In this document: one piece after another, positions 1 through 64,000 of the stretch
Layout of the letters: each line of letters starts with the position of its first letter
Position numbering within the stretch: the first letter of the stretch is position 1
Source: Kondoa subrosea
Lineage: Eukaryota
Reading direction: 5' to 3'
DNA: 64,000 nt
Assembly: GCA_039545335.1 (NCBI GenBank)
Contig: BCIN01000001.1
Location: forward strand, 3,599,136-3,663,135
Position numbers and translations under genes: made by a program
Notes under the pieces: model-generated
What the model saw: the letters and a program-made list of their open reading frames with translations, nothing else
Databases searched by the model: none
Told to the model about the DNA's origin: nothing

Positions 1-707
1 AGCCCTTGTATCTATGTCCGCCTTGTATCTCCTCCAGCTTAGTGCAAGGCAAATTCAAAGTCATATGCAACACTCCTGCTTATGTCGACGAGAACGAATG
101 GATCGCTCATTGCTTGATCGATCTATACACTCAGCTCAACAGCTTCTTTTCTTTTCTCAGCGCCGCCTGTACAGAGAAGACTTGTCCTGAGATGGCTATT
201 GGGCCCGAGTACGTATTCTTCGCTGAAGGCATGCGACAGTAAAAAGCTCACTGAAATCCAAAGCTTCAACGTGTATTGGCGAGACGCAAGAGAAAGACCA
301 GCTTATACTTACATCGACTCCACGCTAGCTTGGATTCAGTCTCTGTTGATCAATAAAACTGTTTTCCCAACAGAAACAGGAAGAGAGTTTCCAGCAGAAG
401 TACGTTTCTTCCGAAATTCCGTTAGAAAGCTTCAGCTGACCAATAAAGCTGTGTGTAGTTCCTCGCAGTCGCCAAAAGGATCTACTTGCAAATGTTAAAT
501 CTCTTCTCTCATATTTACTATGCCCATTTCGAAGCTCTCCTGCACCTAAAGTGCGAATCCCATTTCAACTCCCTAACAGCACATTTTTTGACTTTTGGTT
601 TGCTCAATGGCTTGGTGGAAAGGGATTGCAGGGAATTGAACAGGAGATCGAGAAAGGGTGAGCGCAATCGACCGTCATTCATGACCCAGCTCATTCTGTT
701 GTATTGA
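1..707 (+). CDS. MOB kinase activator family protein (Mob1/Mob2-like), 5'-truncated, spliced
   Basis: Joined ORFs give LVQGKFKVICNTPAYVDENEWIAH...CTEKTCPEM...YIDSTLAWIQ...VFPTETGREFP...FSHIYYAHF...HFNSLTAHFLTF, the Mob1/phocein signature blocks. Stop TGA ends at 707. Confidence 0.85.
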
Positions 708-845
708 AGGAGTGGTAATGGGCAAACTTCTGGACGCATGGGAAGAGCTTGGCATAGTAAAAGTATGAAGTTCACAGCAAACAGAGATCGTAATGTTGCG
801 TCAATTATACATTATTTCAGATACATTAGAGGAGAGAGAGTCCGT

Positions 846-3800
846 TCAAGCTGCACTCAGAGGCTGTCCTATCCTCGCTAAGAGTTCTTTGGTTACTGCT
901 TCATTTGTCGACCTGATTGTCAAACGACATAGCTATAGAACCGGTGTGAGCTACCTGAAATGTGGCCTGACGTGCGTTGAAACTCACTTTCGCTTCCGCA
1001 TTCGGTTCCAACCGCAACAGACATCCTACTTTCCCAGCAGAAGACATATGCAGTACAGCTGCGCCAACATGATTCGTTGGTTTTGGATCGATCCCTTCCA
1101 GTAATCCCATTTTCATGCCTGAAAGAATCTTAGAGTGTTTGCCCACGTTGATTTGACCTTCTTGGTCCAGTTTGATGGAATAGATCTGTTGACCTTCTCT
1201 AGGTGGTCCGCCTATCTGTTTCCACCGTTCGAAGAAATCGGCTTGATTGAGTTTGACTGGTTCTATAAACTTGCTTAGATAGATAGGTAAGCGGAATGTA
1301 AGGGTTTGTAGCGAGCCAGCAAGATAAGAGACGCGAAGAATAGGTGCTTCAGTAAAAATGTCTTTGCAGTCAACTTGAATTATTTGCTGGACCTGAGTCA
1401 TACCTGCTAAAGTGGAAGAAGGAATTTTGGGAAGAGTAACAGAAAGTGCTTCAGGTTGATTCACTTCGACTGTCACGGTGAAAGATTGGAAAGAGGCTGA
1501 AATTTTGTTGCCAAAGTAGAGTGCCAATCGACCAAGATGACCATGATATTCCGATTTCAACCCGATCTGAATCTGTGTGTCTTCGTATAACACGCCTTCA
1601 GCCATGTAGGAGAGTCGCAGTAAAGCTTTCTCCGCTCCGTGAGTGAAGATAGGTTCGGCTGGAACAGGTAGAGATTGTGCTTTTGGCGTTGTTGAGCGAA
1701 GAGGCGCTGCAGGTGTTGTAGATCCGTTCGTTTGCGGTAGGTTTGCGGAAGAACCATTGGTTAAAGGGGAAGTTTGAGGTGAAGGGGCAGAAAGATCTAG
1801 CTGCGCCAGATCAGACATCATGTCGGCTTGCGGTGCCGAAGCAGGAGTATCAACCAGCAGGGAAGTAGTATTAGTAGCAGGGGTATTCGATGTCGCTGTA
1901 TCCGAAGTCATCTTCTTTCGACCAAAGCCTCGATACCGATCTGCATCTTTGTCCTTGTTCACATCCTTTCCTCCAGCGTGCCAAGTATGTTTGTCACCAG
2001 CATCGTCATGTTTCTTCAACAGTCTGTTCAGCAAAGCACTTTCGCGTTCCGGGAAAGGCGGCATCTCGTCGCACACGACTTGCAATAGATCATCCCCATC
2101 TTTTTCCGCAATGGCAAGATATTCGCAAGCTCTTTGCTGAAGTTCGGCATCCAAGACGTATCGATACCTTTGAAAGACGGCTAAGATCTGAGCTCGAATT
2201 TCGGGGAACAGGTTGAGCCATTTGAAGTAGGTTGTGAGCAGAAGACCCCTTGTAGGCGGCGAGCAGACGTTTGACTTGGAGTGTAAGAGAGTGAATTGTT
2301 CAATAGGGCTCTATAGCGTATATCAGACTTTCAACTCATAGCAATTGCATATAAGAGCATGCGCACCAGACCAGGATCATTGGCTACCAAATGACCAAAT
2401 TCGCCCAGGATGTAAGCGCCGACTTTGATCAGGTTCTCATGCACAGTAGGGTTCTTGAGGTATCCTACTATTTTTCTCACGGCGTACTCTTGCAGCTCTT
2501 CGGTGTTTGTAACGATTTGAATGATTCTATACCAAACTTCTTCACCAACGTGATCTCCAGCTTGACTGATCAATTTGAGTGAGGTATCGAGATACCATTC
2601 ATATTCAGTCGCAAACTTTTCCGTCAATATGGCAATCTTCAAAACTAGTTCTTCCCTTAATGTGTAATCCGCTACATTGAGATAGCGTAATAGTTCTCCA
2701 ACGATTTGTTTGCTGTTTGTCGTATCACACATTGAGTATAGTAGATCAAGACCTCTTCTTCTAACTGAAATATCTTTGTCTCGTAACGAAAGGAAAACAG
2801 TTTCTTGATGTTTTTTGAGCGCTTCCAGACTTTCCGACCGAGCTGCTAAATGTGCCATAGTGTCAAGTCCAAGATATCTGACATTCGTTTCTTTGCTGAG
2901 GATGAATCGACCTAGGAGTTGAGCTGCGGAAGTGACGATGGTCGACTCGGTATCGAGGTGAATTGCTAAGTTGATGGCTTCGAAGAGAACAGCGTTCAAA
3001 GCATTACTGTGCTGAACATTGCCAGGCTTCTCTTGTGAGTTATTGAGGATAGTTTGCAGGACGTTGTGTAGCATTAATCGGACAGTTGGGTCATCTGCCT
3101 CGCAAGGTCAGATTGAACGAGTTCCCAACGAAATTCCAGCAACGCACCTGACGGAGGATAGTATTGCAGTAGGCGAAGAAGCTTGACTTGCAACCAAGGG
3201 ATGGGTACTTTATAGTAGATATATTCGTGCGCAACTTCATGATCAACAATAACCTATTTCGGTAGGTTAATATCATGGCATCTGATTGGAGAAGAATTCA
3301 TGCACCTTGCTGAGCCTGTAGACTGCTTTCTGGTAGCACACTGCGAAAGCTTCGAGATGATCTTGCGCCAGAGTCATTACGAGACTAGTAACCGCCAATG
3401 CAACTCCCTGGACTCATCATCAATCGATATTCAGGCATACGGTCATCACACTGACCAGATCTGCATCATCCATTAGAGATACAATTCTCAGCGCCCATTC
3501 AGCAGCAGGTATTGATTCAGGATGTTTCCTGTATAGTCGCAGTAAAGTCAATGCCGCCTTTTTCTTAACAAACGTTGGTGAGGTGCTAGACGGAACGTAT
3601 TAGCACATCTTATTAGAGCAATACATCAATATAGCGACCTACGGACTGATGAGCAGGCGATGTACGTCCGGACTTAGACTTTCTGCCATTTCACTTCCGC
3701 CAATATTAGCAATCGCATGAAGAGCCAAACAATTATTGGTATCATTCATTTCATCTAGATCTTTTCGTATCGAGTTGACTACCAGTCGTACTATATCGGA

Positions 3801-4393
3801 ATCTTCGTGCATAAGTAAGGTAAGAGCGAGATAGCCCTATTGGAGGTACTGAGCGATTTCAAGATGAGGAAACACAAGCAGACGCACAATCTGCTTCTCG
3901 CTGTACTTCGTACTTGATATGAGGTTGACTGCTTCCATATGCCCGATATCAACAGGATAGCCCAATATATAGGTGAAGACGATTTTCGAAAGGCTGGAGA
4001 ACACATTCTCAGAGAAGTGTAGCAGTTACGATAGTCTCTCACGCACTATTTCTTCTTCTGCAAGCGGGTGAAGAGTCGCTGTCAGCTCGTAAGACAATTA
4101 TAAGCTGCAACGCAATGCACCTGATATCCGTCCAAGTTTCCCTCTAATATTGAAATCAGACAAAGCTAAGATCCATTCAGTCGCACACGTAGCTTACCCT
4201 TGAATTTCTGCCTTATGTGAGCCATTTCCTTGTTGATCCTCTTCTCCTCCAATTCGCGTACTCGACAAGCTCTCAGATCCGCGATATACTGCCCTTGCAA
4301 TTCTCAACACGTCTACTTGGGAGAAATGTATAGGTGGGAGTAGCTTGCCTGACTGAGACCTCGCATATCTCCATTGCTGGTAGGGCCAACCAT
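846..4393 (-). CDS. APL3: AP-2 adaptor complex subunit alpha, multi-exon
   Basis: N-terminus MRGLSQ|YIADLRACRVRELEEKRINKEMAHIRQKFK; trunk motifs ETNVRYLGL and DKDISVRRRGLDLLYSMCD; appendage GVLYEDTQIQIG; ends GCLLRLEPN..|LCRLTIRSTNE..*. Confidence 0.95.
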
Positions 4394-4594
4394 GATGTGC
4401 GACAGATGATCAAAGCGGTCGAATAGAACGTTAATGCAGGTCTCCTCCGCAGACTACTCTGTAGGACACAGAGAACTAGGGTATACTTGCAGGCTGTATG
4501 GGTATGATCAGGCGACTTGCTCGTCTGAGGTTGAGCTCGAGAATTGCTGACAATTTCTGTTTTGCTCCTACCACGACGGAATTGTGTTTCAAGG

Positions 4595-6367
4595 ATGCCC
4601 GCAGACTCAACGATACCTTCTACAACGATACCAGATCCAGAAATGCCTTTGCAGAACGATAACCTACATTCTAAAGCTTCTGATCAGTCTGAGAGTCTCC
4701 CTGGACAAATGCAGGACTTGTCGCTGGCAAACAGGACAGCAACGGAGCAGATACATGTCGCTACATCTGAAGAACCTGTTACGAGTAATCCCCTGTCCGT
4801 CACATCCGCATGTGAAGAGGAAGACGAAGCAGACATCTATCCAGTCAAAGCAATTGATTTCCCACCTCTGCTCTCTGTAGCTGAACCAGAGCGTACTCGG
4901 CGTCTCATCGTTCTGCAAAAGAGCAATGGACCATGTTCTTTGATCGCGCTCAGCAATCTGTTGCTGCTCCAAGGCAAAATCAATCTACCTGCGCGCTATC
5001 ATTCAGAAGTCCCTGTGCGCTGCTTTTGATCTTCTTCCAAGTACGATCGCTGATGAATGGGAATACAGTATAGCGTTCTAGCGAATCTTGTCGCTGAATT
5101 CATTCTATCCAATTTATCAGAAGATGCAGAAAATGCAGCAGCTATTCTCTCTTGTCTGCCAAAGACCCGTTATGGTCAGTCCTAACACATTTTCTCGCTC
5201 CGATATTTCCAGCTCAGTTGGCAGGAGAAAAGGGTTGGAAGTGAACATAGGATTCGATTCCATCACTTCTTTTTTACCTTATTTGGATCATGGCGAACTA
5301 GCTCTCTTTAGCAAAGCAAATTTACAACTCGTCCATGGTTGGTTGATCGATTCAGCAGAAACGTTATCGATAATGCAGCAGAGGAAATGCATGAATTATG
5401 ATTCCGCTTCAAGTTTCTTAGCAATGGCTGACAGTTTGAGTGGACAAACTTTGGTCAATGGCGATGAAGCTAGCGAGGATACGATCGTGAGAGCTATTGA
5501 AGCGCAAAAGAAATGGACCGAGGAGGAAACCGAACTGGTCAAAGATTCATATTTCGTCAGAAACTTCTTGCAAGGTGCGCGTGCCTGCTTTGGAATGGGA
5601 GTATCTCAGGCTCATTCATCACACAGAATCTTCCAGTCAATTGACATATGCTGGCATGTTTCAAGTAAGCTTGTATAGACGAATTCAACAAACACTGGGC
5701 TCATTCAGTCTAGTTGTCGTCTGATCTCAAGCCCGGCTCCTTGTGCGCGTTATATAGAAACAATCATCTGTAAGAGCTCCTTCGCACGATTATCCGATCG
5801 CGTATAAGAACGGAACGCGAGACAGTTCTGTGTTATACAGTCGGCTTGAGCCAGAAGACTGCTTTTCACCTATGCCGGATGATACACTCTTTCAACTTGT
5901 GACGGATCAAACGTTCCAGTATGAAGAGAAGATAATTTGGGAATCTCTATCTTCGGTTGAAGGAGGGGATTCGACTTTCTACGATTCTGAACTCAGGCCT
6001 ACGCGGATGCATGGCGATACAGTTCGATACCGAGAGGCTACAGCAACAACAGAAGTAAATGCTGTAGAGGCCAAGTCAGATGTTGAGTGGGTCAAGAGCG
6101 AAACTTTCTTGTCCTAGGCGTTTTTTCATTGATTAAATCTTTTACAGTCATGCTCTGGCCTTACAAATGCAACAAGAGGAAGAGGATCGGTTCAACCGAC
6201 GCCAACAAGAAACGGCTGATCTTACAGCTACTGCACGCCAAGCATCACCGTTTTCAAATAGCAATCGGATCCCGCAAAATCCTGCTCCCCCACCATCTGG
6301 GAAAACGCTCAGACCTGTTACACCGCAAAAGAGCGAGAAGCGCAAGAAGGAGTGCATCATTGCTTGA
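4595..6367 (+). CDS. MINDY-family deubiquitinase (MINDY1/2, yeast MIY1-like)
   Basis: Catalytic Cys motif LQKSNGPCSLIALSNLLLL; LVHGWLID; SSSQLTYAG; His motif YRNNH|LSVLY; LFQLVTDQ..IIWESL. Also an MIU-like DHALALQMQQEE and a C-terminal CaaX (CIIA). Confidence 0.9.
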
Positions 6368-6919
6368 TTCGAGTCGCTTCCGCAGTAGCGGAGGTGTTCG
6401 CTGATTTCCGTTCGCGGCTGATTTCGCGCATCGCTTGGTTTTTGGGCGTTGATCTATTCCTATCATCATTGCCCAGATTATACCGGTGCACTGTGGACTG
6501 CACGTAATCATTAAATTCTGTCTCTCGAGTCCAGGTTTAAGCTACCGCGATCTGATCGGCTACGATCATTACCCGATCATTTGTTCGGGTGCCCGACTCG
6601 CTGCCGCTCGCTGGGCGGTGCTATTCTTTGTACCCCAACGTTTTGCTACTTCTTTATCTGGGCGCCCGCAATCATCGGATTTCCTGCCAGTATCTCTGGT
6701 CGACGTCCACCGTCGTTCTGTCAGTTTCTATTATCTGATTTCAGCATTTCAAACAACGATCGAGGCTCTTGAGTCGGCAAGTGTGGGGGATAATTCCACG
6801 TTAATCTGTCTTTGCGTCCACGAGACGTAATCCTTTCGCTTGGTCGGTGGTGGTCGTTTCTTCCGCCTCTTCCTCTCTACGTCAACGCTTTTCTTCTTGC
6901 TACCGCCGATTCCTTGTCA

Positions 6920-7901
6920 ATGACACCTAAATCTCAACCTGAAAGAAGAAGAGCAGCCATAGCCTGCGTGCATTGTCGGAGAAGGTAAGCAAGTTTAGTT
7001 GCTGATATAATCCCGCTCTGATCTTTGACCGCTCCGCTCCGCACAGGAAAGCGCGTTGTGACGGAGGAGATCCTTGTGGGAAGTGTGAGCAACTCAAGCG
7101 GGTCTGCAGCTACAAGCCGGTAACAGCGTAAGTTATCTAATTATGTATTACCTGATCCGTATTTCGTGATCGTTAATTGCCTCTATAACGCACAGTGCTG
7201 AGAACCAAGCGGCCAGGGAGAAAAAGCAGCTGGCAGCTACGAGTAAGCGAACTCACAAGCCATCTGGCAAACAAAAGAAAGAGCAGGTCAAGAAGGGGGC
7301 TGTGCCTGACTCGTCTTCTCCACCACTATCAACGGTTGAGCCTGCAACCTCGACATGGCAAGCCACCTCATCTTCTGCATCAGCTCAGAGAACTGCTAGC
7401 ATGTCAGAAGCAGAAGAAGAGGAAGACTGTGAATTTGAACTCGAACCCTCTCCAGACCACTTCTTGCAGCCTATCTCTCCTACCACCTCCAATTTCAGTC
7501 AACTTGAGTCCATGCACTCTCCTGGTCTCTCAATCATCAGCGATGTTCAGTCGGAAGAGGTATGGGAGGATCTTCTCACGCCCGACACTCCAATCTGTTC
7601 CTCTCTACCAGCAGAGAATCTTTGCAGCGTCGGCGCATGGCCACAATTCCAGCAAACAAGCAACTTTGGCCTGTCATTCCAATGTCCTCCTATGCCTTCT
7701 GACCGATCGCAGCCTTCTAATTTGACTGGCATGTCTTTCGAGAAGCCTTCAACTCTTCCTAGCTATGGCTACCCGCTTGTTTCTGCCGCAGTCCCTCAAA
7801 ACGATGCCTGGTCGGCCCAAAACCCTACGCAAGATACCTGGCAAAGCTATGGTTATCGGCCTGCAGAACCCTCGCCTTACAATTGGTCTGTTCGCGAATA
7901 G
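6920..7901 (+). CDS. Small Zn(II)2Cys6 transcription factor, 3 exons
   Basis: Spliced ATG6920 gives RRAAIACVHCRRR|KARCDGGDPCGKCEQLKRVCSY (CxxC-x6-C-x5-CxxC-x6-C). It continues in frame into the acidic Ser/Pro-rich ORF 7302-7901. Confidence 0.85.
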
Positions 7902-8261
7902 ATGCTGCGCACGGGTGCAGTAAGGGACATGTTGATAGGTGTCAATTGTTTTGGATATGTAAGCAGCTGGCCTTGCTGAAAAGTTACTTGGGTTGTAGAG
8001 CAATGAGATATTGGAACATACTTTATATACATTGTGCATCTGTGTACTAGGGATCGCAATGCTACTCGGATTGGTCCAATTGTTAGGGCGTTTCATAGAA
8101 ATTGCACACGAAAAATATATTATCCACACAACATGATAACGACAAGGTCTATCCGCAGTCAAATGTCCTTCACCGCATACCCGAATAGCCCGTTTGAGGA
8201 GCTAGGTCGAGCCTGTCTCATTGAATAAGCACGCAGTCGTCAAAAGAATAAGAAAATAAGC

Positions 8262-11200
8262 TTACTGCCAATGTCTCTTCAACTGGCTAGAAACAGCTTT
8301 GAAAGTAGAGTGGGCTCCTTTTTCCATAACGAGTGTAGCACTGCAGGCAAAGCCGTTGCTATTACGAGGAGACGAAAGAGGGTTGCCACTTATGTTTTGA
8401 GCTGTGAATTCGACCTTGAAGCGAACAGCTTTCAGAGATGTGGATGTTCCGGAGTAGTCTGTCAACACTATAAGATAAAGAATTTGCCCCAAAGAGAGGC
8501 AGACAGACCTCGCAATTCGTCGAAACGACACTTGAGACTAGCTAATCGCTCAGTCCCTTCAACGATGACTTGTCCACCGAAAGACTCCAAAAGCTTCTTG
8601 CACTCTGCCCTTGTAACGTCAGTCCGCTCATAAGATTGCAGGACGAATGTCTAAAACAGCCGAATCAGTCAATACCCTTACAAATTGAGGTAGAAGTGAC
8701 TTACCAACTGCTTCCAATTGAACAAACTTGCGAACCAGCTGCCTTTAGCAGCCGCAGGAGCAGGTGAGACAGACATAATTGGCGATACTAAGACTGGCGT
8801 TGCGGTTGAAGTAGGAGCTGGAAATTGATCAGCCACCAAACACTTATTGTATCTCGAAATGGATACCGACCTTTAGTCTTTCTAGGGATGCGGCCGTTGG
8901 AGACTCCTTGACCACCACCAAAGATATCCATCTGACCTCCAGTCTCGATAGCCAAGCCCAAAGGTTTGGGAGTTCCTGATTTGGCCAACTCTCTTCGAGG
9001 AGCAGAAGCATTCTCCTTGTCGCCGCCCTCTTGGTACCCGGGATAGGTTGATCGTGCGGGCACCACTGGCGCAGACATAGCTGCGAAAGCGCTGTTCGGT
9101 CTAGGTCCAGGTCGAGTTGCAGGCGGACGCGGAGGATTGCGAAGAGAGAGTCGACCAGGCACAATAGGACCTGCTGTGATTGCAGCGCTCCTATTCTCAC
9201 CAAGAGGTGTTGCAGCCATAATAGGGGATTGGAGTGATTGCGGACTGGCGGATTCCTCTTCTGCATCATCAAATTGATTGGCTTCATCTACTTCGGAAGG
9301 CGATTGCGTGTATGTGGAGCTAGCGAAAGATGATCTATCGCTGAGAGCAGGCGAAGGGAAAGGCAAAGTAGGCGAAGGCCGAGTCGAAATGGTCTGTAGC
9401 TGGTCAACGATATCATGGAAGAAGCGTTGCATGTCTGCGTTGCCAGTGTCTGGAATGTGAATAGACACCGTGGGCGAGCCGGGAGTTGGGAAAGTGCCAA
9501 CTTGCAGAACAGGTGAAGTAGCAACTGAACTCGCCACTGAGGGAGGACGAGAAGATCGAGTAGTAGTTGGTTCCGCTTCTGCTGCATAGTAAGGAGACGC
9601 TTCTTGCAAAGTGATGGATGGAATCTGTTTGCGAGGTGTTTCTCGTGCTTTGACTGGAGAAGGTGCTTGCGGTAAAGGTCGTGGCGAAGGCGGGGGTACT
9701 CGAGCAGCGGTGTTGGGTGCAGGAACAGGAGGAGCTGGTCTTGTGGCTTGAGTTGGATAAGCTACTTTGGGTCCGGCTGAAGGTCTGGCTGGCTTCTCTT
9801 CTCGAGTAGAAATGACTGAACTGGTGGCTGACGCTGTGGCTTCTGGCTTGCCGGCTTCGATCTGACGACGTTCTGCTGTCCGTGTTGTCAGCGAGCACCG
9901 ACTAAAGCTAGAAACGGATGACATACCAGAGGTTCTGCGTTGAGGTTGTGCAATTTCAACATCCTCCTCTTCCATATTGAAATTCTCCAGATGCTTCGTG
10001 CGGTAACGAAGAAGCAGAATATAGAAGACCTTTTGCCATGATTTGCTGTTACAAGTACCGTCAGTTTGCAAACGAGTCTCGATAGACCAGGACTTACGTA
10101 TTTGAGGTCAAAGTTTTTACTATCTCAGCCTCTGAGGTACCATGCCAAAGGGTCTTTAAGTTGGACAAAATATCAGGATCCAGCTCGTCAACTCTGCCAA
10201 TAGGCCTTTCCATCTGATCAGGCGTAGGTGGTGCGATTACATCTCCAACTGGACGTGGCTTCTTGCGAGTAAACCAAGGGTGAACAACGATTTGTTCCAT
10301 CTAGGCGAGCGAATTAGCCAAAATTCAATAAGCCATCAAACAACATACAGTGATGCGCTTGGCTGGATCCACATCCAACATGCGACGAATGAGATCTTTC
10401 GCTGCTTCCGGCAGTTCTGCAGGCATGTTGAAACGGCCAACCTTGACTTTAGCCAAAAGGTTTCGAATGTTTTCATCGTCGAAAGGTAAGCGACCCGTCA
10501 GGAGAGCGAACAGAATGATACCACACGACCAGATATCGGACGAGGAACCATGGTAGGTGAGACCCTGATGCTTTTATCAGAAAGCGACAGCAACATTCAA
10601 ACAGGTACTTACCGATACTATCTCGGGACTTGCGTAGTGTGGACTACCACAGCTCGTCTCGAGAAGCTTATCGTTACGTTCCAAAGCGGCCATACCAAAA
10701 TCGGCAATCTTGATGTTGCGCTCACGATCGAGTAGCAGATTTTCAGGCTTCAGATCTCGGTGGCAGATATTGAAACGGTGGCAGTAGTCAACGCCAGCGA
10801 TACTAGAATTGGAGTGTGAGTTCCAGAGCGAAGAAAGTTGAGAAGACAACTAACATCTGCTGGAAATAGTGCAAAGCTTCGTCGGCGTGCAAACGTCCTC
10901 GGCTGACCAGGTAGTCAAATAGTTCACCGCCTTCGACATACTCCATGACCAGATATCTGCACAACAATCAGTACCGAGCTCCCAAATTCGCTAGTCTGGG
11001 TGCTTACAGCTCGCTACCAGTTTCCCAAACATCAAACAATCGCAAAACGCTTGGGTGTTCTATGAGTTTCATGATGACGATCTCCCTTTCTATTCCTAGA
11101 AGCAGCTTGTCGGCTTTGGCTCCTGCTTCGTTGATGCTGAGCCGACTGGAAAGTAGAGCATGTTTGGGTACGATTTTGACAGCGGCCAACTGCGAAGTGT

Positions 11201-11512
11201 GAACATGTTTGGCAATCTTGACTCGTCCTGATACGATCGAGTAAGCCTAGGAATCGGAAGCACTTAGAATGCGGAAGACTGACCACTACTGCCTTTGCCA
11301 ATCGTTCGTCCGATTCTCCAAGGGCCAATCATCTTTGGATCCCCTTTTTCGCCTTTGCTGGTTCTGCTGCTAGTTGTGGCAGAAGAGTGACCTGAGGTTT
11401 TTCTAGATGCAGTATTGTTATTTGCACCTTGTCTACCGGAAGGTGCAGCGTTGGCAGAAGGTCTACTTGGCTCTGTTCGCCTTTGCGTTGGTTGTGGTGG
11501 TGAGTGCGCCAT
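8262..11512 (-). CDS. Nim1/Gin4/Hsl1 (BRSK-like) Ser/Thr protein kinase with C-terminal KA1-like domain
   Basis: [73 protein letters not shown]-terminus has [19 protein letters not shown]. Confidence 0.9.
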
Positions 11513-12096
11513 GGTAGTCGTTAGAATGTCTTCGTAATGTTTGAAACTCGTAAACAAAGCAAAGCAATCGTAAAGTTTGTTAGAACGAAATCGGTTTGAA
11601 GGAAGTTCGTTAAAACCGGTATAGCTGGCAGAGAGTAGGCCAGTGACTAGTGTAAAGGGTTCAAAAGAGTGTGGGTGCTGGTGGTGCGGCCTTAGAAGTG
11701 TTGTGAAGAAGCCAACAGTCAAGAAATTGTTTGTTGTGTTATGCGACTAAAGTGTCGATCCAAACAATTTGCAGACCGAATCGTAATCCAGCTTTGCGCA
11801 GGCCGTTGAGCGACCGAAGAGTGGAGAAGAAAAGTGAAAAGAAAAACCGTAGGAAATAGAGCAAGAGTGAGAAGGGGTTCCGAAAGAGCGAACGAAACTG
11901 TAACCGTTGGATGTTTTGAAAGAGAAAAGGGCTTGGTCGCGTACAAGTCCGACGCGACTGCTCATCACTGCACGACAGTCAAAGCACTAATACTACTGCC
12001 AGCAAACAGTAGTCCAAGTCAGCGTTGCATAACAAGCCAGAAACACAAAGTCAAGAAGTTGCCTTCTTTTCGCACTCACCTGGAAAACTCGCAAAC

Positions 12097-12924
12097 ATGG
12101 CCTTTACTAGGGTGAGCAGTGTAGCTGCGTTGAGCAAAGAGCAGTGACTGATTCCAAGACAGAGTATGATGTGACTTTTTACCCTTTTGATCTCAGCAAT
12201 TTCGCTTATGCGCTTCATGACAGCGTCACAATGGCAAGCTTCTTGCTGGGTGCCGCGCTGCTTGGGCTAGCAGCAGATTGGGGTGTTTTATACTCAGGCG
12301 GAGCCACTCGAGCAGCTTATGACCATGCAGAGAGGTGAGTCAAGAATCGAGTCCCGCTTTCGCATCTGAAGCTACTTGTAGCTACTATTCGCTCTGGTGG
12401 AATGCTTCAATGGGCATGAAAGCACTTCTTCACGTCTTCGTAGGTCTGACGCTGCCGAAATTTATACCCTAACATTCTTTTCAGATGATCCTTCTAGCTC
12501 TGGGCCTCTCAATCAAGGTCGCTTTCCGATCTGAAAGAGCTCTCTATTTCGACGGAGGAAGTCTAGGTTAGTCTCTTGAAATCTATGCCTCTGAGTAAAG
12601 GTATACTCAAGGGCAATCAATCCAGTCTTTTTCGTTGCTGGTCTAGCAATGTATGGTAGCGTCATGCTTCCCGCGATTCAAATGTTGGGACCTGTGGACG
12701 AAGCTCAACCTTTTTACGTCACGCTATTCGGTCGTCCACCGCTGGTTCGCGACGAACTTGTTGGCATCGACCGCGATATGAATACACAGATACTCTGCGC
12801 CAGTAATACGTTGATGATTGCTGCTCTGGTTGGCATTATAGCATTACAAGGAGGCGATTGGTACGCGGAAAAGCAGGAAAAGGAAGCTCTGCAAGCACTG
12901 AATGTAGATAAGAAGTCGCAATAA
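12097..12924 (+). CDS. SHR3: Shr3-like ER chaperone for amino-acid permeases
   Basis: Four hydrophobic segments; ALYFDGGSL and ILCASNTLMIAALVGIIALQGGDWYAE match the Shr3 family. The 5' end is inferred through an 8-nt microexon. Confidence 0.75.
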
Positions 12925-13057
12925 GGGGCCATGTAGTGAGAGCGCTCTAGTATCACAATGTGCGCAATGACAACAACTAATAACGACTGAAATACACCAG
13001 ACTAAAATAAATGATGAACCCTATACATATGCCATAAAACCCCACAAACGAAAGATA

Positions 13058-15085
13058 CTATGCTTTCGCTGACTGCCTGAAAGACCACTCGATAAGCACA
13101 TAGATAATCTACTGGAGCGCGTCAGCACCGAAGATGCAACTGCTTTGCCTGAGAAGGCTTACTGCATCGCAAGTTCCGTTCGACAAGATCATAAACCGAC
13201 TTGCTGCATGCAGAATACCGTTGAAAGGTCCAGGTTCTCCCGTGAAGTCGACGATAACCCTTGCTAGCGATAAGCTGAATAACAAGACGTACTGCAGAAG
13301 GCAATGAAAATCGAACGAATAATATGCTGAGCATCATCACTTACTGCTGCAGGATAGAGCAACATCAAAAGACTAGCTTTCCTGTTCATATCTGCACTGC
13401 TCAACTTTCTTTGCTGAGGTATCGGCGTTCGTTCACCAGCTTCCATATGGAGCATGTCGGTGAATGAGGCCAACTCCTTCGACGCCTTCACGTTCGCGGC
13501 TGTTGCATAATCTGTCAAGTTTTCTCGATTGCGTTTTGACATTGCGTGAAACTGAGCGTCTATGCTGAAAGAACGCAGGCTTCCGAGACTAGACTCATTA
13601 CTTTGTTGGCTATCAGAGTGTAAGAGATTCGTAGCGCTTGGTATATGGGGAAGATTCGAGCAGCTAGGGATTGCGCTAAGAGTGCCGCCACTGATGGACA
13701 TCGATCTCGATGGTGAGCCGTCTTGAGAAGATTGGCGACTGCTCAATGATGGTGCTCTGCGAATGTCGCCAAAAGTGTAGGTTTTAGGACTGCACGGCTG
13801 ACCAGAAGGGATGCCCTTCTCGCCCAAGGTCTTCTCCCACAGATCCGTATTCCAAGTGACCACATCCGGTAGTTCGAAAGATTGGGTCTCGGCTGATTTG
13901 TTGAGGTGATGGCGGCCAATGAGTGTGATCTCACTAGACCTCCTAGTGAATAGAGTAGCTTGACTATCTTGAGACAGGTTCCGATTGCCTTGTTGAGGGC
14001 GCTTATCGATTGTAGACTCTGATTGCTCACTGGTAGAGAAATTGGTTTGCACGCGAGACAGTTGTCTTGATAGCCATACAGGAGCGACAGGTGTGTCAAC
14101 CGATCTTTCTAGAGCTTGCGCGGCGGCCGTCAAAGATTTTTCCAGCTTTGTGCCAGAATAGCGGAAGAAGAAGAATAGACGAAGATAGATTGCCAGAACG
14201 ACAACAGTAGTAACAGCTCGAGGAACAAAGAGGTCCAGCTTGCCGAACAGTCCGGCTGCGATGATTTTAGGCAACATCAATATTGCTTTCGACATAATGG
14301 GAAAATCGCTCACAATCTTTAAGCAGACAGAAGCCCGCCACTTCCTCGAAATCATATAGTGCATAGCCAACAATAGCATTGACCAGACTGAAGATAGCAT
14401 TAGACTAAATAGGCACTTAGCGAACGGTTTGCCTACCCAAGCGACCAGATTGTGACGGATAGAATGACATATAAAAGATAGCGATGTAATGCTCGAGCCG
14501 CTTTTGACATAGGCTGTGTGAGCAGCAGGTATGTAGCAACAGCAATCCTGCCGAGAGCAAGGATTCAGCGAGGTCGGATTGTCTTCAAAAAGAGAACCCA
14601 CGCAATAGCCCAAAGACCATTCGCTAGAACGCATACATAATAGATGACACCTGTGATTCGACACCCAAAAGTAGATGATCCGAGACTGGCACCTTGGATT
14701 GCTCGAGACGTCGGTATTAATACCTGCCGGAAGTATTAGCTATTGCAAAGTGTTCAAAGTCAGTGTAACGTGCTGAAAATGCTTCCAAGAAATCTGTGAC
14801 TGCCAGTCCCAAGATAAGGCGATGCCGCACCTTCCGCATTTTCGATGAAAGCAAGAAGGGCAAAATCATGGACATAGCTCCACACATCGACTTTATGAGC
14901 AGGATGAGAGCCTTGATGATCTGCAACACATCGGGACGCACCAGACAACATAGGACAAGATCTACGATGTTGATAGTCTGAGGCGACAAGACCATAAGAG
15001 CAGCCGCGTCTCCATCCTCCTGATCTTGACTAATTGCTGATGCATTGAAGATGCCATTGTTGAGAGCTGGGAAACTACTATTCAT
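13058..15085 (-). CDS. Git3/Gpr1-like fungal G-protein-coupled receptor
   Basis: KVRHRLILGLAVTDFLEA (TM2-like); TM5 LFVPRAVTTVVVLAIYLRLF; long Ser-rich loop; KASLLMLLYPAA (TM6); last exon IIYVLIEWSFRQSAKA*. Confidence 0.7.
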
Positions 15086-15732
15086 GCCAATACATGCGAT
15101 CTTCCCTTCGACCGCTCGCCGTTATTTTTTGCCCAGCCCAATTATAACGTTTCTGTGCTTGAATAGATTTGCGCGCTCTTCTAGCTCAGAGATCTCTTGT
15201 TTATCAAACACCGTATTGAGGCCAGATGTACACCGGCCTTTGAAAAGGCGAACACAATAAAGCAGTTCCTATCGTAATAATGTTGAAAGCGAGATCTTTG
15301 CCGTCCTTCGTGCCTTCTTCGTGCCGGCTCCACTGCCCAGCAAGTGAAGCACAGCTCTCTTGATAACAGGCAAGTCGAACTTTGATTTGCTGTAGGTGGA
15401 GCAGGACAACCAGAAAATGCGGTTCTGGATAAATTCGCGGCAAACGGTCGGCCATTTCGCGCTATCAAATTATTATTATATAAGATCAAGTTTCTCGTGT
15501 GTTCTATGCCGCGCTAAGCCTATACGACAAAGCACAAGGTTTGAGCAATGAAGAAGTCCAATGTAATTAGCTGGAGGAGAGCGAAGACATGAAAGAAAAA
15601 GAGAGCTGAAACGATAGCAAGAGAAGCCTAAGACATATGCGACAGACAAGCCATGATTTCGATGTTATTCTCCTTGCAATTCTTCTACAAAGAACGCATA
15701 TCTATGAAAATGGACTTCTCTCGACGAACGAC

Positions 15733-18542
15733 TTAAAGCTCATCACGTGGTCTTGGCTCTTCATCTGCTCCTCCTTGTTGGTAGATCTATCATTACACTC
15801 AGTCCAACGTCATTAACAAAGGGCGGGATATGCATACCTTAGCTGTAATTGGAGAAATGACAGCTTGAATCTCTTCACGCTTCTCGTCAATCTCTTCAGT
15901 GCTGGCAGATTTGCCTTCGCCTTCGAGCCAGTCTTGACCTGCACATGATAAAGCTTATCAGCTGCTGCAAGCATATAGACTTAACGTTACTGACCCTTCT
16001 TAATTTCGGCCAAGATAGTCTTCTTGTCACCAGAATCAAGTTTAGCTCCTAATCCTTCTTGATCGTTGACTTGAGACTTAAGACCAGACAAGAAGCTTTC
16101 AAACTGGTTGCTGGATTCGACCTTCTTGCGAAGTCTGAGCACAGAGCATCAGTAAGCGATTTCAATGACTTGGTATGGAACACACTCTTCATCCTGGGCG
16201 GCGTATTCCTCGGCTTCTTTGACCATTCGCTCGACTTGTTCAGGGCTGAGTCTTGAAGAATCGTTGGTGATAGTGACCGAGTTTGACTAAATCACACTGT
16301 AAGTAAAACGCGCCCGCGGAATAGACGCTTTCGACTTACTTTTCCTGTACCCTTGTCTGTTGCACTAATGCGCACTGAAAAATCACACAGCTTTGGTCAG
16401 AAGCATACCGAAACCAAAAATAACTCGACTGACTGATTCCGCTGGAGACCAAAAAATATTAGCTATTGTCTTGGAGCACAGCACACGCGAACTTACTTGG
16501 CATCAATATCGAAAGTGACCTCAATCTGAGGAGCACCACGAGGAGCAGGAGGAATACCGTTGAGTTCGAATTGACCCAAATGGTTGTTGTCTTTTGTCAT
16601 GGATCGTTCACCTTCAAAGACTTGAATCAAGACAGTAGGCTGGTTATCGGCCGCGGTGGAGAAGATTTGAGATTTCTTGGTTGGAATTGCAGTGTTTCGA
16701 GGAATGATCTTTGTGAAGACACCACCAGTAGTTCTGTGCAGAGCTGTTAGGCAAGACATACTATTGTTTTAATGTTCAACGCACTCAATACCAACAGTTA
16801 ATGGGCAGACATCCAAAAGAACAATGTCACCAAGACTTTCTTCACCAGAAAGGATACCAGCTTGAACAGCTGCACCATAAGCTACAGCTTCATCGGGATT
16901 GATACCTTTGGCGAGATCTTTGCCTCCAAAGAAGTCCTTTAGAAGTTCTTGAACTTTAGGAATACGGGTAGAACCACCGACAAGAACGATGTCATCAACA
17001 GCTTCCTTCTTTACGTTGGCGTCTTTGAGGACTTGTTCAACAGGGCGCATAGTCTTTCGGAAGAGATCAATGTTGAGTTCCTGTTGATACGGATCTACAA
17101 TTAGATACAATTCGATGAATAGAAGACAATTACTGACCTCGAATTTGGCCCGGGTCAAAGTCTCTGCCAAATCTTTACCATTGAAGAATGATTCGATATC
17201 CAGTCTGACACTGGCCTGGCTTGAAAGAGCTCTCTTGGCACGTTCGACTTCACGCTTGAGTTTACCCATGGTTCTTAAGTTGCCAGTAATGTCTTCACCG
17301 TCATTCTTCCTCTTCCACAACTTCACGAAATGATCGATGACTCGGTTATCGAAATCTTCACCACCCAAATGAGTGTCACCAGCGGTAGCTAGGACTTCGA
17401 AAACACCATCTTCAATAGACAAGAGCGAGACATCGAATGTTCCTCCTCCTAAATCATAGACAATAATTTGACGTTCACCTTCACTGGCTTTCTTGTCGAG
17501 ACCATAAGCGATCGCGGCGGCGGTAGGTTCGTTGACGATACGAAGAACGTTCAAACCGGCAATAACACCAGCATCCTTTGTAGCTTGTCGTTGAGCGTCA
17601 TTGAAGTAAGCCGGAACGCTGTTTCATCCTGGTGAGCTAAAGGTCGGGGGTTTCAAACGAGAGCGCTCACGTGACAACAGCGTGAGTGACTTTCTCATTG
17701 AGGTAAGCTTCAGCAGTCTCCTTCATCTTGGTCAAGATCATAGCAGAGACTTCTTCAGCTGTTAATTCCTTGTTCACACCGTTTGACTTGATCTCGATGA
17801 CTGGCTTGTTGCTTTTGCTCTTAACTGTGAAAGGGTAATGTTTGCTGGCGAGGAAATATATCAGTTCTGGGCAAAGAACAAGCAAAGCTGAGCCCACATA
17901 TCGCGTTGGACATCAGCATCGTTGTAGTTTCGGCCCAGAAGACGTTTTGCGTCGAACTTCAGGAATGCCTTGAGCTGATTTATACAGGCATCGGGAACAG
18001 ACACGTACAATGGTGTTTTCAGGGTTTTGAGCAGCTTGGTTCTTTGCTGCATCACCGACTAATCGTTCATCTTTCGTGAAACCAACATATCTAACCTCAA
18101 TTGGTTCAGCCGACTGTTTGGTATCTGTTACGAAGATCTCACGAAGGTGTAATACGGTTTCCTTGATCGTTAGTTAGGATTTCTACCACACCCTTCTTTT
18201 GCACGCTAATCCGCTGGAATGAGCTATTATCTAGGCTCAACAATGCTCTACTTACGCTACACATGAGTAGGTTGTGCCCAAATCAACTGTAGCACGACGG
18301 CAGAGATCAGACTCGAAAAGCATGAACACGTCGCAAATATTGCACGCACTCCCAATAACCTGTGATGATCAGCGATTGAGTTCATGCATGTCGAATTAGG
18401 CACGAGGAGGATGACATACTGTTCCATAGGATTCGTTGGCATCTGCTTGGACCGGCGAAGAACCAATGAAGCAAAGCGCGAGCAGCAAGACTGCTAGCGA
18501 GCCAAAGAGGTTCCTCGATAAGGTTCTGCGACTACTGGCCAT
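15733..18542 (-). CDS. KAR2: ER luminal Hsp70 BiP
   Basis: Signal peptide; [56 protein letters not shown]; ends ...PRDEL* (ER retention signal). Confidence 0.97.
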
Positions 18543-18687
18543 GATTGTGTTCTGCTCGACTTGTAGAGGACCAGCTCTGTTCAAGATAAAAGGGCGTTGC
18601 TCAAACTCAAAATTCCAGAATATGCGCGTCAACCAGTCAGCCACATCGCGGATCCCCTGCCTGAGCTAGCGTCAGACAGTAAATAGT

Positions 18688-18704
18688 ACACGTAGCACAC
18701 GTCA
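18688..18704 (-). promoter_or_regulatory. Putative UPR element (tandem ACGT-core bZIP sites) upstream of KAR2
   Basis: The minus strand reads TGACGTGTGCTACGTGT about 150 bp upstream of the KAR2 ATG. This resembles XBP1/Hac1-type TGACGTG and TACGTG elements. Confidence 0.5.
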
Positions 18705-18855
18705 GCAGACTCAGAAGAACATTTTCGACTTCATCCAGCGAACGAAGGACTCATGCTCGAATGCTTTACATTTGCTCTTTGGCAGGATATACTATCTTAC
18801 AGTCACCATTGTCCATGCACTACCATCTGACTCTTCTTCTCCTTGATTTGACTTT

Positions 18856-21800
18856 TTAAATTCTTGGACTTGGCCCAGATTGCGAGGTGGAAGAACCTGG
18901 ACTGACTCCTCTGAGTTCACCAAGGAAGTCAGAAGTATGATGAAGAGCTTGCTGAGGATTGTTTGGATCGAAATTGTGGCCTAAAGCAGCGGCAGAAAGA
19001 AGTGACATGGGTTCATGTTCTGCAGGAGGACTGGCCATCCAAGACATCCAAGGTGGTGGTGAATTGCCAACAGATCGCATACCATCCAGACCTGACATGT
19101 TTGGAGGTGAGGTCATGTTGAAATGGGATGAAGCGATGTGCCCATCAAAGCCTTGAGTGAATCCGCCAAGAGGTGCAGCTGCTGCATTGCCCATGAAAGA
19201 AGTGAGTAGGTCATTGAACATGGTGTTGGAGAGTTGTGGATCTCCCGCATGAAGTGGATCTAATCCACGCACTGCAGTATGATCCATTGACGTGGTAGGC
19301 GGTGAAGCGAAGGTGAAAGAGGAAGACGGCGGCATTGCTGAAGAAGTACCGCGAACAGGATCAAATGGTCCTGGTAAGATTGTCGAATCTGATCCCCTTG
19401 ATAACAGATCTGGTCTTCTTGCCGATGGAGCGGACATTTTTCGTATATCTCGACCTTGTGCATTGCCCATGTCAAAAGGCGGAGATTGCAAACCGCCCAT
19501 CTGTGAGATGCCATCCATACTCTCGTCTACTTGTGTTTCTGCCGTACGCTTTCTTCGAGGAGGTTGCTTGTCTGTATTTCCCTCTTCGGCTATTTCTCTT
19601 TCCGCTTCAGCTAGATCCACAAGCCCGACCAACAATTCTCTTTGCCGAGCTGCACTTCCCCATATGATTTCCATTTCTTTGAGTGCTTTCATGCATTTTG
19701 CTAAACTGACTTGGGCCGTTTTTGCTTCGCCCGGCCAACGCGTGTTGTAGACACACATAATGGCAGCAGAGAAGACGTAGTAGACCATGAAAGGGACAGC
19801 CTGTTCAAGGCCATATGTCTTGCTATAAACTGTAGCGATGCTGCGACAAACCAGTCAATAAGCAACTCAGGGCAAGCACTGTCAACTAACTTTGCAATAG
19901 CATTGGCTGCAGTAGTGGCAATGGAGTGACTTGGCAAAGCGGAAGTAGGTGCCGCGTCTTGATTTGCCGGGATACTAAGGCTGAATGTGAGTACATTCTC
20001 ATCATCCCCGCAGGAGGGCAAAGAGGCCTACAATGGGCGATGTAACAGTATTAAAGCGCAAAAGAATTGGCAATGAAGCACAAGGATATGGGGTGGAGGT
20101 GGTACTTTGCTTGTAGCAGAATAGCGCAGATGAGCTGGAAGATCGAGGTAAAATTTCGCTAGACCTTGATCGAGATGCGACAGAAGTGCTTCGCTGGCTT
20201 GGCCAAGGACACGAACCCGGATAGCGTAAAGGTGAGAGATGATACGGCTCATGTGGACGGATAGTTCGGACGAGCGATTGAAAGTCGAAATAGCATAAGT
20301 CTTGGTTCCTGGCATACCAGCCGAAGCGAGACGAGAAGAATTGGATGAGGCCAGAGATTGGGGTAGCTGATTGTAGTCTGTTCCATCTAAGCGGACTGGT
20401 CGCCATTGGTCATGTTCGTCAGGCTCATCTTCAGACGGCAGTTGAGTATCCCAATCTCGCTCAAAAATAGCCATCGGACGTCCGATGTCTGTAGCACAGA
20501 TCAGGGCGACCTCTCTTTATGATGAGATGGATCCTTACAAGCTGAAATGTACTTGTCCAAGTTCACACATCCCCACCAGGCTCGTTTTCTACTTTGTTTT
20601 TCTATTGGCACGATGAAAGTTAGCAAAGCCCCAGAGAATTCGGGTTCCGCTGACCCTCATGCGAGAAGCGAGCCACGGGCATGCACCAACGGTCAACATC
20701 TCGGAACAGACCCATATCTTGAGCCATTCTAATAGCCATACCAACCAGTCTGAAGGGATAATACTTCAGCCCGTGTATTTGTATGCCTGTCGGTCTGACT
20801 TACGACCAACTTTGAGCCATTTTACCTATGCCAACCTCTCGATAAGCCAATAACAGTAAACCTTGGACTGTTGACAAATGACTGCTTCCATAGTCATCTT
20901 GCGACAGAAGTCGTTTGGCAGCATCAACGAATTTGTCGCCTGCAGACCAATAGACACCTTCAACCCTTTCAATATCCGAATCCAAATAACGGGCAGCTAA
21001 GGCAAAGACAGTGAGAAGTAGGAAGACAGGGACTTGATCGCTTGATCCGCCGAATGCTAAGGGCTCCGCATTCGATTTGTTGAGCTGAACAATGAAAAGA
21101 GGTCGGAATAAGACAGGGAAATGGGGATGAACGAAAGCCCAATATGCGTCAAGCAATTTGGTTTGGGTGGCTTTATCTGGCATGATGTCTGATATACCAG
21201 CCGTACGTAGCATTTCTTGTTGAGATGGCATAGCACTTTCGCTAGGTTGAACTGAAGGCCAAATGCCAGCTTTTGGAAATTGCCAGAAGAAGTTCTGATA
21301 TCTTGCTGAGTCGCTGATCAGATAAAGACCACTTGATCTATATGACGAAGATTTACTGAGCGCTCGGGATTAAGTGGAATGTACAACATACCGTCCATGA
21401 TAGCGGATTTCAGCGTGCTCGTTCAAACTCAGCTGACCAACTACGTCTGACAGTTCTGTCAATGCTTCTTGGTTGCCGCCAACGATTGCTCCATTACCAG
21501 CGAAACCAGTGTGATTGATTGTCGAGATTCTTGGTCCGAGACTTCCGTCTGGACTTTTGCCTTGTTGTGAAGCTTGAACAGCAAAAAGCGAAGTAGGCGT
21601 TCTTGCTACATTAGGTCTCTCAGCTTCTGCTCCACTGACTGTTTTCCTTCTCCTTTGCGGACGGGAGTCGTTTCCTCCCAGGAGAACGGGATCGATTTCA
21701 TCGTTGCCCAAGAAACTAGTATCGCCGGAAAGTGATATATCATCCATTAAGCTGTTGGATACGTTCTGCTGCCACATCGGAACTTCATCAGGTCCATACA

Positions 21801-22681
21801 GACCATCAGGTGATGTGGCTGAGGGTGATTTTCGAGCTGAGGTGCTAGCATCTGGAGCAGTCGGGGGAGCCCAAGATCGTCTAGCTTTCCCGTCCACACC
21901 AATAGCGGCAGCTGCTTTGATATCTCTTGCAAAGAATTCTCTTGTCTCCTCATCGCCAATCAATCTACAGTGCTTTGATGAGCACCCTGAGATCCCCGTG
22001 AGCTGCGATACCTACTCTGTCAGCAAAGCTTGTGCTCTTGGATCGTCATTTGTCAGCAGTCCGCCCAATAAAGCTTCCATTCGATGCAAGCGAGATTCGA
22101 CCGCTTCGATGTAACCCTTCGGAGCTGGAAACGGATAGCCAATATTGAGCAATGATTATGAAGACATCAGTGCAAATACTCACGACCGCTGGTAAGCCCA
22201 GTTGTACTTCAGCGTACTGCTGTATTGATAGCAAGAGCAGACTTACCGTTTCCGGGAGTTTGTGCGAAACGTGCATTCCTGACTGGTATTCACGCTGGAG
22301 ACGGGGTTCAGCTTTCGATAGACTGGTTCACTGAAGATACTGACCAGTTTTCGCAAGGGCCAATCAAGGTACCATCTGTATCCGGGTGCAGCGTGCATTT
22401 GCATTCTATTGCAAAATCATTAGACTGGCATCAAAGCGGGTGCAACATCAAGCTCACTAGCTTTCCTGCATTGATCGCAAGCTAATCGGGAGATAGCGAC
22501 ATCAGTCCGCGACAACAGAGCTTCAATAGCATCGGATCCTACCTTTGGACGAGCGACGCTTAATTTCCTCTTTGTCTGCCTTGTCTTGAGCTGCTTTAGA
22601 CTTCTTCTTTGCGGCCTTGGATGTGGAAGGTGCGCCAGAAGGTTGCACAGAGATATCGACTCCACCAGGCCAGGAAGTCAT
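18856..22681 (-). CDS. Zn(II)2Cys6 transcription factor with fungal-specific TF (middle homology) domain
   Basis: RRSSK|ACDQCRKA|KCKC..GPCENC; GYIEAVESRLHRMEALLG; LLDAYWAFVHPHFPVL; STVQGLLLLAYRE; LHCQFFCALILLHRP. Confidence 0.88.
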
Positions 22682-22933
22682 GCCTTGATTATGCAAGTTG
22701 CGGAGAAGCAAAGTTTTTGAAGTCTATCTCTGGCAGTGTAGGGTACTACGTTTGAAGATAGCTCTCTGTGCCACTTTTTGAAACTTGAGGAGCCCAATTC
22801 GTCGCTTGAGGAAACAAGCGACGTCGGTCTAAAGTATTTAGCCGTGTCGGTTACTCGGTCTCTTGCAGGGTCTCTCAGATTGTCGGGAGTCATTACAAGT
22901 CTGCTAATTCAGTTCCTGGAATGTCCTGCTGCA

Positions 22934-25900
22934 TTACAACAATAGTAAACGCAAGAAATCAATGAGTACTGTGTAGAAAAGCGAAGAGGTCCCATCTCCC
23001 TGTAAGCTGTCATGCAGACGACCGAAAGCTTCAGCAGTAGCTAACCAGCAAACGTAAGATTGAGGTCCTCTGTAAGGGGAAACGGCGAACTAACCATTTG
23101 CTCCAAGTGCCAATTTGAGACCGTCAGGTGCTTGAGCGACAAACAATTCTCTGGCCTTCTTGCGCGTCGCTTCCTTCTCTTCAGTGGATCGGACAGACAC
23201 AGGATGATTCGTACTATGCCAAACTCCGTCAGGCCAGAAGCTTTCTTGCATCTCTTCAATCTTCCGTCCTATCGTTGCCGCATCTGCCGTATTAACGACT
23301 TGAGCAAAAGCGAGCTTAATAGGGCCTTGATAGCTTGTCCTTAACACAGTCTCAATCTAAGCGCCGCTTCATCAGAATAAGTCTGGTTACAGCAACAATC
23401 AAATGGACTGACTACTTTCAGAATCCCTCGTTTCAAGCTCCACTGACTATCCGTCAGTTGATAAGCGCTATTTAATACCCCCAGCACGCTGTTCATCAGA
23501 TGCTCGAAATCGGTAGGTGTGATTTCCGTATCTTGATGAATCGAAATTGGTCTTGATGGTACGTTTACAAGAATAGGAGGAGGCGGCTGAGCTTTAGGTA
23601 CTTCCACCTCTTGCACTCGCTCGGCTTCTTTAGCTGTGTTTTGCAATTCGGAGTGAAGTGCTGCCGCGAAAGGATCTTCTTTCTGAATAGGCATTGGAGT
23701 ATCCATATCCAGCGGCGCTGGACTTGACGGTCTGCGTATCGATACAGGTCGAGATACTTTTCCTTCCGATGCTTGGTACTGGGCTTTCAGATTGCTTGAA
23801 GAAGTCTTTGGCGAGATAGCGCAAGCAGCGACTGAAGAGGTCGAGGGTCTTCGACTTCGCACAGTGGGACTATCTAAGCGGAATTCATGTATCGATCCTC
23901 TTCTGCTTGACGGTGCAACTGATGCTGCTCTACTAGCCGATGGCGTGCTCAGAGGTGGCATTTCAGGTGACATTAAAGTGAAATCAGACAGCATGTTGCC
24001 GAAAGACGCCAATCCTTTACTGGCCAATTTACCTGTCTTTCCCATTACTTTGATGGCGCTGCCTCCAACTTTGGTCAGTTTCTCGGCCAACTCATCAAGT
24101 TCTCGATCAACAAAATCGACTTTCGGTGTCGCTGGTGCAGGATTTGAGTTTGTTCGTTCTCGTTTGAAGAAATCAATTGCAGGTTTGGATTTCATTAGAC
24201 GTTCATCAGAGACGAAGGCGACTAGATAGGCTTCGAGGCTCTTGCTGAGCTCATCTCCAGTTTTTGCAATGATAGAAGGGAGGGAAGGTTTCTTGTTTGC
24301 ATGGGTGGTAGTGACAAGTTGGAGATCCATCTTCTCTATCTCGGCGTAGCTACGTTGTAAGATGTAAGAAGGAGTGCCATCAACTGTTTCCACCGCTATC
24401 AGGTACAGGAGATCTCGCTTGGAAACGATATGGCGTTTGCTATCGTATGCTGATGGCTCAGAAAGGTCGGTCACAGTCACTTCCGGTTCAGTCATAGCGG
24501 AGATATCCGATCTGCTGCTAGAGGTAGAAGCTCTTGAACTACTAGACTGAAAAGCGCTCGAATTGACGATTGAATCCAATGCCGAGGAGGAAGATTCGCC
24601 TGAACTTCTGGTTGGAGATAGGCTGCGAGGAGATCGAGCCGGTGTGACGATTTGTGAATTTCTTCTTGAAGCAGGAGCTGATTGCCTGTTGTCCATAAAT
24701 GGATGAAAGAAATCCTCTTCCAGTCTCGTTGCGATCCACTCTTTCAAGATAGTCAATCCAGAAGGAGAAGGCTTCAAGCCAGCAACCGCAATGAAACAGG
24801 TCGCCAAAACTTGCTGTAGCTCTTCATCTGCTCCCATACTTGCCGTATATAGCGATTGACATATACGGGACAGCACAGATACACAGTCTTGTCTTGTGCT
24901 TTTTTCATCGCCGGTGTGCATGTCGGACACTTTCCTGAACGACTCGAGTTGACCATAAGAACGCATTAAAGCATGCCCTTGCATTCGCTTGTCTGATTCC
25001 AGGGTATCAATATGATCCTAGCGTATGATCAGTCATGCCACGACAATCTAACACAGCGCTTAGCTCACCTGGAATTTATCTGCCAACTCCTCGTTCTGCC
25101 CGGTCAAAACATGTTGAAGTATTCGGACGCTTGGCGTCAAAGTACTCTCGGCATTGGTTACCTCGCGAGGATGTTCAGCCAGATACAGTTCGATCTGCTG
25201 TACCAGGTTGGCTGACACGTCTTCTGGACCTTTGAGGAAGACATCGATCACTGATCGCATGTCGGGTGGTCCGGCTTGCGATGTTGTGGAAGCAGGCGAA
25301 GAAGGGACTTGTTCGTCTTGTATTGCGAGAGATCGGAAAGAGGTATGTGTTGGCGAGGGAGAAGATGCTAGATCCACTAAAGGACCAAAAGAGCGTCTTC
25401 TGCTTCTTGTAGAATCTGCTGGTGATTCGTTACGACTGACTATAGTAAGGTTCAGTAGGTCGGCATCGAAAGAAGTGACGCTTTTCCACAATGAAAGCGT
25501 TAAAACTTCGGTAAGCAATGCGATAAAAGCTGGAGAAGATGTTGCGGCTGGAGGAGCAGATACCAGTAGAAGCTCTTCCGCAACTGATCTGAGCTTGCTG
25601 ATCATGTCTTGATTTCGTTGCTTTCTGCCCTCATCGTCGTCTGCGGGCGATTCTTTTTGTCTCTTGATGTCAGCTATGAGCGCGTTCGAGAAGGAATGGA
25701 GAAGATAGATTCCTGCTTCCTTGGCGTTAAGAGCAGAAGAGCGAATGTGTAAAGCGTTAACGAGCCCGTTGACTAGATACACATTTGCTCAGACATGTTT
25801 GGCTTCTTTCACGACAGACGCACGAATAGACCGTGCCTGAGCAGGGAAGCGTCGGTCGCCTAGTGAGATCGTGGTTGAATAGGGCAGATCTATGAAGTCT

Positions 25901-26321
25901 CGAGTGACCAAGTTCAAGAGCACATCAAGCGGTTGCTCGAGTTCTGGCGAGACAGCTAGCTGAGTGATATCTGAGTGTCCGAGTAGAGTCGGTACAGCTG
26001 TTACCTTCTCTTCTTGTCGATGCGACGACACTGTAGGCTCGCTGACGGTCTGCTATTTCCGCATGAGCAAATTTATGACCAATCTGGGAGATCAGACAGA
26101 CCTTGGTGCCGGCAAAGCTATCGACCAAGATTCTAAATCTAGGCTGCAAACACAGGCCTCTGCAGATGAATAGCGCATCAGTCCGAGCCTAGCTTTTCTC
26201 CAGACTTTATAACGAACATTGAAACAACCGCGACGGCGAAGACTGGCAAGAGCAGGCCAATCCATTGCAAGGCGGCCAAACAGAAGATCACTGCAGCAAT
26301 TAGCTGGCTCTGGCTGAGCAT
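22934..26321 (-). CDS. PXA-PX-PXC sorting nexin-like protein (Mdm1/SNX13-14 type)
   Basis: N-terminal TM segments; PXA start LDVLLNLVTRDFIDLPYSTTIS..RFP; PX-like YLIAVE..LQRSYAEI..LPS..LEAYL..FF; nexin-C-like QWSLKRGIL..SFWPDG..ARELF..APDGLKLALG. Confidence 0.7.
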
Positions 26322-26379
26322 TGAGGAGGAAGAGTCGCTGCTGGGCAGCAACGAGAAATCTTTCCCTTGATTTGCAATA

Positions 26380-28032
26380 ATGAGGCACAAGCACCTGTTT
26401 GCTGCTAGGAATGCCCTCTTTTATTCTTTTGGTTCTACGAACAAGCCATTATTCGCTACACCTCTATCTTGGGATCTAGATTCCTCCCAAGTCTGGTCTG
26501 TCTTTGGACCTCAAGCAAGCACGTTTCTTGCCGCTACACTTCTTGGTAAAGCAAGAGCAACCCCAGGTAGTCGACGGTGGCCATGGCTAGAAGGCAGGCA
26601 AGGTTACCTGCTTGACAAAGTAATTCAGCGCGTTAAATTCTCGACTCGTTTGGAAGCTCAAGGTCCCTCTGTCAATGGGGAATTCACCGACTATACAGCT
26701 CGCTATGGCGGATTGCGCGAAGAAGATCGTCTCACATTGTTTGAGCATTTGCAAGATCATATGTTATCTAATGGTCATGAAGCGAATCTCAATCTCATAC
26801 AAGACATGTCTGCTCGGTTTGAAATATCTGACCTCCTTCCAATACCATTAGTAGCGCTGTCAAACGGTCAAACACGGCGTGCGCGAGTAGTACGAGCGTT
26901 GTTGGCGAAGCCTGAGCTCTTGGTACTCGAAGAACCTTTCAGTATGCCTTGACTAGTGTTTTGCACAAATAGTTTGCTAATGCACATCAGCTGGACTGGA
27001 TGTTCATAGCAGAGACATTCTGGCTTCGCAGCTTATGCAGCTTCATCAGAAGACTTCCCCGTCGATCATTTTCTCACTGCGTCCGCAAGATGGGATGCCT
27101 ACCTGCGTGACGCATGTCGTCGAACTTGTGGAAGAAGCTGGAAATGTGAATATTCGCTCCATTGGTCCAAAAGAAGGAATGAGGCAAATTCATCAACCAG
27201 CAATAGAGAAACTTCAAAGACCTGTATCGAGCTTGAAAGATGCTCAAATCCTGGTGGATCTGCAGAATATAATTATCATTGGTCGGACACCCATATTAAA
27301 AAATGTAACCTGGACAATCCGAGAGGGAGAAAAATGGAGATTACGTGGACCCAACGGTGCTGTCTTTGCAATCCATATTGTCACCCACAAAACTCAGACC
27401 CATTGTAGGGTCAGGCAAATCGACTATATTGAGCCTTATAACCGGGGATCATCCTCAATCCTATTCTCAATCGATTACACTCTTTGATAAACCTCGTTTC
27501 AACATTGCTACGACAAAGCTACAATTCATGATAGGTCATTGTTCGCCCGAAATTTACAATGCTTTTCCTCGCCGTCATATTCCCGGTGCTTTGACAGCTG
27601 GCGAGGCCATAGCGACGGGCTTCGATAGCATCTTCTCGTATCGAAAATCGAATCCAGTCCAGCAAGAGCGACTTTCGGAGTTGGCGAAGGCATTCGATTT
27701 GTCTCAAAGTTGGCTTGATATACCGTTTGCAGAATTATCAGCTGGTGATCAGAGCTTGGCTTTGTTTCTTCGAGCTTTAGTAAAGAAGCCAAAACTGTTG
27801 ATCTTGGATGAAGCCTTTTCGGGAATGCCAGCGGAAGTAGCGGAAAGGTGTAAGAGATATATTGATAATGAATTGGACGCAAGGCAGGCTGTGATATTTG
27901 TGAGTTCACTCATCAACAGACGAACCAGTCTCAGCCTACCGAAATCAGGTGTCGCACTACGATAACGAAGTGCCTTCAAGTGTCACGCGAACATTGGCGT
28001 TACAGGGCGGACGAGTTGTGGAGAACAGCTAG
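26380..28032 (+). CDS. Soluble dual-domain ABC ATPase (ModF / yeast YDR061W-like)
   Basis: Domain 1: LSNGQTRRARV, LLVLEEPF|TGLD. Domain 2: GEKWRLRGPNG|SGKST, LITGDHPQSY, LSAGDQSLALFLRALVKKPKLLILDEAFSG. No TM segments. Confidence 0.85.
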
Positions 28033-28085
28033 AATTTAATTCAATCAATCTTCGATTACGGTTCCGCATGACGGCCAACGTACAT

Positions 28086-29918
28086 TCACACTTCCAAGTC
28101 AGCGAGCGACTTTAATGCGCTCTCACACCTTTGTCTGTTCGCCTTGACTCGCTCGGATTCTTCCACCTCTGCATTGATCTCTCCAAAGACACCTACCCTC
28201 AACCCTTGTTCGCAAAAGGGCAGCACATTCCTCCCTAACAAACCAACACCAACTTTCAGAATCATCTTCGCTTCCGCTTCCTCCTTTAACCTCTTTTCTT
28301 TGTCTAAAGGTTCTTCATCATGCATTTCAGGCGAGCCAGGTTGAATAGATGATCGAGGTGTATGATTTTCGACTAAAGCGAGGAAACTTTCAGTCGCTTT
28401 GACCAGCACGTCATCAAGCGTTTCCCTCAACGACGGCCAAAGACTTAAAGCCGGCAGAAGACGGAGTTCATTAAGCGCCGAAGCGATGGCATTGAGGAAG
28501 CGAGCGAGAGAAGGATAGAGAGTAAGTTGTTGGATCGGTTGATTAGTTGCAGCTGCGGGACTGTCAGATTCGTCTAAAGAGGAAGGATCGAAAGAGGGAG
28601 CAATGAGAGCGACTTTGGACAAAGATTCGGGTGCCAACAAGAGGCTTTCGAGGGTTTTGATTGGACTGCGTGATGCAACGAGAAGAGGTGATCTTAGACT
28701 TGTAGGTAGAGGCGGAGATAATTCAGCCATCAAATTCGTTAACGCTTGCTGGAACTTCTCTTTGACAATGGTTTCCACTCGAGCTTGCATAATATTTGCT
28801 ACTGGTATTCTGAAGTCAAAGCCGAAGCGAATGAAAGCCGAAGCGCAATATGCTAGTTGGGTCAAGAGTGTTGACAGCGAGGATACGGATTGTATAGCCG
28901 ATATATTGGCATTGAGCATGCTGAAGAGTTCCTCCAATGCATGATGAATGAAAGCGACCAAGAATTCTCGACTTTGGTTCAGTTGCTCCTCGCTTGTAAT
29001 AATAGAAGGTGACAAAAAGCTCTCATTGTACATATTGATGGCATCGCCAACCACTTCTCGCCAAATCTCAATCCATCTCTTGACGAATTTGACTTTCTCT
29101 TCCGAGGCTTCATTTGTACCAGTGATGCCTCTGGAGATATTAGGAAAAGTTGCCATTTGTGACTTGAGGCAGTCCCATCGGCTGGCAAGGAAGATGAGTT
29201 GAAGCTGTTCTTCCGATAATTGTATATCATCCATAGCCAAGGAGGATTTGAAAGTTTGATCTTCCAATCTTCGCAACAGAGCGATTCCTCTTACAGCGCC
29301 AGGTAATTTCAGTGCTTTCTCCCTTAAGCTTTGCAATATCCGAAGTTTCAAATCAACCAATTCCAAAGCGACTTGAAAACGGACTCGAAGCATAACTCGA
29401 GAACTTGCTTCACCCGTCGATAGGGCCAAAATTTGATTGACTCTCTTGCTCAAGTCCAATGCTTCTGACCAATTGCCATTAACGACGCATGATCGAACCA
29501 AACGAGGCAGATCTAGCACCTCGCCTACGTTATCGACATGCAAGAGCGCTTCTGATAATTTGGATCGCGTTGGGTTGAGATCTGCATTAAGGAAGCCTTC
29601 AAAAGAGCGACAAGTGGTAGCTAGTTCTTGAGAAGTAGCTAAGAACAGATCCAAGCCTGTGTCCAAAGTAGAAAATGAAGATGAAACAGACAGGTAGGAC
29701 GAATGCGAGAGTATAAGGGAGTCGTAAGACCTGAAGCAGAGGTTGGCCAGCTCTTGATTTAGCGAATTGAGTTTGGCACTGAGTTCCGAAGGCTCGCGCT
29801 GCAATTCATCCAGCGAAGAGCAAAGCAAGTCTCCAACGTATTCTTCAGCTACGCCGGCCTGCTCGGAAGGCACATCCAAATTGGACGTAAGGTCGAGCAG
29901 ATTGTTAAGATAGTTCAT
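28086..29918 (-). CDS. COG8: Conserved oligomeric Golgi complex subunit 8 (Dor1), single exon
   Basis: LDELQREPSEL..LANLCF; EVLDLPRLVRSCVVNGNWSEALDL; LKLPGAVRGIALLRRL; LSTLLTQLAYCASAFIRFGFDFR; YPSLARFLNAIASALNELRL. Confidence 0.88.
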   Translation of the reverse strand: MNYLNNLLDLTSNLDVPSEQAGVAEEYVGDLLCSSLDELQREPSELSAKLNSLNQELANLCFRSYDSLILSHSSYLSVSSSFSTLDTGLDLFLATSQELATTCRSFEGFLNADLNPTRSKLSEALLHVDNVGEVLDLPRLVRSCVVNGNWSEALDLSKRVNQILALSTGEASSRVMLRVRFQVALELVDLKLRILQSLREKALKLPGAVRGIALLRRLEDQTFKSSLAMDDIQLSEEQLQLIFLASRWDCLKSQMATFPNISRGITGTNEASEEKVKFVKRWIEIWREVVGDAINMYNESFLSPSIITSEEQLNQSREFLVAFIHHALEELFSMLNANISAIQSVSSLSTLLTQLAYCASAFIRFGFDFRIPVANIMQARVETIVKEKFQQALTNLMAELSPPLPTSLRSPLLVASRSPIKTLESLLLAPESLSKVALIAPSFDPSSLDESDSPAAATNQPIQQLTLYPSLARFLNAIASALNELRLLPALSLWPSLRETLDDVLVKATESFLALVENHTPRSSIQPGSPEMHDEEPLDKEKRLKEEAEAKMILKVGVGLLGRNVLPFCEQGLRVGVFGEINAEVEESERVKANRQRCESALKSLADLEV

Positions 29919-30194
29919 CGTACACAAACAAGAAGCGAGAATATCCCAAGGAAGGAACGAAACGCAATGTGCCCGTAAGGGACTAACTAAGTTACAGCTG
30001 TAGTATATACACGTCTAGTAGAATTGTAAAAGTGCTTTTTACAAATGCGCTTTGCGTGTGAGAATGATATTGCTTATAGACAGATTGAGGCGACCCAAAA
30101 CCAAAATACGGATAGTCCATTGACAATATATCATCTACTGTAAGCACAATGTTACCAGCATTCTTTAAAGCGTGAAGCGAACTAAACTAACACT

Positions 30195-31001
30195 TTAAGG
30201 GTTGGTAGCTTCGAAACCAAACTCGGAATCTTTCATGCAAGAGTATGAGCCGCCGAGGACTGCTGTCTTGCAAGAGCAACCGGATTCGCATGCATAGCCA
30301 GTTGAAGAGCAAGAGTTTCCTTCGGAGACAGCACAACCACCAGTGGGAGCTAATCATACAATTGAGTAAGCAGAGAACAAATAACGGTCACCGCAAGACG
30401 TACACTGGAAAATGCCCAAACCCAGGTTGATACTGCTGCAGGTATCGACACAGCTTCCAGAAAGGTTGACTTGGGTTTCAAGGCATTAGTAGAGTTGGAC
30501 CTCAGAATCGAAGCAAAACTCACATGTTTTGCCTTCGGGACAGGTGCATTGGCTTCCGACCGCAGCATCAACACATGTTCCTCCCGCAGCATTGCAAGTA
30601 GCATCAACGCAGATCACTTGGGTTTGCTGCTTTTCGCATCTGAAGGAAAGAGGGTTGACTAGAAGCAGACGACTGAAAGTGAGCAATCGTGTATCGGAAT
30701 TTGGAAAGCTGAACTGACAGACAAAGCCTTGGTCAAGGTTGCAGACTTGGCAATTTCCGTTGTAGCATTCTTGAGCTCCCAAAGCAGCACAGTAAAGTCG
30801 TTTGGCATTGGTGCAACCTCCCATAGATGAGATTTGAGGCGCATCTGGATCTTCCCAAATGATTGTTCGCTTAGTGGCAGCTTTTCTTGGGTTGTACTGG
30901 TTGCGCTTGATAATTTGCGCTGCTGTACTTTGGGGTACTGCTGCTGCATTGACCGAAACTGCCGCGATGGCCAAAAGAGTGAAGAATCCTTGAATGAACA
31001 T
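30195..31001 (-). CDS. Small secreted cysteine-rich protein with EGF-like modules, 4 exons
   Basis: Signal peptide MFIQGFFTLLAIAAVSVNA and KR dibasic sites. Three canonical introns join the exons into one frame with 19 Cys, ending SYSCMKDSEFGFEATNP*. Confidence 0.7.
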
Positions 31002-31391
31002 ATTGTCCGATCTTGATATGGAGAAAATTAAAGGATTGAGTTGAAATGAAAGTTTTGATAAGCCTTTAAACCCAAACGGAGGTGTGCTGTTTTCTTGGAT
31101 AGCAAAGAGTGGATAGGATCGCGGTATAACAGAAGAATGCGAGAACAACTTGGCTGAGGAAGAGAGGAAGCACTATCCGATTTTCAAGCATGCCAGGGCG
31201 TCTAAAAGGTCTCAGCCCAGACCTTAGCGTGGAGGCGGCATGCAATGATGCGGACCATCGAGAAGAAAAACTGACTTGACTCTGTGGGAGAGTACAACCT
31301 TGGCTTCCCCAGATATGACAAAATTGGATGACAGGAAAATTGCGGCCAGGCAGGTTAGATGAAGTACCCTGCTAGATGTATTGTATTTCTG

Positions 31392-31417
31392 CACCCTTTG
31401 GCGTCACCCTTTGGCGT
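31392..31417. repeat. Perfect 13-bp tandem duplication (CACCCTTTGGCGT x2)
   Basis: Read directly from the sequence. Confidence 0.9.
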
Positions 31418-32782
31418 GCATAAGTGTGTTCGTGTCGCCAAAACGGCACGTTGTGTCGAAAATCGAGATTTGCAGCCGAATTATGGCACAATTCAAGTGA
31501 TCCGACCTGATTCACCCGTTGCCTGTTTCTCGCCCACAACAGCTTCGAGAGCAGAAGAGTGCTGTAGGTATTCGAGACCAACGACAAAGATAGCCAACGT
31601 ATCAGGAGTAGCCCTAGACAGCTGGAGCAGTTGCAAGAGCAAAACTTTAGAAATCCATCGGAACTCCGCGAGACATTGAGGCCAGACATTTCCAGCTACT
31701 GTCGACCAGCCAGATAGACTTTGTTCATAGTAGTGCAAGCTATATAGGCAGCTGGTGGTATCTAAAGTGAGGTTATCGTTACAAGAAAAGGCTGATGTCT
31801 GAAATTCACATTCTCCAAGTTGAACTCTTCACAAGACGTCATAGTTCGGTATGAGCGGAATGCAGAAGGCTTTGGCGCCTATCATAGCGTGAGCGAACAG
31901 TCCGGTTGTCGCATGAGCGAATCTGATCTCTTCTCGCAGAGCCGGTGTCGGGTGAATCTATAGTTATCTTGTGCTTGCACGAGTCTGATGCTCGGGCAGA
32001 GTATACACAGGCATTTGGATATGTAAGTCGCAGAGCGAACCGTCCGAGAGAAACGCTAAGACAAGCTCTGTACAGTTGACCCTTTGATTCGCTCTTCGAT
32101 CAATCCAGGGTCTTTCCCCTCGCTATTTCCCTCTTTTGTCCCAACCTGATTGGCCTGTCTCTCCGCAGAGCAACGCCCATCGCTCAAATAGGCACGGATA
32201 CCACCGTTGAGCCTGAAGCCATGACAGACGCCAAAAAGAAGATCGCTGAGGTCATTGATAACACGTCGAGCAAGAAGGTATAACGCTTCGGAGCCCGCTG
32301 GGTCTGCTGTTTTAGGAAGGATGTCGTTGAGCTTTGAGCTCATTTGGTTCGGTAATTCCTGATACGCATTTGTGCCGCGCTGATCTTTCAGGCAGATGTC
32401 CGCAAGTGAAAATGTCGACTGTAATATGAATGTACATGTTCTTTGCATATTCCGAGTTCGTCTCGCGAGAGTGATCTTCCATTGCTGTTTTTCGGAGTTC
32501 GATTTCGCTTCTCGTTTCTTTGTCTCATCGATTTTCAATGTTTGCCCTCAGTAAATGCGGTAGCGTTGTCGAGTCGCTCGTTCTCCTTTGTCTTGTTCCT
32601 CTCTCTGTGTATCTTTCCCCGGCGGCTAAGAAGCCAAATCACGACAAAGGTCTCGTCCTATCATTGCTTCAAGCACAGAATCGCACAAGACTTCAATACA
32701 TGAGAAGCACTCCACTATTACAGAACATTCTATGGTTATACGGATTTGCATAAGACACGGGCGAAGAACAGCAACAAAGGGA

Positions 32783-33674
32783 TTATCCACTTGATCTATA
32801 TGGAGGAATCGACTGAGGTATCCATCTATCCTCTCTCAGCAGCTTTTGGTAGTAGAACCTAAGTGCTGCCTGATCCAGGCAGATCCAACCGAGACAGTAC
32901 CGTTCGTTGTCCAGCTTGGCGTTCAATCCAGCCCCTGTGAGCCAAGCATCGGCTTCTGTCAGGGTAATTTCACTTACACTCAAATGAACGCGCCGGGTAG
33001 AAAGAGAATTATACTCACGGAAATCATATATTCGGATCTTTTTGTGTTTTGGGAAGCCAGTGCACAGACACTGTGTGGGACATCACGAGACCCGGCGTAG
33101 TTCTGCCATGTGGATGGTAAGGTAGTAATAAAGCTCCAATGGAGCCTGCTTTCTGTCTGGTTTGGATAGCCAAAGCTGAAAGTTCAGCCTGGACTTTGGT
33201 AAGGCTGTCGGCGCCAAAGTACTTCGCAGTGAGCTTGAAATGGGTTCCACTGCCAGTCGACAAGATATGTAGGAATTCTTGTAATCTGGAATGCGGCAAT
33301 TCCACTTGCGCGCAGTTGCTGACCAGAGGATTTTCAACAGACCGACGAATACACTAAAAGTCCCGAAGCTCTAGTCCCAGTACAGGGAACATACTCTGTA
33401 TTACACTGACATAAGGCAAACATCAGTAGAATAGACATGAGAGCGAAGAGCGCAGCTGACCAATCGAGAATAACATCCAACCTCCAAAACGTCGCAGATC
33501 TGTAGCTCTTTTCCGTTCAGGTCTAGATAACTGAGGCATAGCCAGCATCTGTCCCTTCAACGCATCGTGACTTCGTATGGATCGCAAGATGCCGTCGTTA
33601 GTGTTCGGGCGAGCATTATCTTCGGACTCGATGGACAGAAGGGCCAAATTCGGATCACTTTTGGAGCGTTGCAT
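32783..33674 (-). pseudogene. Possible decayed orphan gene with in-frame stops
   Basis: ORFs 33423-33674, 33024-33305 and 32783-32983 join through plausible introns (33354-33410, 32973-33018). They are interrupted by TGA codons at 33423 and 33024. No domain recognised. Confidence 0.3.
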
Positions 33675-34098
33675 AGTCAGATAATATATAAGAAGAGGAT
33701 AGATTGAGAGAGGCTACAGAGTTACGCCAGGCCAATTCGAAACCATTGGCACAAAGGGAAAAATGGATCGCGAGTCTGTCGCCAGCCTGGACTTGAGTGG
33801 TATCTGAGATGTCAGCTAGTTTGCTTGATGTCGATCTACGCAAGGGGATAGAAGAAAGAGAGAGAGAGACTGAAAAAGGCAGAGAGTTTGTGCAACGGTG
33901 CCAGCAGCACTCCGGATATCGCCTCCAAAGAAAGCTCATAGATGCCAGAGCACTCTTACAGAAAGCCTGTGTGCTTCAACAGGATCAGTGATGAATGCGT
34001 AATCAGAACAGTAGTAATAGTCAGGGCTCATCAACATATTCTGTTCGGTTGACTTGAGACAAGCAGCGAGTAATTGCATTAAGAGACCGAAGAGCGAG

Positions 34099-35900
34099 AT
34101 GGTCTCACTCGCCTTCTGCGGGAACGTCCTCTGGATCAGCTTAGGCGCGTTCTATTACGGATACAAGCGAGTTGTCAAAATGCTTGTCTCGAAAGGTGTC
34201 TCATTTTCGCATGTAGTATCTCTGCCCTCAACTCTCTTCAAAGCAGTATGACCTGCTCCTACGGACAAAATCCATCGGGCTTCTTGACTCCTTGTGTTTC
34301 CATGTCTACCTATGCATTCGGAACTCTCACTGCTATTTTCAATGGCGGAGGTCTAGCAGGCAGTCTTGTTGCGGGATCTATCGCAGATAAGCAAGGTAGA
34401 CGAATGGCTCTTGTGTGGACAAGCGTCTTGCTAGCATTAGGCGCCTTTCTGATGGGTACTGGAAGAATTCTTGCAGTGCTGGTCTTTGGACGGTCTGCTG
34501 TCTCCTTATCACAGCTTCTTCCGAGACTGATAGATATTCAGCTTCCTCGTCGGTTGCGGCTGCGGAATTGCGACTGTGATCGTCCCGATATATCTTGCAG
34601 AGATCTCCCCTCAGCATATCAGAGAGCGGATTGGTAGCCTTAATCAGCTAGCGATCACTGTTGGCATTTGGACTGCTATAGCTGTGGGCTTGCCCCTCTC
34701 AAAACCTACTCGTAAGCTCCGTGCCTCTATTGTGCAGGCCTTCTCATATAGCCTGTTCCGACAGTATGGCGAGCCGTGTAAGTCTGTGAGGCCGTGACAA
34801 GTCATCACACTGACGTGGTAGCTTTCGAGCAGCTTTCTGTGAGTTTTTCTCGGTTTTCAGTTATTCAAGATTGATTGGCGACAGAATTGCCTGCGTATTG
34901 GCAATATCGCATATTCTTACGGCACGAACAGTTACAGAATCTCCTATGTGGACATCTGGACAAACAATAGGAGCTGCAGCTGATATCAGGCAGGATGAGG
35001 AAGAAGGGCTACTTGCAGCTGGCGAGAATTCGAATGTCTCCAAATCGCCCCTGACAATATTAGAAGCTCTCAGATCTGACGAACCAGCCGTAAAACACGG
35101 AGTCAAGGTGGTCATCGTTGCACAGATGCTCCAGCAGGTAGGCTTTTCGAGTCAATTCTCTGTTGTTCCGCTGACAATTCTTCCAGCTGAGCGGTATCAA
35201 TGCTGCCTTTTACTTCTCGACATTGATCTTCGCTACTGTTCTGTCAACGGAGAAAGCTCGCTATATCTCTCTTATGCTAGCATCTGTCAATGTCCTGTTC
35301 GTGAGTGACGAAATACCGCTGACTTAGGACAAGACTAATGGATGGCGCGTAGACCCTAGCTCCAACTATACTTTTACCGGTAGGTTACGCTCGGGTTGAT
35401 CATTGCTGCTCATCACGGAGTCTCAATAGCGCTTTGGAAAGAAGAAGCTGCTTTCTTTGTCCTGCTTTGGTATCATCGCCTCTTCTGTTGTGCTTGGTTT
35501 TGCAATCAATACACAAGCTACAGTTTTAGCAAGTATAGCGATAGTGTCTTTCGTCATTTCTTTTAGCATTGGTGAGCCGTACAGGATTAGCGGCAATGTC
35601 AGACTTATATCTTATAGGTTTGGGGCCTATACCATTCATCATCATCACATCATCTGTCCCTCCTCATGCAACTTCAGCGGCTGGATCGCTTGGTCTTGCA
35701 CTCAATTGGTCAATGGCTTTTTTAGTCGCTTCACTCTTTTTACCAATACGGTAGGACAGTATTGCTTAGAGCGCTGTATTCAACCCGTCTGATGCGATCA
35801 CAGGGATACCTTGTCGTCATACGGAGGAGAAGGAACGGTTTTCTTCTTGTTCGCTGGGCTTACGACTGTACTCACTTTGTATCTTCTCCGAATCTTGTAG
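34099..35900 (+). CDS. MFS sugar-porter family transporter (Vps73/YBR241C-like)
   Basis: LGAFYYGYN|ISALN; ADKQGRR; VPIYLAEISPQHIRERIGSLNQLAITVG; TESPMW; QQ|LSGINAAFYFS; FSIGLGPIPF; LALNWSMAFLVASLFLP. Confidence 0.88.
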
Positions 35901-36218
35901 TGTAGGAAAGGTTTGTGATTTTTATTCTCTTGATGCCGCCGTAATCTATAGCTGATTGCTCTACACAGTTTTAGCATGCATTATACCTTTAAGCGCACAT
36001 GCGAGAAAAAGAGAGATTGGTTAGGCCTTTCCTCGAGTAGCCTGAGAGCTGTATTACGAGAAATACCCGAGATCAGCGGACCAATGTGCCGTTATTTAGG
36101 TCATGGAAGTACTGCAATCATGTCAATGATGCTAGAAGCTCCGCAATCGAACGAGTTCATGTTTCTCATAATGCAGCGCTACAATTTGTCCTTTCTCACT
36201 TATGCTCTTGCTATTCAA

Positions 36219-37511
36219 TTAGGTAGATGTCGACTCCTTGTTGGCATCAAAAACGACGCTTTCCACTTCTCCTCCTCCTTGACTACTAGTCGATTTCCCT
36301 AGAGCAACACTTGACTGTGAAGTACTTTGGCTCATACCGCTCGCTTGAGGTAGGGTAGTATTAGCTACAGGAGTAGGTTTGGAAGCTGCTAATCTGGAAT
36401 CCAATGCCTGCAGAGCCATTGCTCTGAGAAAAGCGAAAACGTTATGTTAGTGTTCTCTTGTGGTCATAACAGGAAAAAAGATGATGAATATGACGAACCT
36501 TCGACGTTCTGCTTCTGCTCGCGCACTTGCTGGATTTGAATGACCTTGTTCAATATCAGACCAAGGTTTGAGGATTTTGACTCGTACGGCCATAAGATAA
36601 GCTTGATTTGCTCCGAAAGCGACATATTTTCTGCACATGATGTCAGCTTGGCATTCTTCAGAGGAAAGAAAAGAGAGGGACATACTGGACGAATGGTGGG
36701 AACCAATGAGCGAATTGAAAAGTATCTGATTTATCGCCTCCATCTTTTATCAAGCGCAAATAGACGTAAGAAGTAAGCCAACCAAATTGAATAAGGATGA
36801 AAGGAGATTGATAGCCGATCAAGCACATGATATTGCTAAATGTTACGTAAAGCATAGGAATGGATTTGACTTTGAGTTTAAGCAAACCACCAAGAATTTG
36901 GACTTGATGCTCTGGAATAAGTTGAGTGAAAGCGACTAGGAAACCAGTTTGTAAAGCCATCATGCCGTGGTAAGATTGACCGAAAAGAAAAGTGCCAGAA
37001 TTATTCAAAACGTAATGCTCGATGATATTAACTGCCGTTGCAATGATGTTGGATGCAATGATGGTGAATGCCACGAACTACGAAGGCTGTAAGTCAGCAG
37101 ATGCGATTGTGCTTATGGCCTGGACTTGCCTTGAGATACTCGTTTCTGCCCCAGACCCGTTCCAGATATCTACCAGCTAGCGGTAGTGTTATGGTAGTAA
37201 GTAGCAGCTACACATATAATCAAGCCAACGCGTGAGATTTGAGCAAAATGCTTGCTTACTTCTACCACATTGATCTCGACGAAAGCCGCCGTCAAGAGCG
37301 TCCAAGGTCTCCACAACACATGACCCGGCACTATCACTACTGATGGAAATGCCAATATGCTATCCTGCCCTCCGTAGCCTAGCTGTTTCAAATCTTCACG
37401 CGATAGACCACTTCGCAGCACAAAAAGCAGCGAAGACACCAAGAGCAGAGCTAACGTCAGGTATCGCGAAGCAGGCGGTATCGAATCGAAGACTGTGTTG
37501 ATGACCGCCAT
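36219..37511 (-). CDS. TMEM115 / DUF1751 rhomboid-like Golgi membrane protein
   Basis: VIVPGHVLWRPWTLLTAAFVE; YLERVWG; GFLVAFTQLIPEHQVQ; FGWLTSYVYLR; GDKSDTFQFAHWFPPFV; RAEAERRR|AMALQALDSRL. Confidence 0.88.
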
Positions 37512-37715
37512 GCTATTGACGTAAACGAGGAGGCCGTTGCAGGTCGAGGTCGGAGTTTCATTCTATTTTCTTGGTCTTGCCTCTCTACCGCTGTGCTGAA
37601 GGCATCATCTGATAGCTGGAATATATCATCACGTTGAAGTAGAAGGACAGAGACCCTATTCCTAGGCTCAGTCTGATAACTCTATGCTGTGAATGTGCAT
37701 AAACATTGGACTCAA

Positions 37716-40381
37716 ATGGACCCACAGAGGTGCGCTCTGCTTGCATAGGTTTGCAATCTCACTTGTTGAGACCATCGTATCAGACAGCATCAGCTGCAAT
37801 CATTACTGAATTCAACAGACCGTCTGCCTGTTTCAGCTTTCACATCCATTTGCTCCACAGGAGTAGATCATCCAAGGTTACGAGCGCAAGTATGGCAACT
37901 ATTAGCTGGGATCTGTGATCTAAAGTCGCATCCTTCGACATGGCCAGCTCAGCTAGATCAAAGTCGGGCCAGTTATTACGAACTCGCTACGACTGTGCTT
38001 CAGCGGGTGGGAGGTGACCGCTCTGATAGGAAACATCGTATATATACAAAACAAGATCAAGATCTCATAGAGTAGGGTTTCCAGGCTGCTTTGATTACAA
38101 TGGCTGAAGGTGATCCAATCAGTTCAGCTAACGACACATATCGCACATGTCAAAGTATAAGCTTCTTCAGTCAACCGATTCCGTCACATCCGCAAAATCC
38201 TCTGTCAGCACCTGAATCTATATCCTCTCGAAAAGCGTTCTCTCGCTTGCAGACCCTCAAACCTCAGATCCGGCAAACACACCAAAAAAGGTCGTCAGGA
38301 GATTCGAAAGCTTCTTCTTCTTCCTGCCCTAACCCACTACCTTTGGACCGATATTCCGAAGCTCTACATCGTTTACTCTTTGTATGGGCATCATTAAATC
38401 CTGGCATAAGTTATATTCAAGGCATGTCTGAAATCGCTGCACCACTCTTATATGTATACGCACACGGTCAAGATCCGCAACACGCCGAAGCGGATTCTTT
38501 TGCTACTTTCTCGAAAATCCTACTCGGAACAGGTCTAGTCAATCTGTTTTCTAAAGAGGAAGATGAAGAAACTAGTTCCGCCGATACTGGTTTACATGCG
38601 GCTATGAACAGTATGATGGACGTCATTCGATCAAACGATGCAGAACTGTATAAACATTTAGAAGAACAAGGTGTTGAACCTGCTTATTTCGCTATCAAAT
38701 GGATGACCTGCGCTTTGGCTCAAAATACCGATCTACCTACTTTATTCGTTTTGTGGGATTATTTGTTATCCAATATACCGAATCCATCTTTACCTGGTTT
38801 GAGGTTGTGAGTGCAAAGGCCCTTCGCTTTCTAAGCAAGAAAGCTCATCTGGTCGATAATGACAGCTCCGGTTTTATGGAAGCTCTTCTAGACGTCTGCG
38901 CGTCAATTGTACTATCGTTGAGAGGAAGGTTGCTCGAAGCTGGTTTCTCCCTCTGCGTTGCAATCTTGCAAGATTACCGGATCGAACGAGCAGAAGAATT
39001 AGCTGACCTTGCTAGATCGTTGCATCAAAAGAGAATGGCCAACCTCATGCTTGGGGATGTGGAACCTGTACCAGCGAACAGGAATCTAGCAAACTTGTCA
39101 AAACGATTGCAATCTGTCAGAATGTGGACAGCTCCTGCTTTTACAACTCCGCCAACTCTACCTTCAGCAGCTGATACAAGTAAATGGCTGACATCCAAGT
39201 ACTCGACACTGAGGGAAACAGATGCAGCAGCTTCTATAGCCAAAGCAACATCAAATCTTCAAGCATCAGCTATGACTGCTTCTTCCAATCTGCAAGCATC
39301 TGCAATGTCGATAGGCGACGGTAGCAAGATATTGCAGGCCAACCTTTCTACTTACACTCCAAGTGTACTACGCTCTACCTCTCCCCTGCTGGATGCACCT
39401 TTCGAAGTTCCTGAACGCCTTACACCTCCTTCACCACCTCCTAAAAGTCCTTCGCCAACATTCTCAGAACCAGCCATCAAGCCGCTCTTGCTCGCGACTT
39501 TTTCTCCTACAACTACTCCACGTTCACCTGCTTTCCCTGGTCGCTCACCATCTGGTTTACATCGCTCGCCTCGCATATCTCCATCCAATTCCAGAAGGCA
39601 ATCGACTCAATCCGTCTTGTCGGACTCTAGTCGACACTCCTTGGAATCTAGAAGATTGTCATCAGAACTTCCTGCTTCTGCTGGTCTATACAGTCCTTTC
39701 AACGTCACCAAACGAGCAACGAGTCCTGGTGTACTCAATTACGTCTCTCATACTTCTTCAGCTTCTGCTTCTTCACCTTTGTCGTTCGCCAAACTTCGAC
39801 CTCATATCCGATCAGCTTCTTTAGCTATCGTTCCAAACTATGCATCAAACAATGCAGATACGCCACTCGTTAGTGGACCTTCTTCTTTGACGCGGAACGG
39901 CAGAAGACGACAAGGGTCTTTACCTGCCAGTCCAGTCTCAATGGGCAGAAGTGTCTCTGCTTCGGCAACGGAAACCAGGAGAAGTGCCAGTCCATTTATG
40001 TTCCCTCAATCGGAAAGTGTCAAAGAAAGGTCAAGGTCGATGAAGGAGGAGAAAGATGTGGTAGAAGTGCTGAAAGACAAAGAAGAGATGGAAGATTTAG
40101 ATGATGATATGGAATTGCTCGAAGAGGGAGAAGATGGAGAACCAGTCATTAGCAGCACAAGTACGCGGACTATATCGCCTACACCAGCTCGCTTCAGTCC
40201 AGAAGACGGACGCTACTCACCCGTATCCTTCAGAAGAGAAATTCTGCTTGATTCGCCTCCGAGGCGGTCGAGTCAAAGTCTGCGCAGAAGTTCGACAAGT
40301 CTATCAGTTGCTACGATAGCTGACTCGGGTAGCAGGACGCCTGAGTATTCTGAATTGTTGGATTCCTATGCAGATTTGTAG
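37716..40381 (+). CDS. TBC-domain Rab GTPase-activating protein with long Ser/Pro-rich C-terminus
   Basis: RLRAQVWQLL; NDTYRT (Arg-finger region); RLLFVWASLNPGISYIQGMSEIAAPL (Gln finger); AEADSF; YFAIKWMTC..LWDYLL. The 5' exon structure is uncertain. Confidence 0.82.
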
Positions 40382-40400
40382 GCTATGACAAGTATGCAAT

Positions 40401-42962
40401 TCACTTCAGAATCTTCTTTCTGTAGTAGCCAAAAGTTGTGTCAGTGAGACAAGGCAGTGGCAACACGCTTTACACTTACCGCTGCGCAGACCATTCTCGA
40501 GACAACTCTCCTGAACTCATCCAGCCTTCTGGCCAGAAAGGCACCAATTCAGCATACAACTTCTTTCTCGCAGTGTTTTCGGTAGGCTTCTTCTCGTCCG
40601 ACTTTTCAAGGTCACTGAAGAACGACATTAGATCTAAATGGACCTGACGACGACACAGTGCACTCACATCTTCTCGATTTGCAAATCGACCATAAGAGTT
40701 TCGAGAGTACAGATCTCGAACAAACACTGGCGCATTTCAGCATCGAGTTTGAATTTCTGTTTTGGGGCCACAGCTGAATCACAGGTAAGGGAACAAATTG
40801 TGTGCGCAAATTAGCGAAAGAACATACGACCTTGATCCTTCTTTTCCTCTTCACCTTCTTTCACAGGCGATGCACTGGCGGGATGAGCTTCTTGCCACTT
40901 CTGACGTTCTTCCGTGTATTTGGTGAGAGCTGCTGCATAAGCGTCTCGCGAAGGTTTGATGTTGCGCTGAATGCCTTTCTTGAGGTCTTCCTTAAGAGCG
41001 CTTTGTCGATCGGTCATCTCTTTCATTCGATGAGGAAAGATCTTGCGCTTGATCAATTTCTAGGTCGCACATCAGCTTGGCGAGATGGACCTTAGCACAC
41101 AGCCTACAGTGAGAGTGAATTTGTTGTAGGGCAAAATCTTGGTAAGAGTAGCAAAGTAGTTCTCGTCATACTCGCCGAGACGTATAGCAACGAAAGACAT
41201 GTCGAAGAGAGGTTGTTCCAAAGCAGGCGGGAACTTGTTTTTGGGAACAAAGGATTCTGTACGGTGGTTAGTAAAGGCACTAGATTGAAAACTTGAGACA
41301 GACCTTTGGCTACCAGAGGCTTGTAAGCTTCGATCAGGACCTGCAGTTCCTTCGGTAGCGGTTTCTGAAACCATGTCAGATGCTTTGCAACGCTTGTTGC
41401 AACTGAACACACCAGATTCAATTCTTTCTTGTTAGGCGTTGCTGCCAAAGAAGCAGGTACATTGGAAGAAGGAGGAATAGCGGGACTCTCTGATCTTGCG
41501 GTACCAGCAAAGGGAGCTGCGATTCGGGGCGCTGAGCCAGCAGCTGGAAGTACTTTGCCTTTCGGTTTACTTGCAGGTGCTGCTACTGAAGAAGGTGCTA
41601 CAGATTTCTCCTTCTCTCTGGCAGTACTCTTGGTTTCTACTGTCTTGGCACGCTTCTTAGCTGGTTGGTCTGTTTTCGTATCCGTTTTGGCTTCAGGTTT
41701 CGATTTACTTCTGGCTACAGGTTTTCTATAGAGCACACAATAAGGGCGGCTTGTATTGTAGACAACATTAGCTCACGGTTTGGCTTTCTCTTCTGCCGGT
41801 GCTTCAACCAATACTTCAACCTCTCCATTCGCAATAAAGAAACCTTCTTGAACCGGAACCGCATATTCATTGACAATGTCCAGATGTAATTCCGAATCAT
41901 CGACAAAAGAATCATCCGTATCATAACCCCCAAATCTTCCAAGAATGGGTTTCTTCCTCTCCGTAGATTTCTTCAATTTTTTGGTGTTGCCCAACAGGAT
42001 CATGGTAGAAGCAGAGATAGGGACAATCGAGGTTCTTGCTTTCTTACTCGGGTTCTCAGAAACTGAATCTTCCTCGTCGTCGGAAGAAGAGTGTTCAGGT
42101 TCAGGTTGATGAACAATCATTCCTCTCTCGTCAGCGATACCACGTAAATTGAATTCCCAGGTCTCATGCACTATCTTGCCTAGACCAGAAGAAGATGGAT
42201 TAGACAGATCAAAATCCAATCGAATGGTAGTCTGCGGTAAGATGGCTTTTCGAGGAGGTGTAGAATCTCTTGTTTTCCGCTTCTTTTTGTTGTTCGTTGT
42301 ACTTTCGCCTTCCTCTTCAGGAATGCTACCTGGAAGCTTTGAAGTAGATGCTTCCGGTGCACCATTGATAGCTAAAGAAGGTTGTTTGGGTACATGAGTC
42401 GATTTCTTTCGATGGTCATCATCTAATGCTATAGATCCAGCAACGGCTGCGAGCACTATGAGCCACCGTCCGAGACAACAACGAAAGTATACGTACACTC
42501 CTCGTCAGATTCGGTTTCGCTTGAAGCACCATTGGCATCAGCCATGGTTTGATCCTCAACGCCAAGTAGGGCTGTTGTTGTAGGTTCGATTGGATCATCA
42601 TCCGCCGAGTCTTCCAATGCAGAGAGCGCAGACAGAGCTTCAGACTGAGCTGATTTGTTTCGAGGGTCATTTTCGAGTACTTCGATTGAAGATGAACGCG
42701 ATCTAGCTGGCACTAGATGTGGGTTGTCTTGCTTCTATGAGGATAGACAGAGCAAAAAGATGGCACATAGAGCAGAAGAAGAGGAAACGAAAGTGAAATG
42801 AAGAGTGGTAAACAAAACATGTTTGATGAGTTCGGGTCGAAGGAAACGCGAAAAAGCGCTTGGACTGACCGCTTGCTTCTCCAATCGTGTCATAAAGTTG
42901 TCTGCCTCTGCATCCTGAGCCTCGAAAGGGTCTGCGCCATTCAAATCGGGATGAAGTGACAT
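40401..42962 (-). CDS. HPC2: HPC2/ubinuclein-like HIR histone chaperone subunit (HUN domain plus ubinuclein middle domain)
   Basis: GYDTDDSFVDDSE..EGFFIANGEV (HUN/HRD motif); KFPPALEQPL..YDENYFATLTKILPYNKFTLT; ARKKLYAELVPFWPEGWMSS. Confidence 0.8.
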
Positions 42963-42997
42963 TTGAGAGGTAGCTGACGAGGTCGACGTCGGACGAC

Positions 42998-43029
42998 GCC
43001 CTAGGAGAATTTTGAGCTTCTCCTAGGGC
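42998..43029. repeat. Perfect 12-bp inverted repeat with 8-nt spacer
   Basis: GCCCTAGGAGAA-ttttgagc-TTCTCCTAGGGC, 36 bp upstream of the HPC2-like ATG. Confidence 0.85.
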
Positions 43030-43543
43030 AATTTGCCACAATGTAAAAAAATCGCTTCGGTCTGTCCATAGAGAGCGATAGTTACACGAAGGTCAAGCCA
43101 ATACAGCTAGTACAATGTGATAGCTTGAAACTTGGTATGATTGGCCTTATTTCGGACGAGAGACACCTTCCCAAGGAGACCTGAATATCAGGGTCATTCC
43201 GCGCCGAAATTGGAACCTATTTCAATGGTATACATTGGATGATAGGAAGACATAAAACAGGGGTAGCAATAAGAAAAGACAACGATCTAGGTTTTTGACA
43301 CCAATTTGATAACACAGTCTTCTGCATTATTGAGACTGCACTGCTTGCTTTTCTGTCTTGAGCTGAACCCTCGAAACTCTGTACCTTGTTCCAGCGAAGT
43401 CCTGCTTTCCCGTCTTTGGTTGCAGACTTCAAGTCTTGACCAAAGCATATGTGCCCCATCACAGATCTGGAGCTCACTCGACACGATCGACTCTCTGATC
43501 CAGATGAGGATACCATGCAGGTGATCCCTTCTTCCGAAAGCTT

Positions 43544-44864
43544 TTAATCCAAATCCAACTCTTCTACGGAAGCGTTCTTTTTGGCCAAGTATATAGAGCA
43601 AACTTTCTTGTGCGACTCCCATTGCGAAGTGGCACATCAGACCGAGCAATAAGAAAGTAAAGAACAGCTTCCCGAAGCTTTGTATTGTCGATGAAGTTTG
43701 CCAGCATCGCGATCCACTTCTCCTTGCCCGCATAAAGCACAAACGATACATTCTCTTGTCGCTAGTCGAATGATCTTTTGATCCCTGCGTCGTTTACTCG
43801 ATTCGTACTGTATGTTGATTTTCGTTTTGAAACTCAAAGCACTAAACTTGCCCGATGCATCGAAAGTTGCACCTGCCTGGATCAGCATATGCTTAAAATT
43901 TGAACGTCGAATAGGGTCCGAAAAGACCTTGAAATCAAAAGGGAATCCCAAGAAGCACAGCGACTTTGAAAATGACCGGCTCTCAATCGTCTAGATGATC
44001 CAGTTCCCCACTCTTGTCGTTCGTTTTGACCTCTTCGGTACGTTTTTTTGAAGAGATTGAGAATAGGTAAGAGCTCAATCAGACCAAGCCCATACGCAGA
44101 GCTGCGATCTTGGCAGGCGAAAGATGTTCTTGATGCAGAGATACCATGACCCCGAGTGTCCTAATCTTCTGCCAGGTAGAAGCTAGACCAGAAGGTTCAT
44201 CCAGATTTAGTGCGAGAATCGACGCAATTTCCCGCTCAATGACAATGATCAACGTCGGAATGGTGCATTCTACAATGTAAAGAGGCAGCGATTTCAAATT
44301 GATATAGTTTCTGATGGCTTCGACTTTACAACAAATGACAGAGCTCGTTGGTGACCAGTAACGGAAGAACAGCGGTAGCTTACCTAATAAGTCTGAAATA
44401 GCATAGGCCTCATAGTATTCTTTCTCCTTCGCAGACATCTTTGAAGCATCTTTAAATTCCAGTTTCTTGTAGGTCCATGTACTTTCCGAAAGCACATGGA
44501 CTGCTTTGTCGTAGGCGGCCTTTGCCAAAGTGTGCAGGACTTGTGAAAAGATAGCTTGTGCTGCAGCCTCTTGGCCCAGCATAGCGAGATGTTACAGCTT
44601 GAGAGGTTCCAATTTCCCAATACTCTCTCTGCGATCAGCCAAAGCGCCAGACATTTCTAGCCATTCTTGTTCCTTGGCCCATTTCAAAGATTCCTCGCAC
44701 AGCATTCGAGATAGATGAGCAATATGCTCCCCATCCTTTCCTGAGTAGTGCATTACGCGTGCACCACGCCTAGGATCAGTGTGTCCGATATCGCGGTTTT
44801 GGAGCAAGCAATATTCTTGTTCCCAAGCACCATCCAGCTGATAGAAGTCTCTCAAATCTCTCAC
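43544..44864 (-). pseudogene. Disrupted MYND-type zinc-finger protein gene
   Basis: The C-terminus reads CALCG...ASGSCSLLSYCSV*CATSQWESHKKVC, a degenerate MYND finger. In-frame stops lie at 44592 (TAA), 43991 (TAG) and 43637 (TGA). No in-frame start ATG was found at the 5' end. Confidence 0.65.
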
Positions 44865-44887
44865 ACATATTAAGCAGGACCGCTGTG

Positions 44888-46466
44888 ATGAGTAAACCCC
44901 AATATGCTCAGTTGCCGACGAGCGAAGGCAGTTCAGCTAAGCTTCCAAGCCAAAATCCAGCAGAACCACCTCCGTCGAGCCGATTAGCAGTCTTCGCCTC
45001 TGTGACTTTCTATTTGGTTGCAGCACTTGTTGTGCGTCTCTTATACTGCGTTATTCAAGCTAGATCTGACGCCTGAGACGGTTTAGATGATAATGGTCAA
45101 TAGTAAGACATTGCATTCTCGAAACAACAAGCTTTCACTGACACTCTATCCTGTGCGCAGAATGGGTGCTGAATGCTGTTCGTAAGTGGGATAATCTTTT
45201 GCTATGCCAATAGCTGAACTCGCAACAGCTGCACCGCTCTTCTTTCTTCTGGTCCAGCTCGCTATAGCAGTGGTACTGCTGCATGCAGTTTCTTTCACGG
45301 GTGAGTATATTTCTATCAGATCCACGACCCTTTTCTGATCGCCATCGATAGGCTTCTTCAAAGTACCAAAACTCAGTCTTTCAGTCTCAAAAGGCTTGCT
45401 ACCTCTTATAGCGCTCAATTGCACCGGTTTGGCATTCAACACATATTGTTTGCAATACGTAGATGCGAGTTTCTACCAAGTTGGTCTATTCTTCATTCCC
45501 GGGCACAGTTTTTTGACCCAGAAACACTCAGATTGCCCGAGGACTTGTTTTACCCTTTACAACCTGTATCAGTTATTTCACACTAGGAACAACTCAATCC
45601 ACGCCTCTTCTGTCAGCAATCGGCATCATATGCTTGGGTTTCGTCGCGGGCGTATCAACAGAAAACCTGTCCGTCTCTGGTATTGGTATCATCTTGGGAG
45701 TGTGCTCCAGCATGACGACGGCTTTACATGCTATTACCGTCAAGAAGAGTCTGCCAGTCGTCAATGGTTCGGCTATGGATTTGGCTTACTATTCGAATCT
45801 ACTTTCCATGCTCGTCATGTTGCCGGCGGCGATCTTGGTAGAGACCAGTACTGTATTAGCTCTGTTTGCTGATGGAGGACCGGCATTGAGAACCTTCTGG
45901 ATCGGTGGGCTGACAACGGTAAGTCATTCTGGCCTTTGCCCTTTTTGCGAGAAGTAATGGTCATCAATGGCAATCTTGCAGGGCGTCTTTGGGTTCCTAA
46001 TATGTATTGCTGGCTTCATTTCCATCAAAGTTACCTCTCCAGTGTAAGCCTTGACAACCTGAACAGTCGTGTCCTTTATCTAAGATTCAATGTTTTTTCC
46101 GTGCGACCAGGACGCACATGGTTTCATCAGCTATAAGAGGAGTCTTTCAAACAGCACTGGGAGTATCAATCTTCAATGATGCGCTGACCACGTAAGTGAA
46201 AGTTCTCATTTTGCGCGTGAGACTGCTAAAAAAATGTAATCAGCGGTCGATTATCCGGTATCACGTTGATCATCTCAGGCAGCATATTCTATACTTGGTT
46301 GAAGGAACGAGAATTGCGGAAAAAGGAAGCAGCGGCCAAATCAGCAAATCAGCAATTAGCCGAAGAAACACAGCACGAGTCAACCTATGAAATGGATGAG
46401 CACGATGCTTTATCGGAAGCGGATGCTTTGATTGCCGCAGAGGAGAACAGGGAAAGGAAAGCGTAG
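44888..46466 (+). CDS. Golgi nucleotide-sugar transporter, GDP-fucose transporter (SLC35C1)-like
   Basis: SVTFYLVAALV|MIMVNKWVLN; FNTYCLQYVDASFYQ|IARGLVLPFT; GVCSSMTTALHAITVKKSLPVV; DLAYYSNLLS; SIKVTSPV|THMVSSAIRGV. Confidence 0.85.
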
Positions 46467-46604
46467 ATCGGTGCCGGGCGAATGACTGTAGATTCCCTTC
46501 TTGTTATGAAAATGCATATAGATCTAATGATCAATTAATCGCGCCTGAATAGCTTGTCTAATGATGCGTATGTACACTGTCTAACCTGTAATTACACGAT
46601 CCGA

Positions 46605-48427
46605 TTATCGTACAAGCGTTGCTGGATCAATACGAAGCGCTGAAGCCAGCCCAACTAAGTTCGATTCGTACAGTTGCAATCGAGCTACGGCCAGCGACTC
46701 TTCTGTTTTCGGCCATGAATATGAAGCCATGAGCGAATCTGCGCTGAAGCTGTGTGCTTCTTCTTCCAAGTAGGTCGTTCCATTTGCTCGAAGACGCTTG
46801 ATGGCTTCAATTGGCGAAACATCCTTTGGACTAGCCGCCGAAATCAGCGAGACGTCATGAGCTCAATTTACTGAAGCTCACTTTAGGACAGAGTTCTTTT
46901 CGTCCAGGAAAGGATAACCCGACCGGACTTCCTCAGTAATCAATACAGGAACCTGAGCAGCATTTAAGAAAAAGAATTATCCGCACAGGAGAGCTTATAC
47001 TGACATGAGCAATGATCGCAGCATATATAGCGGCCGATGCAGTGTTGTGAGTGTACTTTGGTGCAGAGTAAGGTGCTATGAGGACGTCGGCTGAATGCAG
47101 CTGTTCGTAGAGTGTAAGATAGCCAACTCCTTTGCGAGTTGCAACATTGGCCAGAGCGTCTGGCATTTCAAAGACGCCTCCACCAATAAATGCCTGTAAC
47201 AGCAACTCATCAGATGCTATCAAAGATTGAGCTGGAATTGTGACTTACAACCGTGAAGGGATCGTCGCATGTTGGATCCACTTCGAACGCCTCGTCATCT
47301 TTGCGCGGTTGGTAGCCCCAGAATTGCGGATCATCTGAGTGAAGTTAAGCTGCAGTGCGATCATACTAAGGCGAAACACAGACCTTCAATCTCCAGCTCG
47401 AGTTGTGGCAATAAATCATGATAGCCTGTAACAGCTTTGAGTAATTGCACTGTTCAACACATGTCAAGTCGCGCACCTTCCATCAAAGAAGCAGGAAGGC
47501 CATGAACAACCGCTTTTCGAATTCTGCGATGCTTGTTTGGATGCTTCTTCTTCTTGAGTGGATCGAGACCCATATCATACGGGAAGACTGGAGCGAAAAT
47601 TGCCATCTGTGGTATTTGGGCCAATCCTTCTTTCTTCCACAACGTTGTTGCTTTGTGCTGGACACTAAATTCGACGATGAGCTGTTTCAGAAGTCATTTA
47701 TAGCATGAGACATACTGCTCAGCCAAGGTTATAAAAGATATGGAATCTCTCTCCAGCCATGGAGTCAATGATTTCGACATTCGCTTCAGACTTGCCGTAT
47801 CGTGCAGTACGCAAACTATGGAGAATTTGGTCTGACGAGCGTTCCATATTCTCAGGTAGTGTTCCGTTGCAAAGGCGATCTCTTTGTCGCAGGAAGCTAA
47901 GAGGAGGTAGTCTATCCGTTCTGGCGAGGGATAGTCTGTTTTGAGATCCGACTCTAGGAGGATTACATCTTGAAGAAGATCTGAATCATAGATGCCTTCT
48001 AGCACTTGATCCAATCGATATCGAAAGGCACGTCCTTTGCGATAGACGTCATAGGTGAGCTGTCGTCGATCCGCCAATCCCTTTGCAGCGTAGATCAATG
48101 CGCCCAACACTTCATCATGCTGACCTGTTCGAAAAGCAAGCTTTACATAGGCCCTACTTTTACTCAGGTGAGCTGACCTTGATGTTCCGCTATCACTAAT
48201 CGAGGTTTCCGTAGATTTGTATCGCTTGAAAACACGGTATCCTCAAAATCCTCTACTAAGTCTGCCTTGAATCTTTTCGACAAGGTTGGTGATCCATTCT
48301 TGGTTGTCCAGAACACAGAAGCTGTGTGTGCAAGATACAGCGCAGTGAAAACAAGCACAAGTTTGGCTTGGTTCTTGCTAAGACCGAAAACTCGACTTGG
48401 AAGACGGAGCGGTCTGGCTGATTTCAT
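46605..48427 (-). CDS. Type II membrane protein, putative (GT-B-like) glycosyltransferase of unassigned family
   Basis: Short basic N-tail, one TM (LVLVFTALYLAHTASVFW) and a luminal domain. Motifs LVIAEHQG|QHDEVLGAL, IVCVLHD and YEQLHSADVLIAPY..ASAAIYAAIIAH|VPVL; the last resembles the GT-B nucleotide-binding helix region. Confidence 0.55.
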
Positions 48428-48773
48428 GATCCTTCCGGGCAGGCGAGAATGGCTGAAAGTTTGCAAGCGAAAGGAGGACAGCGCGAGCGGTTAAGAATCA
48501 TCGAGCGTTGAACGGGTTCCTGAGAGGGATAGACATTGCATCGTGGATCTTGTCTCAGTTGCAGCTTTATTTGCCGAACGCTCATTATAGCGCCCTTGAT
48601 CGAGACAGTACTCTTGTCAGCTAAAGTATTCCCCAGAGCTGTTCCTTCGAGTTTGGCCGGTTCGAATATTGTACAGGAGTAATCGAATTGAACAGGGCTC
48701 TACTCTGCAGCTCGACAGAGAGCACAGGTCAGGCTAGATAGTGCTCCATTTCACCTTAGAAGCTGCGACCATC

Positions 48774-51691
48774 ATGTCGCAACGAAGGAAGCCATATCGC
48801 AAAATCTCAGACTACTTTGGACTACAGCAAATAATCAAAGATGATGCGGCTGCAACTGAAGAGAAGGAAGGACTGGAACCAGTTACAGAAGGGACTGAAG
48901 TTGCAGTGCAACCTGCTGCAGGTCGGACGACTTTACATCGATCGCGTACAAAAGCCCGAAGACTCTTCAGCTTCAGCATACTTGTCTTTCTTGTTGCAAC
49001 GCCTCTAGTCTACCTTCTGCATGAGCGATTCGAAGTTATCGAAAATGATCAGTATTTGGAAGCTCGCTCAGGCAAAGCGCAATATGACTCTTTAACGGTG
49101 GAACATCTACATCCTTTACCTGCTCGACCTGTGTTTACTATAGACTCGCGGAAGCTGCTCAAATACTCAAAGAACTATATCTCGCATCTATCGACAAATG
49201 TCAGGCATCAAGCGAAACGGGCTTTAGGTCGACATCCTATCGAAAAGAAGATAGAAGAGCACCAGCAAGCCTGGAGAGCTAAGATAGAGCGACAGAGTAA
49301 ATCAGTGGACGAAGCTAGATTGGAGTATACTCGAAGGTAAGTTTCATTAATTTCTCGCATCAGGAAACCAATATCTGCAACATCTAGATACAAGCGCGAG
49401 CCACCATCTGGCTTTGACGAGTGGTTTGAATACGCAAAGGGTACGCTTTGATCGACTTGTTAAGCACTGCGCTCATGTCTAGGGACAGAGAAAGGATTTC
49501 TCCTCCCGGATGAATTCGATAGCTTGATGAGCCAATTGGAACCGTTCCTGAAGATACCTTCCAAACAGCTTCGTAGAGTCACTGAGCAGGTGGGAAACCT
49601 ACCGTGAGTTTGCCTCTAGTATGTGTTCGATCTTCTAACCTTCTTTGCCATGCAGATCGTTCAGTTTGATTTCGGCTGTAAATGGGGAAATGTCAATGAC
49701 GCCCGAATTTGGCAAGACTATTGGACAGAGTCATCGAGCTCTAGGCCTCTTTGGCATCATGCAAAATTTTATCACTAAACCAGGAATGCGAGACATGAGT
49801 TTCGCCATCAACGCAAATGCTGAGCCTCGAGTCATCGTACCCTATTCGCATCAAATGGCTCTGAAGAGAATAGCTGATTCTGGTCAGTCTTCTTCTCTTC
49901 AGAGAATGTATGACTCTACTTCATGTCAAACGCAGGGTCGGATTACACGATTAAAGATCCTGACTGGCCAAGTGAAACGTGGTTAGGCGAAAGCAGTACT
50001 TGGGATGCCTACCTAGCAAGTTGTCCACCAGGATCGTCCGTTCGCAAGCAAATGTCAACCTACAACAGTTTCGAGATCCCTCTTCAGCGGGAGACATTTG
50101 CCGGACCTAAATCAGGAGCGATCGAACGAATGAATGAGATGAATGATATGGTCGAGATCGATGATTATGGCTACTTCGAGAATGACACAAGAGTTTATTT
50201 TCCACCGCTGCAAAGTCCTCCTTCGTCTATATTGTCAATGTCAGCTGTGACGGATAGCGAAGCTTTCCAGTTCGAAGATACTATGCATCCAAACAAACGC
50301 CTTGGTCCTACAGCTTTCTGCAATAACAAACAAGCTGCTGAAGCTCAAGGCATCTTCTTTGGCGATTATCGCAATCTACAAGGTTGGTATCCCGTGTTCA
50401 GTCCAGCGACCATGCCAGGCTTTGCAGATATAATGATTCCCACTCGTAAGCTATCAGCGTTTGGCCTAGATCGTGTCTAAGACAATTATTAGATTATTAT
50501 GCCGAGAAGATGAGAGAAACCAGATCCAGAAGATTGAATGAACCAGTCACTATGACCAAAGAAGGTGACTGGGAATCGATTGGAGGTGGAATGAAGAACT
50601 CGAAGAAGTGGAAAGAGCTTTCGGTCGCTTGGTGGAGAAGGTCAGATAAAATCTATTGGCGAGGTTCTCCTACCGGAGGTCAGTCGCGAGAAGGGACTGC
50701 GATCACGAGCTCAATCTTCCGAACACAGGCGGAAGTTCACCTCCAGGACATCAGCTGAAATGGCCTAGGACTCGCTTGGTCCAGATGTACTCCGGCATGC
50801 ATCCAGATGTGGATGAAAGCATGATCGTCCCTTCCCTTTCCGGAGACAGCTTAGAGCAACGGATAGACTCTCGAATCGGACTGAACAATGCTTCGATGGA
50901 CATCGCTTTGGTCTCTTTGGTTGGTTGCGGTGTTCCTGAAGCCTGCAAATCGATACGATATGGCGACTATCGCTTTGCCAATAGATCGCCAATGTCTGTC
51001 TACAAGATGTATAAGATCTTGCTTGATGTAGATGGTGTGTTGCGCTTCATGCATATTCGCCTTTAGTGCTGATTGCTTGTTTAGGTATGGGATTCAGTTC
51101 AAGATTTTTGTACTTGTTCGGTATCGGCAGTGCGGTGTAAGTAGTCCCTGGACATCCGAAAAGCAAAGGCTGATTTTTGGCTTGCAGCATGAAAAACACC
51201 GTCTTTATAGAGTAATTTGTTGTATCATCTGTTTTGCTCTTGAAGCTGATTTCTATTCAGATATTATACAGATTGGGTATGTGGCTCAATACTTCGACGG
51301 AAACTGGCTGACTTTGTTGCGATAGATTGAACCTTGGGTGCATTATATTCCTGTCAGTTTTGAGTTCAAGGTAGGGCATTCATCAGCGCCGTGATCCATC
51401 ACTGACCAGGCTGCTCAGGAATTGCGAAATCTTTGGGCTTTCTTCTTGGGGCGAACATTGAGATCAGAACAACCGCATGTACACAATTCTCAAGACCGTG
51501 GTGACGAAGCTCTGCGCAAGATAGCTCGTCAAGGTGACGAGTGGAGGAATACTGTAGGGCGATTAGAAGACATGGACGTTTATACCTATCGGGTGAGGAA
51601 TTTTGGCCTTGGGAAATTCATAACTGATATTTTCTTGTTCACCCACCCACAGCTAATGCTCGAATGGTCTAGAGCTATGAATAGAGAATAG
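48774..51691 (+). CDS. Glycosyltransferase family 90 (CAP10/CXT1-like), paralog a
   Basis: TM anchor; HPIEKKI..QSKSVDEARLEYTRR|YKREPPSGFDEWF; PDEFD..LEPF; INANAEPRV; PVFSPATMPGFADIMIP; IYWRGSPTGG; YKILLDVDG; PWVHYIPV; YTYR|LMLEWSR. Confidence 0.9.
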
Positions 51692-51961
51692 AGCAGTGCA
51701 GGCACAAAAGAATGGCGTGGGCTCTTTCGCGCTTGTTTGTATAGATGTAACAAGTATGATTATTCATTTGTGCTATGCTGCCGCATGTCGGAATGCTCTG
51801 TTCTCTGAATCCTGCTGCGAAGGATGCTCAACCCGACTTGTCTTGCTCGCGCCCTGGAATTAGCGATATTTGCAAAGATCTGCAAGACATCATAGACTTG
51901 TGCCTGCCCATGATAGAGAATCTGAGTTGCGGCTTGTTTGTATCCACTGAACATCATCTAG

Positions 51962-53862
51962 ATGGCTGCCAACAACTCTAAACTGCTACGGAAGATTGTT
52001 CTGGGTGTCGTCTGCCTGTTTCTGGCTTCTCCGCTCTTTCATCGAATTCGTGATGCCTTCAGCTCAGATTCCAAGTCAGAAGCTCCCGCAGACCTCGTCA
52101 AGCCTCTCGCTTCCATCAGCAGACCTCTTGTCTCAGCCGCTCGAAAGCCTGTAGATGCTTTCGACGAAAATGTTTTCCATAGAGATGCCTCATCTCTCTC
52201 GCCCATTAGTCAAGTACAGACGCAACCTGAACACATTACCTTGGATCTCAATATGCCACAGTCTGTTATCAGAGGACATGCGCCAGGCTTCTCTTGCATA
52301 GACAATGTCTACTTTCATCAAGGTGTAAGTCTTGGTCTCGCTTCTCAACGTCCAGCCAGAGATTAATGGCTTGAATCAGATCATGTACCTTGTTAGTGAT
52401 GATCCCGGGCAATTTCCACCTCTCAGTCACATCGAGCGAAGTAAAGCACTGCTGCGTACAATTTGTTCACTTGCTCATCCCTGAATCTTTAGGGATAGAA
52501 GCTTTCGATAATGCTACCGAACCAGACAAGATTGCAAGTGTGACTCCAGCAGAAGCGCTCTCGATCTTCAGTCAAGCAGTAAACAATCAGCAGGGAGTCA
52601 GTATGATCTGGCGGGATTGGTTAAGTGAGCTTTACGCTCTTCCTTCATCGATTACCCAAAAGCTGAATTGCTACTTTCAGCTCATCATTTTGCCCACTCA
52701 ACTCTTGAAGCTTGGCTAGGCACATGGAAGGTTTACTCCGCTGCAATGGATCCTGAGGGCAAAGGCGGCCTAGAAATGCCTAGAAGACTGATCCAGATCA
52801 TGAAAGATCCGTATGACTGGAGAGATCGCTTCAAGATGAACCCTTGGTTTATGAAGGTTTGCTGTCCAAACAAACCGCTTGAGAATAGTGTTTTTGACTC
52901 TTGTACAGCACGCCTTCCCAAACATGAATCTGGAATACGATATAGATTGGGAAGAGCGTGCTTCCTTTGGCACCACTGATTTGTATCGTAGAATAGTATA
53001 CATCAATCGAAGGGCAGCCAAACATTCGATCGAAAATCATCGTGAGTTAAGGTCTTCTGTAGTTACATATACTGGTACCTGAGTAGCTTTACAGTCGCCA
53101 ACAAGTTTACCGGAGGTGTATTGAAACTTCCCTCCTCCGAAAACTGGTTTCAGCCTGTCAGAGATTCACTTTTCGCATCAATTCCAGCAAGTCCAGCACC
53201 TGCACCTACCAAGCCTGTAATCACGTATATCTCTAGACAAGGGGCGGAGCATCGAGTACTTCGGCAAACGGATCATGATGCGCTAGTTGCGGCTCTGGAA
53301 GAGTTGAAGTCAGATTTCGAAGTCCATATCGAGCAATTGGAAAATTTGGAAATGGCAGATCAGCTCCATCTGATGGCAAGAACTAATGTATGTATAGCTC
53401 TATCTGCTTGCTTGCACTTCACTCACGGTCGAATGTAGATCTTGATCGGTTTGCATGGCAATGGAATGACTCACTTGCTTTGGCTGCCACCCAAGTCGTT
53501 GGTCATTGAAATTCTGTTCCCTGGCTGTTGGGCAAGAGACTTCGTACTACCTGCAAGAGGCCTCGGGCACTCACATCGAGCTGTATGGGACAACACTATT
53601 CTCGATGATGATGTGGTGCGTTCTTAGTCTCTTTCTTCTCTGTTATCTTCCTCTGATGTGCCTTGAAGCAATCGCCGACGATGGTCTTTCCCAGAGGATC
53701 TCACGGAAATAACATTCCGGTCACTGCTGCACCTGTAAGCTTCCGTACGTTCAACTCACAGCTGCAGTACTCAAAGAAAAAGAACAGATCATTACCATAA
53801 TCAAAGCCTGGCAAGCAGGCGAGCCACTTCCTGCACATAACACAGTAGTCGATACATTATAG
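51962..53862 (+). CDS. Glycosyltransferase family 61, paralog a
   Basis: TM anchor; HAPGFSCIDNVYF; HHFAHSTLE; PVITYISRQ..RVLRQTDHDALVAALEEL; QLHLMARTN|ILIGLHGNGMTHLLWLPP. Confidence 0.85.
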
Positions 53863-54187
53863 AACACTTCTTTGCTACAAGAACGGTATTTAGACAAGCA
53901 CTTGTACATAGACATTTACACAATTAGAGGCATGTTCAATAGGGGCATAATTTTGTATGTTTCCTGCACCCTATTCAGTATGAGCACGGATTGTTGCGAG
54001 CCCTGTGAAGAACCTATGGAGAGTTCTGGCAGACCATTGTCTATAGGCCAAGCCGCCAGCGTCAAGTTCTTTGATCCCATCAGTTCGGGAAAATGTAGGC
54101 CGAATACTGGTACCGCTGACCTCGACACAAGGGCATCCAATCACTGTCCGGCTCGGGGTATGAATGAGAGTCGAGCCAGGGTGTGTT

Positions 54188-57118
54188 TCAAAGCTCGTTG
54201 ATGTCGTCGCGAGTCCAAAGACGAGACCATTCCAGCATGAGCTAGAGCCCAAAATGAAGTTTTGACCTCGTGTGATATCAGCTGGGCTCACTCTATAGGT
54301 ATATAGCTCCATGTCAACTCTTCGACCTGCAGATGCTTTCCACTGGTCTCCCTGCTCGGCTATGCGCTTGAGTTGTTTCTGTCCATGATCATACTGAATG
54401 TTGCGATTGGTGAGCCTGCCGCCAGCAAAATACGCCCAGATGTTCCAGATTTCCTGCACACATACTGATGAGACGTATCGACCTGGCGACTGATCTTCAC
54501 ATACATTGTATTCATCGCTTAGCGGAACATAGTGCACCCATGGTGTAAGCTGTCCCGATCGATGAGCACTTCTTGTCAGTCCCAATTGCAGGTCAACTTA
54601 CCCAATCGGAATAGTACCTTGAATATGTCGTCAAAACACGAGACCCAAGATTGCAGGTATATACTCACTCGACGAAAATAGTGTTTTTCACGCTGCAGCG
54701 CGAATGATATGAACGGGTGTCCTGTCATTCTGAGTCACGACTTACACCACATTTCCTAGGCCGAGTAAATAAAGAAAGCGAGAAGAGAAGCCCATACCAT
54801 CGACATCGATAAGCATCTTGAACATGCGACGAACTCTGAACATTATCAGCTGGAGACAAGTACGTACAAAATCACTGACGACGGAGCATCTTTTGGCACT
54901 AGACGATAATCTCCGTACCGCAGCGCTTTGCAAGTTTCGGCAATACCACAGCCCCACAGCGAAAAAAATCCAGTGTCCATTGCTGCAGCATTCAGATCGG
55001 TGCGGCGCATATCAAACTGTTCCGCACGTGAACCGCTTGAGTCTGGAACAACTATTGTTTCCGACGCTCGGTTCTGCAGGCCGCTTGTTTTCTGCATTAA
55101 GCGAGGTCTTGCAAATCGCAACTGATGACCAGGAGGGGCGCTCCCGCCTATATTTCTGGGCTCAGAAGTCTTTTGAGAGTATTTTCAACAAAGAAAACCC
55201 CTACCGCCTGTTGGGGATCCACGCCAATACATCATGTCCAGCTTTGATTCCCAGCTTACGTTCAGCTTTGGCCAAGTATTCGGTTCAAGGCCCGTTCTGG
55301 TCCCGTTATATGACTTGAAAAATCCAGTGTTGTCTCTCTCAATAGGTTGATTTAGGTATTTGGCATCATTATAGTAGTCTTCTGTGAGAAAATGACTCGG
55401 AATCATGATGTCGCTGTACCCAGGTAGGGAAGCAGGGCTGAAGATGGGATAGAGGCCAGGTAGGGAACGAAAATCTGAATAGAAGATGCCCTGACCCTTC
55501 GCTGAATCGGGTCTGTGACAGTATTCATCGGCCTTGAGACGATGCGCGGCGTGCATTGTTTGCTCGAACTGCATGCTTTCTTTTCGTCCGGGCGACAAGT
55601 CTGGAGGTGGTTGGTGCAGCGGTATTTCTGCAGGAAAATCTTGCTGGAAGGAAGGATGGTTGGCTCGAGGAGGAAGAGAATGGAGAGTTGAATCTGCCAT
55701 AAGTTCGCTTTTGCCTAGCCTATGATGAGCAGGTGTCGTGTTTCCTTCAACTACAATTTGCATAGCATCAAAGCTGCTGAATTCGCGTCTTGCAGCACTC
55801 TCAGGCGGACAACTCGCTACATAGGCGTTCCATGAAGTTTCTGGTGGTTGCCAATCTATGGACGGCCATACTGGGTCATCGCTCGAGCTATCTGTACGTA
55901 GAGTTCTGTCAGATGGAATTGTGATAATCACCTCACGCGTACAAAGTCGATTTGCGTCAGATTTCTGATTCCAAGGTTGTATTGAGCGAGGTTCTGCATT
56001 ATCATTGATTGCAAAGGCCAGATTAGGCGCTATACCAGGCAAGCCTACATACAAACGTTTAGCGCCGCTAGCTCCTGCTAGACCGAAAGTCCTAACCAGC
56101 AAGATCGAACATCACGTCAATTATGCCAGCTGCACGCGACGACAGACTAGCTTCCGTATCCAGGAGCACGTCGCCGTCCTGAATCTCGACCAAAGCGAAA
56201 GAACTTGACGACTTTCTCAGCCAGTCCTGTGCAAGTCTCCAAACAACACAGTACCTCAAATTCCCGACAAAGTAAGTCCTTCTCTGTAGCTCTTCGCCTG
56301 ACATAGACCAGAACGGCTCGAGCTGAGACATCATCGTATCAAACTCGTCAATGTAGAGAAACTCGTTTTCTGCTGTGGCATTAGCTTTGTTGGCGAAAAG
56401 CAAGGGAGAGTATCAACCTTGAGCAGCCTCAAACCACTCTTCGAAGCCAAGAGGAGGTGATCGCTTGTATCTAGGGCAATGTCTTGAGCGATAGATTGTT
56501 ATCTTTTCTATGCGGAATCAGGCACCTTCGCTGGTACTCTGATACGGCTGCATCAAGAGTATTACTCTGACGCTTCAGTTTCTCTATGTGTGCAAGCTGG
56601 TTCTCAGCAATCAGCTTGTCTATCGGATGCTGCCACGGTACAGCGCTTTTCGCTGAAAGCATGAGATCGCCAAGGGACGCAATTTTCTCGAATATGTATC
56701 GTCGTAGACGCTGCGAGTCGCCAGACAATCGATTTAGCAGATCATCAGCTTGGATGTGAGGTTTTGGTCGTGGATGTAAAGCCGTAACGCGAAGAGCAGC
56801 AAATTGAGACACTTTCAGCTCTTGATATTCGTCTTGGCCATAGCGTATGGCAGAAGAAGACACATCTGAAAAGGAATGCAAGAAGTGGAAAGCTACAACA
56901 GCCAGTAACAACAGGCCAAGGAGTAATCTCGGGTAGAGTCTGCCCAACTTTGCGCTGCGCTGCTTCTTTTCGTCCTCATCGTCGGAGTCCACACCTTCGG
57001 TTCGCTTGACAGATTCTGCCGCATGACTTCTGTCCTGCTGTAGCGAAGCCTCGAACTGGTCTGTCGAATAGAAGTCTGATGTTTTGCGATAACCTCTCCT
57101 CTGCAAGGCAGCTTGCAT
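54188..57118 (-). CDS. Glycosyltransferase family 90 (CAP10/CXT1-like), paralog b
   Basis: HPIDKLI..QSNTLDAAVSEYQRR|YKRSPPLGFEEWF; IDEFD..LEPFW; INDNAEPR; PIFSPASLPGYSDIMIP; YWRGSPTGG; LIDVDGMGFSSRF; PWVHYVP; |LMLEWSRL. Confidence 0.9.
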
Positions 57119-57290
57119 CAACCTCTTCTTGCCAGCACGCCCAGTTGTCCGCCCCGGGTTTGTGTTGCCCTGTTTGGACGGAGCAAGACAGACCTTAAAT
57201 TTCGGTGCCTTTTTTTAAAATGATTCAGAATCATGGACGGCGGCTGCTGAGTTCTGCTTGTCTCTTGCCCCTTCTGCTTCAGCATTCGTG

Positions 57291-59209
57291 ATGGCTGCGA
57301 ATAACTCTAAACTCCTGCGTAAAGTCGTTCTGGGTGTCGCTTGCTTGTTTCTGGCCTCTCCGCTCTTTCATCGAGTCCGAGATGCCATCAGCCCAAGCTT
57401 GTACTCCGAATCAGTATCGAATCTGTCGACAACCCTCTCTTCCATCAGTAGACCTATTGCTTCAGCTGTGCGAAGGCCTGCAGACAGCTTCGACGAGAAT
57501 GTGTTCAATAGAGATGCATCCGTCCTTTCGCCTATAAGTCAAGTGGAAGCGCAACCACAACATATCAAACTGGATCTCAATATGCCCGAGTCTATAATCA
57601 GAGCGCATTCTCCTGGATTCACTTGTATAGATAATGCCTACTTTCACAAGGGAGCAAGTCAGAATCTGAGACTGTATCTTGGTACACGCTGATATGATGA
57701 GCAGATTCTTTACCTCGTCTCGGACGATCCCAGCTCGTATCCACCATTAGATCACATTGAACGAAGTCTGTGTTGAAATCTCGCGCACTCGCAGATTGTC
57801 TTGCTGACACTGGCCCATCTTTATCAGGAATAGAAGCTCTCGACACTGAAGGCGAGCCATTGAAGATTGCAACAGTAACTCGAGCTCAAGCTTTGAAGAT
57901 CTTCAAGCCGATAGCAAATAATCTACAAGGCCTGAGCGTGATATGGCGGGATTGGTTCAGTGCGGACAATTTGCAATGTCGTCTTTCTGCTTACTTATCA
58001 ACCTAACTCTATAGCTGGACATTTTGCTCATTTCGTCATGGAAGCTTGGCTTGGCACCTGGAAGATCTACACGGCAGCCATAGATCCACAAGGCAAAGGT
58101 GGTCTTGAAATGCCAAGAAGGTTGATCCATGTCGTTCAGGGACCTTTCGCATGGAGAGATAAGCCTTCGATGAATCCGTGGTTTGCGAAGGTGCTTTGCA
58201 GAAGTCCATTGATATTGATCGCTATTTAAAACGTGTATTTCAGCACGCTTTCCCGAATATGGTTCAAGAATATGACGTCGATTGGGAAGAACGCAAGCAA
58301 TTCGGAATGACTGATCTCTATCGAAGGATAGTCTACACGAATCGTAGAGCTGGGAAACATGCGATAGAGAATCACCGTTTGTCCATCTTCAGTATTCATC
58401 AGCATACATTGCTTAGTGGCGCTGCTCGATAGTGGCCAACAAATTCACTGGAGCAGTGCTGAAGATTCCAACAGCTGATAATTGGTTCCAACCTGTCAGA
58501 GATTCACTATTCTCCTCATTGCCTCCCCCAGCTCTACCGCCAACTTCCAAAACAGTTGTTACGTATATCTCCAGACAGAACGCAAAGAGAAGAAAGATTA
58601 TACCAGCGCAACACGACAAATTGGTTGCTGCACTGAAAGCTTTGGAGCCAGAATATGAAGTGCATATTGTAGAATTTGAATTCATGGAGCCGCACGAGCA
58701 AATACATTTAGCTGCGAGAACAAATGTGAGTGTAGCCTTGCAATTGAGCAGGAATACAATCGCTAATCATCTATTCTATAAGGTGCTCGTCAGTCTGCAT
58801 GGCAACGGTTTGAGTCACATGCTTTGGCTACCTCCGAAATCGCTAGTTATAGAGCTGCTCTTTCCTGGAGCGTGGGCAAGAGATTTTGCCATCCCAGCCA
58901 CTGGTCTAGGTCATCAGCATCGAGCTATCTGGAACGACAAAGTATTGGACGACGCAGAGGTACGCAGTTCCGTCGACATCATCGATGAAAGATCTAGAAC
59001 TTCCGATTGCAGATGTCCCCAGCTATGATCTTCCCTGACGGATCGCATGGCAACAAGATACCAGTGAATGCCGCGCCGGTAAGTTTGCTTATAAGTTTCG
59101 GCTGTGAGCGCTTTTTCATGCTTGTCAATAGGTAATTACCATGATCAAGGCATTTGCAGCTGGAAATCCGTTGCCCAAACATGGAGCTGTGTTTCACAAA
59201 ATAGTGTAG
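57291..59209 (+). CDS. Glycosyltransferase family 61, paralog b
   Basis: N-terminus nearly identical to paralog a (MAANNSKLLRK); GHFAHFVME; VVTYISRQ; LVSLHGNGLSHMLWLPP. Exon layout matches paralog a where compared. Confidence 0.85.
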
Positions 59210-59287
59210 GTGTTAGTTGGGCTTTGTACAGAAAGAGACTATGAACATTTGGTATGCATTGTCACATTTGGATATCTGCACTAGCAT

Positions 59288-61504
59288 CTATTGCCCCTCT
59301 ACGTAGTCCCACGGATCTTCTTTACTCCTAGACGCGAAGCGCGCGTACTCTAATAGCAAGCGGAAAGTGTACGCTTGCAAATCTTGATATCGGTCATACT
59401 TCTTGGACCATTCATAGGCGTTTTTGGCGATCTTTGCTGCCTCTCCGACATGTGAATGATAGCCCTGCAGATCACCTTCGAAATAGGCGAGAATATCGAA
59501 TACATCGGAATAGTCCACTTTGAGCGGGACATAGCTACAGGCGCACCAAAAGTAAGCCAAATTTTAGACAACAAAATCTGAGAGACATACTGATACCATG
59601 GCTGTACTCGATCAGTCCACCACTCTGGGAAGATCGTACTCTTGAACATGACCGAATTTGATCGCATGAGCTGCTCGACAATGAACTTTTTTGGTGCCTA
59701 TGTAAGCCAGAAGACTTACACGATGAAATCGACCTGACCAAGCGTTTCCCTGCCAATAAATATTAGTCAAGATGTCTCAAATTTCAATCTGAGGCTGACA
59801 TCAACATCGAGTATGTAGCGATATTCAGCTTCTTGATCAGGACCAACTCTCGTAGCCAAGGGAAAGAGCTTCGTCGCAAGAGCTATCGTGCCATCCTTCT
59901 CTCCATCTGGATTCTTGGTTAATTTAGTGAAACCTACATCTAGGTAGTGCTCCGATAGACTTCGCTGTGAGCAGTTCTGAAGTCCAACAAGATCACCCAA
60001 GTCGGCTGTGTGTATATGTCGGTAGCCATAAGTATCAGCACCCACTGCATACTGGTCAATCATACTTTGATGAGGTCAATCTAAATAGACCTTACAAGAA
60101 ACAATACGACTTCGTTGAGAATGCCTCCATCTTGTTGTCTTCGAAAATCTCTGACCAGTAGATGAACCTCGCCAGAGCAGACGAGAGTTGTTCTTTGCCT
60201 TGAAATCTTTATAGCTGGGACTTGGTAGGAAGAACTGTTCTTCAGGTGCAAGCAGGAAGTCACTATGCAATTTCGACTTAGAGAAGGTGAATTTTGGTTC
60301 GAGAGGACCAGGAGTTGGCCCATTCCTTGACAAAACGTCAGTCTATGAAGACAAGTTGCTTTAGCGGAACTTGCCATGCGAAGAAACCATGCTGATCGAA
60401 GAGTTCAGGATCTTTGATATTGTTATCAGCGGGTTGTGATGACCTGTACACTGTTACATACGCAAGCAAGGATCCATGGCTTGATGATGATCGTGTATCA
60501 AGCTAGACCCAGTCGATTGCAGACCATACGCTAAACCTGACCATTCCCGCCGGGCAGGCGAGTCTTCTGAGCACATATAGCGCCAGGGAGGATATCCATC
60601 GACTCTCCTTCTGACAAATTGGTAGTTCTCGATGACTGAGACGAATGTTCAGCTGACTGACCAAGGACCACTTTTGCAAGCTTACACTCGGAGTTCTTCA
60701 CTGCTACATTCGCAGATCTGACGTATTCACCATCTATCACTACAGCAGGACCATCCGAAGTAGAAATGAACAGGTCAAGATCGGGTAGCAAGTCAACGAA
60801 ATCTGAAAGCAGGTCCGCAAAGCCTCTCGCTCGATCTCCGTCTTTTTTGGGTCCAGTAAGTGTCAGCTGGCCATCTTTGACATGTGCAATGAAGGATTGA
60901 GGATTCGGCGTATTGAGAAGATCTTGAATTGCCTTCTGTGCATCAGCAATCGGCATTACAAGACTGGGCTTCAATAAGCTCACGAAGATACAGAAGACTT
61001 GGCTCACTCACAAAGGTGTTAGATCCTTGAAGATCTGGTCGAATTCGTCAGGAAGTTGTACATTCTTTTCTTGAGCCCATTTGTACCTGCGCTCAACAAA
61101 TTAGGGAAGATAAGATACACGAGTCAGTCTCACCATCGGTCGAAGCCTCGAGGTGGTGATCTGCCGTATCGCTCTCTGTACCGCTGCGACCCTTCGTCTA
61201 AGGTACTTGACTGACTGTCAACTTTAGCTTTCCATTGCTGAGCGGCTTCTCTGATCAAAGCAGGTATAGGGTGCAGCGATCCAGGCACATAATAAACCAA
61301 TCCAGCCTGACTTTCTAGATCTGGTTTGGTACCAAGTCCGAACTGTTCAACAGAGAGAGATATATGTGAAGACTTTCTTGATTGAAGCAAGTTAACGCAT
61401 ACAATCGCACTGTGATCTTGATAGAAATGCAATCCCACAGCGACAAGCCCAACGAAGAGGAAAAAACGCTTCACTCGAAATCTTGAAGCCAATCTAGAAG
61501 ACAT
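59288..61504 (-). CDS. Glycosyltransferase family 90 (CAP10/CXT1-like), paralog c
   Basis: HPIPALIREA..QSSTLDEGSQRYRERYGRSPPRGFDRW; LPDLDLFISTSDGP; LLWRGSSTG; YRYILDVD|GNAWSGRF; FKSTIFPEWWTDRVQPW; YVPLKVDYSD; YTFRLLLEYAR. The start codon is uncertain. Confidence 0.9.
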
Positions 61505-62122
61505 GTTTGGTTCGAATGCTTGAGATTTTTGATCCTCGTCTACAGGCAACCACAGGATCTCTTTCTCCGTCACAGCGTCACACCTTCCGTCCAGCTCGCG
61601 TTGATCCGACGTCTTGATTTCTTGATTGGGAGGCAGCTGAATTTAGCTATAAGAAGCAACCACAAGGCCCCTCGGTTATTTACAAGCAGGTATCACAGGC
61701 TCTGGGAATCCAGAAAGAGCAGCTATGGCCGAGAAACCGCTGTCATTCTCATTTGGAATTCGTGGTGCAGCAGCAACTCTTCATTTCTTGTCTCAACTTG
61801 TGTCTGCTTCTTAAGGCTGTACCCGCCATCAGTGTACTCTGCATGCTGTCATAAAGTGTTCATGTTATTTTCCATTCCCTTTCTATCAGTTTCTTAAACT
61901 TCGAAGCCTGTGCTTATTAGTACGCTGTGCTAAGTTTCTGCCGAGCGAGCGCTACCAGCGCATCTGGTCTGTGCAGTTAATCATGATCTCTAGGAGAATC
62001 CTGACTCGATATGTGGAAGCTTCCCGTCCGGACGTTCGAGCGGCAAGGCTGCCAACGAGTTTTCAGTTTTCGCGTCACAAATTAATTGTTTTCCATCTTT
62101 TCGCAAACAAGCAAGTGCCACC

Positions 62123-64000
62123 ATGTCTTATCGTGTAGTTGGCTTGGTATGGCTGCTCCTATGTTCAATACAATCTGCGAGAGCTGGTAAAGCGACGAAT
62201 CAGCTCGCGATAACGCAAATTCATCCGATAGCTGTTGGCAGAATGGATGTGAGCGCTTTGTCCTATAAACATATTACCCAGCTGATGAAGTCATTAAGGC
62301 CATCGTCTCACCTGGAACAATCTCTAATCATAATCATTACTTCCTTGGAGCTAACAACCCATCACCAAATTCAAATTATGCATCTTTGCGCCAAGCGACG
62401 TGTACAAGTACTGGCTTAGGTCAAGCAGATTTGAGCTCGTATTGGCTGCCTTCGGTCTATCATCGGGCGCCAGGAGGAACAGGATACACGCTTCTCAAGT
62501 CACAGTATAACACTGTATACTACAATTGGAATCAGTTTGTCTCAACGCCATTCATTGCCTTAAGAAAGCTCTCTCATGTTCAGAAATAGAGATGGAAAAG
62601 ACCAACCGTTTCCTGATGACTTTCAAATGCTGGTTGGCAATCCCAAATCCAACGGAACGTGTCGTAATGGTACACCGACAGGGTATGCAATGTATCTCAT
62701 GATCCAAGCTACTCGCAGCTGAATTGAGGTCCTTCCTCTCAGTGCCGAATGTGCCAAATTTAGTCATTACTGGTACTGCGGCGGTCAACCTTTGTCGGTT
62801 GATCCACCGAGAGCTGCTTGCGATAGTCTTGGTGTTCATCTGACGTTCCCTTCTTGTGAGTCGGAATACAATACTTCAAGGAGCCGTCATCTCATAAATG
62901 ATCGATCAGGTTGGGATGGAATACCGTTTACTGCGGAAACTCAAGATGAACATCTTTTCTACGCCCAGGGTGATCGAAGAAGCCTAACTTGTGCAAACGG
63001 GTTAGCCAGCGTCATGATGATAGCTGGACTAGGCTGATGTTACAGCAGATTGATTCGATTGCCGCAAATCATGTATTCATGGCAATTTGATACCAAGGGA
63101 ATAGCGCCAAATGGGCCAGACGAAGACACGTGGACTCTTTCCATGGGTGAAGGAGGATTCGGTGAGCAGTCTGGCAAGTCTGCCACGTTTCCTAAGCTTA
63201 CTTGCAATGCACCAGGCTTACATGCGGACTTTATCAATGGTGCGATTGAACGCTTGTCAGCTTGATGACGTCTCACTTGCGCTCACAGGCTGGGATCGCA
63301 ATGTATTGCAAGCGACTATTGACCAGTGCCACGATCTAGACGAAAACAGTCCATTATTTTGCCCTCCGTTGGCTTCCTACTATGACAAAGCGGCAGGAGC
63401 TGCGTGTCGCTTTGCTGGTGAACTACCTGCCGAAGATGTTGGTGCAGCTGGTGCGAGATTGGCTACTTTACCAGGTCAAGATGGAGACACTTGCATTCCA
63501 AACATGGCACCGATGGTGGGAATGACAACTGACTCCCTGCCATTACCTATCGCTGCACCGGGTTCCTGTGATAATACGCCTCCGCCAAGCTCAAGCTCTG
63601 TCTTGCCTACTTCATCTGAATATCCATCGTCTAGTTTACCTCCAATCTCGTCCATCCCTTCTGCATCAGAAGTGCCTTCCAGCTCCAACTCCGGCGACTC
63701 AACTGTCCCAACATCTTCGCCTACATCTGATTCTGGCGACAATGCAGACCCAGATCCTGAATCTGACCCATTCCCTCAACAACAAGCTTCCTTCACTTCT
63801 TCTTCGGCCTCTGATTCAGCCTCTTCCTCAGCTTCTCTGTCAAGCGGATCTTCAATTCCCATATCGACCACCACACAAGCCGTTGGAGCAGTTCCGACAG
63901 ATACCAGCTTCAGCTCAACACAATTGACAACGGACGCTTCTGGACCTCTGCCGACTACTCCTCTTGTCACAGAAGCAGCTGGTCCACTACCAGTACCATC
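62123..64000 (+). CDS. Secreted DUF1996 domain protein with Ser/Thr/Pro-rich tail, 3'-truncated
   Basis: Signal peptide; RMD|AIVSPG..HNH; DLSSYWLPSVY; FPDDFQMLVG; LTFPSC|WDG; GLHADFING|WDRNVLQATIDQC; then an S/T/P-rich open frame running to the window end. Confidence 0.85.

Follow-up and report, generated by a model that had tools for sequence, protein, structure and literature searches.

A run of eleven adjacent genes in Kondoa subrosea suggests a Golgi module for fucose/xylose decoration of a secreted or surface glycan

The enzymes acting on basidiomycete surface glycans mostly lack an assigned activity, and the capsule genes of Cryptococcus are generally dispersed. On contig C1 of Kondoa subrosea, 11 adjacent genes (G1 to G11) span 25.4 kb, and 10 of them are glycan-related: one importer of sugar donors into the Golgi and nine enzymes that add or modify sugars, which together represent eight independent lineages in an all-against-all comparison. 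Why do these genes lie side by side, and could they serve one glycan? The genes are listed below, with positions in the window (the whole 64-kb stretch of DNA analyzed) or, where marked C1, on the contig.

G1, 44888..46466, + strand: SLC35C1-like GDP-sugar, probably GDP-fucose, Golgi transporter; 377 aa, 9 exons
G2, 46605..48427, - strand: type II membrane protein, assigned to a GT-B (GT4-like) family of fungi without a name; 486 aa, 8 exons
G3, 48774..51691, + strand: GT90, paralogue of G5; 769 aa, 13 exons
G4, 51962..53862, + strand: GT61, paralogue of G6; 491 aa, 9 exons
G5, 54188..57118, - strand: GT90; 772 aa, 13 exons
G6, 57291..59209, + strand: GT61, head-to-head with G5 (172 bp); 492 aa, 9 exons
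G7, 59288..61504, - strand: GT90 of a subfamily other than that of G3/G5; 588 aa, 10 exons
G8, 62123..64000, with its stop 235 bp beyond the window end, + strand: DUF1996 protein, secreted, whose tail is long and rich in Ser/Thr/Pro; ~602 aa
G9, C1:3665303-3663618, - strand: SGNH-like by its motifs; 432 aa
G10, C1:3667615-3665555, - strand: O-fucosyltransferase-like by a sub-threshold PF10250 match and motifs; 518 aa, 11 exons
G11, C1:3667719-3669393, + strand: GT77-like by a sub-threshold PF03407 match; 434 aa

Spliced models of G1 to G7, built by coordinates, gave seven uninterrupted and intact reading frames, with introns of 44 to 67 nt that are canonical GT-AG except for two GC-AG. The gaps from G1 to G7 measure 138, 346, 270, 325, 172, and 78 bp and leave no room for another gene. 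These models and gaps confirmed the initial annotation of seven consecutive genes in this order with nothing unrelated between them, but the limits that it had drawn were incomplete, as four further genes continue the run rightward: G8 straddles the window end, and G9, G10, and G11 lie outside. The cluster contains four head-to-head pairs (gaps of 346, 172, 618, and 103 bp). The families first proposed also hold, through PF03151 for G1, PF04577 for G4 and G6, and a genome-built GT90 profile for G3, G5, and G7.

For the importer, PF03151 matches one G1 exon (E 4e-8), and an intron-less homologue, P0034, shares 70% identity with G1 over 373 aa and agrees with its junctions. P0034 also finds GDP-mannose transporters of solved structure (E 3e-9) and, aligned to 9s35 and 5oge, carries YYSN at the YYNN/FYNN position and an A-x-R motif at GALNK; both motifs are common to G1 and P0034, placing G1 among TPT/EamA-type carriers. 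A PDB sequence search with one G1 exon returned chance matches only. Named relatives carry the database label GDP-fucose transporter, so that G1 is, judging from sequence and these labels, probably a GDP-sugar-type carrier of GDP-fucose; GDP-mannose may be an alternative cargo. A recent origin of G1 as a copy of the paralogue on C4 was rejected (sister relation, p-AU 0.0025), making G1 an old extra paralogue, and its grouping with P0035 and P0036 was neither rejected nor supported (p-AU 0.33). A second transporter paralogue lies ~90 kb further on, between pyruvyltransferase-like and GT14 genes, in a three-gene glycan group.

The GT90 motifs WRG and DxDG are present in G3, G5, and G7, together with an N-terminal membrane anchor. 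Pfam searches on single exons gave weak fragment matches for G7 (E 0.002) and none for G3 and G5; a profile built from eight other GT90 models of the same genome, picked for their likeness to G3/G5/G7, matched G7 at E 4e-159, G3 at E 3e-97, and G5 at E 2e-89. One GT90 of this genome matches PF05686 (E 3.5e-15) and POGLUT structures (E 2e-9), and G7 finds a Pfam-confirmed GT90 by tblastn at E 3e-61; neither Cxt1 nor Cap10 surfaced among the sequences retrieved. G3 and G5 share 39% identity over 796 columns, whereas G7 is 40% identical to a gene at C5:33k against 29% locally to G3/G5. In the tree, G7 and G3/G5 fall in separate GT90 clades, each with nearer relatives elsewhere in the genome, which holds 13 GT90 genes, at least 10 of them outside the cluster.

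Both GT61 matches of the genome lie within the cluster. G6 exceeds the PF04577 cut-off of 27 bits (42.4 bits, E 1e-10) and weakly matches EOGT (E 0.017), while G4 (E 2e-5) scores 25.5 bits on one exon frame and 37.9 with neighboring frames. The two are 67% identical, their first eight exons are equal in size, and a dN of 0.24 against a dS of 2.8 indicates purifying selection. Longer relatives of the G6 frame were absent among 1301 protein candidates, a result of little weight.

G2, initially annotated as an unassigned type II glycosyltransferase-like gene, could be placed through its homologue KAL7005680.1 (27% identity over 422 aa, E 2e-39). The predicted fold of this homologue, rather than of G2 itself, is a two-Rossmann GT-B (pLDDT 80.8; Foldseek E 1e-9) that superimposes on BshA (Z 21.2, rmsd 4.0, 334 aligned) and PimA (Z 20.9). 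By this model, G2 is a member of an unnamed fungal family, single-copy in the genome, whose homologue is predicted to fold as a GT4-like GT-B. In GT4-like GT-B enzymes, the donor phosphate is bound by basic residues that follow the first strand of the C-terminal domain. In the family alignment, Q284, R291, and R292 are invariant in all 4 full-length or near-full-length homologues, and G2 has His, Met, and Glu instead, so that the donor-phosphate basic residues of GT4-like enzymes, including the Arg-Arg pair, are absent from G2. A PDB sequence search with the family profile gave chance matches only, and a protein atlas search with one G2 exon gave uninformative viral and bacterial matches.

Beyond G7, G8 (PF09362, E 1e-15) is head-to-head with G7 and is the sole member of the run that is neither an enzyme nor of a glycan family. 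The assignments of G9, G10, and G11 come from sub-threshold profile matches or motifs; shuffle counts for the motif patterns (0/20000) were not taken as evidence, the patterns having been fitted after the sequences were seen. G10, 2.4 to 4.5 kb past the window end, is the genome's sole PF10250 match (E 0.007, 18 bits against a cut-off of 31.5, scored on gene fragments). It has an Arg, an Asp, and an STF equivalent to R294, D371, and S387-T388-F389 of POFUT2 as given in part of PMC10481521, placed by motif rather than by alignment to POFUT2, with an Asp-to-Ser spacing of 16 (16 in POFUT2) and an Arg-to-Asp spacing of 80 (77 in POFUT2). PDB sequence searches with two G10 exons gave chance matches only. 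G11 is one of two PF03407 matches in the genome (E 0.052, 16.4 bits against a cut-off of 22); its DxD and later motifs are ordered as in an unambiguous GT77 gene at C1:516k (blastp between both, E 0.025), and a single-sequence fold of its exon 1 was set aside (pLDDT 47). Passages of PMC2824669 give the SGNH/PC-esterase hallmarks as a GDS Ser, a Trp/His after strand 3, and DxxH. G9 has G-S-S for G-D-S, the Trp, and E-x-x-H for D-x-x-H; it has no Pfam match, the PF13839 search being empty with its control silent too. G9 may be of the Cas3/Cap64 kind. A single fused G9-G10 gene was rejected, since the two have separate starts, anchors, and stops and lie 251 bp from each other.

Could this run be a chance neighborhood enlarged by tandem duplication? 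G3/G5 and G4/G6 are indeed duplicates, the GT90 family is large in this genome, and the arrangement is absent in distant relatives, but duplication explains just those two pairs, since eight independent lineages are left once they are collapsed. Even at 300 glycan genes among 7500 (gene numbers assumed), fewer than 1e-6 such runs would be expected in a genome, and a low-sensitivity survey of other GT90 loci found another Golgi transferase family nearby in 1 of 8 and three in 0 of 8. Chance with duplication is thus hardly credible, and the initial argument that co-location goes beyond tandem duplication is strengthened by G7 and G3/G5 having closer relatives elsewhere. The same annotation had held that scattered orthologues would speak against a module, and scattering is what we found in distant basidiomycetes, the loci that the comparison covered: among 80 metagenome loci with a G1 homologue, not one carried relatives of G2-G7 or G9-G11, 28 of these loci being at least 4 kb long, 16 having at least 3 kb downstream, and the genomic ones all being distant (at most 53%). 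A literature search found no description of such a fungal cluster. Recent horizontal transfer was rejected, each enzyme gene having 7 to 12 introns and GC and GC3 being genome-like. A shared promoter word, AGACAAG, was not accepted: the best 7-mer (4 of 5 regions, p ~0.075), it occurred in 3 of 9 independent test windows, one within coding sequence, against ~1 expected, and in 0 of 2 added regions.

A mixed assemblage, in which spare Golgi-enzyme paralogues gather and diversify to serve a number of unrelated glycans rather than one product, deserves more attention. The breadth of the enzyme set, the occurrence of G1, GT90, and GT77 paralogues elsewhere, the apparent alteration of G2, and smaller pairings in the genome (one GT90 adjoining a CAP59-type gene; two GT90 pairs) all fit it. 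We nevertheless consider it rather unlikely, because the donor importer shares this run with the genome's only fucosyltransferase-like (PF10250) match, no gene is broken, and accumulation leaves unexplained the meeting of eight unrelated lineages acting in one compartment.

The donor pathways bear on what the cluster would do. Genes for GDP-mannose dehydratase (GMD; E 7e-98) and UDP-xylose synthase (UXS; E 2.5e-28), as well as three CAP59-type backbone genes, lie in the genome outside the cluster, which has neither a UDP-xylose carrier nor a backbone synthase and would thus be a decoration module. Characterized GT90 and GT61 enzymes use UDP-sugars, so that within the seven genes first annotated the donors do not match a G1 of the GDP-sugar type. 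The suggestion of a fucose- or xylose-containing product agrees with the fucose and xylose donor pathways, both at least partly present; the transferase that matches G1 lies outside those seven genes, the O-fucosyltransferase-like G10 being the likely customer of G1. Genome searches for GT10, GT37, and PC-esterase gave no match, their controls being equally silent.

Altogether, the co-location of an importer and nine enzymes, with genes that are intact and products that are membrane-anchored, suggests one fucose/xylose-decorating locus, and we propose with moderate confidence that the cluster is a lineage-restricted Golgi module adding fucose/xylose side chains to one secreted or surface glycan, most likely a mannan-based polysaccharide or surface-protein O-glycans. 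G1 would import GDP-fucose into the Golgi and G10 would transfer the fucose, while G3, G5, and G7 and G4 and G6 would add xylose, with UDP-xylose supplied via an unlinked carrier. G11 would add one further sugar, G9 would set O-acetylation, making O-acetyl groups on the glycan probable, and G2 could be a retaining transferase with altered donor binding or a non-catalytic partner. Head-to-head pairs may share promoters, and assembly from separate lineages would have come first, followed by local duplication of G3/G5 and G4/G6.

The target could instead be G8 and similar proteins, substrate and enzymes being joined in one locus. As the only non-enzyme of the run, secreted, with a long Ser/Thr tail and head-to-head with G7, G8 would suit this role, and animal O-FucT, GT90 (POGLUT), and GT61 (EOGT) members modify proteins; this reading appears improbable, however, as capsule polysaccharide is the substrate of the fungal GT90s Cxt1 and Cxt2, and glycolipid a further one of Cxt1, according to passages of PMC12493134. 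The reported role of Cxt1 in the synthesis of glycosyl-inositol-phosphoceramide (same source, in part) raises a glycolipid target, either this lipid or a secreted one, in place of a polysaccharide, which we judge very unlikely, since the run contains no lipid-handling gene, exporter, or regulator and nine enzymes are many for a single head group.

Returning to the decoration module, a bolder and tentative extension, doubtful as a whole, would make it a eukaryotic "glycotype locus," that is, a co-regulated operon-like cassette of recruited spare paralogues specifying a fucose-xylose-acetyl side chain on the surface glycan of this yeast, varying among species like bacterial capsule loci, with the transporter-pyruvyltransferase-GT14 group as a second cassette of the same design. 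If this is true, functions could be assigned for the first time to fungal GT61, GT77-like, and glycan-directed O-FucT enzymes and to the unnamed GT-B family. The cluster itself lets the roles of four poorly known families be argued from the company they keep, and few deletions would be needed to follow this up. Golgi-lumen glycosylation would be seen to form a gene cluster in a fungus, complete with a donor importer, and fungal gene clusters would then not be confined to secondary metabolism or galactosaminogalactan-type (GAG) synthesis.

Among known systems, the GT90s and the SGNH-like protein recall the capsule (GXM/GXMGal) machinery of Cryptococcus neoformans as partly described, with Cxt1/Cxt2, Cap10 (GT90), Cap59 (GT69), and the Cas3 family. 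In that yeast, mannan is decorated in the Golgi with xylose and O-acetyl groups (parts of PMC12493134 and PMC10889740), and a 2025 paper states in one passage that, before Cgm1, Cxt1/Cxt2 were the sole transferases definitively linked to capsule synthesis (PMC12493134). The Kondoa genes differ in being contiguous, in including GT61, GT77-like, O-FucT-like, and unnamed GT-B members and a GDP-sugar carrier, and in excluding the backbone genes. Fucose-containing GXM-like polymers have been predicted for Tremella and Cyphobasidium (in part of PMC8355462). G1 belongs to or resembles the SLC35C1/TCDB 2.A.7.16-type fungal GDP-fucose transporters, as does G10 the PF10250 O-FucT subfamilies; passages of PMC10481521 describe fungal fucose transporters as lacking experimental verification and list fungal O-FucT neighborhoods of housekeeping or secondary-metabolism kind, not a transporter-plus-transferase cluster. 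The GAG cluster of Aspergillus fumigatus (uge3, agd3, and three more) is likewise a contiguous set of fungal genes for an extracellular glycan, called operon-like and unusual in fungi, and such clusters bring together a glycosyltransferase, an epimerase, an extracellular deacetylase, and a hydrolase or spherulin-like gene (passages of PMC4817252). No family in common with its five genes was found, and Pfam searches of the 11 cluster genes gave no epimerase, deacetylase, or hydrolase match, so that the GAG-type combination is absent here; the Kondoa run has instead Golgi-lumen type II enzymes and a nucleotide-sugar importer, without a polymer synthase. In combining donor supply, transferases, and a putative acetylation enzyme, the cluster resembles bacterial capsule and O-antigen loci. 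In those loci, donor-supply genes and an acetylation enzyme likewise accompany several transferases, whereas the Kondoa genes are eukaryotic and intron-rich, occupy both strands, and have genome-like GC and no sign of recent transfer. Placing such genes side by side is more usual among bacteria than among fungi.

The initial annotation had described seven consecutive glycan-related genes at positions 44888 to 61504 of the window (itself G000:C1:3599136-3663135 of an 18.9-Mb, 27-contig fungal genome): a GDP-fucose-type transporter (G1), an unassigned type II glycosyltransferase-like gene (G2), three GT90 genes (G3, G5, and G7), and two GT61 genes (G4 and G6). Coordinate-based gene models upheld all seven, with every frame open and short introns. 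An N-terminal hydrophobic segment is present in each of G2 to G7, and the exon junctions of G1 agree with intron-less homologues. GC donors occur in G6 intron 1 (window 57654-57704, plus strand) and G7 intron 5 (window 60326-60374, minus strand); the G4 intron equivalent to the former has a GT donor. G4 and G6 are duplicates (67% identical), as are G3 and G5 (39%), whereas the similarity of G7 to G3/G5 is local only (29%). A quick tree built from 11 GT90 models places G3/G5 with a gene at C5:556k and G7, a long branch, with one at C5:33k. Elsewhere in the window, none of the 74 frames examined with Pfam gave a glycosyltransferase match. Reading rightward beyond G7, four more intact genes follow:

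G8, secreted DUF1996 protein
C1:3665303-3663618, minus strand, G9, SGNH-like by motifs alone
C1:3667615-3665555, minus strand, G10, O-fucosyltransferase-like by PF10250 match and motifs
C1:3667719-3669393, plus strand, G11, GT77-like by PF03407 match
C1:3663618-3669393 (L128:619-6394), G9 to G11 together, just past the right end of the window

The cluster is real and larger than first reported, with 11 genes over 25,371 bp. G10 and G11 stand head-to-head, 103 bp apart. The gene beyond G11 appears chromatin-related by eye, and we take the left neighbor to be MYND-finger-like; the in-frame TGA inside its Cys pattern (window 43637-43639, minus strand) may come from an unmodelled intron or a sequencing error, or the gene may be a pseudogene.

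With duplicates collapsed, eight glycan-related lineages occupy nine slots, and the expected count of such runs is 7e-11 to 4e-7 per genome, assuming 100 to 300 glycan genes among 7500. The clustering is well beyond chance, and a fortuitous assembly is scarcely credible. As a control, about 20 kb around eight other GT90 loci (10 genes) was scanned exon-wise with Pfam; another Golgi family (CAP59-type) adjoined one of the eight and a cytosolic GT41 gene lay near one further locus, in a control that is insensitive since the same scan misses G2, G3, G5, G9, and G11. The GT90 gene most closely related to G3/G5 directly adjoins a CAP59-type GT69 gene (C5 about 555-559 kb, L126/L127). Two more GT90 pairs lie at C5 33-39 kb and C5 826-831 kb, and the genome holds at least 13 GT90 genes.

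Characterized GT90 and GT61 enzymes use UDP-sugar donors, whereas G1 is related to GDP-sugar carriers, and this mismatch led us to seek fucosyltransferases genome-wide. The sole PF10250 match (E 0.007) falls in G10, 3 kb beyond the right end of the window, and the POFUT2 Arg, Asp, and Ser-Thr-Phe residues named in PMC10481521 are all present there with matching spacing. G11 accounts for one of the two PF03407 matches in the genome (E 0.052), and G9 was assigned by motifs only, as defined for SGNH-like proteins in PMC2824669. All three assignments fall under profile cut-offs, partly because exons were scored singly. Plant GT77 enzymes have arabinosyl- and xylosyltransferase roles (PMC3797821), and PMC5225481 reports no PF04577 gene in its fungal sample.

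The largest G2 exon, searched against 1.84 billion representatives, gave 17 matches; P0003 and P0010 proved to be unrelated repeats and were set aside. Named homologues come from Cystobasidiomycetes, Cyphobasidiales, and Psilocybe, and none carries a Pfam or NCBIfam family; the Atlas lists unnamed clusters, one of 63 members, mostly basidiomycete, at 0.98 and one of 158, mostly ascomycete, at 0.97. The glycosyltransferase-like label first given to G2 is correct, since the predicted fold of its homologue KAL7005680.1 (pLDDT 80.8) matches GT4-type GT-B enzymes (Z 21.2 for BshA and 20.9 for PimA; Foldseek E 1e-9). G2 itself departs from its family at one site:

Window about 47477-47515, minus strand, end of G2 exon 3, His, Met, and Glu in place of the invariant Gln and Arg-Arg

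Retaining GT-B enzymes bind the donor phosphates at this site, and G2 may use a different donor or be an inactive pseudo-enzyme.

The closest named relatives of G1, by one exon, are from Microbotryomycetes (50-55%). In a 37-row tree, G1, one paralogue of the same genome, and nine environmental proteins form a separate clade (100/99) adjoining that of Microbotryomycetes. These placements suggest that the genome belongs to a lineage of Pucciniomycotina. Sisterhood of G1 and the contig C4 copy was rejected (p-AU 0.0025), so G1 predates the split from its environmental relatives. Of 82 G1 relatives confirmed by scanning metagenomes, 80 were kept (28 loci of at least 4 kb; 16 with at least 3 kb on the G2 side), and tblastn and HMM searches found no relative of G2-G7 or G9-G11 near them; as a detection control, other GT90 genes of the genome were found, and the HMM caught only one of two divergent GT90 controls. 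Four close G1 matches (67-74%) sit on contigs of 1.4-1.5 kb with no flanks. The lack of cluster neighbors at the 80 loci, of which all genomic ones belong to distant relatives, argues that the cluster is not ancient in basidiomycetes.

Two of the four G1-type transporter copies lie amid housekeeping genes. The most diverged (31% to G1, C1:3.76 Mb) and a pyruvyltransferase-like gene form a head-to-head pair, and a GT14 gene follows the transporter:

C1 about 3.758-3.763 Mb (L172:2677-5589 and L121), second glycan group, PF04230 gene, transporter, and GT14 (PF02485)

The PF04230 gene is about 114 bp from the transporter, with a duplicate about 6 kb upstream. Two of the four copies are thus in glycan groups, the enzymes of which are entirely different. 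No common promoter word was significant in the cluster; AGACAAG, likewise not significant, occurs upstream of G2/G3, G4, G5/G6, and G7 and in the joint promoter of the second group (L172 about 2690). At least four pyruvyltransferase-like (polysaccharide) genes (C1:3752k, C1:3758k, C6:516k, and C11:50k) make pyruvylated glycans worth seeking in this basidiomycete. The C4 transporter paralogue has an alginate-lyase-like gene (PF05426; C4 about 1.502 Mb, L114:9230-9700) about 9 kb away. At C11 about 52.7-54.7 kb (L169:728-2661), not far from RPB2 and a pyruvyltransferase-like gene, a pair of oppositely oriented homeodomain genes resembles a mating-type HD1/HD2 pair.

GDP-mannose 4,6-dehydratase, UDP-xylose synthase, and UDP-glucose epimerase are present in the genome, unlinked to the cluster; these donor genes are permissive rather than specific, since xylosyl and fucosyl donors are predicted in most basidiomycetes (PMC8092308). 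Contigs C3 and C5 carry three CAP59-type genes between them, and the cluster thus supplies decoration, not backbone. Altogether, we somewhat favor one Golgi decoration module that would act on a surface glycan bearing fucose and xylose, probably O-acetylated, every enzymatic step being proposed from family membership. That the 11 genes form a mixed glyco-island is rather unlikely. The secreted G8 product as substrate of the cluster enzymes is an improbable alternative to this module, and a glycolipid target is more improbable still.

A full-text literature search, mostly outside subscription journals and covering titles, abstract openings, and selected passages, found no description of such a cluster, and the supplementary neighborhood tables of PMC10481521 could bear on its novelty. 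The cluster, whose function we infer from its gene families, is apparently undescribed. Its nearest parallel in chemistry is with the Cryptococcus capsule enzymes (PMC12493134, PMC10889740, and PMC8355462), and its nearest parallel in layout is with the Aspergillus GAG cluster (PMC4817252).
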